NCBI GenBank assembly: GCA_948438085.1
Contig: CAOJKP010000006.1
Span: 3,284 to 67,283 of the forward strand
Source: an uncultured Clostridium sp.
Lineage (GTDB): Bacteria; Bacillota; Clostridia; TANB77; CAG-508
Length of the DNA stretch: 64,000 nt
Direction: 5' to 3'
Positions 1-64,000 of this stretch are shown one piece after another (the first letter of the stretch is position 1; each line of letters opens with the position of its first letter). The translations under genes were made by a program, and so were the position numbers. Below the pieces are notes generated by a model that was not told the DNA's origin, searched no databases, and was given only the letters and a program-made list of their open reading frames with translations.

Positions 1-2925
1 GCGTCTTCGAATATAACTTCTCCTAGATTGTTTATTACAAATTTATAACTATTATTATTTAGCTTGTATCCTATTGGTGGAGTTATTTCCTTATAATAAT
101 ATGTTCCTGGTTCTATTTTACTAAATATTACTTTTCCTTGCTTATTGGTTATAGCTTTTTGCTCTTTTCCATCTATTACAAGTATTTTTCCTTTACTATC
201 GTATATTCCTATTTCGGCTCCTTGCAATGCAACTACTGTGCCATATTTGTATTTTACAATTTCTACGCTTCCAGTTATTTTTTCGTTTTCTATTATTCTG
301 TTTCCTTCTATATCTATTATTGTTTCGTCTTCTTTAACTGTAAAGCTATATTTTGCAGTATTTAGTTTATATCCAACTGGTGCTTTTGTTTCTTTATACT
401 TATATGTTTTTCCTACTTGTAATCCTACAAATGTTACATATCCATTTTGGTTTGTTGTTGCTTTGTATTCCTTGTTTTCCTCATCTATTAATGTTATTTC
501 AGCTCCTGGTATTCCTATATTTGTTCCTTTTATAACTTTTCTAATTTCTACGTTTATTGTGTGTTTTTTATTATACAAAATACCTTTTGTGTCATTTTCA
601 AATTCGATTGTTCCATCTTCTTTTATTATAAATTTGTAATTATTTTTATCTAATTCATATCCTGTAGGTGGAGTTATTTCTTTATAATAGTATGTTCCTG
701 GCTCTAAACCATCAAATGTAATTCTTCCATCTGATGAAGTTATTCCTTTTAGTTCTTTTCCATTTAATATAACTAAATTTCCCTTATTATAGTATATTCC
801 TATTTCGGCTCCTGCAAGTTTTGTAGTAGTTCCCTCTTCGTATTTTACAATAGATATAGCTACTTTTATTCTTTCGTTTTCTATTATTCTATTTCCTGTT
901 ATGTCTACTATCCTTCCATCTTCTTCTACTTTAAAGCTATATTCGTTTTCGTTTAGGTTATAACCTAATGGAGCTGTAGTTTCTTTATATTTGTATGTCT
1001 TTTCTAATTGCAATCCTACAAATGTGACTAATCCATCTTTGTTTGTTATTGCTTTATATTCTTTTTGTTGGTCGTCTATTAATGTTATCTCTGCTCCTGC
1101 TATTCCTATATTTGTTCCTTTTAGGACTTTTTTAATGGTTACATCTACTAAATGTTTTTCATTATATAATATTCCTTTTGTGTCATTTTCAAATTCGATA
1201 TTTCCATCTTCTTTTACTATAAATTTATAAGTATTTTCATTTAGTAAATATCCTGTAGGTGAAGTTATTTCTTTATAATAATATGTTCCTGGCTCTAATC
1301 CTATAAATGTAATGTTTCCTTGTTCATTTGTTATTCCTTTTTGCTCTTTTCCATTTATTGCAAGTACGTTTCCATTATTATCATATAGTCCTATTTCTGC
1401 TCCTGCAAGTGGTGTAGTTGAGCCTTCTTCATATTTTATAATAGATACATTTACTTTTATTCTTTCGTTTTCTATTGTTCTATTTCCTACAATATCAACT
1501 ATTATTTCATTTGCTTCTACTCTGAAGCTGTATTCTTTTTCATTTAAAATGTATCCTAATGGTGCTTTTGTTTCTTTATACTTATATGTTTTTCCTACTT
1601 GTACTCCTACAAATGTTACATTTCCTTCGGAATTTGTTATTGCTTTATATTCATTGTTTGCTTCGTCTATTAAAGTTATACCAGCTCCTGCTATTCCTAT
1701 ATTGGTTCCTTTTATTACCTTTTTGATTGTTACATCTATTAAATGTTTTTCATTATATAATATTCCTTTTGTGTCATTTTCAAATTCGATATTTCCATCT
1801 TCTTTTACTATAAATTTATAAGTATTTTCATTTAGTAAATATCCTGTAGGTGAAGTTATTTCTTTATAATAATATGTTCCTGGCTCTAATCCTATAAATG
1901 TAATGTTTCCTTGTTCATTTGTTATTCCTTTTTGTCCTACTCCATTTATTTGTATAAGTTGTCCATTTTCTCCATATATTCCTATTTCTGCTCCTGCAAG
2001 TGGTGTAGTCGAACCTTTTTCATATTTTATAATGGTTACATTTACTTTTATTCTTTCGTTTTCTATTATTCTATTTCCTGTTATGTCTACTATTATTTCA
2101 TTTTCTTCTACCCTAAAACTATATTCATTTTCATTTAATGTATATCCTAATGGAGCACTAGTTTCTTTATATTTATACGTTTTTCCTACTTGTACTCCTA
2201 CAAATGTTACATATCCTTCTTGATTTGTTGTTGCTGTATATTCTTTGTTTTCTTCATCTATTAGGGTTATCTTTGCTCCTGGTATTCCTATGTTTGTTCC
2301 TTTTACTACTTTTTTTATTTGTACATCTATTAAATGTTTTTCATTATATAGAATACCTTTTGTATCATTTTCAAATTCAATACTTCCGTCTTCTTTTACT
2401 ATAAATTTATAACTATTTTCGTTTAGTAAATATCCGATAGGTGCTTTTATTTCTTTGTAATAATATGTTCCTGGCTCTAATCCTATAAGTGTAACTTTTC
2501 CTCGTTTATTTGTTATTCCTTTTAGTTTTTTTCCATTTATTTCTACAAGTTGTCCATCTTCTCTATATATTCCTATCTCTGCTCCTAAAAGTGGTATAGT
2601 AGAATCTTTTTCGTATTTTGTAATATCTATACTTACTTTTATTCTTTCGTCTTCTATTATTCTATTTCCTATAACATCTACTATTGTTCCATCTTCTTCC
2701 ATTCTAAAGCTGTATTCTGTTTGGTTTATATCGTATCCTAATGGTGCACTAGTTTCTTTATATTTATATGTTTTTCCTACTTGAACTCCTACAAATGTTA
2801 CATATCCTTCTTTATTTGTTGTTGCTGTATATTCTTTGTTTTCCTCATCTATTAATGTTATTTTTGCTCCTTCTAATCCAGTGGTTGTTCCTTTTATTAC
2901 TTTTTGTATTGTTACTTTTAACATT
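1..2925 (-). repeat. About 5 tandem copies of a 591-bp (197-aa) coding unit, each a pair of SpaA-like domains, inside the adhesin
   Basis: Near-identical protein blocks 'KKVIKGTNIGI.GA.ITLIDE.NKEY.A.TN..G.VTFVG.Q.GKTYKYKET.AP.GY...' recur. Antisense ORFs in the track recur at 1312 and 1903 (591-bp spacing). The array continues past the window edge. Confidence 0.85.
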
Positions 2926-5900
2926 TCTTCTGGTACTTTAAATGTATTTGTTATAGTTTTCGTTTCTTCATCATAACTTGCTACATAGAATCTTAAATCA
3001 TTTGCATTTACTTCTGTTTCAGAAATTGTGTATACTATTTCGTTTCCATTTTCATCGTATTTTTTTGCATCTGTAAATGTTATATCTTTATTGCTTTCAG
3101 TTGTTATTGTTGCTTCTTTTAATATTTCTGCTCCTTTTTTTAGTTGTATTTTTATATTTTGTGGTCTATGTACTTTTTGTAACTCTGTATCTACCCATAC
3201 TTTATGTCCTGTAATGCTTATTTTTTCTTCTGCCATATCACTTGGTACTCTAAATGTGTTTGTTATTGTTTTTGTTTCTTCATCGTAGCTTCCAACATAG
3301 AATCTTAAATCATTTGTATTTACTTCTGTTTCAGAAATTGTGTATACTATTTCTTCTCCATTTTCATCATATTTTGGTATATCTGTAAATATTATGTCTT
3401 TATTTCCTTCGGTTGTTATTATTTCTTCTTTTATTACTTCATTTCCATTTTTTACTTGTATTTTTATATTTACTGGTCTTTTTGTTTTTTGCAATTCTGT
3501 ATCTACCCATACTTTATGTCCTGTAATACTTATTTTTTCTCCTGCCATGTCACTTGGTACTCTAAATGTGTTTGTTATTGTTTTTGTTTCTTCATCGTAA
3601 CTTCCAACATAGAATTTTAAGTCATTTGTATTTACTTCTGTTTCAGAAATTGTATATACTATTTCGTTTCCGTTTTCGTCATATTTTTTTACATCTGTAA
3701 ATGTTATATCTTTGTCACTTTCAGTTGTTATTATTTCTTCTTTTATTATTTCATTTCCTTTTTTTAGCTGTAATTCTATACTTGTTGGTCGCTTTCCTTT
3801 TTGCAACTCTGTATCTACCCATACTTTATGTCCTGTAATATTTGTTTTTTCTTCTGCTATGTCACTTGGTAGGCTAAATGTGTTTGTTATTGTTTTTGTT
3901 TCTTCATCGTAACTTCCAACATAGAATTTTAAGTCATTTGTATTTACTTCTGTTTCAGAAATTGTATATACTATTTCGTCTCCGTTTTCATCGTATTTTT
4001 TTACATTTGTAAATATTATGTCTTTATTATCTTCGGTTGTTATTATTTCTTCTTTTATTACTTCTGTTCCTCTTTTTAATTGTACTTTTATGTTTTTTGG
4101 TCTATGTACTTTTTGCAACTCTGTATCTACCCATACTTTATGCCCTGTAATGTTTATTCTTTCGTTTACCATTTCTTCTGGTACTCTAAATGTATTTGTT
4201 ATGGTTTTTGTTTCTTCATCATAATTTGCTGCATAGAATTTTAAATCTTCTTCATTTACTTCTGCTTCTGAAATTTTATAGTTTATTATATTGTTATCTT
4301 TATCCAATTTATCTAATGCACTAAATACATATATCCATTCATTTGAGTTTTCTGGATTTTCATATGTTTTATCAACAATTTTACTTGCAACTACTTCCCC
4401 AGCTTCATTTTTAATTTGAAGTTTTATAGATGTTGGTCTTTTAGATTTATTTTCTTCATCATTCCATATTTTCTTTACTGTGATTGATTTTGCAATTTCT
4501 CCGTTTAACTCATTTTCAAATAGTAGCTCTATGTTGTTTTCATTTACATTGGAAATTATTCCATTTCCTTCCACTTTTTCAATTGTAATTTTTCCTGTAT
4601 CTTTATCTCTTGTAAATGTAATTTTCTTTATTTGTTCATCTTTTATATATTTTGAAGCTGAGTCAATTTCTGCTAATGTTATTTGTATTCTTCCTGTTCC
4701 TCTTATATTATTTAAATTAATTTTTCCTAATTCATCTGTTCTTATTTCCTTATAATAGTTTTCTCCACTTTCTGCTTCAACATGTACATTTATTAGTGTA
4801 TTTGGTACTTTATATTCATGGTTTAGATTATCTATTTTTATTACGTTTATTGAATACCCCTTATCTAAATCTGGATTTATACTTGTTGTATCTAAATTGT
4901 CATATAGTAATAAATGAACATATTCATCTCCATATTTTTCTACTTCAGCATTTCCGCTTTGTATGTATGCATTTGTTATTACTTTTATTCCATTTATTAA
5001 TGATACTTCTATTTTTAATATTATTGGAGTTGTATCTAATGCATATCCGAATGGTGCTTCTAATTCTGTTATTGTATATGTATATTCTCCACTCATATTT
5101 GGCATTGGAATATCTTGTAATGCCATTAGACCTTCTTTATAATCTTTCAATTCGTATAAATCGTTTCCGCCTTCTATTTTAACACTGTATTTTGCTCCTG
5201 TTAGAATTATATTATGGTCATTAGCATCTACCTTGTTTGCTCCCATAATGAATGTTCCATCTGGATAGTTTCTTATTCTAATTTTTACTTTTTTAGTATC
5301 GTTATCTATGTATGTATCAACATTACTTGTACAATTATCTAATTTTATCCAGCTATTTTCTTTATTTATATTTAATACTACTTGCTTTGGTTTTATATCA
5401 AATCTTCTTCCTGGTGGTGGTTCTATTTCTGTTATTTTTATGGTTGCTTTACCATTTCCATAAATATTATTTAAATATATTTTTCCATCTTCATCTGTTA
5501 GGCTAGTTTTTACTACTCCACTTTGTCCACTTTCATTATCTACTTTTAGTTTTATTTTTGCATCTTTAAATGTTATGCTTGAATAATATGCATCTGCTTT
5601 TATTAATTCTATGTCGTACTTTAGTCCTTCTTCATTCTTTTGATTTAATACACTTAATTCTATATATTCTGCATCTTGTCTTGTTACATCTGCATACTCA
5701 TTTTCTCCATCAATATATGCTTCTGCAATTATTCCATTTAGATATCTAACTTTTAGGTTTATTGGCCCACTTGTTATTCTATATCCTCCTGGTGCTTCTA
5801 TTTCATTTATTCTAAATGTATATGTTCCATCTGGTTTTAGTGGTAAGTTTATATAGTCTATTCCTTCTTCGCCAGTTATTAACTCATATTTTTCTGAAGT

Positions 5901-8900
5901 TGCTACATCTGTAATTTCAAATTTTGCATTTTTTAGTGTTATTAAATCGTCATCATAGTCTTGTTTTTGTATTGCAATTCCCATCGAACTTGGAGTTTCT
6001 TTTATTTTTACATTTACTATTTTATTTATATTGTCTACTTTTGCAGTTAAATTTTGATTATAGTTATTATCTAATAATGTTATTAGTTGCGATGTTTCAT
6101 CTCTATTAATTCTTATTGTATGCCTATTTTCATCTAATAAATATTCTGCTGGTTCTAATGTTTCTACTATTGTTATTGTAAAGTTTCCATATCCTAATAG
6201 TCCTCCAAATAGTATTTGTCCTTTACTATTTGTTTTTGCAATTTTTGATGTCGATTCTTTTGTTTCTTCATTATAAATATATATTACATATTGTGCATCT
6301 TTTACCTTTATTTTTTCATTAAATAGATGTACTTTTTCTAATAGAATTCCAAAATCTGGTTCAGCTTCTCCTGGTATTGGTCGTATTGGACTTGGAATAT
6401 TACCTTCTGGTTTTGGGCTTGGTGTTGGATTTATTGTTCCCCCTCCAGTAGTTCCGCTTTCCCATTGACTTTCACCAGATGTCCCACCTCCTCCAATTCC
6501 TGTCGCACTTGTATATGTTTTTTTATCACATCTTATATCTACTTTTATTACATTTTCTCCAACATAGTCAAAATCTGGGTCTATTTGTGCTGCAATTCTT
6601 CCTTCATCATCACATCGTCCTGAGATAATTTCTGCATGTTGCATTTTACCATTTGAATTATATGTTATACTTAAAATTACATCTTTATTTTTTATGTAAC
6701 TTTTATCTTGCATATATACATTTTTTATTAGGTATTCTTCTGTAGTATAGTACTCAGTATTTCCTAGTGATATTCTTGTTAAACCATATATATCAGTTGT
6801 TCCTTTTGATATATATGAACCTAATCTATATATTTCAAATGTTGTTCCTTTTATTTTTACACTATGATCTCGTATGTATTCATTTTCTATTATTATACTA
6901 TTGTATGGTTTTCCATAGTTTGGATCTGATGGATTATAGTCTCCTGGATTGTATTCACCTGGATTGTATTCACCTGGATTATAGTCTCCTGGATTGTTTG
7001 GTTCGTCTACTCCTATTATTGGAGTATAACTTAATGGTTTATTTTTTACTCTTATTGTTATCATGTTTCCATAGGTATTAAATGATATATCGCTTCTACT
7101 AATATTTACTAGTTCGCTATCTACTAATGTTAACCTTTTTGTTTGTTCATCTCTTGTAAATACTATTTTCCTTGTTTGTCCATTAAATTCATATCCTGAT
7201 GGAGATTTTGTTTCTCTTAATGTTACTATTATTTTTCCTGTTCCATATAAGCCTGATACATATATTCCTCGACTAAAGTCTGTTGTTCTTGTTAAGTGAT
7301 AATCTGTACCATTTTGTTGAGTAATGCTAATATCAAATTTTGCTCCGTCTAATTTTGTATTGTAATTTTTTGAACTAACTTTATCTATGTGTAATGAATA
7401 TGTGTCTCCTCCTGTTATTGAGGTTTTTGTTCTTGAGTCTCCTATCTTTAAAAATATTCTTTTTCCACTTGCATTTTTTTGTATAACTGATGTTTGATAC
7501 TCGTCTCCTAACCCTTGTACTATTTCACATGTTTTAATGTTGTTATAATTGTCAAATGTTATATCTAATGCTATTTTTTTTGCTTTTTCATATCCTGAAG
7601 GTGCGTTTATTTCTTCTATAATATATCTTCCTGATACTGCCCCTGAAAGGTAAAGTGCAGTGTTTCCTCTTGTTAATGTTTCAACTATTCTTGTACCGTT
7701 TGGCATAGTAATCTTAAATCTTGCTTTTTTAAGTCCTAAGTCACGATTTTGGTTATCAACTTTTTTAATTTCTAATATTGGTGTCTCTTTCCATGTACTT
7801 TCTGCATAGTCTTTTTCATTGTACATTGTTACATATATTGTATTTTCATACATTCTTACATTTGATGTACTAGATAATAGTGAAATTGAACTCATTAGAT
7901 TTTGTTTGTTTATAGTTATTGTTTGTTTTCCGCTTTGCTTTTTGTATCCAATTGGTGCTCTTGTTTCTTCAACTTCAATTTTTATTGTTCCTCTACCATT
8001 TAAGTTAGATACTGATGTAGTACCATCTGAAGTTGTTCTTGAATAATTATTTTTAACATCTGATTGTGATACTGTAACATTAAATCCTGTTGAATATTCT
8101 ATTAGTTCATCTGTTTCAGAGTCCCTTTTTTCTATTACAATGTTATATGGCACTACTTTTTCTTTTTTTACATTTTCAACTTTTAAAGTTATTTTTCCAG
8201 TTTCATCTATTTTTACAGATGGATCTTCTGATGTTACATTTATTTGTCCAGCTTTGTTTTCTACTTCTATTATTACTGGTGTTTTATCTGATGCATATCC
8301 TAAAGGTGCTGAGGTTTCTATTATTTGTACTATTGATTTTCCTTCTGGAAAATATAATTTATTAAAATTAAGTATTCCATTTTTGTTTGTTGTACTATCT
8401 GTTGTCATTCCTCCTACTTCTGGATAGCTTACTCTTATTTTAAATGTTGCACCTGCAAGTTTTATACGATTGTCTTCTAAATCTACTTTTTCAATTTCGA
8501 TTGTTTTAAATTTTGTAGTATCTACATCTCTTCCATATCGATTTATAACTTTTAGCCTGATATCTACTTGTGTATAGTCCTCTTCTTCATATTGATCGTA
8601 TTCTTGGTCTACTATATGATAATAGCTTAATCCATCTAATACATTCATATAGCTAATTTCTAATACACCTTCTGGTGTATATTCATAATATGCTTCAAAT
8701 CCTATATCTTCATCTATTCTTTCGTATCCTACTGGTACACTTTCTTCTGTAATCCAGAATGTTAACTTTCCTTCTGACTCAGTTAAATGTTGTGGAAATA
8801 CTGAACCTAAGCTATTTATTATATCTCCATCTGTTAGTTTAGCAAGACCATTCTCATCTGTTTTTAATTTCCATTTTGTTCCTGTGCTATTTTCTCTTAA

Positions 8901-10205
8901 TTCCATTACTACATCTTTAAGTGGCCTTAAGCTTTCATCTACTTTTGTTATATACAAGGTATTATTTACTCTTTTTCCTGCTAAATTTGATTGTGAATTT
9001 TTTAAATAGTTTGTTCTATTTATTATAATTACTTTTTCTTCATCGTTTATTATTACATTTTCATTAGGCTCTACTAATTCATATTTTCCTTCTGCATTTG
9101 TTTGGAATTCTACTTTAAATTCACTTCTATCAAATTTGTACCCATCTGGTACTTTTGAACGTTTTAATCTTAATAATAATTTTTCACCTGACATTGCTTC
9201 TGATACTATTTCTCCAGATGTTGAAGTTGTTTTATTAATGGTTGTTATACGTGAAATTTGTTGAGCTGTAGCTTTTTGGATTATTTTATATCTTACACCT
9301 TCTATGAAGTCACCTGTATCTACATCTTTTTCTATTATTTTAATTGTATAATCTCCAAAAGGTCCATTTGTTCCGCTTCTTTGTAGTTGCATATCTATAT
9401 CAGCAATTTTATTTTTATATGTTCTTTCGATTTCTTCTTTTATATTTACTTGTACATCTCCTGAGATAATTGATGCTCCTGAAATTGTTCCTGATTCATC
9501 AAATGTAATATTTAAATGTATTTTATTTATTTTTTCATATCCATACACATCATCTATTTGTTCTATTTCATATAGAAAATCTCCTATTCCTGGTGCAACA
9601 AGATTATCAATTTTTGCAATTCCATCTTCATCACTTTCAATTTGTGAAAGTGTTCCATTTGGAGCTAATACTTCAAATTTTACATTTGGTATTTTAATAT
9701 CATTATCTTTTTTATCTTTTACATTTATTCTTAATATATTTTGATTATTTAAATATGTATTTTGATGTATTAAGTATAAAGTGTCTTCTTCAACATTTGC
9801 TATAATTTCTTCTGATTTATTTCCATATATTTCTATTCCATTTTCATTGGCATTTACTCTTATTCCAACGTAATTCTTTTTTGTATCTTTTTCATATCCT
9901 TGTGTTATACTTGTTTGTTTAATATATATGGTCATATTACTTTTTCCTGGTATATTTGGTATTACTAAGTTTCCTTGTGCATTTGTTGTTTGATCTTTAT
10001 ATTCTTTTGTCTCTCCACTACTATATTTTATGTTAATATCGTATTTTGTATTTTCAATTCCTACTCCATCTTCTTTGTCTTGATTTTTTAAATTAATATT
10101 AAAGTTATGTTCTAATATTTTATCATAGTATAACTTAAGTGTTAGAATACCATTTTCAGTTATTTCACCTTTTTGGTTTGTTCCACTTACTTTTGTATTT
10201 AGCAT
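1..10205 (-). CDS. Giant cell-surface adhesin, partial (C-terminus lies beyond position 1): more than 3,400 codons of SpaA/prealbumin-fold and Cna-B type Ig-like domains
   Basis: My own translation of the minus strand from ATG 10205-10203 stays open to the window edge. No closed minus-strand ORF is listed in 1-10212, which fits one ORF running off the edge. Recurrent motifs: 'G.Y...E..AP.GY' (SpaA-like) and 'ITGHKVWVDTELQK..RP..I..QLK.G...YDENG.EIVYTISETEVN.NDL.FY..SYDEETKTITNTF' (Cna-B). There is no signal peptide after this ATG. Confidence 0.85.
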   Translation of the reverse strand, partial: MLNTKVSGTNQKGEITENGILTLKLYYDKILEHNFNINLKNQDKEDGVGIENTKYDINIKYSSGETKEYKDQTTNAQGNLVIPNIPGKSNMTIYIKQTSITQGYEKDTKKNYVGIRVNANENGIEIYGNKSEEIIANVEEDTLYLIHQNTYLNNQNILRINVKDKKDNDIKIPNVKFEVLAPNGTLSQIESDEDGIAKIDNLVAPGIGDFLYEIEQIDDVYGYEKINKIHLNITFDESGTISGASIISGDVQVNIKEEIERTYKNKIADIDMQLQRSGTNGPFGDYTIKIIEKDVDTGDFIEGVRYKIIQKATAQQISRITTINKTTSTSGEIVSEAMSGEKLLLRLKRSKVPDGYKFDRSEFKVEFQTNAEGKYELVEPNENVIINDEEKVIIINRTNYLKNSQSNLAGKRVNNTLYITKVDESLRPLKDVVMELRENSTGTKWKLKTDENGLAKLTDGDIINSLGSVFPQHLTESEGKLTFWITEESVPVGYERIDEDIGFEAYYEYTPEGVLEISYMNVLDGLSYYHIVDQEYDQYEEEDYTQVDIRLKVINRYGRDVDTTKFKTIEIEKVDLEDNRIKLAGATFKIRVSYPEVGGMTTDSTTNKNGILNFNKLYFPEGKSIVQIIETSAPLGYASDKTPVIIEVENKAGQINVTSEDPSVKIDETGKITLKVENVKKEKVVPYNIVIEKRDSETDELIEYSTGFNVTVSQSDVKNNYSRTTSDGTTSVSNLNGRGTIKIEVEETRAPIGYKKQSGKQTITINKQNLMSSISLLSSTSNVRMYENTIYVTMYNEKDYAESTWKETPILEIKKVDNQNRDLGLKKARFKITMPNGTRIVETLTRGNTALYLSGAVSGRYIIEEINAPSGYEKAKKIALDITFDNYNNIKTCEIVQGLGDEYQTSVIQKNASGKRIFLKIGDSRTKTSITGGDTYSLHIDKVSSKNYNTKLDGAKFDISITQQNGTDYHLTRTTDFSRGIYVSGLYGTGKIIVTLRETKSPSGYEFNGQTRKIVFTRDEQTKRLTLVDSELVNISRSDISFNTYGNMITIRVKNKPLSYTPIIGVDEPNNPGDYNPGEYNPGEYNPGDYNPSDPNYGKPYNSIIIENEYIRDHSVKIKGTTFEIYRLGSYISKGTTDIYGLTRISLGNTEYYTTEEYLIKNVYMQDKSYIKNKDVILSITYNSNGKMQHAEIISGRCDDEGRIAAQIDPDFDYVGENVIKVDIRCDKKTYTSATGIGGGGTSGESQWESGTTGGGTINPTPSPKPEGNIPSPIRPIPGEAEPDFGILLEKVHLFNEKIKVKDAQYVIYIYNEETKESTSKIAKTNSKGQILFGGLLGYGNFTITIVETLEPAEYLLDENRHTIRINRDETSQLITLLDNNYNQNLTAKVDNINKIVNVKIKETPSSMGIAIQKQDYDDDLITLKNAKFEITDVATSEKYELITGEEGIDYINLPLKPDGTYTFRINEIEAPGGYRITSGPINLKVRYLNGIIAEAYIDGENEYADVTRQDAEYIELSVLNQKNEEGLKYDIELIKADAYYSSITFKDAKIKLKVDNESGQSGVVKTSLTDEDGKIYLNNIYGNGKATIKITEIEPPPGRRFDIKPKQVVLNINKENSWIKLDNCTSNVDTYIDNDTKKVKIRIRNYPDGTFIMGANKVDANDHNIILTGAKYSVKIEGGNDLYELKDYKEGLMALQDIPMPNMSGEYTYTITELEAPFGYALDTTPIILKIEVSLINGIKVITNAYIQSGNAEVEKYGDEYVHLLLYDNLDTTSINPDLDKGYSINVIKIDNLNHEYKVPNTLINVHVEAESGENYYKEIRTDELGKINLNNIRGTGRIQITLAEIDSASKYIKDEQIKKITFTRDKDTGKITIEKVEGNGIISNVNENNIELLFENELNGEIAKSITVKKIWNDEENKSKRPTSIKLQIKNEAGEVVASKIVDKTYENPENSNEWIYVFSALDKLDKDNNIINYKISEAEVNEEDLKFYAANYDEETKTITNTFRVPEEMVNERINITGHKVWVDTELQKVHRPKNIKVQLKRGTEVIKEEIITTEDNKDIIFTNVKKYDENGDEIVYTISETEVNTNDLKFYVGSYDEETKTITNTFSLPSDIAEEKTNITGHKVWVDTELQKGKRPTSIELQLKKGNEIIKEEIITTESDKDITFTDVKKYDENGNEIVYTISETEVNTNDLKFYVGSYDEETKTITNTFRVPSDMAGEKISITGHKVWVDTELQKTKRPVNIKIQVKNGNEVIKEEIITTEGNKDIIFTDIPKYDENGEEIVYTISETEVNTNDLRFYVGSYDEETKTITNTFRVPSDMAEEKISITGHKVWVDTELQKVHRPQNIKIQLKKGAEILKEATITTESNKDITFTDAKKYDENGNEIVYTISETEVNANDLRFYVASYDEETKTITNTFKVPEEMLKVTIQKVIKGTTTGLEGAKITLIDEENKEYTATTNKEGYVTFVGVQVGKTYKYKETSAPLGYDINQTEYSFRMEEDGTIVDVIGNRIIEDERIKVSIDITKYEKDSTIPLLGAEIGIYREDGQLVEINGKKLKGITNKRGKVTLIGLEPGTYYYKEIKAPIGYLLNENSYKFIVKEDGSIEFENDTKGILYNEKHLIDVQIKKVVKGTNIGIPGAKITLIDEENKEYTATTNQEGYVTFVGVQVGKTYKYKETSAPLGYTLNENEYSFRVEENEIIVDITGNRIIENERIKVNVTIIKYEKGSTTPLAGAEIGIYGENGQLIQINGVGQKGITNEQGNITFIGLEPGTYYYKEITSPTGYLLNENTYKFIVKEDGNIEFENDTKGILYNEKHLIDVTIKKVIKGTNIGIAGAGITLIDEANNEYKAITNSEGNVTFVGVQVGKTYKYKETKAPLGYILNEKEYSFRVEANEIIVDIVGNRTIENERIKVNVSIIKYEEGSTTPLAGAEIGLYDNNGNVLAINGKEQKGITNEQGNITFIGLEPGTYYYKEITSPTGYLLNENTYKFIVKEDGNIEFENDTKGILYNEKHLVDVTIKKVLKGTNIGIAGAEITLIDDQQKEYKAITNKDGLVTFVGLQLEKTYKYKETTAPLGYNLNENEYSFKVEEDGRIVDITGNRIIENERIKVAISIVKYEEGTTTKLAGAEIGIYYNKGNLVILNGKELKGITSSDGRITFDGLEPGTYYYKEITPPTGYELDKNNYKFIIKEDGTIEFENDTKGILYNKKHTINVEIRKVIKGTNIGIPGAEITLIDEENKEYKATTNQNGYVTFVGLQVGKTYKYKETKAPVGYKLNTAKYSFTVKEDETIIDIEGNRIIENEKITGSVEIVKYKYGTVVALQGAEIGIYDSKGKILVIDGKEQKAITNKQGKVIFSKIEPGTYYYKEITPPIGYKLNNNSYKFVINNLGEVIFED
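2926..4500 (-). repeat. Four near-identical 312-bp (104-aa) Cna-B domain repeats plus one diverged copy, inside the adhesin
   Basis: 'ITGHKVWVDTELQK..RP' occurs 4 times with a 312-bp period (track antisense ORFs at 3028 and 3340). The diverged first copy reads 'ITVKKIWNDEENKSKRPTSIKLQIKN'. Confidence 0.85.
6931..7005 (-). repeat. Five 15-bp tandem units encoding a (G[DE]YNP)n linker inside the adhesin
   Basis: Plus strand reads ggattatagtctcct / ggattgtattcacct x2 / ggattatagtctcct / ggattgtttggttcg. The protein reads PNNPGDYNPGEYNPGEYNPGDYNPSDP. Confidence 0.8.
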
Positions 10206-10212
10206 ATATCTA

Positions 10213-11712
10213 TCATATCCGCTTTGGTATAGCACTAATTTGTGTTCCTATAACTCCAACATATTCCTCAACATCTTCTTCTACTAAGTTATATCCATCT
10301 AATGAATCTTTTTGTTTATAATGTTCTACCCTAAATTTTCCTTGCTTATATGTTATTGGAATTGGTGTTGTTCTTGTAATTGTTGTTCCATCTCCTAATT
10401 CTTTATTTTCATTTGCTCCCCATGCATATACTGTTCCAGATTCATCTATTCCAACAACATGATTCCATGTAGCTGCAATTTTAATCATTTTTTCTTTTAT
10501 TAGAGTTGGAGTTGATTTTAACGTTATAGTTCCGTCTCCTAATTCTCCATTTCCATTTGCTCCCCATGCATATAATTTTCCATCTTCAGTTATTGCAAAT
10601 GATGTATCATATCCTACTGAAATCTCTTTGAATGTATTTTCACTCATTATGATTGTTGGTGTTTGTAAAGAAGTTGTGTTTCCTGTTCCTAATTGTCCAT
10701 ATGTATTTACTCCCCATACATATAATTTATCATCTTGAGATATTGCTAATGCATGTCCTTCTCCTAATGAAGTTTCCACTTTTCTAAATTTTATATTTGA
10801 TGCTATTGTTGGTGTTTGTAAAGAAGTTGTATTTCCTGTTCCTAATTGTCCTTTTTCATTTGCTCCCCATGCATATAGTGTTCCATCTTCTGATATTGCT
10901 AAACTATAATTTCCTCCTGCTGATACCTCTTTAAAACTTGTTCCATTCATTATTTTTATTGGTGTTAAACTATTATTAGTTGTACCATCACCTAATTGTC
11001 CATTATTATTTAATCCCCATGCCCATAATGCTCCATTTTCATCTATTGCTAAGCTATGTGCCATACCTGCAGATATTTTTTTAAATTTTGTATTTGCACT
11101 GTTTGTTATCATTATAGGTGCTGATGTGTTGTTTGTGTCTCCATTTCCTAATTGGCCAACTCCATTTGCCCCCATTGCCCATAGGCTTCCATCTTCTGCT
11201 AAAACTAAACTAAAGAAACCTCCTGCTGATATTTCAGTAAACTTTGTACCTTCTTTTACAACAGTTAGACCTACATCATCTAAAGAAGAACTACATCCTA
11301 TTTGCCCATTATTATTTAATCCCCAACCAACAAGCATTCCATCTGTTGATATAGCGAATGTGTGATACGTACCACCTGTAACATCTTTATATGCTGCAGA
11401 TTTTGGATTTTGATTCCATTTTGCCCAGAATGTTTTATCTCCAGTTGCTGTTACTGGAATTTGTGTTATAGCATCACCGCTAAGGTCTGCATTTTCATAC
11501 CACCCTTCAAATTGATAGCCTGCTTTGAATATATTACTAGGTAAATTGAATATATTTCCTTGTGTATATTGCATGTCTGGTTGATATGTAAAAAATCCTC
11601 CATTTTTCTCATAATTTATATTGGCTGTTACTGCTAGTACTGTAGTATGTACAATACAAATTATGCCAATTGTTATTAATATTAATTTTAATAATATTTT
11701 CTTTTGTTGCAT
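10213..11712 (-). CDS. Secreted protein: signal peptide, Listeria/Bacteroides (InlB B-repeat, Flg_new-like) repeat, 7-bladed RCC1 beta-propeller, and the first half of a MucBP-like domain. It is probably the detached N-terminus of the adhesin.
   Basis: The N-terminus 'KKILLKLILITIGIICIVHTTVLAVTA' is a signal peptide. 'AGYQFEGWYENADLSGD...TFWAKW' matches Flg_new. There are seven 'WG.N..GQLG.G.T' RCC1 blades. The C-terminus 'FRVEHYKQKDSLDGYNLVEEDVEEYVGVIGTQISAIPK' stops in mid-domain. Confidence 0.8.
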   Translation of the reverse strand: MQQKKILLKLILITIGIICIVHTTVLAVTANINYEKNGGFFTYQPDMQYTQGNIFNLPSNIFKAGYQFEGWYENADLSGDAITQIPVTATGDKTFWAKWNQNPKSAAYKDVTGGTYHTFAISTDGMLVGWGLNNNGQIGCSSSLDDVGLTVVKEGTKFTEISAGGFFSLVLAEDGSLWAMGANGVGQLGNGDTNNTSAPIMITNSANTKFKKISAGMAHSLAIDENGALWAWGLNNNGQLGDGTTNNSLTPIKIMNGTSFKEVSAGGNYSLAISEDGTLYAWGANEKGQLGTGNTTSLQTPTIASNIKFRKVETSLGEGHALAISQDDKLYVWGVNTYGQLGTGNTTSLQTPTIIMSENTFKEISVGYDTSFAITEDGKLYAWGANGNGELGDGTITLKSTPTLIKEKMIKIAATWNHVVGIDESGTVYAWGANENKELGDGTTITRTTPIPITYKQGKFRVEHYKQKDSLDGYNLVEEDVEEYVGVIGTQISAIPKRI

Positions 11713-12156
11713 TTTTATCTTCTCCTTAGAATTTCCTTCTTTAATATATTTAATATAATTATAATAATCTTTTTTCTTATTAACAATGTAAGTATTTTCT
11801 ATTATTACAATTTTCCAGAAGTAACTTTTTAGGGAACTGCATAGTTTATTCTATTTTTTTCATTTTTATCTTTTTTTTTACATTTTATTAACATAATAGT
11901 TTTTACTTTTAAAATTTTTTATTTTTTATTGATTTATCTATGTTTTTGCAGTTAAACATTCGGATTTTTGTTTTAAAAATTTCTATTATTCTTTATTTTC
12001 CGTACTATTTCACCATTTTATAAAATTTAAGATACTTATGTTCACAATTTAACTTGCAAAAATTTAAAAATCTATAGAATGTATTTATTTTCTGATAACT
12101 TTGGTACTGTATGAGTATAGAAAATCATTTATTGATTTTTATACTTTTCTTATAAG

Positions 12157-12187
12157 ATAAAAAATGAATTAACAAATGTTAATTCAT
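12157..12187 (-). terminator. Intrinsic terminator after the 12192-13043 gene
   Basis: 10-bp stem atgaattaac/gttaattcat with a 4-nt loop, followed by a T-run on the minus strand, immediately after the stop codon. Confidence 0.7.
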
Positions 12188-12191
12188 TTTT

Positions 12192-13043
12192 TTATCTTAC
12201 TTCATTTTTATAATTCATTTTTGGACTTTCCGATTGTTCATGCATTTCTTTCACATTTACTATAGGGTTTTGTATATCTACTTTTAATCTTTCTAATATA
12301 GGTTTTATTTGACCCGACTTTTCTTTCTCGTATTGCTTACTTACGGCTTCTCCTATTTTAGGCATTATATTTTCATATCCCAATTGCGTTAATTCTTGTT
12401 TTATTATTTCTAATAGTTCTAAAATATTAGGTACATTACTTTTGGATATATATTGTATTACTGCTTGTTCTAGATGGTCTTTTAATTCATATTTCCATAT
12501 TTGCTCATTCAATTCCATATATTCTTCATATATACTTTTCATTTTTCTTTTATGTTCTTTTTTCATTTTAAATTCTACTGGATTTGTATGAGTAATTATT
12601 GATTTAATTACTACTGCTATGCTTTTTAACCTGTTTGCTCGTGTTAAAGAAGAATGTATATGTTCTACATTATCTTGTGTAATATCTTCCTGTATTTGAT
12701 TTATCTGTTTTAGTTTTTCGTCTCCATCTGTTGTATAATTTAGCAAATCTACTAATATTGCTTGTCCTATTATTGAGTCTTGAACTTCATTTGTTTTTTT
12801 GTTTATTGTTGCATATAGTGATATTCCTCTTTCCATAAATATATGTGATATCTGATTTAACTTGTTATTAAATGTTGTTGCAATTACTGGAATTTTACTC
12901 TTTAATTTAAGAACTTTCTTAAAATAGTCTTGCTGTGCATCAATAAAGTTTGTTTGCTCTACTATTAATCTCATAATCATATTAGTAACCATTTGTTTGT
13001 TTTCTTTTTCAATATTACTAAACTTTTCTTGTATTGTTTCCAT
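12192..13043 (-). CDS. Hypothetical helical protein, last gene of the GT8/acyltransferase operon
   Basis: 283-aa ORF, 13 nt downstream of the previous gene. I recognise no motif. Confidence 0.6.
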   Translation of the reverse strand: METIQEKFSNIEKENKQMVTNMIMRLIVEQTNFIDAQQDYFKKVLKLKSKIPVIATTFNNKLNQISHIFMERGISLYATINKKTNEVQDSIIGQAILVDLLNYTTDGDEKLKQINQIQEDITQDNVEHIHSSLTRANRLKSIAVVIKSIITHTNPVEFKMKKEHKRKMKSIYEEYMELNEQIWKYELKDHLEQAVIQYISKSNVPNILELLEIIKQELTQLGYENIMPKIGEAVSKQYEKEKSGQIKPILERLKVDIQNPIVNVKEMHEQSESPKMNYKNEVR

Positions 13044-13056
13044 AATCTCTCCATAT

Positions 13057-13842
13057 TTAAATATTATTATCTTTTTTTACATATTTTATATATTCTATAT
13101 TGCTATTTTTACTTCTTTCTGCCATACATTTATATACTCTATTTCTTAAGTCTTCTTTTTGTTCTTTTATTGGTAGTGCTTTATCTGCAATAAATGGTCC
13201 ATCTATATATGATACTATTTGTATTTTATTATTGTTTTTTCCATAACTTTGATATGTGTTTGTTACACAAAATACTGGTGTATCTAATTCTACTGGATAT
13301 TTAAATGATACTGATTTAAATGGTCTTATTTTAGTGTAATATGGCCATATATGCGCTTCTGGAAATATTGTTATAGAGTATCCTTTTTTAATTCTTTTTT
13401 CTATTGCTGATATAAAATTTTTCATAGCTTTTATATTGCTTGGTATTGGTATTGCTCCAAACATTTGTATAAAATTTCCTACAAACTTCATTGATACATT
13501 TTCAGGGTTTACTATTATATAGTTTCTTTTTGGATATACAATGTTACTAATTATGAATGTATCTGCAAAGCTTTGTGTATGATTTCCATATATAAAATAG
13601 CCTATTTTTTTATATGGTTTTAATTTTTCTTTTCCAATATATTTTATCTTAAATTTTGTTTTTGCATATATAACTTTTATTGGAACTGATAGTATATTTT
13701 GAATTAAATATGCTAAACAATTCCATAATATATTTTTGTGAATATATTTATAGTTTTCATTAATTTGCCTTGGTATTATTTTGGTTTTTGAAAACTCATC
13801 ATTTAACTCATCTTCGTAATATATAACTTCTTTATATTTCAT
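13057..13842 (-). CDS. Lysophospholipid (PlsC-like) acyltransferase family protein
   Basis: 'YGNHTQSFADTF' (NH..-D block) and 'ITIFPEAHIWP' (FPEG-like block). It overlaps the upstream gene by 11 nt. Confidence 0.6.
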   Translation of the reverse strand: MKYKEVIYYEDELNDEFSKTKIIPRQINENYKYIHKNILWNCLAYLIQNILSVPIKVIYAKTKFKIKYIGKEKLKPYKKIGYFIYGNHTQSFADTFIISNIVYPKRNYIIVNPENVSMKFVGNFIQMFGAIPIPSNIKAMKNFISAIEKRIKKGYSITIFPEAHIWPYYTKIRPFKSVSFKYPVELDTPVFCVTNTYQSYGKNNNKIQIVSYIDGPFIADKALPIKEQKEDLRNRVYKCMAERSKNSNIEYIKYVKKDNNI

Positions 13843-14722
13843 CTTTAACTCTCACTTTTTGTTCTTCAGTAGTATACTCTAGCGGAATTTTATAAAAGTC
13901 TTCATATATTTTTTTCCAAACTTCATAATTTTTTTCTTTCATTATTTCTTTGTTTTCTCTTTGAGTCTTGGTCTCATCTGGATAGATTGGCTTTTCTATG
14001 TTTATTGTATATTCTTGTATTGGGAATCCGTCTTCTCCTATAATATCGCTATCTTCCATTGTAATAAATATTGGAATTATTGGCACATTATTTCTTGTTG
14101 CTAAGTTAAATGCTCCTATTTTTAGTGGTTTTGGTTTTCTATAGTTCCACCATAGGCTTTGTTCTGGATATATTAATATAAAATCTCCTCTTGTTAAAAT
14201 TGTATCTACTGCTTTTATGAATTCTACCATTGTTCTTTTATTCGAACTTAATGGCAATGTATCACAATTTCTAAATAAAAATCCATAAAACCCTGAAAAA
14301 TTTGTATAATTTCCTTCTCTTATTACTTTATACATTTTTTTTGTTTTAGAGTTTTGTGTTTTTCTAAATACTTTCTCTATTGAAAATGAATCAAATGGAT
14401 TAAAATGGTTGCATGTAATTATTGCTCCTGTTTTTACTTTTTCTAAGTTTTCAATTCCATTTACATTTTTTATTATTAATTTGCTATCTTTTATTATTTC
14501 ACTTAAAAATTTTTCACCTATTTTATTTGCAATTCTATTTTTTATTTTGCTATATTTTTTTTCTTTTAGATAGTCTATATTTTCTGGTGTTAACACTATA
14601 GTTTCTGGGTCATTTTCTGCATCTATGTCAAAGCATCCTTCTTTTTCTAATTTATCTATCTTTTTTAAAATCTCTATTCTGTCTTGAGACTTTTCTATGG
14701 CTTGTTCTTTTTTTCCTTTCAT
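13832..14722 (-). CDS. 1-acyl-sn-glycerol-3-phosphate acyltransferase (PlsC) family protein
   Basis: 'CNHFNPFDSF' (H-x4-D) and 'ILIYPEQSLWW'. Its start overlaps the stop of the upstream GT8 gene. Confidence 0.65.
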   Translation of the reverse strand: MKGKKEQAIEKSQDRIEILKKIDKLEKEGCFDIDAENDPETIVLTPENIDYLKEKKYSKIKNRIANKIGEKFLSEIIKDSKLIIKNVNGIENLEKVKTGAIITCNHFNPFDSFSIEKVFRKTQNSKTKKMYKVIREGNYTNFSGFYGFLFRNCDTLPLSSNKRTMVEFIKAVDTILTRGDFILIYPEQSLWWNYRKPKPLKIGAFNLATRNNVPIIPIFITMEDSDIIGEDGFPIQEYTINIEKPIYPDETKTQRENKEIMKEKNYEVWKKIYEDFYKIPLEYTTEEQKVRVKDEI

Positions 14723-15660
14723 TACATTCTCCTATTTTCTCTATCATCGCCTACACATGAATTTTCTCTTATAGCAAGTTCTTCTAATCCCTTTTCTGCC
14801 TCTCTATCTCGAAATTTCTGTTCTTCTGTATAACTCTCTCTAATTTTTACTATTTCTTCGTAAAACTCTGTTTCTTTAGCATATTTCAAGAAATATTCGT
14901 TATATTTAATATCTTCAAAGTGCCATGGCTTATATGCAAAATTGTAATGTATTAATTTTATATCTTCTGGCTTTGTTTCGTCATTTACACATGGCATTAC
15001 ATCCCAATCATGACTAACTAATGTTACTCGTCCTTTACATAATCTGTTCAAGTAGTCTTGATCTTGTGCTACTGAAAATTTTACTTTTTCTAGTAGATAT
15101 AAAAATTTTTCTTGAAAATTAAATTTTCTTAATTCATCTAGGTTCATTAGTAATACTCCTGCATTAAAATAATGTTGATATTTTGCAACTCCTACTACTA
15201 ATTCTGCATAATCTTGAAATACTTTATTGTATTGAATTATATCATCTGGTGCTGCTGCTACTAGATTTGTACCCATATCTGTATTATATAGTTCTGATAT
15301 ATCTCCTAATACTATTATGTCACTATCTAAATATAAAACCTTGTTATATTGTGGATATAGTTCTGGTAAAAATAACCTAAAATATGTTGTATTTGTGTAA
15401 TAATCACGAGTATATAATTTATCTTTTACTTTTTCTATGTAATAACCTAAATCTACAAATTCTATATTTACATTTGCGTTTTCAAACTTTTTAATTTGTT
15501 CCATATGTTTTTTTTGTACATTTGTATGTAATATTTTTATTTGATAATTATATTCTTTACTTGCATTTTCTATTAATGATTTTAATGCTACTGCTATAAA
15601 TGGTGTATATTTATCATCAATAGCAAAAAATATTGGTATTACTTTTAATTTATTTTCCAT
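14722..15660 (-). CDS. Glycosyltransferase family 8
   Basis: 'IPIFFAIDDKY', the DxD motif 'YLDSDIIVLGDISELY' and 'FNAGVLLMNL' are typical of GT8. Confidence 0.75.
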   Translation of the reverse strand: MENKLKVIPIFFAIDDKYTPFIAVALKSLIENASKEYNYQIKILHTNVQKKHMEQIKKFENANVNIEFVDLGYYIEKVKDKLYTRDYYTNTTYFRLFLPELYPQYNKVLYLDSDIIVLGDISELYNTDMGTNLVAAAPDDIIQYNKVFQDYAELVVGVAKYQHYFNAGVLLMNLDELRKFNFQEKFLYLLEKVKFSVAQDQDYLNRLCKGRVTLVSHDWDVMPCVNDETKPEDIKLIHYNFAYKPWHFEDIKYNEYFLKYAKETEFYEEIVKIRESYTEEQKFRDREAEKGLEELAIRENSCVGDDRENRRM

Positions 15661-16489
15661 TTTTTAACTCCTTTTTATTATATATTTCTTTCCATTTCAA
15701 GTACTCTTGTAAATCTTCATCAAATGTATAGCATTTTAAGTATTTATGTATTTCTTCTATATTCCATTGTTTATAGTTTTCTGTGTGTGGATATGGTTTT
15801 AGTAATAAGCGTTTACAAAAATGGCAAATTACTGTATCACTTCTATTAAACTTCGATTGTTCATTGAATTTTCTTGGTAATAATAATTTAGTGCTTGTTG
15901 ACCTAAATATTGCATCTTGATCGGCAAATAACATCTTTTTTGTTTTTATTAATTTTCTTGCTTTTTCTAATAGTTTTGTTTGTTTTATTTTATCCATGTT
16001 TAGCAATAACATTCCAGCATTTATATAATCGGGTCTTATAAACCAGCTTCCATATTTTTCTTTTACAGCAGCATATTCATAATTTGTTATATCTATATTA
16101 TATAGTTCATATATATCTTTATTTGCCATCATGTCTATATCTAAATATAATATTTTGTTTGGCATTTCTTCAACTAAATCTACTAATAATCTTAATAGTG
16201 TATATGGTGTACAATATGCATTTTCATTTTTGCAATGTCCAAATTCTTGCTCATATAAATCTGTAACATCAATTTTTTTTACATTGTTATTTGCATTTTT
16301 TGTTTTTACTACTTCATTTAATATTTCAATTTGTTCATCTGTTATTGATTCATATTCTTCTTTTATTCTTTGTAAGTTCATTGTGAATATGTAACAGTTT
16401 ATATCCTTATTTGTTTTATTAGTTATTGATATAAGTTGTGTTAATGCTCCATCAAAAACTTTGTTATTTCCACATAAAAGTATATTCAT
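15650..16489 (-). CDS. Glycosyltransferase family 8
   Basis: 'YLDIDMMANKDIYELY' (DxD) and 'INAGMLLLNMDK'. First gene of a five-gene overlapping operon. Confidence 0.7.
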   Translation of the reverse strand: MNILLCGNNKVFDGALTQLISITNKTNKDINCYIFTMNLQRIKEEYESITDEQIEILNEVVKTKNANNNVKKIDVTDLYEQEFGHCKNENAYCTPYTLLRLLVDLVEEMPNKILYLDIDMMANKDIYELYNIDITNYEYAAVKEKYGSWFIRPDYINAGMLLLNMDKIKQTKLLEKARKLIKTKKMLFADQDAIFRSTSTKLLLPRKFNEQSKFNRSDTVICHFCKRLLLKPYPHTENYKQWNIEEIHKYLKCYTFDEDLQEYLKWKEIYNKKELKNGK

Positions 16490-16599
16490 TTACATTTTTC
16501 CCCATATTTTTATTTATTCTATTTTACACTATATTTTTTATTTATGCAATTCTTATTTAGTTCATAATTAAATATACTATTATTTTAGTTTATATATAT

Positions 16600-16826
16600 G
16601 TGTATTCTATACCAGCATATATATAAATTCATTATTATCTCGGCTCAATACATACATTAAGAAAGTCTAATAAAATTTTCCGAGCCTCTTCCACGTCTTT
16701 TCCTCACTCATTAAATTCGTTCGGGCGCGTCCACTCCTCCTCAAATTTCATAAGACTTTCTAAATATACTCCAATCGCATTCGATAAACCATAATGAATT
16801 TATATATATGCTGGCATAGAATACGC
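16600..16826. repeat. Nested-palindrome intergenic element, copy A: 36-bp AT-rich arms and a 155-nt GC-richer core. It is the reverse complement of copy A' at 40878-41098.
   Basis: Arms 16600-16635 and 16791-16826 pair at 34/36 positions. The core is about 95% identical (7 mismatches in 155 by hand alignment) to the reverse complement of 40911-41065. The core has its own second-level stem (ttaagaaagtct.../...agactttct). Confidence 0.85.
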
Positions 16827-16876
16827 AATTTATATTAAACAAAAACACCATTAATAAAATGGCATTTTTACTTAAA

Positions 16877-17662
16877 TTAATTATTTACATCTATATTTCC
16901 ACAATCTACATCAACTTTTAGTATTATTTGCGATTGTCTATTATTTTTGTTTATATTTGTTTTTCCAAGATCAACTGTTGCATCTATAAATATGTCGTTT
17001 GTTGAACCTATTGCTATGTTTCCTAAATCACATTTTAATTTTGAATTTTCTTTTATATCGATTTCTTGTATTTCAATATTTCCACAATCTGTTCTTATAT
17101 CTACTTTATTTGTTATACTTTTTACTTCTACGTTTCCACAATCATTTTTTACATATGCATTTTTTATTTTACCTAATTTAATATTTCCACAGTCTTCTTT
17201 TACATTTATACTCGCATTTTCTAAATCTTCTACAGCTAAATTTCCATAATCTATATCTACATTTATATCATTTTCATAATATGATGGTATATATAGTATT
17301 ATTTCGCTTTTATATTTATTAAATCCCCAAAAAATATGCCCATTATTTTTATATTCTACTTGTAATTTATCTGAACTTGATTCTATGTTTAATTTATTTG
17401 GATTCTCTCCATATGCAATAACTTTTATTTTATCATTCTCACTTTTTCTTATTTCTATGTCTCCTGCATTTGATGATACTTGTATGTTTCTTATCAAATT
17501 TGCCTCATATTCTTGCTCAAATATTTTGTTTTTACTTTTTACTATATTACCAAATTGAAGTTTATTTCCATTACCTAAACAAAAACATAATAATGCAATC
17601 AATCCTAGTATAATAATTACTATTATAATTATTATAAATATTATTAATCCTTTACTTTTCAT
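16877..17662 (-). CDS. Membrane-anchored DUF4097-type (beta-helix 'putative adhesin') protein
   Basis: N-terminal TM segment 'LIIFIIIIIVIIILGLIALL', and a repeated 'DCGNI.h' motif (5 times) at the C-terminus. Confidence 0.65.
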   Translation of the reverse strand: MKSKGLIIFIIIIIVIIILGLIALLCFCLGNGNKLQFGNIVKSKNKIFEQEYEANLIRNIQVSSNAGDIEIRKSENDKIKVIAYGENPNKLNIESSSDKLQVEYKNNGHIFWGFNKYKSEIILYIPSYYENDINVDIDYGNLAVEDLENASINVKEDCGNIKLGKIKNAYVKNDCGNVEVKSITNKVDIRTDCGNIEIQEIDIKENSKLKCDLGNIAIGSTNDIFIDATVDLGKTNINKNNRQSQIILKVDVDCGNIDVNN

Positions 17663-17682
17663 TTTATTTCCTCCTCTTTAAA

Positions 17683-18345
17683 CTATATATTTTTTTCATT
17701 TGCATTTAACATAAAAAATAATTTTACTACTTCACATATTAGTCCATCTATTATAAATATTACCCATGTAATATACCATGCCATTGTTGCAAAACTTATT
17801 ATAAAGTATATTATTGTGCAAATTGTTCCTACAATTCCATTTATTTGTTTTATAATTCGTTCTTCTTTTTTCTCTTCTTCTGACTTTTCAATTTTAGGAT
17901 TCGACATATAATTTTTTATAATTTTTGCTGTTGCATATGCTATTATACATAAAAATATTGCTGTTGCAACAATTGGATTCATTCTTAATACTGGAATTGC
18001 TACCATTATAAATGCTACTGCTATAATATAAATAAATACTGCTGTTGATACTACTTGTGCATTTTTCTTTCTAATTTCTTCTCTTGTTGGTTCTTTTTTT
18101 TCTTTCTTTTCCTCAGCTTCTTGTGATATTTTTTCTTCTTTTTTTCCTGTTAATAGTTCATTTGAAGATATTTCATATAATTCACATATTGGTATTATTT
18201 TATCAAAGTCTGGAGTTGTTTGATTTGTCTCCCATTTTGATATGGTTTGTCTTGTTACATTTAATTTATCTGCAACTTCTTCTTGTGACAAGTTTTTTTC
18301 TTTTCTTAGTTCATATAATTTTTCTCCTATGTTCAATTTAAACAC
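17683..18345 (-). CDS. XRE-family HTH regulator fused to a multi-pass membrane domain
   Basis: 'LYELRKEKNLSQEEVADKLNVTRQTISKWETNQTTPD' is an HTH_3 motif. It is followed by a charged linker and hydrophobic helices. Confidence 0.75.
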   Translation of the reverse strand: MFKLNIGEKLYELRKEKNLSQEEVADKLNVTRQTISKWETNQTTPDFDKIIPICELYEISSNELLTGKKEEKISQEAEEKKEKKEPTREEIRKKNAQVVSTAVFIYIIAVAFIMVAIPVLRMNPIVATAIFLCIIAYATAKIIKNYMSNPKIEKSEEEKKEERIIKQINGIVGTICTIIYFIISFATMAWYITWVIFIIDGLICEVVKLFFMLNANEKNI

Positions 18346-18487
18346 CCTTCCTTTCTATGTTTTTAATTATACATTGTTTTTAAAGTGCATACTACCAATT
18401 TTGATTTGAAATTTGTCAACTAAAGTTAACATTTCCTTATTTATATGCATTTTTACGTATTAAAGTGGCACATATAAATGTACCACT

Positions 18488-19807
18488 TTAATCTTCTTCA
18501 TGTTCTATTGTTTCTATGTTATTTCTACATGCTTTTATTTTTAATATTCTTTTATCTTCATATTCTTCTATTTTAAATGTTACTTCTTTTGTTTCTATTA
18601 TTGGATTTTCGTCTTCTTTTGGTATCCTTCCTAACTCTTTTTGTAAAAATCCTGATATTGTATCATAATCTCCTTCTGGTATATTTGCGTTTAATATTTT
18701 ATTTACATCATATATTGGCATGTTTCCAGCTAGTATATATGTGTTTTCATCTAGTTTTTCATACTCTTCTTCTACTTTATCGTACTCGTCATAAATATCT
18801 CCTACTAATTCTTCTACTATATCTTCCATTGTTAAAAGTCCTGCTGTTCCTCCATATTCGTCTACTACAATTGCCATCTGCAATTTATTTTTTTGTAATT
18901 CTTTAAATACTTCGTTTATAAGTCTATTTTGTGATACAAAGTATCCTTCTTTTACAATATTTTTTATTTTGAATTCTTTTTTGTTTATATTTTTTAGTAA
19001 ATCTTTCATGTATAAAATACCTTTTATTTCATCTATTGTTTCATCATATACTGGTACTCTACTGTATCTATATTCTTCTTTTGATAATTCTTTTATTAGT
19101 TCTTCTTTTGTAATATTTATATCTACTGCAAATATATCTTTTCTATGTTTCATTATTTCTGATACTGTTATATCATTAAATTCGAATACATTATTTATTA
19201 GTTCTTTTTCTTCTTCTTGTATAGTTCCTTTTTCTTCTCCTTGATCTACCATCATTTTTATTTCTTCTTCTGTTACTACTTCTTCGTCATTTTCATTTAC
19301 TCCAAATATCTTTGATATTGCATTTGTAACTACTGTTAAAAATTTTACAAATGGTGCTGTTATTATTGATAATACTCTTATTATTCTAATTGTTCCAAAT
19401 GCAATTTTTTCATAGTTTTTCATTGCTAATCTTTTTGGTACCAATTCTCCAAATACAAGAGTAAAAAATGATAATATTATTGTTACTATTACTATTGCTA
19501 TTGCTTCCCATATTTCCACATTTATTGCTGGAAATATTTCGTTCATTATTGGTGCTAACATTTCTGCAAATGTATCTGATGCAAATGCACTTGATAGAAA
19601 ACCTGCAAGTGTTATACCTATTTGTATTGTTGCTAAAAATTTACTTGGTGTTTGTAACATTTTTTCTATTATTTTTGCTTTTTTATTTCCTTCTTTTGCC
19701 TGTTTTTCTATTTTTGCGTCATTTAGTGATATAAAGGCAATTTCACTTGCTGCAAAAAATGCATTTATCATAATTAATGTGATTAAAATTATTATTTGTG
19801 TAAACAT
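18488..19807 (-). CDS. CNNM/HlyC/CorC-family transporter (DUF21, CBS pair, CorC_HlyC)
   Basis: DUF21 N-terminus 'INAFFAASEIAFISLN', 'GELVPKRLA', a CBS region, and C-terminal 'GGTAGLLTMEDIVEELVGDI'. Confidence 0.85.
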   Translation of the reverse strand: MFTQIIILITLIMINAFFAASEIAFISLNDAKIEKQAKEGNKKAKIIEKMLQTPSKFLATIQIGITLAGFLSSAFASDTFAEMLAPIMNEIFPAINVEIWEAIAIVIVTIILSFFTLVFGELVPKRLAMKNYEKIAFGTIRIIRVLSIITAPFVKFLTVVTNAISKIFGVNENDEEVVTEEEIKMMVDQGEEKGTIQEEEKELINNVFEFNDITVSEIMKHRKDIFAVDINITKEELIKELSKEEYRYSRVPVYDETIDEIKGILYMKDLLKNINKKEFKIKNIVKEGYFVSQNRLINEVFKELQKNKLQMAIVVDEYGGTAGLLTMEDIVEELVGDIYDEYDKVEEEYEKLDENTYILAGNMPIYDVNKILNANIPEGDYDTISGFLQKELGRIPKEDENPIIETKEVTFKIEEYEDKRILKIKACRNNIETIEHEED

Positions 19808-19817
19808 ACTTTCTCCC

Positions 19818-20363
19818 CTAAATCAATTTACTTGTATTCATCATAAATAATATACTTTCTATTATGTCTGATATTGCATAAATTAATATTGCGATTCCTA
19901 TTGTCATTAGTATTGCATTTGTTATAAATATTATATATAATCCACATACCATCATTATAATTGCTATTACTAAACTTGATATCCACGTATTTGATTCTAT
20001 TGTTTTTAATTTAAATGATAAATTTAATCTTAGTATACTACTATATATTATCCATAACCCTATTAATATTCTGATTATTGAACTTATTTCCATACAATAT
20101 ATTATTATTACTATTCCAAGAATTATTAATATAGTTCCAAACGCTATATCATAATTAAACATATCATATTTTCCTTTTGACCCAAAATAGCTTATTATTT
20201 TAAATAAGCCTGTTAAAACAAATATTCCTCCAAGTATGTATGATACAACTTTTATTGCTCCTTCTGGATTTATAATTAGTATGATTCCTAATATTGCAAA
20301 AATTATTGATGAAATTAGTGTTTCCAATCCTCTTTTTTTAATTACTTTTTCTAAGTATTCCAT
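19818..20363 (-). CDS. DUF308 / HdeD-like membrane protein
   Basis: Six hydrophobic helices with the repeated 'G...I..G...I' pattern typical of DUF308. Confidence 0.55.
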   Translation of the reverse strand: MEYLEKVIKKRGLETLISSIIFAILGIILIINPEGAIKVVSYILGGIFVLTGLFKIISYFGSKGKYDMFNYDIAFGTILIILGIVIIIYCMEISSIIRILIGLWIIYSSILRLNLSFKLKTIESNTWISSLVIAIIMMVCGLYIIFITNAILMTIGIAILIYAISDIIESILFMMNTSKLI

Positions 20364-20403
20364 ATTATACCTCTTTTCATAATATATTTTTGAACTTAAT
20401 TCT

Positions 20404-21528
20404 TTATTTTATTATTATTTTATTATTATTTTCATTTTGTATTGGTAATTTTATTATAAATGTTGTTCCTATTCCTACTGTACTTTCTATTTGTATACTT
20501 CCTTTCGACAAGTCTATAATTCTTTTAACTATTGATAATCCTAGTCCGCTCCCTTCTTGCGAATGTGATTTGTCTATTTGATAAAATCTTTTAAATATTT
20601 TTTCTTTTTCTTCTTCTTTCATTCCTATCCCATTGTCTTTTATTTTTATTTCTACTTCATTATAATTTTGTTTTACATCAATGTCAATATAACCATTTTT
20701 GTTGGTAAATTTTATTGCATTGTCTATTAAATTGGTCCATATTTGAAATGTTAATTCTTCATCTCCATAATAATAAATTTCTTGTGCACTTATATTGAAC
20801 TTTAATTCTTTTTTATTCCATTTTGTTTCTAATAAAGCTATTACTTTTCTTATTTGTTCTGTTATATTTATTTTTTCCTTCTTTATTATTTTATCCTGAT
20901 TTTGTAGTTTTGTTAGTTTTAATATATTTGTAGATATATTAAGAAGCCTATCTGATTCCTCTTCTATAATTTCTATGTATTCTATTTTTTCTTTTTTTGA
21001 TAAATTGTCTTCTTCTAATAATTTCGCAAATCCTTTTATAGAACTTATTGGTGTTTTTATTTCATGTGATACGTTATTTATAAAGTCTTTTTGTATTAAT
21101 TCTACTTTGCTTAATTCTTCTACCATTTTATTAAAGGATTTTGTTAAATCTCCAATTTCATCTTCTCTTTTTGTTTCTAGTCTTACACAAAAATCTCCTT
21201 TAGATACTTTATCGGTTGCTTCTACCATTTTTAATATGGGTTGTAGCATTTTCTTACTTATTATTTGCATTAATACTGCACATATTAGTATTGTATTCAT
21301 TATTAGTATAAATAAACTTCTTCTTGTGATATCTAATAAGCCTTGTATTTGCTCTTTACTTTCTAATTTTATTTCTATTAGCGTTTCTAGTGTTTCTTTA
21401 TTTACAAATATATAAAATCCTATTATTGATATTAATAGAATTATTATTATTGCTAGTATAAAATTTATTATTAAGCTTCTTTTTATGGATTTCTTTTTTC
21501 CAAATATTTTTTCATACATTGTTATCAT
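20404..21528 (-). CDS. Sensor histidine kinase (HAMP, HisKA, HATPase_c)
   Basis: H-box 'FINNVSHEIKTPISSIKGF', N-box 'NLIDNAIKFT', and G-boxes 'DNGIGM' and 'GSGLGLSIVK'. Confidence 0.9.
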   Translation of the reverse strand: MITMYEKIFGKKKSIKRSLIINFILAIIIILLISIIGFYIFVNKETLETLIEIKLESKEQIQGLLDITRRSLFILIMNTILICAVLMQIISKKMLQPILKMVEATDKVSKGDFCVRLETKREDEIGDLTKSFNKMVEELSKVELIQKDFINNVSHEIKTPISSIKGFAKLLEEDNLSKKEKIEYIEIIEEESDRLLNISTNILKLTKLQNQDKIIKKEKINITEQIRKVIALLETKWNKKELKFNISAQEIYYYGDEELTFQIWTNLIDNAIKFTNKNGYIDIDVKQNYNEVEIKIKDNGIGMKEEEKEKIFKRFYQIDKSHSQEGSGLGLSIVKRIIDLSKGSIQIESTVGIGTTFIIKLPIQNENNNKIIIK

Positions 21529-22204
21529 TCCTTACATTTATTATTGCTTTATACCCTATTCCTCTAATTGAAATAATTTCGAATTCATCTAAATCTACTA
21601 ATTTCTCTCTTATTCTTTTTATGTGTACATCTACTGTTCTATAGTCTGATTCGCTTTCTAGCCCCCAAACTTCTTCTATTAATTCTTGTCTTGTAAAAAT
21701 AGTATTTGGTGTGCTTAAAAGTTTATATAATAAATAAAACTCTTTTTGTGCCAAAATATATTCCTTTTTGTTTTTAGTTACACTTAACTGATTATAGTTT
21801 AGAATTAATTCTCCTATTTTTATTTTTTTATCACTTGCTTTTTTACTTCTTCTTAGTAATACTTGTATTCTTAATAGCATTTCTTCTATATCCACTGGTT
21901 TTACCATATAGTCATCTGCTCCAAGCAAAAAGCCTTCTTTTTTATCGTCTATATCACTTTTAGCTGTTAATATTAAAATTGGAATTTCATAACTTGCTTG
22001 TCTTAATTCTTTTATTAATTCAAATCCATCTATTTTAGGCATCATAATATCACTTATTATTAAATCTACATATTCTTTATCTAATATATCTAATGCTTGT
22101 TGTCCATCCACTGCTTCAAATATATTATATCCATTTTTATTTAAATAAGTTACTACTAGTTTTCTTAAATTTTTATCATCTTCTACTATTAATATATTAA
22201 ACAT
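21512..22204 (-). CDS. OmpR/PhoB-family response regulator
   Basis: Receiver 'ILIVEDD...DLIISDIMMPKIDG...LTAK' and winged-helix 'VDVHIKRIREKL...IRGIGYK'. It overlaps the kinase gene by 17 nt. Confidence 0.9.
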   Translation of the reverse strand: MFNILIVEDDKNLRKLVVTYLNKNGYNIFEAVDGQQALDILDKEYVDLIISDIMMPKIDGFELIKELRQASYEIPILILTAKSDIDDKKEGFLLGADDYMVKPVDIEEMLLRIQVLLRRSKKASDKKIKIGELILNYNQLSVTKNKKEYILAQKEFYLLYKLLSTPNTIFTRQELIEEVWGLESESDYRTVDVHIKRIREKLVDLDEFEIISIRGIGYKAIINVRNDNNV

Positions 22205-22230
22205 TTATTCACCTCTTTTATTTGTTATTT

Positions 22231-22262
22231 ATTATATACATTTTTTATGAACTATTTATGAA
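22231..22262 (-). promoter_or_regulatory. Promoter of the RR-HK operon: direct-repeat box TTCATAAATAGTTCAT, N10, then TATAAT
   Basis: Minus strand reads GAAAATTCATAAATAGTTCATAAAAAATGTATATAAT, followed by RBS AAGAGGTG and the ATG. The box and its spacing match 26432-26463. Confidence 0.6.
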
Positions 22263-22334
22263 TTTTCTTTATTATAGCATATTTTTATAATAATAAATTA
22301 GAATTTTTTCTTGAAAACGAATATGTATAAATTT

Positions 22335-22371
22335 TTAAAAATGCATGGAAAGTTTTAAACTCTCCATGCAT
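22335..22371 (-). terminator. Intrinsic terminator after the YhgE/Pip-like gene
   Basis: 13-bp stem atgcatggagagt/actttccatgcat (one mismatch) followed by a T-run on the minus strand. Confidence 0.75.
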
Positions 22372-22380
22372 CCTGCACTT

Positions 22381-22770
22381 TTATTGTTCTTTTTCTTCAA
22401 TTATTGCTTTTTCTTTGTTTGTTTCTTGCTCTTTATGTTCTTTTATTGCATCTATTATCATAACAAATTTTGCTTCTGCTTTTGCACCATTTTCTAATTT
22501 GGTGAAATTATTATATTGTTCTGAAAGCTGTAATGTTTTATCTAATCTTTCTATAAGATTTCCATTAACATAACTGCTTATTTTCTTTATGCCTTCATTA
22601 TTAAATGTACTCATACCTGTAGATAATTTTATTGCACCTTCGTTTATTGTAATTGCACCTTGTGTTAGTTGATTGTTTGCTTTTAATAATTGGTTTCCAC
22701 TATTATCTAATACATTTAATCCAAGTTGTATTTGATTTGAACCTGATTTTAGTGTATTTGTTGCTTTTCC
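22381..22770 (-). CDS. C-terminal continuation of the YhgE/Pip-like protein, in the +1 frame. The ORF track only shows the 77-aa Met-initiated tail at 22381-22614.
   Basis: Translation from GGA at 22770 gives 'GKATNTLKSGSNQIQLGLNVLDNSGNQLLKANNQLTQGAITINEGAIKLSTGMSTFNNEGIKK...'. This carries on the same L..G..L..G repeat pattern as the upstream ORF. Confidence 0.7.
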   Translation of the reverse strand, partial: GKATNTLKSGSNQIQLGLNVLDNSGNQLLKANNQLTQGAITINEGAIKLSTGMSTFNNEGIKKISSYVNGNLIERLDKTLQLSEQYNNFTKLENGAKAEAKFVMIIDAIKEHKEQETNKEKAIIEEKEQ

Positions 22771-24322
22771 GTAATGTATTAGTGCCTTGATATAGGGTAT
22801 TTGCTCCTACTAAAAGTTCTTGTGTTTTTTGGTTTAATGTTGTTGTTCCTGTTGTTAATGATGTTAACCCTGTTTCTAATGATACTGTTCCTTCATTTAG
22901 TGATGTTAATCCTGTTTTTATTTGTTGTAGTGCTAATTTTAAAGCTTCTATTGATGATGAATCTGTTGCTATAAGCGCTTCTAATATACTATTTTGTGCC
23001 ACATTGTTTGCTTGTAATAATGATATCATTTCATTATTTGCATTTATTTGCGATTGTATTACTTCGTTTGATTCATCTTCATTTAACAATTTGTTTGTTT
23101 CTTGTAAATTGTTTATTGCTTCTTTATTTTTTTGAATTAATTGTTTTAGTTGTTCAATTTGGTTAGTATTATTTTGTCCTGTTACTAATTCTAACTGATT
23201 TAATATTTTATCAATACCATTTACAAGTTCATTTTGCCCTAATTTTATTTTTGTCGCTCCTGATTGTGCAACTTGTAGTTTTTCATTTATTAGTTTTATA
23301 TTTTGTCCAACTAAGTCGATTCCTTCTGTTATTTGTTTTGCACCTTCATTTAACTCTGTACTGCTTGCATTTAATGTTTTTATTCCTTCATTTATTTTTG
23401 AATATTGAGAAGCTGCATTATTCATTCCATTTGTTATTTGTTCCATTGCCGTTTCAAATTGATTCATTTTTTCACTATATTCATTTGTCCCTTCTTGTAG
23501 TTTGGTTGCTCCTTCTTCTAACTGATTTGCTGATGTTTCTAATATTTCAATTTTATCTGTTATTCCTTTTAATTGCTCTTTTATGTTTGTTTCGTCTGAT
23601 TGTAATAGTTTAGGTGTTACAAAATTCATTATACTACCCATTTCAAATTTCGTTGTTTCCATAGATATTTCTATAGAATTTGGTATTTCCATTTGTTTTT
23701 CAGATATTTTTAAACTTTCTTGTAATCCTGGTAGTGCAATTCCTACTAAGATTGTTTTTGTTCCATCATCAATTACTTTTCCTTTTGTTATTGTAATGTT
23801 TTTATTATTTTCATTTTCTATTATTGTTCCTGCAATAATTACAAATGGTGTATATATTTTTTCATTTTTTCCGTTAATATTTACTGTGTGCTCATCTTTG
23901 TTTTTATAATTTATTGTTATTTTTACATTTCCACTTTTTCCTGCTATTTCATCTGCTGATATTTCTTTTCCATTTAATTCATATGTTATTTCACATTCAA
24001 TTGGTAATTGTTTTTCTGATTCTCCTTGATAATATATATCATTTTTATTTGCTTTCCATATTATGTTTTCTCCTGTTTGTTCATATGTTTCTTCTCCATT
24101 AGTATTTTTTATATTTAATAGGTCCGATATATCTTTTATTACTTCTTCATTTTGTGTATTTTTTAAATGTGTACTAACTATTGTTTGATAGTTATTTCCT
24201 TCAATATCGTGTTTTGAGTATATTGTTTCATCTTTTGTATATGCCATTACTGGTATTGTATATAAAGTCATTGTACATAATAAACTTCCAGATATTATTT
24301 TTGATAAAGTTTTATAATTCAT
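22703..24322 (-). CDS. YhgE/Pip-like secreted or membrane-associated protein, N-terminal 517 residues; the reading frame is interrupted at 22771
   Basis: Signal/anchor 'ISGSLLCTMTLYTIPVMA', then long helical 'L.EG...L..G' repeats typical of YhgE/Pip N-terminal domains. The last 22 residues (RKSNKYTKIRFKSNTTWIKCIR) look out of frame. Confidence 0.7.
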   Translation of the reverse strand: MNYKTLSKIISGSLLCTMTLYTIPVMAYTKDETIYSKHDIEGNNYQTIVSTHLKNTQNEEVIKDISDLLNIKNTNGEETYEQTGENIIWKANKNDIYYQGESEKQLPIECEITYELNGKEISADEIAGKSGNVKITINYKNKDEHTVNINGKNEKIYTPFVIIAGTIIENENNKNITITKGKVIDDGTKTILVGIALPGLQESLKISEKQMEIPNSIEISMETTKFEMGSIMNFVTPKLLQSDETNIKEQLKGITDKIEILETSANQLEEGATKLQEGTNEYSEKMNQFETAMEQITNGMNNAASQYSKINEGIKTLNASSTELNEGAKQITEGIDLVGQNIKLINEKLQVAQSGATKIKLGQNELVNGIDKILNQLELVTGQNNTNQIEQLKQLIQKNKEAINNLQETNKLLNEDESNEVIQSQINANNEMISLLQANNVAQNSILEALIATDSSSIEALKLALQQIKTGLTSLNEGTVSLETGLTSLTTGTTTLNQKTQELLVGANTLYQGTNTLRKSNKYTKIRFKSNTTWIKCIR

Positions 24323-24336
24323 ATTTTCTCTCCTTA

Positions 24337-26400
24337 TTATTTATTTTTTATTCCTATAGTTGTTTTTAATATTATTTTATCAAATAATATTAAAAATGCT
24401 GGTAATGCCATAAGTACTGTTACAACACTTATTAGTGCTCCTCTTGACATTAATGTACATAAAGATCCTATCATTTCTATTTTTGAATATGCTCCTACTC
24501 CAAATGTTGCTCCAAAGAAACATAACCCACTTACTATAATCGAATTGATTGATGTTCCTAGTGCATTTTTTGCCGCTTCTTTTCTTTCCATATTTTGTTT
24601 TCTGTTTTCAATATATTTTGTTGTTATTAATATCGCATAATCTATTGTTGCACCTAATTGTATTGTACCAATTACTATTGATGCAATAAATGGTATTTCT
24701 AAATTAGTATAATATGGTATTCCCATATTTATAAATATTGCAACTTCTATTACACATATTAATATAACTGGTAGTGAAATTGATTTTAATACAATTGCCA
24801 TTATTATAAATATTATTAGTATTGAAACTGTGTTTACACTATTAAAGTCATGGTCACTTATTTGTACTAAATCTTTCATTAGTGGCCCTTCTCCTACTAC
24901 TATTGCTTCTTTATCATATCTTTTTACTATTTCATTTACTTTTTCAATTTGAGAGTTTAACTCATTTGTTGCTATTTCATATTTAGAATTTACCAATATC
25001 ATTTGATAATTATCGCTTTTAAATGTTTGCATTATTTCTTGTGGTATCATTTGTTCTGGTATTCCAAGTTGTGATAGTTTTGAATAACTTAATACAAAGT
25101 CAATTCCTTCTAATTGTTCTATTTCATTTGTCATCTTATTTATATTATCATTTGATATATCTTTGTTTATTAGTATCATTTCTTGTGATACCAAACCAAA
25201 TTTATCTTTTAAAGCATTATTGGCTGAAATACTTTCTAATGTATCTGGTAATGAGCTATCTAATTTATAATATACATTTGTATTTTTATATCCCCAAAAT
25301 GCTATTGGCAATATTATGACAAAAATAATTACTATTACTACATAATGTTTAACATTAAATTCCTTTATTTTATTGAATTTTGGTAATATTTCTTTGTGTT
25401 TAGTTTTTTGAATTAATCCATTAAATTGTAATATCATACTTGGTAATATTGTTACAACACTGATTACTCCAAATAACACTCCTTTTGCCATGACTAAACC
25501 TATATCTTTTCCAAGAGTTAAATTCATACTACATAAAGCTAAAAATCCTGCTATTGTTGTTAATGAGCTTCCAAATACTGATGAAAATGTTTTAGATATT
25601 GCTATACTCATAGCTTTATTAGCATCAGCTACATTTTCCAATTCGTGTTGATAACTATGATATAAGAATATTGCGAAATCCATTGTTACTCCTAGTTGTA
25701 AAACTGCACTTATTGCTTTTGTAATGTATGATATTTCTCCTAAAAATATATTTGTTCCCATATTGTATAAAATTGCGATACCTATATTTAATAATAGTAT
25801 TATTGGTGCTATATATGAATCTAATACAATTTCCAAAACTATTAAACAAAGTATTACTGCAATTACAACATATATTGCTATTTCTGAATTTGACAATTCT
25901 CTTGTGTCTAACAACGTTGCTGTCATTCCACTTATTTTACAGTGTTCATCTGTTATTTTTCTTAGTTGTTCTACTGTTTGCATTGTAGTATCTGATGATA
26001 TCGCTTCTTTGTATGTAACTAATATTATAGTTGTATTATCCTTATATACTTTTTGTTGTATTTCTTCTGGCAACATTTCGGTTGGAATACTTGTTCCTAA
26101 TACATCTGCCATACTTACTACTTTTTGTACATTATCTACTTTCTTTATTTTTTCTTCTAACTTAAGTATGTCTTTGGTTTGCATATCTTCTACTAATATC
26201 ATTGAAAATGCACCCATATTAAATTCTTCGGATAATATATTTTGCCCCTCTACTGTTTCTATGTCTTCTGGTAGATAGACTAAAATATCATAATTTATTC
26301 TTGTTGCTTTCATTCCTATAATTGATGGAATTAGAAGAATTAACATGATTAACAATATTTTTCTTTTGTTTTTACAAATTAGTTCTCCAAATTTTTGCAT
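24337..26400 (-). CDS. MMPL-family (RND-like) transporter
   Basis: About 12 TM segments in two 6-TM halves, each preceded by an extracytoplasmic domain. The gene pairs with YhgE/Pip. The track start at 26415 is followed by AAAGGAGAA and a second ATG at 26400, which I take as the real start. Confidence 0.75.
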   Translation of the reverse strand: MQKFGELICKNKRKILLIMLILLIPSIIGMKATRINYDILVYLPEDIETVEGQNILSEEFNMGAFSMILVEDMQTKDILKLEEKIKKVDNVQKVVSMADVLGTSIPTEMLPEEIQQKVYKDNTTIILVTYKEAISSDTTMQTVEQLRKITDEHCKISGMTATLLDTRELSNSEIAIYVVIAVILCLIVLEIVLDSYIAPIILLLNIGIAILYNMGTNIFLGEISYITKAISAVLQLGVTMDFAIFLYHSYQHELENVADANKAMSIAISKTFSSVFGSSLTTIAGFLALCSMNLTLGKDIGLVMAKGVLFGVISVVTILPSMILQFNGLIQKTKHKEILPKFNKIKEFNVKHYVVIVIIFVIILPIAFWGYKNTNVYYKLDSSLPDTLESISANNALKDKFGLVSQEMILINKDISNDNINKMTNEIEQLEGIDFVLSYSKLSQLGIPEQMIPQEIMQTFKSDNYQMILVNSKYEIATNELNSQIEKVNEIVKRYDKEAIVVGEGPLMKDLVQISDHDFNSVNTVSILIIFIIMAIVLKSISLPVILICVIEVAIFINMGIPYYTNLEIPFIASIVIGTIQLGATIDYAILITTKYIENRKQNMERKEAAKNALGTSINSIIVSGLCFFGATFGVGAYSKIEMIGSLCTLMSRGALISVVTVLMALPAFLILFDKIILKTTIGIKNK

Positions 26401-26431
26401 ATTTTCTCCTTTCATCTTTCAAACTTTTCGT

Positions 26432-26463
26432 ATTATAGCAAATAAAAATGAACTAATTATGAA
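26432..26463 (-). promoter_or_regulatory. Promoter of the MMPL-YhgE operon: direct-repeat box TTCATAATTAGTTCAT, N10, then TATAAT
   Basis: Minus strand reads TAATAGTTCATAATTAGTTCATTTTTATTTGCTATAAT. The box matches the one at 22247-22262 at 15 of 16 positions, and the 10-nt gap to the -10 is identical. Confidence 0.6.
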
Positions 26464-26613
26464 CTATTAATTTTATTTAGTTTATATTACATTTAGATTA
26501 CACTTTTTGCCAAAACATTTATTTTTTTTTTATTTCAGTATATAATTTGATTAAATTTACAAATAAAAGAATTTTTTATCAAATATTCTTTATGAAAGGA
26601 TTTACTTTTAAAT

Positions 26614-29600
26614 ATGGAAAATGAATTATATGACTTAACATCTTGTCAAATGGCAATTCTAAATACTGAGAAGTATTATAAGGGAAGTAATGTTAATAAT
26701 ATTTGTGCAACAGAATATATAAAGGAAGAAATTGATTTTGACCTTTTTAAAGAAACTATTCGCATACTTGTTCAAGTAAATGATATTTTTAATTTTAAGT
26801 TAACTGTAAAGAATGGAATTTATAAACAATATTATTCTAAACGTGCTCCATACAATGCTAAAATTGTAGATTTAAAAGATTTATCTGAATTACCTAATTT
26901 AGTGGAATCTTCTAATATGCATGTTTTTGATATAGATAATTCTGAATTTTTTGAATGTATTATTTTTAGACTTCCTAATAAAACTGGTGGTGTTGTTTTT
27001 AATATGCATCATTTGTTTGCTGATTCATGGACTTTAGGTCTTGTTGCAAATGAAATAGTTAGTATTTACAAACGCCTTTTAGAAAATCCTAATTGCGAAA
27101 TTGATTCATTTCCTTCTTATATTGATTTTATAAAGTCTGAAAAAGAATATATAAATAGTTCTTCTTTTGAAAAAAGTAAGAATTATTGGAATTCGGTATT
27201 TAGTAATATTCCTGAACAGGCTATTATTCCTTCTTCAAAGACTACTATTGATAATGGTTTATCTTGTGTTTCTAAAAGATTATCTTTTTCTTTTGATAAG
27301 GAATATATGAATAAAATAAATGAATTTTGTAAATTAAACCATATTTCTATTTTTAATTTTTTTATGGCTATTTATTCTATTTATATTGCTAAGTCTAGTG
27401 GCATTTATGATTTTGTTATTGGCACTCCTATTTTAAATAGAACGAATATCACTAGTAAGAATACTATGGGAATGTTTATTAATACTATACCTATTAGAAT
27501 AAATTTAGAAGATAATTTGAACTTTTGTCAATTTTCTTCTAATATTGCCAAAAATACAATATCTACTTTAAGACATCAAAAATATTCTTATCAATATATT
27601 TTAGATGATTTAAGAAAACTTAATCCTAGTATGCCAAGTTTATATAATACATTAATTTCTTATCAAGTTACAAAAGCTTATACTAATCAAGGTATAGATT
27701 ATGAAACTGAGTGGTATTTTAATGGAAACTGTGCAGATGATATAAATATCCATTTATTTGATTTAAATGATACTCATGAAATAAATGTTGCTTATGATTA
27801 TAAATTATCTAAATATAATGATATTGATATTAATAAAATGCATTTACGTATTTTGAAAATTATTAATCAAGTATTAAGTATTGATAATATAAATATTTCT
27901 GATATTGAAATTTCTACAGATGAAGAAAAAGATTTTATTTTAAACAAAATAAATAATAATTATGAAAATTTTAATTTTAAAAATAATATTATAGAAATAA
28001 TTGAAGATATTGCAAAAAAATATCCTAATAATATTGCTATTAAATTTAATGAAATTTCTATTACATATAAGGACCTAATAAAAAGAGTAAATAAAATGTC
28101 TAATTGTTTACTTAGTAATAATATTAAACAAAATTCTAATATTGGAATTTTAACTTCTAGAGATATTGATTCTATTATTGGTATTCTTGCAATTATAAAA
28201 ATCAATTGTACCTATGTTCCAATTGACCCTCTATATCCTATAGACAGAATTAATTATATGATTAATAGTTCAGAAATTAATACTATTTTAGTTACTGATG
28301 AGACTTATATTGATAAAATAAATAATTCAAAAATTAATATAATTTTAATACTAGAAAAAAATTATAAAATTTTTTCTAGTAATATTGATTTTAAATTTAA
28401 TTATAATTTGGAAAACAATTTGTATATTATTTTTACATCTGGCTCTACTGGAAAACCTAAAGGTGTTACCATATCTCATAAAAATATTATGAATTTAATG
28501 TTTTATACTATTTATAAAACACAAATTTTTGGTAATGCATCTAATAATGTTTTACAATTTGCGACTATGAGTTTTGATGTAAGTTATCAAGAGATTTTTT
28601 CTTGTTTTTTTAGTGGTTCGTGTTTGGTACTAATTACTGATGATTATAGAAAAAATATTAATAAATTAATTCCTTATATAATTGATAATAGTATAGATAC
28701 TTTATTTATTCCTCCTGCTTATCTTAGAATAATAAGCGAAAATATAGATATTGTTTCTAAATTATCTCATGTTTTAAAAAACATAATTACAGCTGGTGAA
28801 GCCTTGGTTATAACTCCTGGAATTCGTAAATTTTTAGATTTAGGAGTAAAAATACATAATCATTATGGTCCTGCAGAAACTCATGTTGCTACTACATATA
28901 CTCTAGATAATACTTATACAGGTGATATTAATGTTCCTATAGGGGTTCCTATTTCCAATGCTAATGTTTATATTTTAGATAAAAATAAACATTTATGTCC
29001 TCCTTTTTGTATTGGAGAAATTTGTATTGAAGGAACTTTAGTAGGTAATGGCTACTGGCATAACGATTTAGCAACTTCACAAAATTTTGTTGGTGGTTTT
29101 TTAAACAATTCTAGTAAGTTGTATTTAACTCATGATATTGGATATTTTGATTATTCTGGTTTGATACATTTTGTTGGTAGACGTGATTTTTTAACTAAAA
29201 TTAATGGCTTTAGAATTGAACTTAGCGAAATTGATAATTGTATATGTAATTATCCTGGTGTAAAATCATCAATTTGTGTTGTTCAAGAAGATAAATTTAA
29301 AAAACATATTATAGCCTATTTTACTGGTGATAATGCTATAAGTGAATCTAAATTACAAAGTTATTTATCTAAAAAATTACCTAATTATATGATTCCTTCT
29401 AGAATTGTGTATTTAGATGATATGCCTTTAAATAATAATGGAAAAATTGATAGAACAAAGCTTGCAAAAGTAGATTTGGTAGATTTAATTACTGAATTTA
29501 TTGAACCTTCTTCTGAAACTGAAAAATTACTTTGTGATATTTGGAAGAAGTTATTCAATGTTTCAAAAATTGGTGCAAATTACAATTTTTTTGATATTGG

Positions 29601-32600
29601 CGGAGATTCTCTTATTGCAATTAAATTGTGTGCTATTATTTTAGAAAAATTTAATGTAGATATTAACATTTCTCAAGTTTTTTCTCATCCTGTATTAACA
29701 GATTTGGCTCATATTGTTGATAATTCTAATCATAATGTTTTAGAAAAAATTAATAAAGCACCTACAATGGATTATTATCCAATTTCTAGTGCTCAAAAGC
29801 GTATCTATTATGCATGTTCTATGAACGAAAATTCTATTTTATATAATATGTGTGGTGGTCTTTTATTTGATGAAATTATGGATATAGAAAAAATTAAATA
29901 TTCTTTTAAGACTATTATTAAAAATCAAGATGCTTTTAGAACTTGTTTTAAAATTTTTAATGGAAATTGCTATCAAATAATTTTAGATGAAGTAGATTTT
30001 GATATTGATGTTTTTAATGATGATGAAAAAAATATTAATGCAATAATTAATAATTTTTCTAAACCATTTAATTTTGAAAATGCACCTTTATTAAGAGTTG
30101 GAGTGTATTATTTAAATGATTCTAAAACATTAATTGTAATTGATTCTCATCATATTATTATGGATGGTACTTCTTTAAACATTTTAGTAAATGATTTTTA
30201 TAAATTATATAATGAAAAAAATGTAAAAAAACCGAAATTAAGTTATATTGATTATTCTTTTTGGGAGAATGATTATTTAAAAAGCAATGAGATTAAAGAT
30301 ATCGAGAATTATTGGATTTCTAAATTTAATGATTTTGATATAACACAATTAAATTTACCTTATATTGGTAATTGTTCAAATAATACTTTTGTTGGTAATA
30401 CTATTTGTAAAAATATTGGCAAAGATTTGTTTAATAATATAAATTTAATTGCAAATAAATTAGGTGTTTCAGATTATATGGTATTTTTATCTGCATTTTA
30501 TATTTTACTTTATAAATATACTATGCAAGAAAATATTACTATTGGTACACCTATAGCCAATAGAAATTTTAATGATGCAGATTCGATTATTGGTATGTTT
30601 GTAAATAATGTTGTTTTGGCAGATAAAATATGTTCTTATACAAATTTAAAAGATTTTATTTTACATATAAAAGAACTTGTTTTAGATGCTTTGGAGTATC
30701 AACCTTATCCATATGATTTGCTTTCTAAAAAATTAAATAATAGTAATTTATTTGATGTTATGTTTGTTTATCAAAATATGTATGATAGTAATCTAAATTT
30801 AGATAATTTAATTACTTCAAATAGTAATACTTCTAAATTTAAGTTAACATTAGAAATCATACCAAATAGAAATTGTTTAAATATTGAATATTGTTGTGAT
30901 TTATTTAGTTTAGATTTTATTAATTCAATGTTTGATAATTATTTAAATATTCTAAATTTATTTACTATTAGTTTGGATAAAACTATTCAGGATTTAGATA
31001 TTATCTCTTTAGAGGAAAAAAATACTATATTAAATGTATTTAATAATACTAAAACTGAAATTAGCTTAAATAATATTATTTATAATTTTGAAAATATTGC
31101 AACTAGAAACCCTGATGATATTGCAATTATCTTTTCTAATAAAAAAATTACTTATAAGGCTTTAAATGAAAAAGCAAATAAATATGCTAATTATTTACTA
31201 AGTCAAGGGATTGGCTTAAATGATACAATTTGTATTATGTTGGAACGTGGTTTTGATTTAATTTGTATGATGCTTGCTTGCCAAAAAATTGGGGCATGTT
31301 ATGTACTTATTGATTTAAATTTGCCTATTCATAGAATTAATTATATGTATGAAAATTCTGCTTCTAAATTTATAATAACTACATCTAACTTATATAATAA
31401 AGACTTTAATAATTGTCTTATTATTGATAATATTAATTTAAATTTATATAATAAAAATAATTTAGAAAAAATTGATTATGAAAACTTATGTGTTATATAT
31501 ACTTCTGGCTCAACAGGAAACCCTAAAGGTGTATTACTAAAAAATAAAAGTTTTTCTAATTTACTAAATGCTTTTGATAAAGATATGAATATTTCTAAAT
31601 TTAAAAATATTTTATCTATTGCAACAGTTTCATTTGATATGTTTAGTGTAGAAATATATAGTGCTTTATATTTTGGCAATACAGTTATTCTATCTAATAA
31701 TGATGAACAAAAAGACCCTGTTTGTATTAGTAAATTAATAATAAAATATAATGTAGATTTTTTTATTACAACTCCTACTCGTATAGATTTGCTTTTATCT
31801 GACAATATTAGAGATAATTGCTTGAAAGATGTTAAAGCTTTTCAATTGGGCGGTGAAGTTTTTAATTCGCAATTATATTCAAAATTAAAAAAATATACTA
31901 ATGCTAAAATATATAATGGATATGGACCAACAGAAATTACAGCTTGTTGTTCTAATAAATTGGTATCCAAAAACTCGATTAATATAGGTAGTCCTATCGC
32001 AAATGTTCAAATTTATATTTGTGATAAAGATATGAATTTATGTCCTATTGGTGTTATAGGAGAGATTTGCATTGGTGGAATTGGTGTATCAGATGGGTAT
32101 ATCAATAATGAATCTGCAACTCAAAAATCGTTTGTTAAAAATCCATTTGGACAAGGATTTATTTATAAATCTGGAGATTTAGGTAAATTTAATTCTAATG
32201 GAGAAGTAACTTATATTGGTAGAAGTGATTTTCAAGTAAAGCTTCATGGATTACGTATAGAAGTATCTGAAATAGAACAGCAGATGAATAGTATTTCTGG
32301 AATAGAAAATTCTGTTGTATTATGTGTAAATCATTCTTATTTGATTGGTTTATATACATCAAGCATAGATATAAGCTCTTCTTTTATAAAACAAATATTA
32401 TCAAATAATTTACCAACTTATATGATTCCTAGAAAAATTGTAAAAGTTGATAGTTTTCCTATTAATAATAATGGTAAAATTGATAGATTATCATTAACTA
32501 ACAATATTTCTTCATTTGTTAGTCAAGCAGATACAATTCACGTTGCACCTACTAATGATATTCAAAAACTTTATTGTGATATTTGGGAAAAGTTACTAAA

Positions 32601-34002
32601 TACTTCTGTTGGTATTGATGATGATTTATTTGAACTTGGAGCTGATTCTCTTTTAGCAATTAAGTTTAAAATAGAATTATTATCACATGATATAAATATT
32701 TCTTATGCAGATGTTTTTAAATATAAAACTATTAGAAAATTATCTAGAATAACAACTTCTCAAAATCAGGATTTTAATTTATCTAATTATGATTATGATA
32801 GAATTAATGAATTATTAAATAATGCATATACTGCAAATAATTTGACTAAATGTAACAATTCTAATGTTTTACTTTTAGGTGGAAATGGCTATGTTGGAAT
32901 GCATATTTTAAATAGTTATATTAAAAATAATTCTGGAAACATTTATTGTATTGTCCGTCCAAAAGATGGAGAATCTGCTATTCAAAGATTTATAAAAGTC
33001 TTACACTTTTATTTTAATGATAGTCTAGATAAATATTTAAATAAAAGAATTTTTATCATTGAAGGAGATATTTTAGAAAATAATTTTGGTTTAAGTAAAA
33101 AGGATTATATAAATCTATCTAAAAATGTAGATGTAATAATTAACTCTGCTGCTAATGTAAAGCATTTTGGCGATATTAATAAGTTTAATAATATTAATAT
33201 TGATTCTTTAAATGGTATAATTAAATTCTGTTTAAGATATAAAAAAAGATTAATACATATTTCATCATTAAGTGTTTCTGGAAATACTATGCTTGATGGT
33301 ACCATTAGTAAATATAATTATAATTTACAAGATTTATATTTTAGTGAAAAAAATTTATATATTAAACAGTCTTTAGATAATGTATATACTAAATCAAAAT
33401 TCGAAGCAGAAAAAATAATTTTGGAAAATATTATTAACAATAATTTACATGCTCAAATATTAAGATTGGGTAACATTACAAGTAGATATTCAGATGGTAA
33501 ATTTCAAATTAACCCTAATAATAATGCATTTGCTAATAGACTTAAAGGACTAATCAAACTTAAGAAAATACCTGATTATCTTTTAGATACTTACTTAGAA
33601 TTTACACCTGTTGATGAATGTGCCAATTGTATTATAAATATTTTAAACAATTACTTTTCAGATTGTTATATTTATCATGTTTATAATAATAATCATGTTT
33701 ATATTAAAGATTTTGTTAGTATGTTATATAGTTATGGTATTAATGTTGATGTTGTTTCAACTAAAGATTTTTCTAACTTTATAAACAAAATGTTAAAAGA
33801 TGAAAACAAGTCACAAATTTTATCTGGATTTATTAATGATTTTGATACTGAGAAGAAATTGAATTATTCTTCAAATATAAAAATTTCTTCAGAAATTTCT
33901 AACAATTTATTTAATAAAACTAAATTTCATTGGAACAAAATAGATTATGATTATCTAAGAAAATATTTAGATTATCTTAAATTAATTAATTATTTGGATT
34001 AG
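26614..34002 (+). CDS. Bimodular non-ribosomal peptide synthetase, C(starter)-A-T-C-A-T-R with a terminal thioester reductase
   Basis: C1 'MHHLFADSW' (aa 131-139). A1 'FTSGSTGKPKG', 'NHYGPAETH', 'GRRDFLTKINGFRIELSEID', 'NNNGKIDR'. T1 'FFDIGGDSL'. C2 'SHHIIMDGTS'. A2 'YTSGSTGNPKG', 'NGYGPTE', 'GRSDFQVKLHGLRIEVSEIE', 'NNNGKIDR'. T2 'LFELGADSL'. R 'LLGGNGYVGMHIL' plus 'YTKSKFEAE' (Y-x3-K). Confidence 0.9.
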   Translation: MENELYDLTSCQMAILNTEKYYKGSNVNNICATEYIKEEIDFDLFKETIRILVQVNDIFNFKLTVKNGIYKQYYSKRAPYNAKIVDLKDLSELPNLVESSNMHVFDIDNSEFFECIIFRLPNKTGGVVFNMHHLFADSWTLGLVANEIVSIYKRLLENPNCEIDSFPSYIDFIKSEKEYINSSSFEKSKNYWNSVFSNIPEQAIIPSSKTTIDNGLSCVSKRLSFSFDKEYMNKINEFCKLNHISIFNFFMAIYSIYIAKSSGIYDFVIGTPILNRTNITSKNTMGMFINTIPIRINLEDNLNFCQFSSNIAKNTISTLRHQKYSYQYILDDLRKLNPSMPSLYNTLISYQVTKAYTNQGIDYETEWYFNGNCADDINIHLFDLNDTHEINVAYDYKLSKYNDIDINKMHLRILKIINQVLSIDNINISDIEISTDEEKDFILNKINNNYENFNFKNNIIEIIEDIAKKYPNNIAIKFNEISITYKDLIKRVNKMSNCLLSNNIKQNSNIGILTSRDIDSIIGILAIIKINCTYVPIDPLYPIDRINYMINSSEINTILVTDETYIDKINNSKINIILILEKNYKIFSSNIDFKFNYNLENNLYIIFTSGSTGKPKGVTISHKNIMNLMFYTIYKTQIFGNASNNVLQFATMSFDVSYQEIFSCFFSGSCLVLITDDYRKNINKLIPYIIDNSIDTLFIPPAYLRIISENIDIVSKLSHVLKNIITAGEALVITPGIRKFLDLGVKIHNHYGPAETHVATTYTLDNTYTGDINVPIGVPISNANVYILDKNKHLCPPFCIGEICIEGTLVGNGYWHNDLATSQNFVGGFLNNSSKLYLTHDIGYFDYSGLIHFVGRRDFLTKINGFRIELSEIDNCICNYPGVKSSICVVQEDKFKKHIIAYFTGDNAISESKLQSYLSKKLPNYMIPSRIVYLDDMPLNNNGKIDRTKLAKVDLVDLITEFIEPSSETEKLLCDIWKKLFNVSKIGANYNFFDIGGDSLIAIKLCAIILEKFNVDINISQVFSHPVLTDLAHIVDNSNHNVLEKINKAPTMDYYPISSAQKRIYYACSMNENSILYNMCGGLLFDEIMDIEKIKYSFKTIIKNQDAFRTCFKIFNGNCYQIILDEVDFDIDVFNDDEKNINAIINNFSKPFNFENAPLLRVGVYYLNDSKTLIVIDSHHIIMDGTSLNILVNDFYKLYNEKNVKKPKLSYIDYSFWENDYLKSNEIKDIENYWISKFNDFDITQLNLPYIGNCSNNTFVGNTICKNIGKDLFNNINLIANKLGVSDYMVFLSAFYILLYKYTMQENITIGTPIANRNFNDADSIIGMFVNNVVLADKICSYTNLKDFILHIKELVLDALEYQPYPYDLLSKKLNNSNLFDVMFVYQNMYDSNLNLDNLITSNSNTSKFKLTLEIIPNRNCLNIEYCCDLFSLDFINSMFDNYLNILNLFTISLDKTIQDLDIISLEEKNTILNVFNNTKTEISLNNIIYNFENIATRNPDDIAIIFSNKKITYKALNEKANKYANYLLSQGIGLNDTICIMLERGFDLICMMLACQKIGACYVLIDLNLPIHRINYMYENSASKFIITTSNLYNKDFNNCLIIDNINLNLYNKNNLEKIDYENLCVIYTSGSTGNPKGVLLKNKSFSNLLNAFDKDMNISKFKNILSIATVSFDMFSVEIYSALYFGNTVILSNNDEQKDPVCISKLIIKYNVDFFITTPTRIDLLLSDNIRDNCLKDVKAFQLGGEVFNSQLYSKLKKYTNAKIYNGYGPTEITACCSNKLVSKNSINIGSPIANVQIYICDKDMNLCPIGVIGEICIGGIGVSDGYINNESATQKSFVKNPFGQGFIYKSGDLGKFNSNGEVTYIGRSDFQVKLHGLRIEVSEIEQQMNSISGIENSVVLCVNHSYLIGLYTSSIDISSSFIKQILSNNLPTYMIPRKIVKVDSFPINNNGKIDRLSLTNNISSFVSQADTIHVAPTNDIQKLYCDIWEKLLNTSVGIDDDLFELGADSLLAIKFKIELLSHDINISYADVFKYKTIRKLSRITTSQNQDFNLSNYDYDRINELLNNAYTANNLTKCNNSNVLLLGGNGYVGMHILNSYIKNNSGNIYCIVRPKDGESAIQRFIKVLHFYFNDSLDKYLNKRIFIIEGDILENNFGLSKKDYINLSKNVDVIINSAANVKHFGDINKFNNINIDSLNGIIKFCLRYKKRLIHISSLSVSGNTMLDGTISKYNYNLQDLYFSEKNLYIKQSLDNVYTKSKFEAEKIILENIINNNLHAQILRLGNITSRYSDGKFQINPNNNAFANRLKGLIKLKKIPDYLLDTYLEFTPVDECANCIINILNNYFSDCYIYHVYNNNHVYIKDFVSMLYSYGINVDVVSTKDFSNFINKMLKDENKSQILSGFINDFDTEKKLNYSSNIKISSEISNNLFNKTKFHWNKIDYDYLRKYLDYLKLINYLD

Positions 34003-34016
34003 AGAAAGGAGTAATT

Positions 34017-35828
34017 ATGCAAAATATTCAATATTTAATTCTTTTAATGCTTTCTATGATTATAAGTTTATCTATATTTTTTATTGTTAGAAAGTATAAT
34101 GGTAGTACAAAACAAATAAAGGTAATAACATTGCTTTTAACTGTTTGTACATTTGTTTGGAGTTTAAGTTTAACTTTTCAAATATTATTTCAAAACAGTG
34201 GCTTACCTTTAACTTTATTCGAGGGATTTGCATCCTTTGGAGCATGTTTTTTGCCTATACTTATTTTATTTTGGGGACTTACTTTTGCTCAAACAAATTT
34301 AAGTTTTAAATGGTATTATTTATTATTATTTGTAATACCAATTTTATCAACAGTTTTAATGTTTACAGATAGCAGTACACATTTATTTTATGAACATTAT
34401 TCTATTAATTTATCTGAAACAACATATGGTCCATATTTTATGATACATTCAATATTTTCTTATACTTGTATATTAATTGGAGTATTAATTTTGTTCTATT
34501 ATAGTATTAGAAATGCAGGATTTTTCTCAAGGCAATCATTACTTTTAGTGCTAGGAACTTTAGTTCCTACTGCTACTAATGTATTATCTTATTTAGGAAT
34601 TTTAAATGCTACTGTATATTTAACTCCTATTACTTTTTCTATTGCCTTATCAATTTATGCTATTGCTATTTTTAAGTTTAAATTTTTAACTGTTGCTCCA
34701 ATTGCTTTACAAAGAATTGTTGATAGGATGTCTGATTCTTATTTAGTATTAAATTCAGATAATATAATAACAGATTTTAACCAGACTTTTCTTAATTCTT
34801 TTAAGCTTTCAAGTAGTGAAGTTAGAAATAAAAATATAATTGATTTATTTAATTATATAAAAGATTTTGATATTGATTTAAATGAGTTTTTAGATACTTT
34901 AGAGTCTGTAAAAAAATCAACAGATACCTATAGATTTAAAATAAAATTTTCTAAGATTGATAAATCTTTTAATGTTGAAGTTAATAGTATAAATTCTAAA
35001 GGTAAATTTTTGGCAACTCTTGTTTTATTAAAGGATGAAACTCAACATGTTAAAGATATGGAAATAATTAAGTCTAACCAAGAATTACTTATGGAGAGAG
35101 AACGTCTTGCTTCTTTAGGACAATTAATTGGTGGTATTGCTCACAACTTAAAAACTCCAATTATGTCTATTAGTGGTGCTGCTGAAGGATTAACAGATTT
35201 AGTAAAAGAATATGATTCTTCTATAGATGACCCACAAGTTAATTCAGCTGACCACCATGATATCGCAAATGATATGAGTGAATGGATTGAAAAAATAAAA
35301 ACACATACTTCATATATGTCTGATGTTATTACTGCTGTTAAAGGTCAAGCTGTTACTCTTTCGGCAGGTGACACTAAAACCGATTTTACAGTTGAGGAAT
35401 TAATAAAAAGAGTTAATATTTTAATGAAACATGAATTAAAATCTGCTTTAGTTAATTTAAATACAGATATTAAGATTGATTCTTCTCTTATTATCAAAGG
35501 AAATGTAAATATTCTTGTACAAGTTATAAATAACATGATTTCAAATGCAATTCAAAGTTATAATGGAACTCCTGATAAGAATATAGATTTAATTGTTGAT
35601 AAAAATGATAATAATATTGTTATTCAAATAAAAGATTATGGTTGCGGAATGCCTAAGGAAGTTCAAGATAAATTGTTTAAAGAAATGATTACTACTAAAG
35701 GGAAAAATGGAACTGGTCTTGGTTTATTTATGTCTTATTCTACCATTCGTGGTAATTTTAATGGTAATATTAGTTTTGATTCTAAGCAAAATGTTGGTAC
35801 TACTTTTGAAATTATTATACCAGTATAA
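34017..35828 (+). CDS. Sensor histidine kinase with an N-terminal 7TM domain and a PAS-like domain; no cognate regulator is adjacent
   Basis: Seven hydrophobic helices, then 'IALQRIVDRMSDSYLVLN' (PAS-like). H-box 'GGIAHNLKTPIMSI', N-box 'NMISNAIQS', G-boxes 'DYGCGMP' and 'GTGLGLFMS'. It starts 14 nt after the NRPS stop. Confidence 0.85.
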   Translation: MQNIQYLILLMLSMIISLSIFFIVRKYNGSTKQIKVITLLLTVCTFVWSLSLTFQILFQNSGLPLTLFEGFASFGACFLPILILFWGLTFAQTNLSFKWYYLLLFVIPILSTVLMFTDSSTHLFYEHYSINLSETTYGPYFMIHSIFSYTCILIGVLILFYYSIRNAGFFSRQSLLLVLGTLVPTATNVLSYLGILNATVYLTPITFSIALSIYAIAIFKFKFLTVAPIALQRIVDRMSDSYLVLNSDNIITDFNQTFLNSFKLSSSEVRNKNIIDLFNYIKDFDIDLNEFLDTLESVKKSTDTYRFKIKFSKIDKSFNVEVNSINSKGKFLATLVLLKDETQHVKDMEIIKSNQELLMERERLASLGQLIGGIAHNLKTPIMSISGAAEGLTDLVKEYDSSIDDPQVNSADHHDIANDMSEWIEKIKTHTSYMSDVITAVKGQAVTLSAGDTKTDFTVEELIKRVNILMKHELKSALVNLNTDIKIDSSLIIKGNVNILVQVINNMISNAIQSYNGTPDKNIDLIVDKNDNNIVIQIKDYGCGMPKEVQDKLFKEMITTKGKNGTGLGLFMSYSTIRGNFNGNISFDSKQNVGTTFEIIIPV

Positions 35829-35841
35829 TATTTTTACTATT

Positions 35842-35862
35842 TGGGCGTGCATTGCACGCCCA
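35842..35862 (+). terminator. GC-rich perfect hairpin after the kinase gene (putative terminator; the U-tract is weak)
   Basis: tgggcgtgc-att-gcacgccca: 9-bp stem and 3-nt loop. Confidence 0.5.
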
Positions 35863-35924
35863 TACACATAATTTAAATTTTCGAATATTATATCAAAATT
35901 ATTAATTTAAGTTCTACAATATTC

Positions 35925-35952
35925 TTGACAAAAAGGAATAATAATATATATT
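35925..35952 (+). promoter_or_regulatory. Consensus-like sigma-A promoter (TTGACA, 16 nt, TATATT) reading into the core of element B
   Basis: ttgaca at 35925-35930 and tatatt at 35947-35952. No protein gene follows on this strand before the terminators at 36119-36187. Confidence 0.45.
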
Positions 35953-36070
35953 TTGTTTTGGAGTGCGCCCTTTGTGGGGACCGCCTATGGCTGTTAAAGC
36001 TTGCTTTCTACAGCCATGGTGGGGAAGGGTTAAAGCACGTAAAATAAAAAATATATATTATTATTCCTTT
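35932..36070. repeat. Nested-palindrome element B: perfect 23-bp AT-rich arms around a 93-nt GC-rich hairpin core
   Basis: Arm aaaggaataataatatatatttt (35932-35954) is the exact reverse complement of 36048-36070. The core contains ccgcctatggctgt...acagccatggtgg and gtgcgccctt...aagggttaaagcac pairings. Confidence 0.75.
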
Positions 36071-36156
36071 ATATTGCATTACTTATTATTAATTTCTGTG
36101 GAATGTTAGCGAAGCTTTTTATTGAATAGGGAAAATCTTCGATTTTTCCTATTCAA

Positions 36157-36187
36157 TAAAAAAATGCAAGTATAACTTGCATTTTTT
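36157..36187. terminator. Bidirectional intrinsic terminator
   Basis: A-run, then stem atgcaagt/acttgcat, then T-run. A second hairpin precedes it at 36119-36159 (ttattgaatagggaaaa/tttttcctattcaataa). Confidence 0.75.
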
Positions 36188-36350
36188 ATAGATTAAATTT
36201 TTCCTCTTTTTGTTTTATGTTTTCCTCTTTTTCATTTAGTTTATATTCGTCTTCAGTGTAGTCTATAAAGTTTCCTGTATTCATTTTATGTGTTAAATTT
36301 ATTAGTTCAATATCGTCGTTAAAATTAAATTCTTTATCGAATCTTCCCAT
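36186..36350 (-). CDS. Small acidic hypothetical protein (54 aa), below the ORF-track cut-off
   Basis: RBS AGGAGAG lies 5 nt before the ATG at 36350. Sequence: MGRFDKEFNFNDDIELINLTHKMNTGNFIDYTEDEYKLNEKEENIKQKEEKFNL. The terminator follows directly. Confidence 0.45.
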   Translation of the reverse strand: MGRFDKEFNFNDDIELINLTHKMNTGNFIDYTEDEYKLNEKEENIKQKEEKFNL

Positions 36351-36450
36351 AAAACTCTCCTATTCTAAACCATTCTATTTATTTCCTATGACATTATATA
36401 ACTTATATATTTATAAATCAATATTTTTTATAAAATACTATTGCTAATAA

Positions 36451-38262
36451 TTAAACTATATAATAAGTTCTAGCAAAATAATAACTATCAATTACCATTA
36501 TCCGCAAACTTGTATAATATGAATTATATAGTTTACTATAATACCCTCCTGTTTTTAATAGTTCAGAATGATTTCCCATTTCTACTATCTCACCTTCGTT
36601 TAGGACAATTATTTTATCAACATTCACTATTGTAGATAGTCTGTGTGCAATAAATATTGAGGTTTTTTTAGCTGAAATTATATCTATCGATTTTTGAATT
36701 AATAATTCTGTATTTGTATCAATATTAGCTGTTGCTTCATCTAATATAAATATTGATGGATTATGTGCAAATATACGTGCAAATGCAAGAAGTTGTTTTT
36801 GCCCTTCTGAATATGATGCTCCTCTTTCTTTTGCTATTTCGTTTATGTTGTTTGGTAATGAGTTAACAAAGTCTTGTGCAGATGCTAACTTTATGGCCTC
36901 TATTATTTGGTCCTCTGATATATGATTATTTAGTTTTATATTTTCTTGTATTGTTCTTGCAAAAATGAATGGATCTTGTAGTATTATTCCTATATGCTTT
37001 CTTAAACTTCTTTTATTTATATCTTTTATATTAACACCATCTAATAATATTTCTCCTTGTTGAATTTCATAAAATCGATTTATTAAATTTGTTATTGTTG
37101 TTTTTCCACACCCAGTTTTTCCAACTAGAGCTATACTTTGTCCTGGTTCCACTACAAAGCTTACATTTTTTAGTATCCATTTATTATTATCATATGAAAA
37201 CCATACATTTTTAAATTCTATTTTTCCTTTTACATCTTTTAATTTTATACCTGATTCCAAATCTTCTATGTATTCTTTTTTATCTAAGATATCGTATATT
37301 TTATTTATAGAAACAAATGCTTCTTGTACTGTTTCTAAATTATCTATTGTTCTTGTAATTGGTTCAAATAATTGTTTAATATATGTAATAAATACATATA
37401 TTAATCCTACTTCTAAATTTATACCTGCCCAGTGATTTACACATGCCCATACTATAATTGCAACAGATACATTTTCCATTATGGTCATAAATCCTGGTAA
37501 AAACCCTTCTATAATTCCTCCTGGAAGTCTTGATTTACAATAATCACTTGTGTATTTTTTACATTCTTTTTGTTTTTCGTGTTGAATATTGAATATTTTT
37601 ATTAATTTTGAACCATATATTGATTCTGCTAAAAATGTATTTAAATTTGTTTTTATTATTTTTGATTTATCATATATTTTATTTAATATTTTTGTTAATA
37701 CTATAGAGGTTAATATTATAAATGGTATTACTATGAATGTAAATAAGCTTAATGTTACACTAAAATAAATCATTACTGCTACTAGGGCAATTATTAATAC
37801 TAAATCTTTAAAAAATGTAGTTAATACATCTTTAAATAATGTAGATATATCTTCTACATCGTTTGTGATTCTAACAAATAATTTCCCTGCGGGAGTTTTA
37901 TCATGAAATGGTATATTAGCATTTTGAGTATATTTAAATAATCTATTTCTTAATGTATATATTATTTCTTCTCCCATCATATTAGTTGTTGTGCTTGTAA
38001 TAAAATCTATTATATTTCCTATAATTACTATTGCAATGTATATTGTACCAATAACTCCAATTGTAAATATACCTTTTTCATATATTCCTTTTCCTAAATA
38101 TTCATCAATTACAACTTTTATAATGTATGGTTTTATTATTTCTATTGCAGTTATAATTAATGATAATATAGTTACTATTATGATTGTTTTTTTATGTGGT
38201 TTTGCCATTAGTGCAACTCTATGTAATGTTTTACTTTTCATTTGTTTCTCCTTATTTAACAT
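36451..38262 (-). CDS. ABC exporter, fused permease/ATPase (type IV/MsbA-like half transporter)
   Basis: Six-TM domain, Walker A 'GKTGCGKTT', signature 'YSEGQKQ', Walker B 'IFILDEATA'. The C-terminal tail after the CGG at 36504 looks unnatural (see findings). Confidence 0.9.
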   Translation of the reverse strand: MLNKEKQMKSKTLHRVALMAKPHKKTIIIVTILSLIITAIEIIKPYIIKVVIDEYLGKGIYEKGIFTIGVIGTIYIAIVIIGNIIDFITSTTTNMMGEEIIYTLRNRLFKYTQNANIPFHDKTPAGKLFVRITNDVEDISTLFKDVLTTFFKDLVLIIALVAVMIYFSVTLSLFTFIVIPFIILTSIVLTKILNKIYDKSKIIKTNLNTFLAESIYGSKLIKIFNIQHEKQKECKKYTSDYCKSRLPGGIIEGFLPGFMTIMENVSVAIIVWACVNHWAGINLEVGLIYVFITYIKQLFEPITRTIDNLETVQEAFVSINKIYDILDKKEYIEDLESGIKLKDVKGKIEFKNVWFSYDNNKWILKNVSFVVEPGQSIALVGKTGCGKTTITNLINRFYEIQQGEILLDGVNIKDINKRSLRKHIGIILQDPFIFARTIQENIKLNNHISEDQIIEAIKLASAQDFVNSLPNNINEIAKERGASYSEGQKQLLAFARIFAHNPSIFILDEATANIDTNTELLIQKSIDIISAKKTSIFIAHRLSTIVNVDKIIVLNEGEIVEMGNHSELLKTGGYYSKLYNSYYTSLRIMVIDSYYFARTYYIV

Positions 38263-39995
38263 ATTTGGCTTTTAGTAGATTGCTGTTTATAAAATTCATA
38301 ATATTTTCCATCTTGATTTAATAATTCTTCATGTGTTCCAGATTGTATAATATTTCCTGAGTCTAAAACTATAATTTTATCTGCGTCTTTTATATCTGAT
38401 ATTCTATTAGTAATTATTATGCATGATTTATCTTTTGCTAATTCCTTTACGTTATTTAATACTAGCTGCTCTGTTCTATTATCTAATGCTGAAAATGTAT
38501 CATCGAAAATCAATATATTACTTTTATTTAAAAATGCTCTTGATATTACTACTCTTTGCTTTTGACCTCCTGATAAATCTGTACCTCTTTCTCCTATAAC
38601 TGTTTCTATACCATTTTGCATTTTTTCTATATCATCATATATCATAGCATTTTTAGTACTTTGCTTTATTTGTTCGTCTTCGTATCCTTCTTTAAATAAT
38701 TTTATGTTTTCTTTTAAAGTATTTGAAAAAAGGAAATTATCTTGTGTTATATAACATATATTATTTCTTAATGTTTGTAATGGTATATCGTTTATGTCTT
38801 TTTCATCTATAAATATTTTTCCTTTTTGTACAGGATATAACCTTAATAGCAAATTCATTAATGTTGTTTTTCCACTTCCTATTGTTCCTATTATACCTAG
38901 TGTTTCGCCTTTTTTTATACTTATATTTATGTTTTGTAATACTGATTCTAAATTATCTGGATAGTTAAATGTTAAGTCCTTTATTTCAATATTTCCTTCT
39001 ATTTTTTGTTCTTCATTATCTTTACTATTTATTAATATTTTTTCTTTCTCAAGATTGAATACATTATCCAATCTATTATATGAAATTTGTGCTCTTTTAT
39101 AATGTGATATTAATCCAGGCATCCATTGTACTGGACCAACAAATAATCCAATATATCCATTAAATGCAACAAAATCTCCTGTTGTGATTTGTCCTTGTAA
39201 TACTAAATTTGAACCATATAGTAATGATATGCCATAGCATAATCCAAAACATATATTTATACATGTAGAAAGTAAAGTAGAATGTACATCAACTGCATTG
39301 TTACTTTGTTTTAATAATCTGTTTTTTCTAATAAATTCTTTTAATTGATTTGTTTCTCCTGTATATGCTTTTGTTGTTCTAATTGCATCTGTACTTTCTT
39401 GCACATATTCAGATAATTCTGTAAAATATTTTTGTGATTTCTTAAAATTTTTCTCTACATATTTTTTTATTTTTATAATTATAAATACTGTTATTATTAT
39501 TGGGCATAAAGTTGCTACTGTAAGCTTAATATTTACACCTGACATCATAGAATATGTTACTATTATTGATGTTGCTATAATTCTTGCTCCATATGAAACA
39601 ATTCTATATGAAAATGTTCTTATTTCTGATATATCTTTTACAAAATAGGACATTAATTCACCATTTTTTATGTTTTGTATATTTGTCATTTTTATTTTCA
39701 TAAATTGTTCAAATAGTTTATCTTTTAAGTCTCTTTCTATACTTCTTGGGTTATACCCAGCAAGCCATCTCCATGGCATTCTTGCTCCAAGTAGTAATAT
39801 TGCAACTATTATTAAATATATTGTATTTTGGATTATTTGCGATTTGTTAGTTTCTATATCATATAATAAATCTACTATATTTCCTATTATTTTTGGTGGA
39901 TATGTTAGTAAATACATATTTAAGAATATAAATAATATTTGCAATAATATCGTGAATTTATATTTTTTTAGTATTTTTAAAAGTACCTTTTTCAT
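38256..39995 (-). CDS. ABC exporter, fused permease/ATPase; heterodimer partner of the downstream gene
   Basis: Walker A 'GTIGSGKTT', signature 'LSGGQKQR', Walker B 'ILIFDDTFS'. It overlaps the partner gene by 7 nt. Confidence 0.9.
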   Translation of the reverse strand: MKKVLLKILKKYKFTILLQILFIFLNMYLLTYPPKIIGNIVDLLYDIETNKSQIIQNTIYLIIVAILLLGARMPWRWLAGYNPRSIERDLKDKLFEQFMKIKMTNIQNIKNGELMSYFVKDISEIRTFSYRIVSYGARIIATSIIVTYSMMSGVNIKLTVATLCPIIITVFIIIKIKKYVEKNFKKSQKYFTELSEYVQESTDAIRTTKAYTGETNQLKEFIRKNRLLKQSNNAVDVHSTLLSTCINICFGLCYGISLLYGSNLVLQGQITTGDFVAFNGYIGLFVGPVQWMPGLISHYKRAQISYNRLDNVFNLEKEKILINSKDNEEQKIEGNIEIKDLTFNYPDNLESVLQNINISIKKGETLGIIGTIGSGKTTLMNLLLRLYPVQKGKIFIDEKDINDIPLQTLRNNICYITQDNFLFSNTLKENIKLFKEGYEDEQIKQSTKNAMIYDDIEKMQNGIETVIGERGTDLSGGQKQRVVISRAFLNKSNILIFDDTFSALDNRTEQLVLNNVKELAKDKSCIIITNRISDIKDADKIIVLDSGNIIQSGTHEELLNQDGKYYEFYKQQSTKSQIC

Positions 39996-40109
39996 GTTTT
40001 TCTCCTTTGTATGTTTTTACATTAAAAGTATACATTAATTTTCTATAAAATGGAATAGTATAATTGAATTTTATTGTTTATTTTATAATATATTATACTT
40101 ACTGCTACC

Positions 40110-40253
40110 AGGATATAAGTATAAAAATATTTTATTCTCGGCAGTCGCCATTCCCCAATGGAACTGTAAAAAATACTTACGTATTTTAACAGTTCTCATC
40201 GGTCACCCACGCATGGCTCCTTATGTTCTAAAATATTTTTATACTTACATCCT
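40110..40253. repeat. Nested-palindrome element C: 25-bp AT-rich arms (24/25) around a 94-nt GC-richer core with a central hairpin
   Basis: Arms aggatataagtataaaaatatttta and taaaatatttttatacttacatcct. The core hairpin is gaactgtaaaaaatac-ttac-gtattttaacagttc. It shares the TCTCGGC and CGCAT arm-proximal motifs with elements A and A'. Confidence 0.7.
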
Positions 40254-40344
40254 TCACGCTAATTTGATTAGAATTTAAAAATATTATTTGTTTTATAAAC
40301 AAATTTATAGTATACTATTTAAAGATTACTTTTGTGGAGGTTCT

Positions 40345-40851
40345 ATGGAAAAAATATTTGAAAATACAACAGTTTATACTCATGAGATTTATTCCTTGTT
40401 TTTAGAATTTCATAATAGAAAATATAATTTAAAATATAATCTTTATACTTGCTTTATCTCCTTTCTTATTATTTTTTGCATGGTTTTACAGTTTTTAAAC
40501 GGTAATATTGATATGAGCATAATTTTTGTTTTGATTTTTATTGCTTTTATTTTTTGGAGAGTTTTTCATCCTTATTTTATTGTTGAAAAAGAAGTAAAAA
40601 GTGATAAGATTCAAAAACAGTTAAAAAATACTTATTATTTTTTTGATAAGTATTTTGAAATTTCAAATACTGGTGGATTATCTAGAATTAAATATTATAA
40701 ATTATATAAAATTTTCCAAGATGAACATAGCTTTTATTTATATATTAATAAAGACCATGCTTTTATTGTTAGTAAAAATGGGTTTACATTAGGTGAAGTT
40801 AATGCTTTTTACAGTTTTATAAAAAAAAGAAAGTTACATAGATTTTTTTAA
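40345..40851 (+). CDS. YcxB-like membrane protein
   Basis: GGAGG lies 5 nt before the ATG at 40345; the track start at 40288 is an upstream TTG. Two TM helices, then 'IKYYKLYKIFQDEHSFYLYINKDHAFIVSKNGF', which is typical of the YcxB domain. Confidence 0.55.
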   Translation: MEKIFENTTVYTHEIYSLFLEFHNRKYNLKYNLYTCFISFLIIFCMVLQFLNGNIDMSIIFVLIFIAFIFWRVFHPYFIVEKEVKSDKIQKQLKNTYYFFDKYFEISNTGGLSRIKYYKLYKIFQDEHSFYLYINKDHAFIVSKNGFTLGEVNAFYSFIKKRKLHRFF

Positions 40852-40877
40852 TTTATGCTATTTTTTTATCATATATT

Positions 40878-41098
40878 TATCATAAAGTATATATATATAA
40901 TATTCATTATGAAGTATCGAATGCGATTGGAGTATATTAAGAAAGTCCTATGAAATTTGAGGAGGAGTGGACGCGCCCAAACGAATTTAATGAGTGAGGA
41001 ATAGACGTGGAAGAGGCTCGGAAAATTTCATTAGACTTTCTTAATATACGTATTGAGCCGAGATAATAATGAATATTATATATATATACTTTATGATA
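40878..41098. repeat. Nested-palindrome element copy A': perfect 33-bp arms and a 155-nt core, inverted relative to copy A
   Basis: 40878-40910 is the exact reverse complement of 41066-41098. The core is about 95% identical to the reverse complement of 16636-16790. Confidence 0.85.
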
Positions 41099-41256
41099 GC
41101 AAACTTTAATTAATCTTTTTAAATTTCCTCTTTTCTACTTTTTTTGCGTTTTTTATTGCTTTTTTTCCTTTTTCTTAATATAATCAATTATAATTTAAAG
41201 GATGTTGGTGTGAATGAAAATTTATTTTCTTTTACACAAATTTATTCCAGAAAGGA

Positions 41257-42321
41257 ATGAAATTTTTTATGAGAAAAGGCTCTGTTAGTCAACCTTCAAA
41301 TGGATATAAAATTATTGTTGTTGATGATGAAATTGGAATTATAGATTCCCTTTCTATTTTTTTAAAACGCTCTGGATATGAATTTACAGGTGTTACTGAC
41401 CCTGTGGAGGCAATTGAAAAAGTTAAAACTGAACATTTTGACTTAATGCTACTTGACTTTATTATGACTCCAATTCATGGTGATAAAGTTGTTGAAGAAA
41501 TTAGAAAATTTAATAAGGAATTATATATTTTATTACTTACAGGACATAAGGATTTGGCTCCTCCTCTTGAAACTATCCGTAGATTAGATATTCAAGGATA
41601 CTGTGAAAAAAGTGATAAATTTGATCAATTGTTATTATTAATAGAATCTGGTATAAAAGCTATTTCACAAATGAATTTGATTAAAGAAATTAACAATGAA
41701 TTAAAAGATGCTAATGATAAGTTAGAGAAAGCATATTTAGAAAGTATAGAAGTCCTAAGACATACAGTTGAAGCAAAAGATGTTTATACAAGAGGTCATT
41801 CTGATAGAGTTGCAGAATTTTCAGTTCTTATTGGTAAGAAACTTGGATTACCTGATAAAGATTTAAAAACATTGCAATTAGGCGGATTATTCCATGATGT
41901 TGGGAAAATTGGAGTTCCTGATAGCATTTTACTTAAGGATTCTAAACTTACACAAGATGAATATTCCGAAATTAAAAATCACCCACTCATTGGTGTTCAT
42001 ATTCTTTCAAATGCTACTATTTTTCAGGATTTAATTCCGATTGTTAAACATCATCACGAAAGATATGATGGAACAGGATATCCTAGCAAATTAAGTGGTG
42101 AAAATATTCCATATCTTGCAAGAATTACAGCAATTGCAGATACATTTGATGCCATGACTTCAAAAAGAACCTATAGAGATGCTCTTCCTATAGATGTGGT
42201 TATTAGCGAAATTCAAAAATGCAGTGGTACTCAATTTGACCCTGATATTGCAAATATATTTTTAGATATTTTAAAAAATAGTTATAATGATATTATTGAA
42301 ATTCAAAATAAATATTTATAA
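41257..42321 (+). CDS. Response-regulator receiver fused to an HD-GYP phosphodiesterase domain (RpfG-like)
   Basis: Receiver 'IIVVDDE...DLMLLDFIMTPIHG...LTGH'. HD-GYP 'RGHSDRVAE...LFHDVGKIGVPD...HHERYDGTGYP'. Confidence 0.9.
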   Translation: MKFFMRKGSVSQPSNGYKIIVVDDEIGIIDSLSIFLKRSGYEFTGVTDPVEAIEKVKTEHFDLMLLDFIMTPIHGDKVVEEIRKFNKELYILLLTGHKDLAPPLETIRRLDIQGYCEKSDKFDQLLLLIESGIKAISQMNLIKEINNELKDANDKLEKAYLESIEVLRHTVEAKDVYTRGHSDRVAEFSVLIGKKLGLPDKDLKTLQLGGLFHDVGKIGVPDSILLKDSKLTQDEYSEIKNHPLIGVHILSNATIFQDLIPIVKHHHERYDGTGYPSKLSGENIPYLARITAIADTFDAMTSKRTYRDALPIDVVISEIQKCSGTQFDPDIANIFLDILKNSYNDIIEIQNKYL

Positions 42322-42328
42322 ATTAAAA

Positions 42329-42365
42329 AATGTAGCATATATTTTAATATATACTACATTTTTTA
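42329..42365 (+). terminator. Intrinsic terminator
   Basis: aatgtagcatatat/atatatactacatt stem followed by a T-run. Confidence 0.7.
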
Positions 42366-42431
42366 ATTGACATTTTTTGTAATATAGTGTAATATTTAGT
42401 AGTATTATATATTAATAAAAGGAGGATTTTT

Positions 42432-43217
42432 ATGACAACATCAGAGATTAAAGCTAATGCTCGTGAAGCATTAAAAGGAAAATGGGGAAAGGCTGCTTTA
42501 ATAACGCTTGTATATGGTATAATCTCTTACATAATTTCTTTGGTTCTTGGCTTTATACCAGTTATTGGTTCTTTGGTAAGCCTTGTAATTACTTTACCTA
42601 TTTCGTTTGGTTTAATAGCAGTTTTTATGAAATTTAAAAGAGGAGAAGAAGTTGGATATGTAGACTTTTTCACATTAGGATTTCAATCATTCGGTAAGGT
42701 TTGGGGTGTATTTGGAAATGTTATTTTAAAAATGATTGTTCCAGTAATTCTTGTTGTAATTTCTGTTATAATTTTAGCATTCGGAATGGGAGCATCAATT
42801 TCTTCTAGCATGATGGATGCATATTCTACGGGTACAATTTCTAGTGCTTCTGTTGGATTTTCTGGACTTGCAATAGTTGGATTACTTTTATATTTTGCTG
42901 CTATAATTTATGCTGTAATTAAAGGTTTATATTATGTTTTAGTTTACAATATATTATTTGATAACCCAAATATGACAGGAAAAGAAATTGTAGAGGAAAG
43001 CGAAAGATTAATGGCAGGAAACAGATGGAGTTATGTATGGCTTTACATTACATTTATTGGATGGTCTATACTTGCAGTATTTACTTTAGGAATTGGATAT
43101 TTTTGGTTAATGCCATATATGACATTTGCAGTAATTTGTTTTTATGAAAATTTATCTGGAAAATCTTCTACAGCAACTACTACAGCAGAAAGTGAACCAG
43201 TTAAAACAGAAGAATAA
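42432..43217 (+). CDS. DUF975-family integral membrane protein
   Basis: 'IKANAREALKGKWGKAALITLVY' is the typical DUF975 N-terminus, followed by multiple TM helices. The RBS is AAAGGAGG. Confidence 0.65.
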   Translation: MTTSEIKANAREALKGKWGKAALITLVYGIISYIISLVLGFIPVIGSLVSLVITLPISFGLIAVFMKFKRGEEVGYVDFFTLGFQSFGKVWGVFGNVILKMIVPVILVVISVIILAFGMGASISSSMMDAYSTGTISSASVGFSGLAIVGLLLYFAAIIYAVIKGLYYVLVYNILFDNPNMTGKEIVEESERLMAGNRWSYVWLYITFIGWSILAVFTLGIGYFWLMPYMTFAVICFYENLSGKSSTATTTAESEPVKTEE

Positions 43218-43254
43218 TATTTATATTATAAGTAATGTAAATTTTTCCTATAAT

Positions 43255-43298
43255 AAACAATAAAAAGTTGATAAAGATTTATCAACTTTTTATTGTTT
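43255..43298. terminator. Bidirectional terminator between convergent genes
   Basis: aaacaataaaaagttgataaa / tttatcaactttttattgttt inverted repeat. Confidence 0.75.
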
Positions 43299-43304
43299 TA
43301 TTTT

Positions 43305-45452
43305 CTATATTTTCATACTTAACTTTACTTTTTGCCTTTCAAGGTCTATTTCAATTACTTTAACTTTTACAATATCTCCAACAGCTACTATTTCTGATGG
43401 ATTTTTAATATATTTTTCACTCATTTGTGATATATGTACTAGTCCATCATGTTTTACACCTATATCAACAAATGCTCCAAAATCTATTACATTTCTTACT
43501 GTTCCTGTTAATACCATGCCTTCTTTTAAATCTTCTATTTTTAATACATCTGTTCTTAAAACTGGCTTAGGCATTTCTTCACGTGGGTCTCTACCTGGTT
43601 TTATTATTTCTTTAATAATATCTTGTAATGTTATTTCTCCTATTCCTAATTCAATAGCCATTTTCTTAACATCTATGTTTAATAGATTTTTCTTTATTTG
43701 TTCTAGTGTTTCTGAATTTCTTATGTCTTCTACACTATGACCCGTAAATTCTAATAATTTTATTGCAACATCATAACTTTCTGGATGAACGGCTGTAGAT
43801 TCTAATGCATTTTTTCCATCATAAATTCTTATAAATCCTGCACATTGTTCAAATGCCACTTTCCCTAGTTTTTCTACTTTTAATAGTTCTTTTCTTTCTT
43901 TTATTTTTCCATTTGTATCTCTATATTTTACAATATTTTTACTTATGGTTTTATTTAACCCTGAGACATATGATAATAGTGATGGTGTTGCTGTATTTAT
44001 ATCTACTCCAACTGAGTTTACAGCATCTTCTACCACTCCTGTTAAACTTTCTTCTAATCTTTTTTGGTTTACATCATGTTGATATTGTCCTACTCCTATT
44101 GCTTTTGGTTCTATTTTTACTAGTTCTGCAAGTGGATCTTGTAATCGTCTTGCAATTGATATTGCTCCTCTTAATGAAACATTTATATCTGGATATTCTT
44201 CTGTTGCCAGTTTTGATGCAGAATATACACTGGCTCCTGCTTCTGATACAATGGCATAATGTACTTGTTTATTACATTTTTTTATAACATCTGCAACAAA
44301 CATTTCTGATTCTCTTGATGCTGTTCCATTTCCTATTGCAATCATGTTTACATTATAATTTTCTATTAGTTCTAGCATTTTTTTTGTAGCCCCTTCAATA
44401 TCATTTTGGGGCTCTGTTGGATATATTGTTGTAGTTTCTAATACTTTTCCTGTTTCGTCTATTACTGCAATTTTACACCCTGTTCTATATGCTGGATCAA
44501 AACCTATTACTGTAAGATTTTTTAATGGTGCACCTAATAATAGTTGTTTTGCATTTTTTCCAAATACTTTTATTGCTTGTTCTTCTGCAACTTGTGTTAA
44601 ATCACTTCTTATTTCTCTTTCAATTGATGGTTCTATTAGCCTGTTCCAACTATCTTGTATTATATTTTTTAATATATCTTTGTATTTTTCTGATATTATT
44701 ATATCTTTTTCAATATATAATAATATTTTTTCTTCTGGTTTTTCTATTTTAACTTTTATTTTGTTTTCTTTTTCACCTCTATTTATTGCAAGTATTCTAT
44801 GACTTGGTATTTTATTTATACTTTCGTTAAATTCATAATACATTTCATAGTTTGTTTTTTCTTCTTTGTTTACTGCAGTTGTAGAAATTATTGCTTCTTT
44901 ATAACACATATTCTTAATTTTTTTTCTATATTTGGGTTCATCTGAAATTATTTCTGCAATTATATCTTTTGCACCTTGCAAAGCATCTTCAATTGTCAAT
45001 ACATTTTTTTCTTTTGATATATATTTTTTTGCTTCTTCTTCAATGTCTATTTTCTCATTTTGTTCTAAAATGATATTTGATAAATTTTCAAGCCCTTTTT
45101 CTTTTGCAATAGTTGCTCTAGTTCTTTTCTTTTGTTTATACGGTCTATATATATCTTCTATTTCAGCGAGTTTTGTTGATTGTTCAAGACTTTGTATAAT
45201 TTCATCAGTTAACTTTCCTTGTTCTTCAATGTTTTTTATTATTTCTTGTTTTCTATTTTCTAGATTTCTTAGATATGTAAGTCTATCTCCTAATTCTCTT
45301 AATATTTCATCTGATAATCCTTTGGTTGCTTCTTTTCTATATCGTGCAATAAATGGTATTGTGTTTCCTTCATCAATTAAAAGTATTGTATTTTTTACCT
45401 GCTCATATTTTATATTTAATTCTTTTGCTATTAATTCTATTATTTTTTCCAT
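43305..45452 (-). CDS. tex: Tex transcription accessory protein (YqgF-like, HhH and S1 domains)
   Basis: 'NTIPFIARYRKE', 'GFDPAYRTGCK', 'GNGTASRE', and the C-terminal S1 domain 'GTVRNVIDFGAFVDIGVKHDGLVHISQ'. The track ATG at 45467 is followed by AAAGGAAAA and an ATG at 45452, which is the likely true start. Confidence 0.9.
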   Translation of the reverse strand: MEKIIELIAKELNIKYEQVKNTILLIDEGNTIPFIARYRKEATKGLSDEILRELGDRLTYLRNLENRKQEIIKNIEEQGKLTDEIIQSLEQSTKLAEIEDIYRPYKQKKRTRATIAKEKGLENLSNIILEQNEKIDIEEEAKKYISKEKNVLTIEDALQGAKDIIAEIISDEPKYRKKIKNMCYKEAIISTTAVNKEEKTNYEMYYEFNESINKIPSHRILAINRGEKENKIKVKIEKPEEKILLYIEKDIIISEKYKDILKNIIQDSWNRLIEPSIEREIRSDLTQVAEEQAIKVFGKNAKQLLLGAPLKNLTVIGFDPAYRTGCKIAVIDETGKVLETTTIYPTEPQNDIEGATKKMLELIENYNVNMIAIGNGTASRESEMFVADVIKKCNKQVHYAIVSEAGASVYSASKLATEEYPDINVSLRGAISIARRLQDPLAELVKIEPKAIGVGQYQHDVNQKRLEESLTGVVEDAVNSVGVDINTATPSLLSYVSGLNKTISKNIVKYRDTNGKIKERKELLKVEKLGKVAFEQCAGFIRIYDGKNALESTAVHPESYDVAIKLLEFTGHSVEDIRNSETLEQIKKNLLNIDVKKMAIELGIGEITLQDIIKEIIKPGRDPREEMPKPVLRTDVLKIEDLKEGMVLTGTVRNVIDFGAFVDIGVKHDGLVHISQMSEKYIKNPSEIVAVGDIVKVKVIEIDLERQKVKLSMKI

Positions 45453-45487
45453 ATATTTTCCTTTCATTTAGTATTTTTATATTATAT

Positions 45488-45519
45488 CAAAACAAACCTA
45501 GCAATGCTAGATTTGTTTT
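45488..45519 (-). terminator. Intrinsic terminator
   Basis: aaaacaaacctagc / gctagatttgtttt stem with a T-run on the minus strand. Confidence 0.65.
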
Positions 45520-45533
45520 AAATTTAATTTTAA

Positions 45534-46409
45534 TTATTTTTTTAAAATAATTTGAGATTTATTATTGTTTCTATTACTATCTAAATATCTAATATTATTC
45601 ATATTTTGCTGTGTTAGTTTTGATATACTTTTTTGTGTATTTGAAATTTCTTCTACAATGTTTTTATTAGATTTATAATAATACTTATCATCATCGTCTT
45701 CTTCAAATTCATCTTCATCATCGTCTTCTTCTTTTTCTTGTTTATTATCATATACATTTCTCATTCTTTGCAAATTGTCATATACTATGTTGGATGAATT
45801 ATTATCGTCTATTTCTTTTCTGTTTTTTCTATTTTTAAAATACATATAAATATCATAAATTACATTTTTTATATATGTTATTATTACTAAACAAATACAA
45901 ATACATACTCCAAATGCTATTGGATATCCCATATCTTTTTTATGATTAATGTTATATGGCTCTTTTGGTACCTCTGCTCTTTGTATTGTATTGCTATTAT
46001 CTGTAAATGATTCTTTATATTTTTCTTTTAATTTATTTATTATTTCATTTGCTATTATAGTTGCTCTAGAGTTGTTTTCATCTTTTACACTAATTTCTAT
46101 AGATTTTGTATTACTATCAATACTAGTTGATATTGAATCTAACATTTTTTCAGTTGATATTTCTAAATTATAGTTTTCTATTATTTGATTTAACATCTCT
46201 TCGTTTTTTATTTGTCTTGCATATATACTTAAAATTGTATTTGATTTTGTTTCTAATATTATTTTACTTGTTGCAATATACATTGGAGTTTTATAATAAT
46301 AACTATAAAAGAAACTTGAAGTTATACAAAACAATAATATTAATAATATATAAATTTTAATACTTGATAGTGTTCTTCTTAATCTGCTTTTTTCCACTAT
46401 TATTACCAC
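45534..46409 (-). CDS. Wzz/CpsC-like chain-length-determinant family protein with an acidic, Tyr-containing cytoplasmic tail
   Basis: TM helix, then 'YKTPMYIATSKIILE' (Wzz motif), a second TM helix, then 'EEDDDEDEFEEDDDDKYYYK'. The start is uncertain (GTG at 46409 or 46397). Confidence 0.6.
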   Translation of the reverse strand: MVIIVEKSRLRRTLSSIKIYILLILLFCITSSFFYSYYYKTPMYIATSKIILETKSNTILSIYARQIKNEEMLNQIIENYNLEISTEKMLDSISTSIDSNTKSIEISVKDENNSRATIIANEIINKLKEKYKESFTDNSNTIQRAEVPKEPYNINHKKDMGYPIAFGVCICICLVIITYIKNVIYDIYMYFKNRKNRKEIDDNNSSNIVYDNLQRMRNVYDNKQEKEEDDDEDEFEEDDDDKYYYKSNKNIVEEISNTQKSISKLTQQNMNNIRYLDSNRNNNKSQIILKK

Positions 46410-46426
46410 CTTATTTAGTTTTAATT

Positions 46427-49072
46427 TTATCCCATTGCTAATATTTGTGATATTGGCTCATTATCTTGTAATAATTCTTGTTCTTGCAAAATATTTTGTT
46501 CTTTTTGCTTTTTAAATGAGAATAAACCTTTCATGTTTTCTTTCATTTTTCTTTCTTTAATTTTATTTTCTAGTATTCTATTTTGTAGTTCTTGGACTTT
46601 TGCTTCTTTGGCTTTATTTTCTAATTCTTTTCTAATAATTTCTTTTGGAGTTATTTCTTTATTAGCTGTAACTTTTATATCTGTTTCTTTGTTTATTTTT
46701 TTAACTGGTTGATTTACTTCTTTTGGCATTTCTACTATTTTTTCATTTACAGCTATTTTAGAATTATTTTTTTCTTGCTGTACGATATTAATGTGATCTT
46801 CAAACCTTATAATCTTAGCTTCTTTTTCTACATGATTATTTACATTTTCTTTTATAGGATTTTTTCCTTCAAATTGTCTTATTTTATTTTCTAGTGTATT
46901 TAAATATTGTTCTTGCCTACTTAATCTTTCTTCATAATATTTTCTCATCATTTTAAATTCTAATTTTAATGCTTCTATATTCATCTCATGCTCATTAATT
47001 AAATTGCTGGTATTTTCATTTTGTTGATTCATATTTTCTTTTATATTCTCAAGCTGTGTATTGTATTCTTCTAGATTTTCTTTTTGGTTTGTTATTTGGC
47101 TTGCTTGTTCTTCAACATTTTCTTTTATATTTAATATTTCATTTTCATGTTCTTCTATGTTTTCTTTTACATTTATTATTTCATCTTTTTGTTCTTTTAT
47201 GTTTTCTTTTACATTTATTATTTCATTTTCATGTTCTTCTATGTTTTCTTTTACATTTGTTATTTCATCCTTTTGTTCTTCTATGTCTCCTCTTACATTT
47301 GCTATTTTATATGTATTTTCCTGTATATCTTCTCTTACATTCGTTATTTCATGTTTATTTTCTTGTATATTTTCTCTTATATTTATTAAATCAATTTTGT
47401 TTTCTTGTATATCTTCTTTTACATGATTAATTTTATTTCTTAAATATTCTAAATCTTCTTTTCCATTTATTTTACTTTCTTGTATTGAAGTTGCCAAATT
47501 GTAATTTAATATTTCTATTTCATCAATTCTTTTTGATAATTCTTCTTGTTTTTCTTGAGTATTCTTGTTTTCCATTTGTTCTATTATTTGCTCTTCTATA
47601 GTTGGCTGTGGAGCAATATATTTTTCTACATATAAAGATACGTCTAATGATTTATCATATTGTACTTTTTCTGTTTCTTCATTGTCTAATGATATATTTA
47701 TTTGATTATTTGTTGTTGTTTTGTTATAGTATCTACTTTTATATTCTTTTTTACTTAATTCTTGTTTATTAATTATAACACCATCAATTGTTCCTCCACC
47801 TATTTCAATAGATTTTTTCAATTTTTGAAAATTATTTATTTTTGTACTATTATATGCTGCTACTAAGATTGTTTTATCTACTAATTTTGAAATAACTATA
47901 CTATCTGAAACTAACGAACATGGTGTCCCATCAATAATTATTACATCATATCTTGTTTTTAATGTTTCTATAAAGTCTTTCATTATATTTAAAGATAATA
48001 ATTCTGATTCATTTAATATCTTGGTTCCAGAAGTCATTACATGTAAATTTTTAAATCTTGTTTGTTCTATGTATTGATTTATATTAGCATTATACCCATA
48101 TTTTTTTAAATCTATTAAACATTCTGATAATCCATTCTTTTTGCTTAATTTAAATATTTTATCTATTCTTCCTTTTCTCATATCTGCATCTATTAAAAGT
48201 ACTTTATTATTTGATTTGGCTATTGTTAATGCTAAATTAGAAGATATAAAACTTTTTCCTTCGCCTGATGATGAACTCGTAATTAGTATTGCTTCTGACT
48301 TCTTTTCTCCTTTATTAAACATCATATTTGCTCTACATGTTTTAAATGCTTCTCCAACTGTAGATTTATATTGATTTGATACTATTAATTCATCACCTTT
48401 TATTTTATTTAAATGTGGTATTCCTGATATTACATGTAAATTTGTATAATTTTCTACATCTTTTTCGCATTTTATTGTGTTATCAAATATATAATTTATA
48501 AAAACTAAAATTGAAGATAATATTATTCCAATAAATATGGCTATTCCGCAATCTTTTGCAATATTCATGTTATATGGTTCATTGCTTACTTCTGCATAAT
48601 CCATTATATGTATATTATTCATATTATAAATTGATTTAATTTCTTGGGTAAATACATTTACTAGTTCATTTGTAATATTAGCTGCTAATTGATTATCTTC
48701 ATTAATTACACTTATCTTTATAACTTGTGTATTATTAGTTGCTTCTACTTTAATTAGTTTTTCTAATTCATTACTTGTTATTTTTAAATTAGCATTTTTT
48801 ATTACTTTATCTAGTGTTTTCTCTGTCTTTGCTATTCCAACATATGTTGATAATAGATTTTTATTAAGTAATATATCATTTTGTGTAATATTTGTTTGCT
48901 CTTTATTACTATTTTCATCTTGTGCTAATACTATTATAGCAGAAGAACTATACATTGGCGTTTTATAATATGTGTCATAAAAATATGTTGCACACAAGCA
49001 CCCCACTATTATTAATATGATGAAAATTTTCATATTTGAAATTGCCGTTATAAATCTTTTACCAAATAACAT
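46427..49072 (-). CDS. Fused Wzz domain and BY-type (CpsD/CapB-like) tyrosine kinase, with a ~420-aa C-terminal coiled-coil extension
   Basis: 'YKTPMYSSSAIIVL' (Wzz). Walker A 'SSSSGEGKS', A' 'LLIDADMRKGR', Walker B 'VIIIDGTP', and Tyr-rich 'KEYKSRYYNK'. About ten 14-aa repeats follow. Confidence 0.8.
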   Translation of the reverse strand: MLFGKRFITAISNMKIFIILIIVGCLCATYFYDTYYKTPMYSSSAIIVLAQDENSNKEQTNITQNDILLNKNLLSTYVGIAKTEKTLDKVIKNANLKITSNELEKLIKVEATNNTQVIKISVINEDNQLAANITNELVNVFTQEIKSIYNMNNIHIMDYAEVSNEPYNMNIAKDCGIAIFIGIILSSILVFINYIFDNTIKCEKDVENYTNLHVISGIPHLNKIKGDELIVSNQYKSTVGEAFKTCRANMMFNKGEKKSEAILITSSSSGEGKSFISSNLALTIAKSNNKVLLIDADMRKGRIDKIFKLSKKNGLSECLIDLKKYGYNANINQYIEQTRFKNLHVMTSGTKILNESELLSLNIMKDFIETLKTRYDVIIIDGTPCSLVSDSIVISKLVDKTILVAAYNSTKINNFQKLKKSIEIGGGTIDGVIINKQELSKKEYKSRYYNKTTTNNQINISLDNEETEKVQYDKSLDVSLYVEKYIAPQPTIEEQIIEQMENKNTQEKQEELSKRIDEIEILNYNLATSIQESKINGKEDLEYLRNKINHVKEDIQENKIDLINIRENIQENKHEITNVREDIQENTYKIANVRGDIEEQKDEITNVKENIEEHENEIINVKENIKEQKDEIINVKENIEEHENEILNIKENVEEQASQITNQKENLEEYNTQLENIKENMNQQNENTSNLINEHEMNIEALKLEFKMMRKYYEERLSRQEQYLNTLENKIRQFEGKNPIKENVNNHVEKEAKIIRFEDHINIVQQEKNNSKIAVNEKIVEMPKEVNQPVKKINKETDIKVTANKEITPKEIIRKELENKAKEAKVQELQNRILENKIKERKMKENMKGLFSFKKQKEQNILQEQELLQDNEPISQILAMG
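47031..47450 (-). repeat. About 10 tandem 42-bp repeats encoding N[VI][KR]E[ND]I[EQ]E..(N/D)EI. (14 aa, two heptads)
   Basis: Plus-strand units such as atgttttcttttacatttattatttcatctttttgttctttt recur with an exact 42-bp period from 47157. More diverged units flank them. Confidence 0.85.
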
Positions 49073-49309
49073 CTTACTTCCTCCGCTTTTGTATTTTTAT
49101 TATACCTTAAATATATTACAAATATTTTTCAATAGTCAATCATAGTAATATTACATATTATATAATATTACACTTTTTTATAAGTTATTGGTTACGGCTA
49201 TATAGTTTTTCTATTGTCATTTTATTTTTTTATATTTATATTACAATTTTGTTAAATAATCCTTGTCTTTTTTTATTTTTCTTAGGGAATGCATCATATT
49301 TATATTACA

Positions 49310-49340
49310 ATAAAGCGATAGAAAAATTCTATCGCTTTAT
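49310..49340 (-). terminator. Hairpin terminator after the ABC-F gene
   Basis: ataaagcgatag / ctatcgctttat stem. Confidence 0.6.
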
Positions 49341-49389
49341 TGTTTTGTTATTGAAAAGGTCAAAGAGTTTTAATCATGTCCCTTCTATT

Positions 49390-50970
49390 CTACTCAATTT
49401 CTAAATATTCATTGTATGTTACTTCTCTATCTACTAATTTGTCTTGCTTTATATCTATTATTCTATTGGCTACAGTTTGTGTTAATTGATGATCATGTGA
49501 TGTAAATAAAATATTTCCTTTAAATTTCTTCATTCCTTCGTTTACAGATGTAATTGATTCCATATCTAAGTGATTAGTTGGTTCATCTAGTATTAAAAAA
49601 TTTGCTCCTGATAACATCATTTTAGATAATACACATCTAACTTTTTCTCCACCTGATAATACATTTACCTTTTTTAGTGATTCTTCTCCTGAGAATAACA
49701 TTCGTCCTAAAAATCCTCTTATGTATGTTTCGTCTGGATCTTTTGAATATTGTCTTAGCCATTCTACTAATGTTAAGTCTTTATTAAATAAATAATTATT
49801 ATCTTTAGGAAAATACGTATTTGTTATTGTTGTTCCCCAAATTAATTCACCTTCATCTGGTTCGATTTCTCCCGATATTATTTGAAATAATACTGTTTTA
49901 GCGTTTTCATTATCTGCCAAAAATGCAATTTTATCTCCTTGTTTGACTGTAAATGATATATTATTTAATAATTTTTTTCCATCAATTGTTTTGGATATAT
50001 TCTTAACTTGCAATATCTCTTTTCCTGGTTCTCTATCTTCCTTAAAGTCTACATATGGATATTTTCTATTTGATGGTTTTATTTCCTCTAATTCTATTTT
50101 CTCTAATGATTTTTTTCTTGAAGTTGCCTGCTTTGATTTTGATGCGTTTGCACTAAATCTTGCAATAAAATCTTGTAATTCTTTTATTTTTTCTTCTTTT
50201 TTCTTATTTGCCTCTTTGGCTTGTTTTAGTGCAAGCTGACTTGATTCATACCAGAAATCATAGTTTCCTGGATATATCGTTATCTTTCCGAAATCTACGT
50301 CTGCAATGTGTGTACATACTTTATTTAAAAAATATCTATCATGAGATACAACAATTACTGTATTTTCAAAGTTGATTAAAAACTCTTGTAACCAATCTAT
50401 TGCTTTTAGGTCTAAGTCATTGGTTGGTTCATCTAACAATAATATATCTGGATTTCCAAATAAACTTTGTGCTAATAAAACTTTAACTTTATCTTTTGCT
50501 TCAATTTCTTTCATATAACTATAATGATTTTGCGATTCAATGCCTAGTTCATTTAGTAATTGAGCTGCATCTGATTCTGCATTCCACCCATCTAATTCTG
50601 CAAATTTTTCTTCCAATTTTGCAGCTTTCATTCCATCTTCTTCTGAAAAATCTGGTTTAGAATATAATTCTTCTTTTTCTTTCATTATTTTATATAATTC
50701 CGCATTTCCCATTATTACAGTATCAATTATTTTTTCTTCTTCATATGCAAAATGGTCTTGCTTTAGTACTGATATTCTTTCTGTTTTATCAATACTTACT
50801 TCTCCCTTACTAGGCTCTATCTCACCTGATAGCACTTTTAAAAAAGTAGATTTTCCTGCTCCATTTGCTCCTATTATTCCATAACAATTTCCTTTTCCAA
50901 ATCTTATATTTACATCTTCAAATAATACTCTTTTTCCAAATCTTACAGTTACACCATTTGTTACTAACAT
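49390..50970 (-). CDS. ABC-F family ATPase: two ABC cassettes, no TM domain
   Basis: Walker A 'GANGAGKST', Walker B 'LLLDEPTNDLD', a charged linker 'KQAKEANKKKEEKIKELQ', and a second signature 'LSGGEKVR' with 'LILDEPTNHLD'. Confidence 0.9.
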   Translation of the reverse strand: MLVTNGVTVRFGKRVLFEDVNIRFGKGNCYGIIGANGAGKSTFLKVLSGEIEPSKGEVSIDKTERISVLKQDHFAYEEEKIIDTVIMGNAELYKIMKEKEELYSKPDFSEEDGMKAAKLEEKFAELDGWNAESDAAQLLNELGIESQNHYSYMKEIEAKDKVKVLLAQSLFGNPDILLLDEPTNDLDLKAIDWLQEFLINFENTVIVVSHDRYFLNKVCTHIADVDFGKITIYPGNYDFWYESSQLALKQAKEANKKKEEKIKELQDFIARFSANASKSKQATSRKKSLEKIELEEIKPSNRKYPYVDFKEDREPGKEILQVKNISKTIDGKKLLNNISFTVKQGDKIAFLADNENAKTVLFQIISGEIEPDEGELIWGTTITNTYFPKDNNYLFNKDLTLVEWLRQYSKDPDETYIRGFLGRMLFSGEESLKKVNVLSGGEKVRCVLSKMMLSGANFLILDEPTNHLDMESITSVNEGMKKFKGNILFTSHDHQLTQTVANRIIDIKQDKLVDREVTYNEYLEIE

Positions 50971-51098
50971 ATTTCCTCCTTATTATGCTTTTTTTCGATT
51001 TATATATTATATAGTATTTCACTTATTTTTTCAACATTATTTAAGTTAATATATGTAGAATTTGCATTGAATATATATTCAATACAAATTTATATTTT

Positions 51099-51160
51099 AA
51101 ATAGATAATACATCCTAAATATTAGAATTTTATCTAACATTTAGGATGTATTATCTATTT
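51099..51160 (-). terminator. Long perfect AT-rich hairpin (22-bp stem, 18-nt loop) downstream of the DUF378 gene
   Basis: aaatagataatacatcctaaat ... atttaggatgtattatctattt. Confidence 0.6.
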
Positions 51161-51176
51161 ACCCTTATTTAATTTT

Positions 51177-51377
51177 TTATTCATTATCAAATAATAGTTT
51201 TATTGCCCATAATCCTGAAATACCTACTAAAGTATATATAATTCTTGAAATAATTGTCATATCTTCAAATATTGTTTCTACTAAATTAAAATTAAATAAT
51301 CCTATTAATCCCCAGTTTATAGCTCCAATTATTACTAATACCAACGCTATTTTATCTATAATCTTCATTTTTTTCAC
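51177..51377 (-). CDS. DUF378 small membrane protein
   Basis: 'LVIIGAINWGLIGLFNFNLV' is the DUF378 signature. Confidence 0.75.
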   Translation of the reverse strand: MKKMKIIDKIALVLVIIGAINWGLIGLFNFNLVETIFEDMTIISRIIYTLVGISGLWAIKLLFDNE

Positions 51378-51427
51378 TCCTTTTTATGTTTGATATTAGT
51401 ATATTTAATTTTTTTTTTATTATTCAT

Positions 51428-52390
51428 TTAATTTAATAAATCTCTTTTTTTCAAAATTAGAATAGTTATAATCGTTACTACTAAACATATTAGTAATAGT
51501 ATTATAAATCCATATGGATGGTCTTGTAATGGTACTGGTACATTCATTCCCCATAAACTAGAAATTAAAGTTGGTATTGCTAAAATTATTGTAATTGATG
51601 TTAATAATTTCATTACTCCATTTAGATTATTAGAAATTATAGATGCATACGCATCCATGGTACCATTCAAAATATCACTATATATCGTGCTCATTTCCAT
51701 TGCCTGTTTATTTTCAACTATTGCATCCTCAAGAATATCTTCATCTTCATCATATAACTTTATAATTTTTCCTCTTAGTGTTTTCTCCATTACAATTTCA
51801 TTTGATTTTAATGATGTTGTAAAATAAACAAGACTTTTTTCTAAATCTAATAATTTTAATAGTTCTTTATTTTTCATAGAATTTTGCAATGTCGATTCTG
51901 CAATTTGAGTTTCTTTATTTATCTGTTTTAAATAACTTAAATAATATGTTGCATTTGTTAACATTATTTGAAATATGAATCTACTTTTTTTATATGAGGA
52001 AAATGCCTTTATTCTCTTTTTTTCAAATGCATCTATTACAATACTTTTTTTTAATGATACTGTTATAAAAAAATCATCCCTTACAACAATCATCCCTAGT
52101 GGCATTGTTGTGTATATTTCACTTTTTTTATCTTTTTCTATTATCGGAACATCCACAATAAATAATGTTACTTCTCCTTCTTCGGAGTCTATTCTAGCTT
52201 TTTCTTCATAGTCTAATGAATATCGTATAAATTCCTCTTCTATTTTTACTTCTTTACATACCTTTTTAATTTCATCATCAGTTGGATTAACCATATTTAT
52301 CCAACTACCCTTTTTAAAATCTTTGGAAATTTTTAGTTCATTTGTTTCTACATCTGAATTATATACTTTTACCATTATTTTCACCTCCAA
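51428..52390 (-). CDS. corA: CorA-family magnesium/cobalt transporter
   Basis: C-terminal 'LISSLWGMNVPVP' (GMN motif) between two TM helices. The size is typical. Confidence 0.85.
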   Translation of the reverse strand: MEVKIMVKVYNSDVETNELKISKDFKKGSWINMVNPTDDEIKKVCKEVKIEEEFIRYSLDYEEKARIDSEEGEVTLFIVDVPIIEKDKKSEIYTTMPLGMIVVRDDFFITVSLKKSIVIDAFEKKRIKAFSSYKKSRFIFQIMLTNATYYLSYLKQINKETQIAESTLQNSMKNKELLKLLDLEKSLVYFTTSLKSNEIVMEKTLRGKIIKLYDEDEDILEDAIVENKQAMEMSTIYSDILNGTMDAYASIISNNLNGVMKLLTSITIILAIPTLISSLWGMNVPVPLQDHPYGFIILLLICLVVTIITILILKKRDLLN

Positions 52391-52473
52391 AAAAGTGGAT
52401 TATTCTGTTTTATAGTATTTATTTTCATTTAATATAATACTATTTTTATGTATTGTTGTCAATTTTTTAAGTT

Positions 52474-53253
52474 TTATTTATCTTCTTCTATAAATAATAT
52501 TTTTGCTATATATGGAGTAATTTCGTCTATTTCATACCATCCAGAACTTTTATATGTATTATCTAATCCGTTTGGATTTGATACATATACCATATTTTCT
52601 CCATCTGTTGCTAGTAAAACTATATAATGTGATGCTGTAGTCCATCTATTTTCATTTGGTTTATTCCAAACACATATAAGAATTGGTCTATTGGTTAATA
52701 GGTGATTTTTTATGTAATCATTACTTAAATACTTTCCACTATATAAAAAATCTGTATTTTTTATCTTAAATGTATCAGTCAATTCTTTTGAAATATTATT
52801 TCCATCTAACTTTGGATAATACTTTTTTCTTAAATCTTCTGGTGTATAGTTTTTATTATATCCACTTAGTATAATTGCCATTGCAGTTATAGAACAACCA
52901 TTATCTTCCATTACCCCATCCCAATACTTACTATTACTCCATGATGCTGTTCCATTTTGTTTATACTCTTTATATATTTTTTTATTTTTTTCAGTAGTTG
53001 TAAATGTTGTAAAATATCCGTCTTTATTATTTATTCTTTCTTGTCCTATTCCTTTATATTTACTGTTATAATCTTGTTTAATTATACTATATAAAGCATC
53101 TGATTTTTCTTCTACTGAAAAAATCTTTTCTACTCTTTTGTTTATGTTTATTGGATTATTATTAAAATATATAATACATGCTATTATAATAATTATTAAT
53201 ACTATCTTTTTTAAACTTCTTTTTTTATTATCTTTTTTCATTATTTTTAACAT
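52474..53253 (-). CDS. Membrane-anchored papain-like cysteine peptidase (C39-like domain)
   Basis: N-terminal TM helix, a 'DNGCSITAMAIILSGY' candidate Cys site, and 'ASHYIVLLATDGENMVYVSNP' candidate His site. Confidence 0.55.
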   Translation of the reverse strand: MLKIMKKDNKKRSLKKIVLIIIIIACIIYFNNNPININKRVEKIFSVEEKSDALYSIIKQDYNSKYKGIGQERINNKDGYFTTFTTTEKNKKIYKEYKQNGTASWSNSKYWDGVMEDNGCSITAMAIILSGYNKNYTPEDLRKKYYPKLDGNNISKELTDTFKIKNTDFLYSGKYLSNDYIKNHLLTNRPILICVWNKPNENRWTTASHYIVLLATDGENMVYVSNPNGLDNTYKSSGWYEIDEITPYIAKILFIEEDK

Positions 53254-53419
53254 TCCTTTCTAATTTACAAATTTCTTTCAATTTTTATCCATTTTTCTAT
53301 AATTATAAAAAAATTTTTTTATTTGTTTTTTAAGAATTTCTTAATAAAAACTTAATTTTTTCTTACATTTATAGAACAGTTGAATATTGATGTGTTATAA
53401 TAAAAAAAAGGATGATTAT

Positions 53420-54100
53420 ATGAATATTTTAATATTAGATGATGAAAAAGAGATTGCTGATTTAATAGAAGTTTATTTAACTAATGAGAAATATGTTGTA
53501 TATAAATTTTATGATTCTAATGATGCTATTAAATGCATAAATTCCCAGAAAATAGATTTAGCAGTACTTGATGTTATGATAAAAGATATTAATGGTTTTG
53601 AACTTTGTAAGTATATTAGAGATAAGGGGTTAACTTTTCCTATTATCATGCTTACCGCTAAAATTGAAAGTCAAGATAAAATTAATGGGCTTGCTCTTGG
53701 GGCAGATGATTACATAACTAAACCTTTTAACCCTTTAGAATTAATGGCAAGAATTAAATCAGCTTTACGAAGATATACAAATTATAATAATAAAAATAAT
53801 GAAAATATTATTGAAATAGATGGACTTGAAATTTATAAAGAAAAACATGTATGTATTTTAGAAAACAATGAAATTGATTTTACTCCATTAGAATTTGATA
53901 TTTTATTATATCTTGCTAATAACAGAGGAAATGTTGTTAGTTCTGAGGATTTATTTGAAAATGTATGGAAGGAAAAGTATTTAGATAGTAATAATACTGT
54001 AATGGTTCATATCCGAAGAATTCGTGAAAAATTGCATGAAGATACTAAAAAACCAAAATATATAAAAACTGTATGGGGAGTTGGATATAAAATTGAATGA
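53420..54100 (+). CDS. OmpR-family response regulator (VanR-like)
   Basis: AAGGATG RBS lies before the ATG at 53420; the track start at 53387 is upstream. 'ILILDDE...DLAVLDVMIKDINGF...LTAK' and 'VMVHIRRIREKL...VWGVGYK'. Confidence 0.85.
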   Translation: MNILILDDEKEIADLIEVYLTNEKYVVYKFYDSNDAIKCINSQKIDLAVLDVMIKDINGFELCKYIRDKGLTFPIIMLTAKIESQDKINGLALGADDYITKPFNPLELMARIKSALRRYTNYNNKNNENIIEIDGLEIYKEKHVCILENNEIDFTPLEFDILLYLANNRGNVVSSEDLFENVWKEKYLDSNNTVMVHIRRIREKLHEDTKKPKYIKTVWGVGYKIE

Positions 54101-55184
54101 GTTAAAAGAATTTAATCGTATAAAAACACAAATAGCTTTGTATTCCATTATTAAAATATTAGTATTTACAATTATTTCTATTTTATTAGTTTTATTATTA
54201 GTTGATAATATTTTTAACAATGATTTAGCAGAATTTTTAAGTACTTCTAATAATTCTTTTTATTTATTTTTGGTTAACTCAAAAACAGCAATTATATTAA
54301 TAGTTTGTTTAATATTAGAATTAATTGTAAGTTTTTTTGTTATTAAAAACACATTAAATAGTTTAATTTCTATAACTAATGCTGTAAATCTTATTATTAA
54401 GAACCCAGATTTGGAAGTAAAATTGGATTCTAATTTAGCAATAATTGAAAATAAATTAAATAATATTAGAATTAATATAATTAAGAGCAGAAACGAAGCG
54501 TTAGATGCTCAAAACAAGAAAAATGATTTAATAATGTATATGGCACATGATTTAAAAACACCTCTTACATCTGTTATTGGCTATTTGAATTTACTATCTG
54601 ATTCACCTAAGTTACCTGAAGATTTACAAAAAAAATATATAACTATAGCCTTAAATAAATCTTATAGATTAGAAGAATTAACAAACCAATTTTTTGAAAT
54701 TACAAGATATAATCTACAAGATATGCCTATTACTAAAAATAAATTAGATTTATCTTTTTTACTTGAACAACTTTTAGATGAGTGTTACCCAATGATGAAA
54801 GAAAAAAATTTAGATTTTACAATTTCAAAACCAAATTCTGTTTTATTTATGGGTGATGGTGATAAATTGGCTCGAGCATTTGGAAATCTTATTAAAAATG
54901 CTATTAGTTATAGTTATTCTAATTCCAAAATAGAAATATTGATACAAAAAACGAATAAAGATATAAAAATTATATTTAAAAACAAAGGTGACAAAATCCC
55001 AGAATATAAACTTGACAAACTTTTTGAGAAATTTTATCGTGCTGATGATTCAAGGAATAGTTCTACGGGTGGTACAGGTTTAGGCCTTGCAATTACTAAA
55101 CAAATAATAGAACTCCATAATGGAACCATTAGTGTAAAAAATGATAATGAATATATTGAATTCCATATATCTCTACCACAGTAA
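54081..55184 (+). CDS. Sensor histidine kinase (VanS-like)
   Basis: Two TM helices. H-box 'YMAHDLKTPLTSVIGYLNLL', N-box 'NLIKNAISYS', and 'GGTGLGLAITKQI'. The start codon is uncertain (TTG overlapping the regulator gene). Confidence 0.85.
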   Translation: MDIKLNELKEFNRIKTQIALYSIIKILVFTIISILLVLLLVDNIFNNDLAEFLSTSNNSFYLFLVNSKTAIILIVCLILELIVSFFVIKNTLNSLISITNAVNLIIKNPDLEVKLDSNLAIIENKLNNIRINIIKSRNEALDAQNKKNDLIMYMAHDLKTPLTSVIGYLNLLSDSPKLPEDLQKKYITIALNKSYRLEELTNQFFEITRYNLQDMPITKNKLDLSFLLEQLLDECYPMMKEKNLDFTISKPNSVLFMGDGDKLARAFGNLIKNAISYSYSNSKIEILIQKTNKDIKIIFKNKGDKIPEYKLDKLFEKFYRADDSRNSSTGGTGLGLAITKQIIELHNGTISVKNDNEYIEFHISLPQ

Positions 55185-55269
55185 CAATTTGAAAAAAATA
55201 AAAGCATCTCAAAATACACTAATATTAATTTGGGATACTTTTATTTTTTATTACATTTATATAATGTTT

Positions 55270-55345
55270 TGGTGGGCAACGAGGGGGTCGAACCCTCGAC
55301 CTTCTGATTAAGAGTCAGCTGCTCTACCAACTGAGCTAGTCACCC
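55270..55345 (-). tRNA. tRNA-Lys (anticodon CTT), CCA encoded
   Basis: Minus strand reads GGGTGACTAGCTCAGTTGGTAGAGCAGCTGACTCTTAATCAGAAGGTCGAGGGTTCGAACCCCTCGTTGCCCACCA. It folds as a cloverleaf, with anticodon loop CTCTTAA. Confidence 0.9.
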
Positions 55346-55410
55346 ATATCATTACTTTAGTTATTATAAAACGATTTAATCTAATTTGTCAATAGCAAAG
55401 GACGCAATTT

Positions 55411-64000: not shown

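Follow-up and report, generated by a model that had tools for sequence, protein, structure and literature searches.

A small noncoding repeat with long, copy-specific inverted arms, probably MITE-like, in an uncultured mouse-gut Clostridia lineage

An uncultured Clostridium sp., known from a 25%-GC mouse-gut Clostridia MAG, carries two intergenic nested palindromes (A and A′) in the window, which is the whole 64,000-nt stretch of DNA that was analyzed (25% GC). The interiors of the two palindromes are nearly alike and their outermost arms are unrelated, yet within each copy the outer arms pair with one another. The locus therefore raises two connected questions: what kind of element is repeated here, and how can the ends of a stem differ completely between copies and remain complementary within each? 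The first-pass annotation offered two answers to the latter, namely selection for a long stem rather than for its sequence, or insertion of a mobile core into the loop of pre-existing AT-rich hairpins.

A repeat finder recovered both palindromes, confirming that they are nested and setting their bounds at 16599–16827 (A) and 40878–41098 (A′). Their parts are as follows.

16599–16827, minus strand: complete copy A, with 37-nt arms and a 155-nt interior; its sense sequence (GAGGAGG...) is read on the minus strand.
16599–16635, no strand assigned: GT8-side arm of copy A; the inner ~19 nt are common to the other copies and the outer 18 nt (TGTGTATTCTATACCAGC) are copy-specific.
16791–16827, no strand assigned: DUF4097-side arm of copy A, pairing with 16599–16635 at 35/37 positions; both mismatches are transitions.
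16679–16742, minus strand: apical loop of copy A, 64 nt, GC-rich and purine-rich, closed by the inner stem 16653–16678/16743–16768.
40878–41098, plus strand: complete copy A′, with perfect 33-nt arms and a 155-nt interior.
40932–41049, plus strand: inner stem and loop of copy A′; the stem (40932–40958/41023–41049) is 27 nt long and 93% complementary, and the loop (40959–41022) is 64 nt.

The arms of copy A (37 nt, 95% complementary) and those of copy A′ (40878–40910 and 41066–41098; 33 nt, 100% complementary) are each separated by a spacing of 155 nt. Pairing had initially been counted as 33/33 in A′, which stands, and as 34/36 in A, for which we find 35/37. The interiors are indeed 155 nt long in both copies, but they differ at 10/155 positions rather than at the seven first reported. 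As had been noted, the inner ~20 nt of the arms are common to A and A′: 18/19 positions agree and there is one 1-bp indel, a base pair of A′ that is missing from both arms of A. The observation that the outermost arms are copy-specific and self-pairing also holds. The outer 18 nt of A and 11–13 nt of A′ are unrelated between the copies, and at the local base composition their self-complementarity would arise by chance with a probability of ~6e-7 (A) or ~3e-6 (A′).

Inside the arms, a second stem of 26–27 nt (85% complementary in A, 93% in A′) closes a 64-nt loop in each copy, in good agreement with the ~27-bp stem and ~65-nt loop described at first. The loop is purine-rich on the sense strand, as claimed (72% purine), with 53% GC against 25% for the window. 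The copies face opposite ways in the window: GAGGAGG is on the minus strand for A and on the plus strand for A′. Either strand is predicted to fold as one long hairpin (-79 to -88 kcal/mol; z-scores -11 to -13).

No associated transposase or ORF had been seen in the initial reading, and wider searches bear this out. The longest ORF overlapping A or A′ is 36 aa and lies partly in the flank. The only open antisense frame, of 55 codons, compared with 1.8 billion representative proteins, matched only unrelated repetitive proteins. A 19-codon ORF in the core (GTG..TAA) was considered as a candidate and rejected; all differences between copies are non-synonymous and are located in the stem. No transposase or recombinase gene adjoins the copies in the neighborhoods seen or occurs in the scanned right-hand third of the window, and an autonomous IS with matching ends was not found in the window and ~0.3 Mb of related loci. 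A search for a target-site duplication, one of the features that define MITEs, found no direct repeat, although the (TA)n ends would mask a duplication of TA or TATA. At the gathering threshold, Rfam recognized only four tRNAs in the window and nothing in the element, and at permissive thresholds the element gave only chance-level matches (SNORD75, E=2.1); the earlier statement that it resembles no known RNA family is thus upheld. BLASTN of the element against plasmids and phages gave no match, and five viral-contig scans returned nothing, or chance matches in coding DNA.

Further copies, which the first-pass annotation had proposed to look for, were found both in the same species and in a sister species. 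Two core probes of 20–22 nt have exactly two matches each in the window (0 expected from shuffles), and sensitive BLASTN of the window revealed no third or degenerate copy of the A-type core. A metagenome scan identified a third copy, C, on a contig (L029) that represents an unrelated locus of the same species, where the flanking genes are convergent. Its interior is again 155 nt, with 8 differences from A and 10 from A′; the interiors of A, A′ and C, at three loci in one species, are 93–95% identical. The arms of C are unlike those of A or A′ (51 nt, 86% complementary overall, including a 29-nt stretch with one mismatch). In the conserved part of the arms C has TTTATTAT/ATAATAAA where A reads TTCATTAT/ATAATGAA, a C–G to T–A change that is mirrored on both sides. 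The fourth copy, S, occupies site A in a sister species (DUF4097 83% identical) in the orientation opposite to that of the window copy; it was recovered in pieces from a single sample, with its left half on contigs L031/L032 and its right end on L054. There are thus four A-type copies (A, A′, C and S), and copy lengths are 212–229 bp. The inner ~20 nt of the arms are 75–90% identical among the four; when the two arms of one copy are compared over the same stretch, identity is 100% in A, A′ and C and 90% in S.

A relative of the A-type copies lies within the window itself.

40110–40253, minus strand: element D, a family relative, with 25-nt arms that are 96% complementary and a different, GC-rich core of 94 nt.

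The locus of D, between divergent genes, is unrelated to site A. Each arm of D, with ~15 nt of flank, is nevertheless homologous to its counterpart on the same side of S, the copy in the sister species, and the two elements have the subterminal motif TCTCGGC in common. Elsewhere the searches were negative: there is no copy in ~35 kb from a relative with 78% GT8 identity or in the 5.6 kb past the right end of the window, and a scan of genome contigs with a two-anchor pattern (GGACGCGCC...GACGTGGAAGAGG) spanning the assembly breakpoint gave only 17 chance matches in GC-rich genomes.

Two further hairpins, B in the window and E in a related species, were tried as members of the family and rejected, their arms not being significantly related. 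Element B (35932–36070) has 28-nt arms (93% complementary) around an 83-nt GC-rich core (GGAGTGCGCC...GCACGT) that is an imperfect hairpin in itself, and its flanking genes are convergent. It gave no credible Rfam match, and a match to a plastid psbA stem was at chance level. Just upstream of B, and overlapping its left arm, is the sequence TTGACA-16-TATATT, so B may be a small RNA gene. Element E (contig L030, 6410–6521) has 28-nt inverted arms (93% complementary) and a 56-nt core containing TTTTCCTAAG, the same 10-mer at which the sister-species core leaves the A-type core; a relationship between these two cores through TTTTCCTAAG is unproven.

To place the copies in their populations, we compared the window with strain contigs and with related species. 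The flanking DUF4097 protein is found with identical sequence on many mouse-gut metagenome contigs and in MAG GCA_949062245.1. Strain contigs are colinear with the window at 99.5–99.99% identity, and all have A and A′ in unchanged orientation; the orientation of A is the same in every strain contig spanning site A, and A′ in one of them (L033) is identical to that of the window. No presence/absence polymorphism within the host species itself was seen among these contigs. At both sites, metagenome contigs from many mouse-gut samples terminate or begin within the element, with breakpoints where the copies turn identical to each other, which is the expected behavior of assemblers at dispersed repeats. 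The practical effect is that the element fragments metagenome assemblies of its host organism.

In strains that differ from the window by 0.04–0.5% overall, several of the few differences fall within copy A (L018, 6886–6892 region; L019/L020/L024). They comprise a 7-nt deletion, C/T in GAGCYGAG and an A/T difference that matches the state of A′ and C; exchange between copies or assembly mixing is possible. A separate departure concerns MAG contig CARSKU010000064.1 (L034, 2536–4530), which diverges from the window past the DUF975 gene: its Tex gene is truncated and is followed by ~2 kb without a called gene, which is a rearrangement or a misassembly.

Comparison with genomes lacking a copy, another check proposed at the outset, was possible with a related species represented by contigs L030 and L052 (sample ERZ12802742; identity 90% for GT8, 89% for HD-GYP and 67% for DUF4097). 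The element is absent from it at site A (intergenic gap 217 nt vs 387 nt in the window) and at site A′ (205 vs 417 nt), and D is absent at its site (233 vs 349 nt). The initial view of a repeated element without coding capacity is therefore strengthened on two counts, with further copies in hand and relatives that lack it at the same sites. Relatives without the element have no recognizable palindrome at A and A′, although their intergenic DNA has diverged so far that a clean empty site could be reconstructed at neither. Presence and absence among close relatives indicate a lineage-restricted insertion that is variable between them.

Site A has a second kind of occupant. In a group of strains, S2, that falls in the same 90% protein clusters as S, the same terminator and native flank (TAATATAAA) are followed by a different GC-rich insert. 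This insert, in the DUF4097–GT8 gap, reads ...AAACCTCCTTTAACAAGGGAGGTGGC / GCCGACAGCCCCCTTATTAAAGGGGCTTTT (last ~70 nt of L057–L059; first ~30 nt of L043/L044). It is probably a further repeat, since contigs end within it as well. Judged from these sequences, site A has been occupied independently more than once and resembles a hot spot for insertion.

Copy A lies between DUF4097 and the GT8 operon and copy A′ between YcxB and REC-HD-GYP; each is, as originally stated, downstream of one gene and upstream of the next. The regions that separate the copies from their downstream genes are as follows.

16490–16598, minus strand: upstream region of the GT8 operon, a putative promoter region with a -10-like TAAAAT at 16521–16526; conserved in relatives without the element.
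41099–41268, plus strand: upstream region of REC-HD-GYP, a putative promoter region with TATAAT at 41179–41184; conserved in L052, which lacks the element.

These 110–170 nt 5′ of the GT8 and HD-GYP start codons, including the -10-like hexamers, are conserved in species without the element, which therefore lies upstream of them and does not supply them. On the other side, A and C are downstream of a hairpin and T-run, terminator-like as read from the sequence, that ends the upstream gene. With a terminator-like hairpin before it and a control region after it, the element occupies what appears to be a neutral gap between the two. A consensus promoter scan of the copies found promoter-like matches no commoner than in shuffles and none common to the copies. 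A, A′ and C are all oriented like their upstream gene. The first-pass annotation had seen the same orientation relative to the flanking genes; this is correct for A and A′ but fails beyond them, with S reversed, C between convergent genes and D between divergent ones.

Other parts of the window have features of their own. From ~2200 to 10200 on the minus strand no ORF of at least 130 aa is listed, and 6280–6640 resembles the antisense of coding DNA; the probable explanation is a giant minus-strand gene that continues past the window's left edge and for that reason does not appear in the ORF list. Three tRNA genes at 60366–60625 are followed by a TraG/TrwB-like coupling protein at 61615–63006 and, past the end of the window (L060, 5500–9300), by DnaB_2 and IstB/DnaA-like proteins. 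An integrated element, conjugative or phage-like, probably lies here beside the tRNA cluster. Upstream of an ABC-F gene, 51059–51161 contains a 32-bp palindrome centered on TATATA and an adjacent hairpin (29-bp arms, 6-nt loop); these two palindromes may be operator sites.

The history of the outer arms was examined by comparing five elements (A, A′, C, S and D) in a common register over 75 nt to either side, with p values from a shuffle test over 45 comparisons, uncorrected. Outside the conserved 20 nt, complementarity within a copy extends over 35 nt in A and 13 nt in A′ and covers 22/28 positions in C; in S and D the corresponding zone is not self-complementary. The outer arms of S and D match each other side by side (p=0.005 next to ...GCCGAGA and p<0.001 on the other side, among 45 uncorrected comparisons) and those of C match those of S (p=0.003, likewise uncorrected). 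Only these matches and two short ones between A and S passed the shuffle test. Arm similarities spotted by eye, such as CCAG in A, S and D, failed it, and nothing in the other copies or sites is significantly related to the outer 18-nt arm of copy A. Since the side-specific homology of S with D and of C with S connects different loci, the outer arms appear to travel with the element. On these comparisons, the ancestral outer arms would have been asymmetric, as they are in S and D, and those of A, A′ and C would since have become symmetric within each copy.

The substitutions point in the same direction. Of 66 pairs predicted by RNAalifold, 7 have changed at both partners, and the outer stem accounts for 6 of these. 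The outer stems consist almost purely of Watson–Crick pairs, and the mismatches in the arms are transitions, without strand bias or G–U preference for one strand. Together, the mirrored indel, the mirrored substitution, the symmetrized arms and the unbiased transitions are a signature of arm-onto-arm copying; this argument for concerted evolution draws on few sequences, the four A-type copies and D. In bacteria, as elsewhere, the arms of inverted repeats can be homogenized and extended by template switching from one to the other (PMC8604942, PMC5941160, PMC8794818). The process is documented mainly at spacers of <=70 nt, and the spacer of this element is 155 nt.

How do the two original answers, and others, fare against this evidence? 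If a shorter mobile unit, the core with ~20-bp inverted ends, preferentially enters hairpin loops, or the centers of AT-rich palindromes, that were already in place, the outer arms would be native target DNA. Long AT-rich hairpins with 20–29-bp arms are common in the intergenic regions of this genome, weaker complementarity extends into apparent flanking DNA in A, C and S, and the independent arrival of different inserts at site A in close relatives suggests a target preference. The relatives without the element at A and A′, however, show no matching palindrome. The outer arms of S and D, homologous side by side at unrelated loci, move with the element, and those of C and S are also related across loci; at site A, moreover, the window copy and S have unrelated outer arms beside the same native flank (TAATATAAAT). 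Insertion into pre-existing hairpins is not borne out by these comparisons and seems unlikely. The other answer becomes most specific if the core is taken as a structured small RNA: a long stem would present the purine-rich loop with its many GGA motifs, RNase III would release this loop, and selection at the RNA level would keep the arms paired. The sense core does fold more stably than the antisense in three copies (-38.6 vs -20.2, -43.1 vs -39.9 and -32.3 vs -22.9 kcal/mol), but a G-rich strand folds better than its complement whatever its function. Three inner-stem changes in copy A give G–U pairs on the sense strand only, whereas the outer stems are perfect Watson–Crick helices without wobble intermediates. 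That A, A′ and C point the same way as their upstream gene would suit a transcribed unit; against this, A and C follow terminator-like hairpins of that gene, S is reversed at the same site, and the copies have no common promoter, promoter-like matches being no commoner than in shuffles. The loop, with six GGA motifs, is the least variable part of the element, but D retains the arms and carries a different core, and Rfam gave no match. Selection for a long stem is accordingly not demonstrated, with outer stems of nearly pure Watson–Crick pairs, no G–U bias toward one strand, terminator-like hairpins upstream and no promoter, and we regard a small RNA as a rather improbable account of the core.

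A further possibility is an inverton, in which a site-specific recombinase flips the core between the inverted repeats and so controls the GT8 surface-glycan operon and the c-di-GMP phosphodiesterase gene. In architecture and size (inverted repeats around about 155–195 bp) the element is like known invertons, and A and A′ are upstream of gene classes, surface glycan and c-di-GMP, that are phase-variable in Bacteroides and C. difficile. In all contigs, from >10 samples, A and A′ nevertheless have a single orientation, although assemblies show the majority state only. Beyond the element, the downstream genes have upstream regions of their own that are conserved even in species without it; the consensus scan found no promoter inside it; copy C lies between convergent genes; and no recombinase gene adjoins any copy. 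Orientation at site A does differ between the window species and the sister species, but in S the reversal takes in the side-specific outer ends as well as the core; it is thus the element as a whole, not just the spacer, that has been reversed. We consider inversion of this kind very improbable.

On balance, the element is probably a non-autonomous, MITE-like repeat with long inverted repeats, whose arms coevolve in each copy by arm-onto-arm copying. The family is undescribed, small (~145–260 bp) and noncoding, and it resides in an uncultured 25%-GC mouse-gut Clostridia lineage. Like a MITE, it is shorter than ~500 bp, has no coding capacity, has conserved terminal inverted repeats, occurs as dispersed copies (three loci plus D) and is present or absent at orthologous sites. 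We infer that it is mobilized in trans. The inner ~20 bp of the arms (TATRTATAAAWATTYATTAT) and the subterminal motifs (...TATCGAATGCG / GAGCCGAGATA...) would be the likely sites for a transposase supplied from elsewhere, and the central core would be interchangeable (155 nt in A, A′ and C; 94 nt in D). Copies would settle in "safe" intergenic gaps that reach from the terminator-like hairpin of the upstream gene to the conserved upstream region of the next. The outer arms would be part of the element and would undergo concerted evolution within each copy: during replication, one arm may template the other, through quasi-palindrome template switching or short-tract gene conversion. Such copying would erase mismatches and mirror indels, and could lengthen the perfect repeat. 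If the arms are copied onto one another in this way, the compensation seen in the stem is a by-product at the DNA level and not evidence of a selected RNA stem. A read-through transcript, if made, would fold as a perfect duplex of 33–37 bp and would be a plausible RNase III target or roadblock. No dedicated function of the element is indicated.

The core may be under some constraint. The loop has 2 variable sites in 64 nt compared with 12 in 91 nt for the rest of the interior; its greater conservation, together with its GC-richness in an AT-rich genome, hints at this. We give quite little credence to a more unusual reading, a distinct hairpin-based element in which a conserved "chassis" of long, AT-rich arms carries swappable GC-rich cores (A-type, 155 nt; D-type, 94 nt) and is re-templated during propagation via a folded single strand, or which spreads the GGA-rich, purine-rich loop through the genome as a functional RNA or a protein-binding module. 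If the core is functional, as an RNA or as a protein-binding site, the repeat would be a dispersed regulatory module. As the MITE-like repeat that we favor, it adds an undescribed family from an uncultured, very AT-rich lineage of gut Clostridia, and it carries a caution: homogenization of arms at the DNA level can mimic "compensatory" stem evolution without selection on RNA. This is relevant wherever covariation is used to call structured RNAs in repeat-rich genomes.

Several known systems share part of this anatomy. Invertons, such as the capsule promoters of B. fragilis and the flagellar, cwpV and pdcB switches of C. difficile, likewise have inverted repeats around 150–200 bp upstream of surface or c-di-GMP genes; the element differs in having no within-species orientation polymorphism, no internal promoter and no nearby recombinase, and in having one copy between convergent genes. 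REPINs and REP-BIME, which are mobilized by RAYT, are also intergenic, hairpin-forming, noncoding and highly repeated. In REPINs, however, the loop varies and the stems are the conserved part, whereas this element combines a conserved core with a variable outer stem; REPs are also short, GC-rich sequences, in contrast to the AT-rich stems of the element, which does not consist of short GC-rich palindromes conserved between copies. Quasi-palindrome correction (the Ripley model) accounts for perfect Watson–Crick arms and for substitutions and indels that are mirrored between them, and it lets the repeat grow outward, all with no need for individual pairs to be selected. The known cases mostly involve short spacers (<=70 nt) and single loci; in this family the process would have to recur in a mobile repeat whose spacer is 155 nt long.

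The closest likeness is to Correia elements (NEMIS/CREE) of Neisseria, ERIC/IRU of enterobacteria and bacterial MITEs, which are noncoding repeats of 100–250 bp with terminal inverted repeats that occur in many intergenic copies and form long hairpins in transcripts that include them; in the case of Correia, RNase III cleaves these hairpins (review PMC10969869). The element has no sequence similarity to such repeats and no Rfam or BLAST match, and its arms are longer (33–51 nt) and AT-rich. Its outer arms differ from copy to copy and still pair with one another, unlike the ends of Correia and ERIC elements, which are conserved among copies, and its core is swappable (A-type vs D-type). A member of no named family, it works like Correia or ERIC-type elements.
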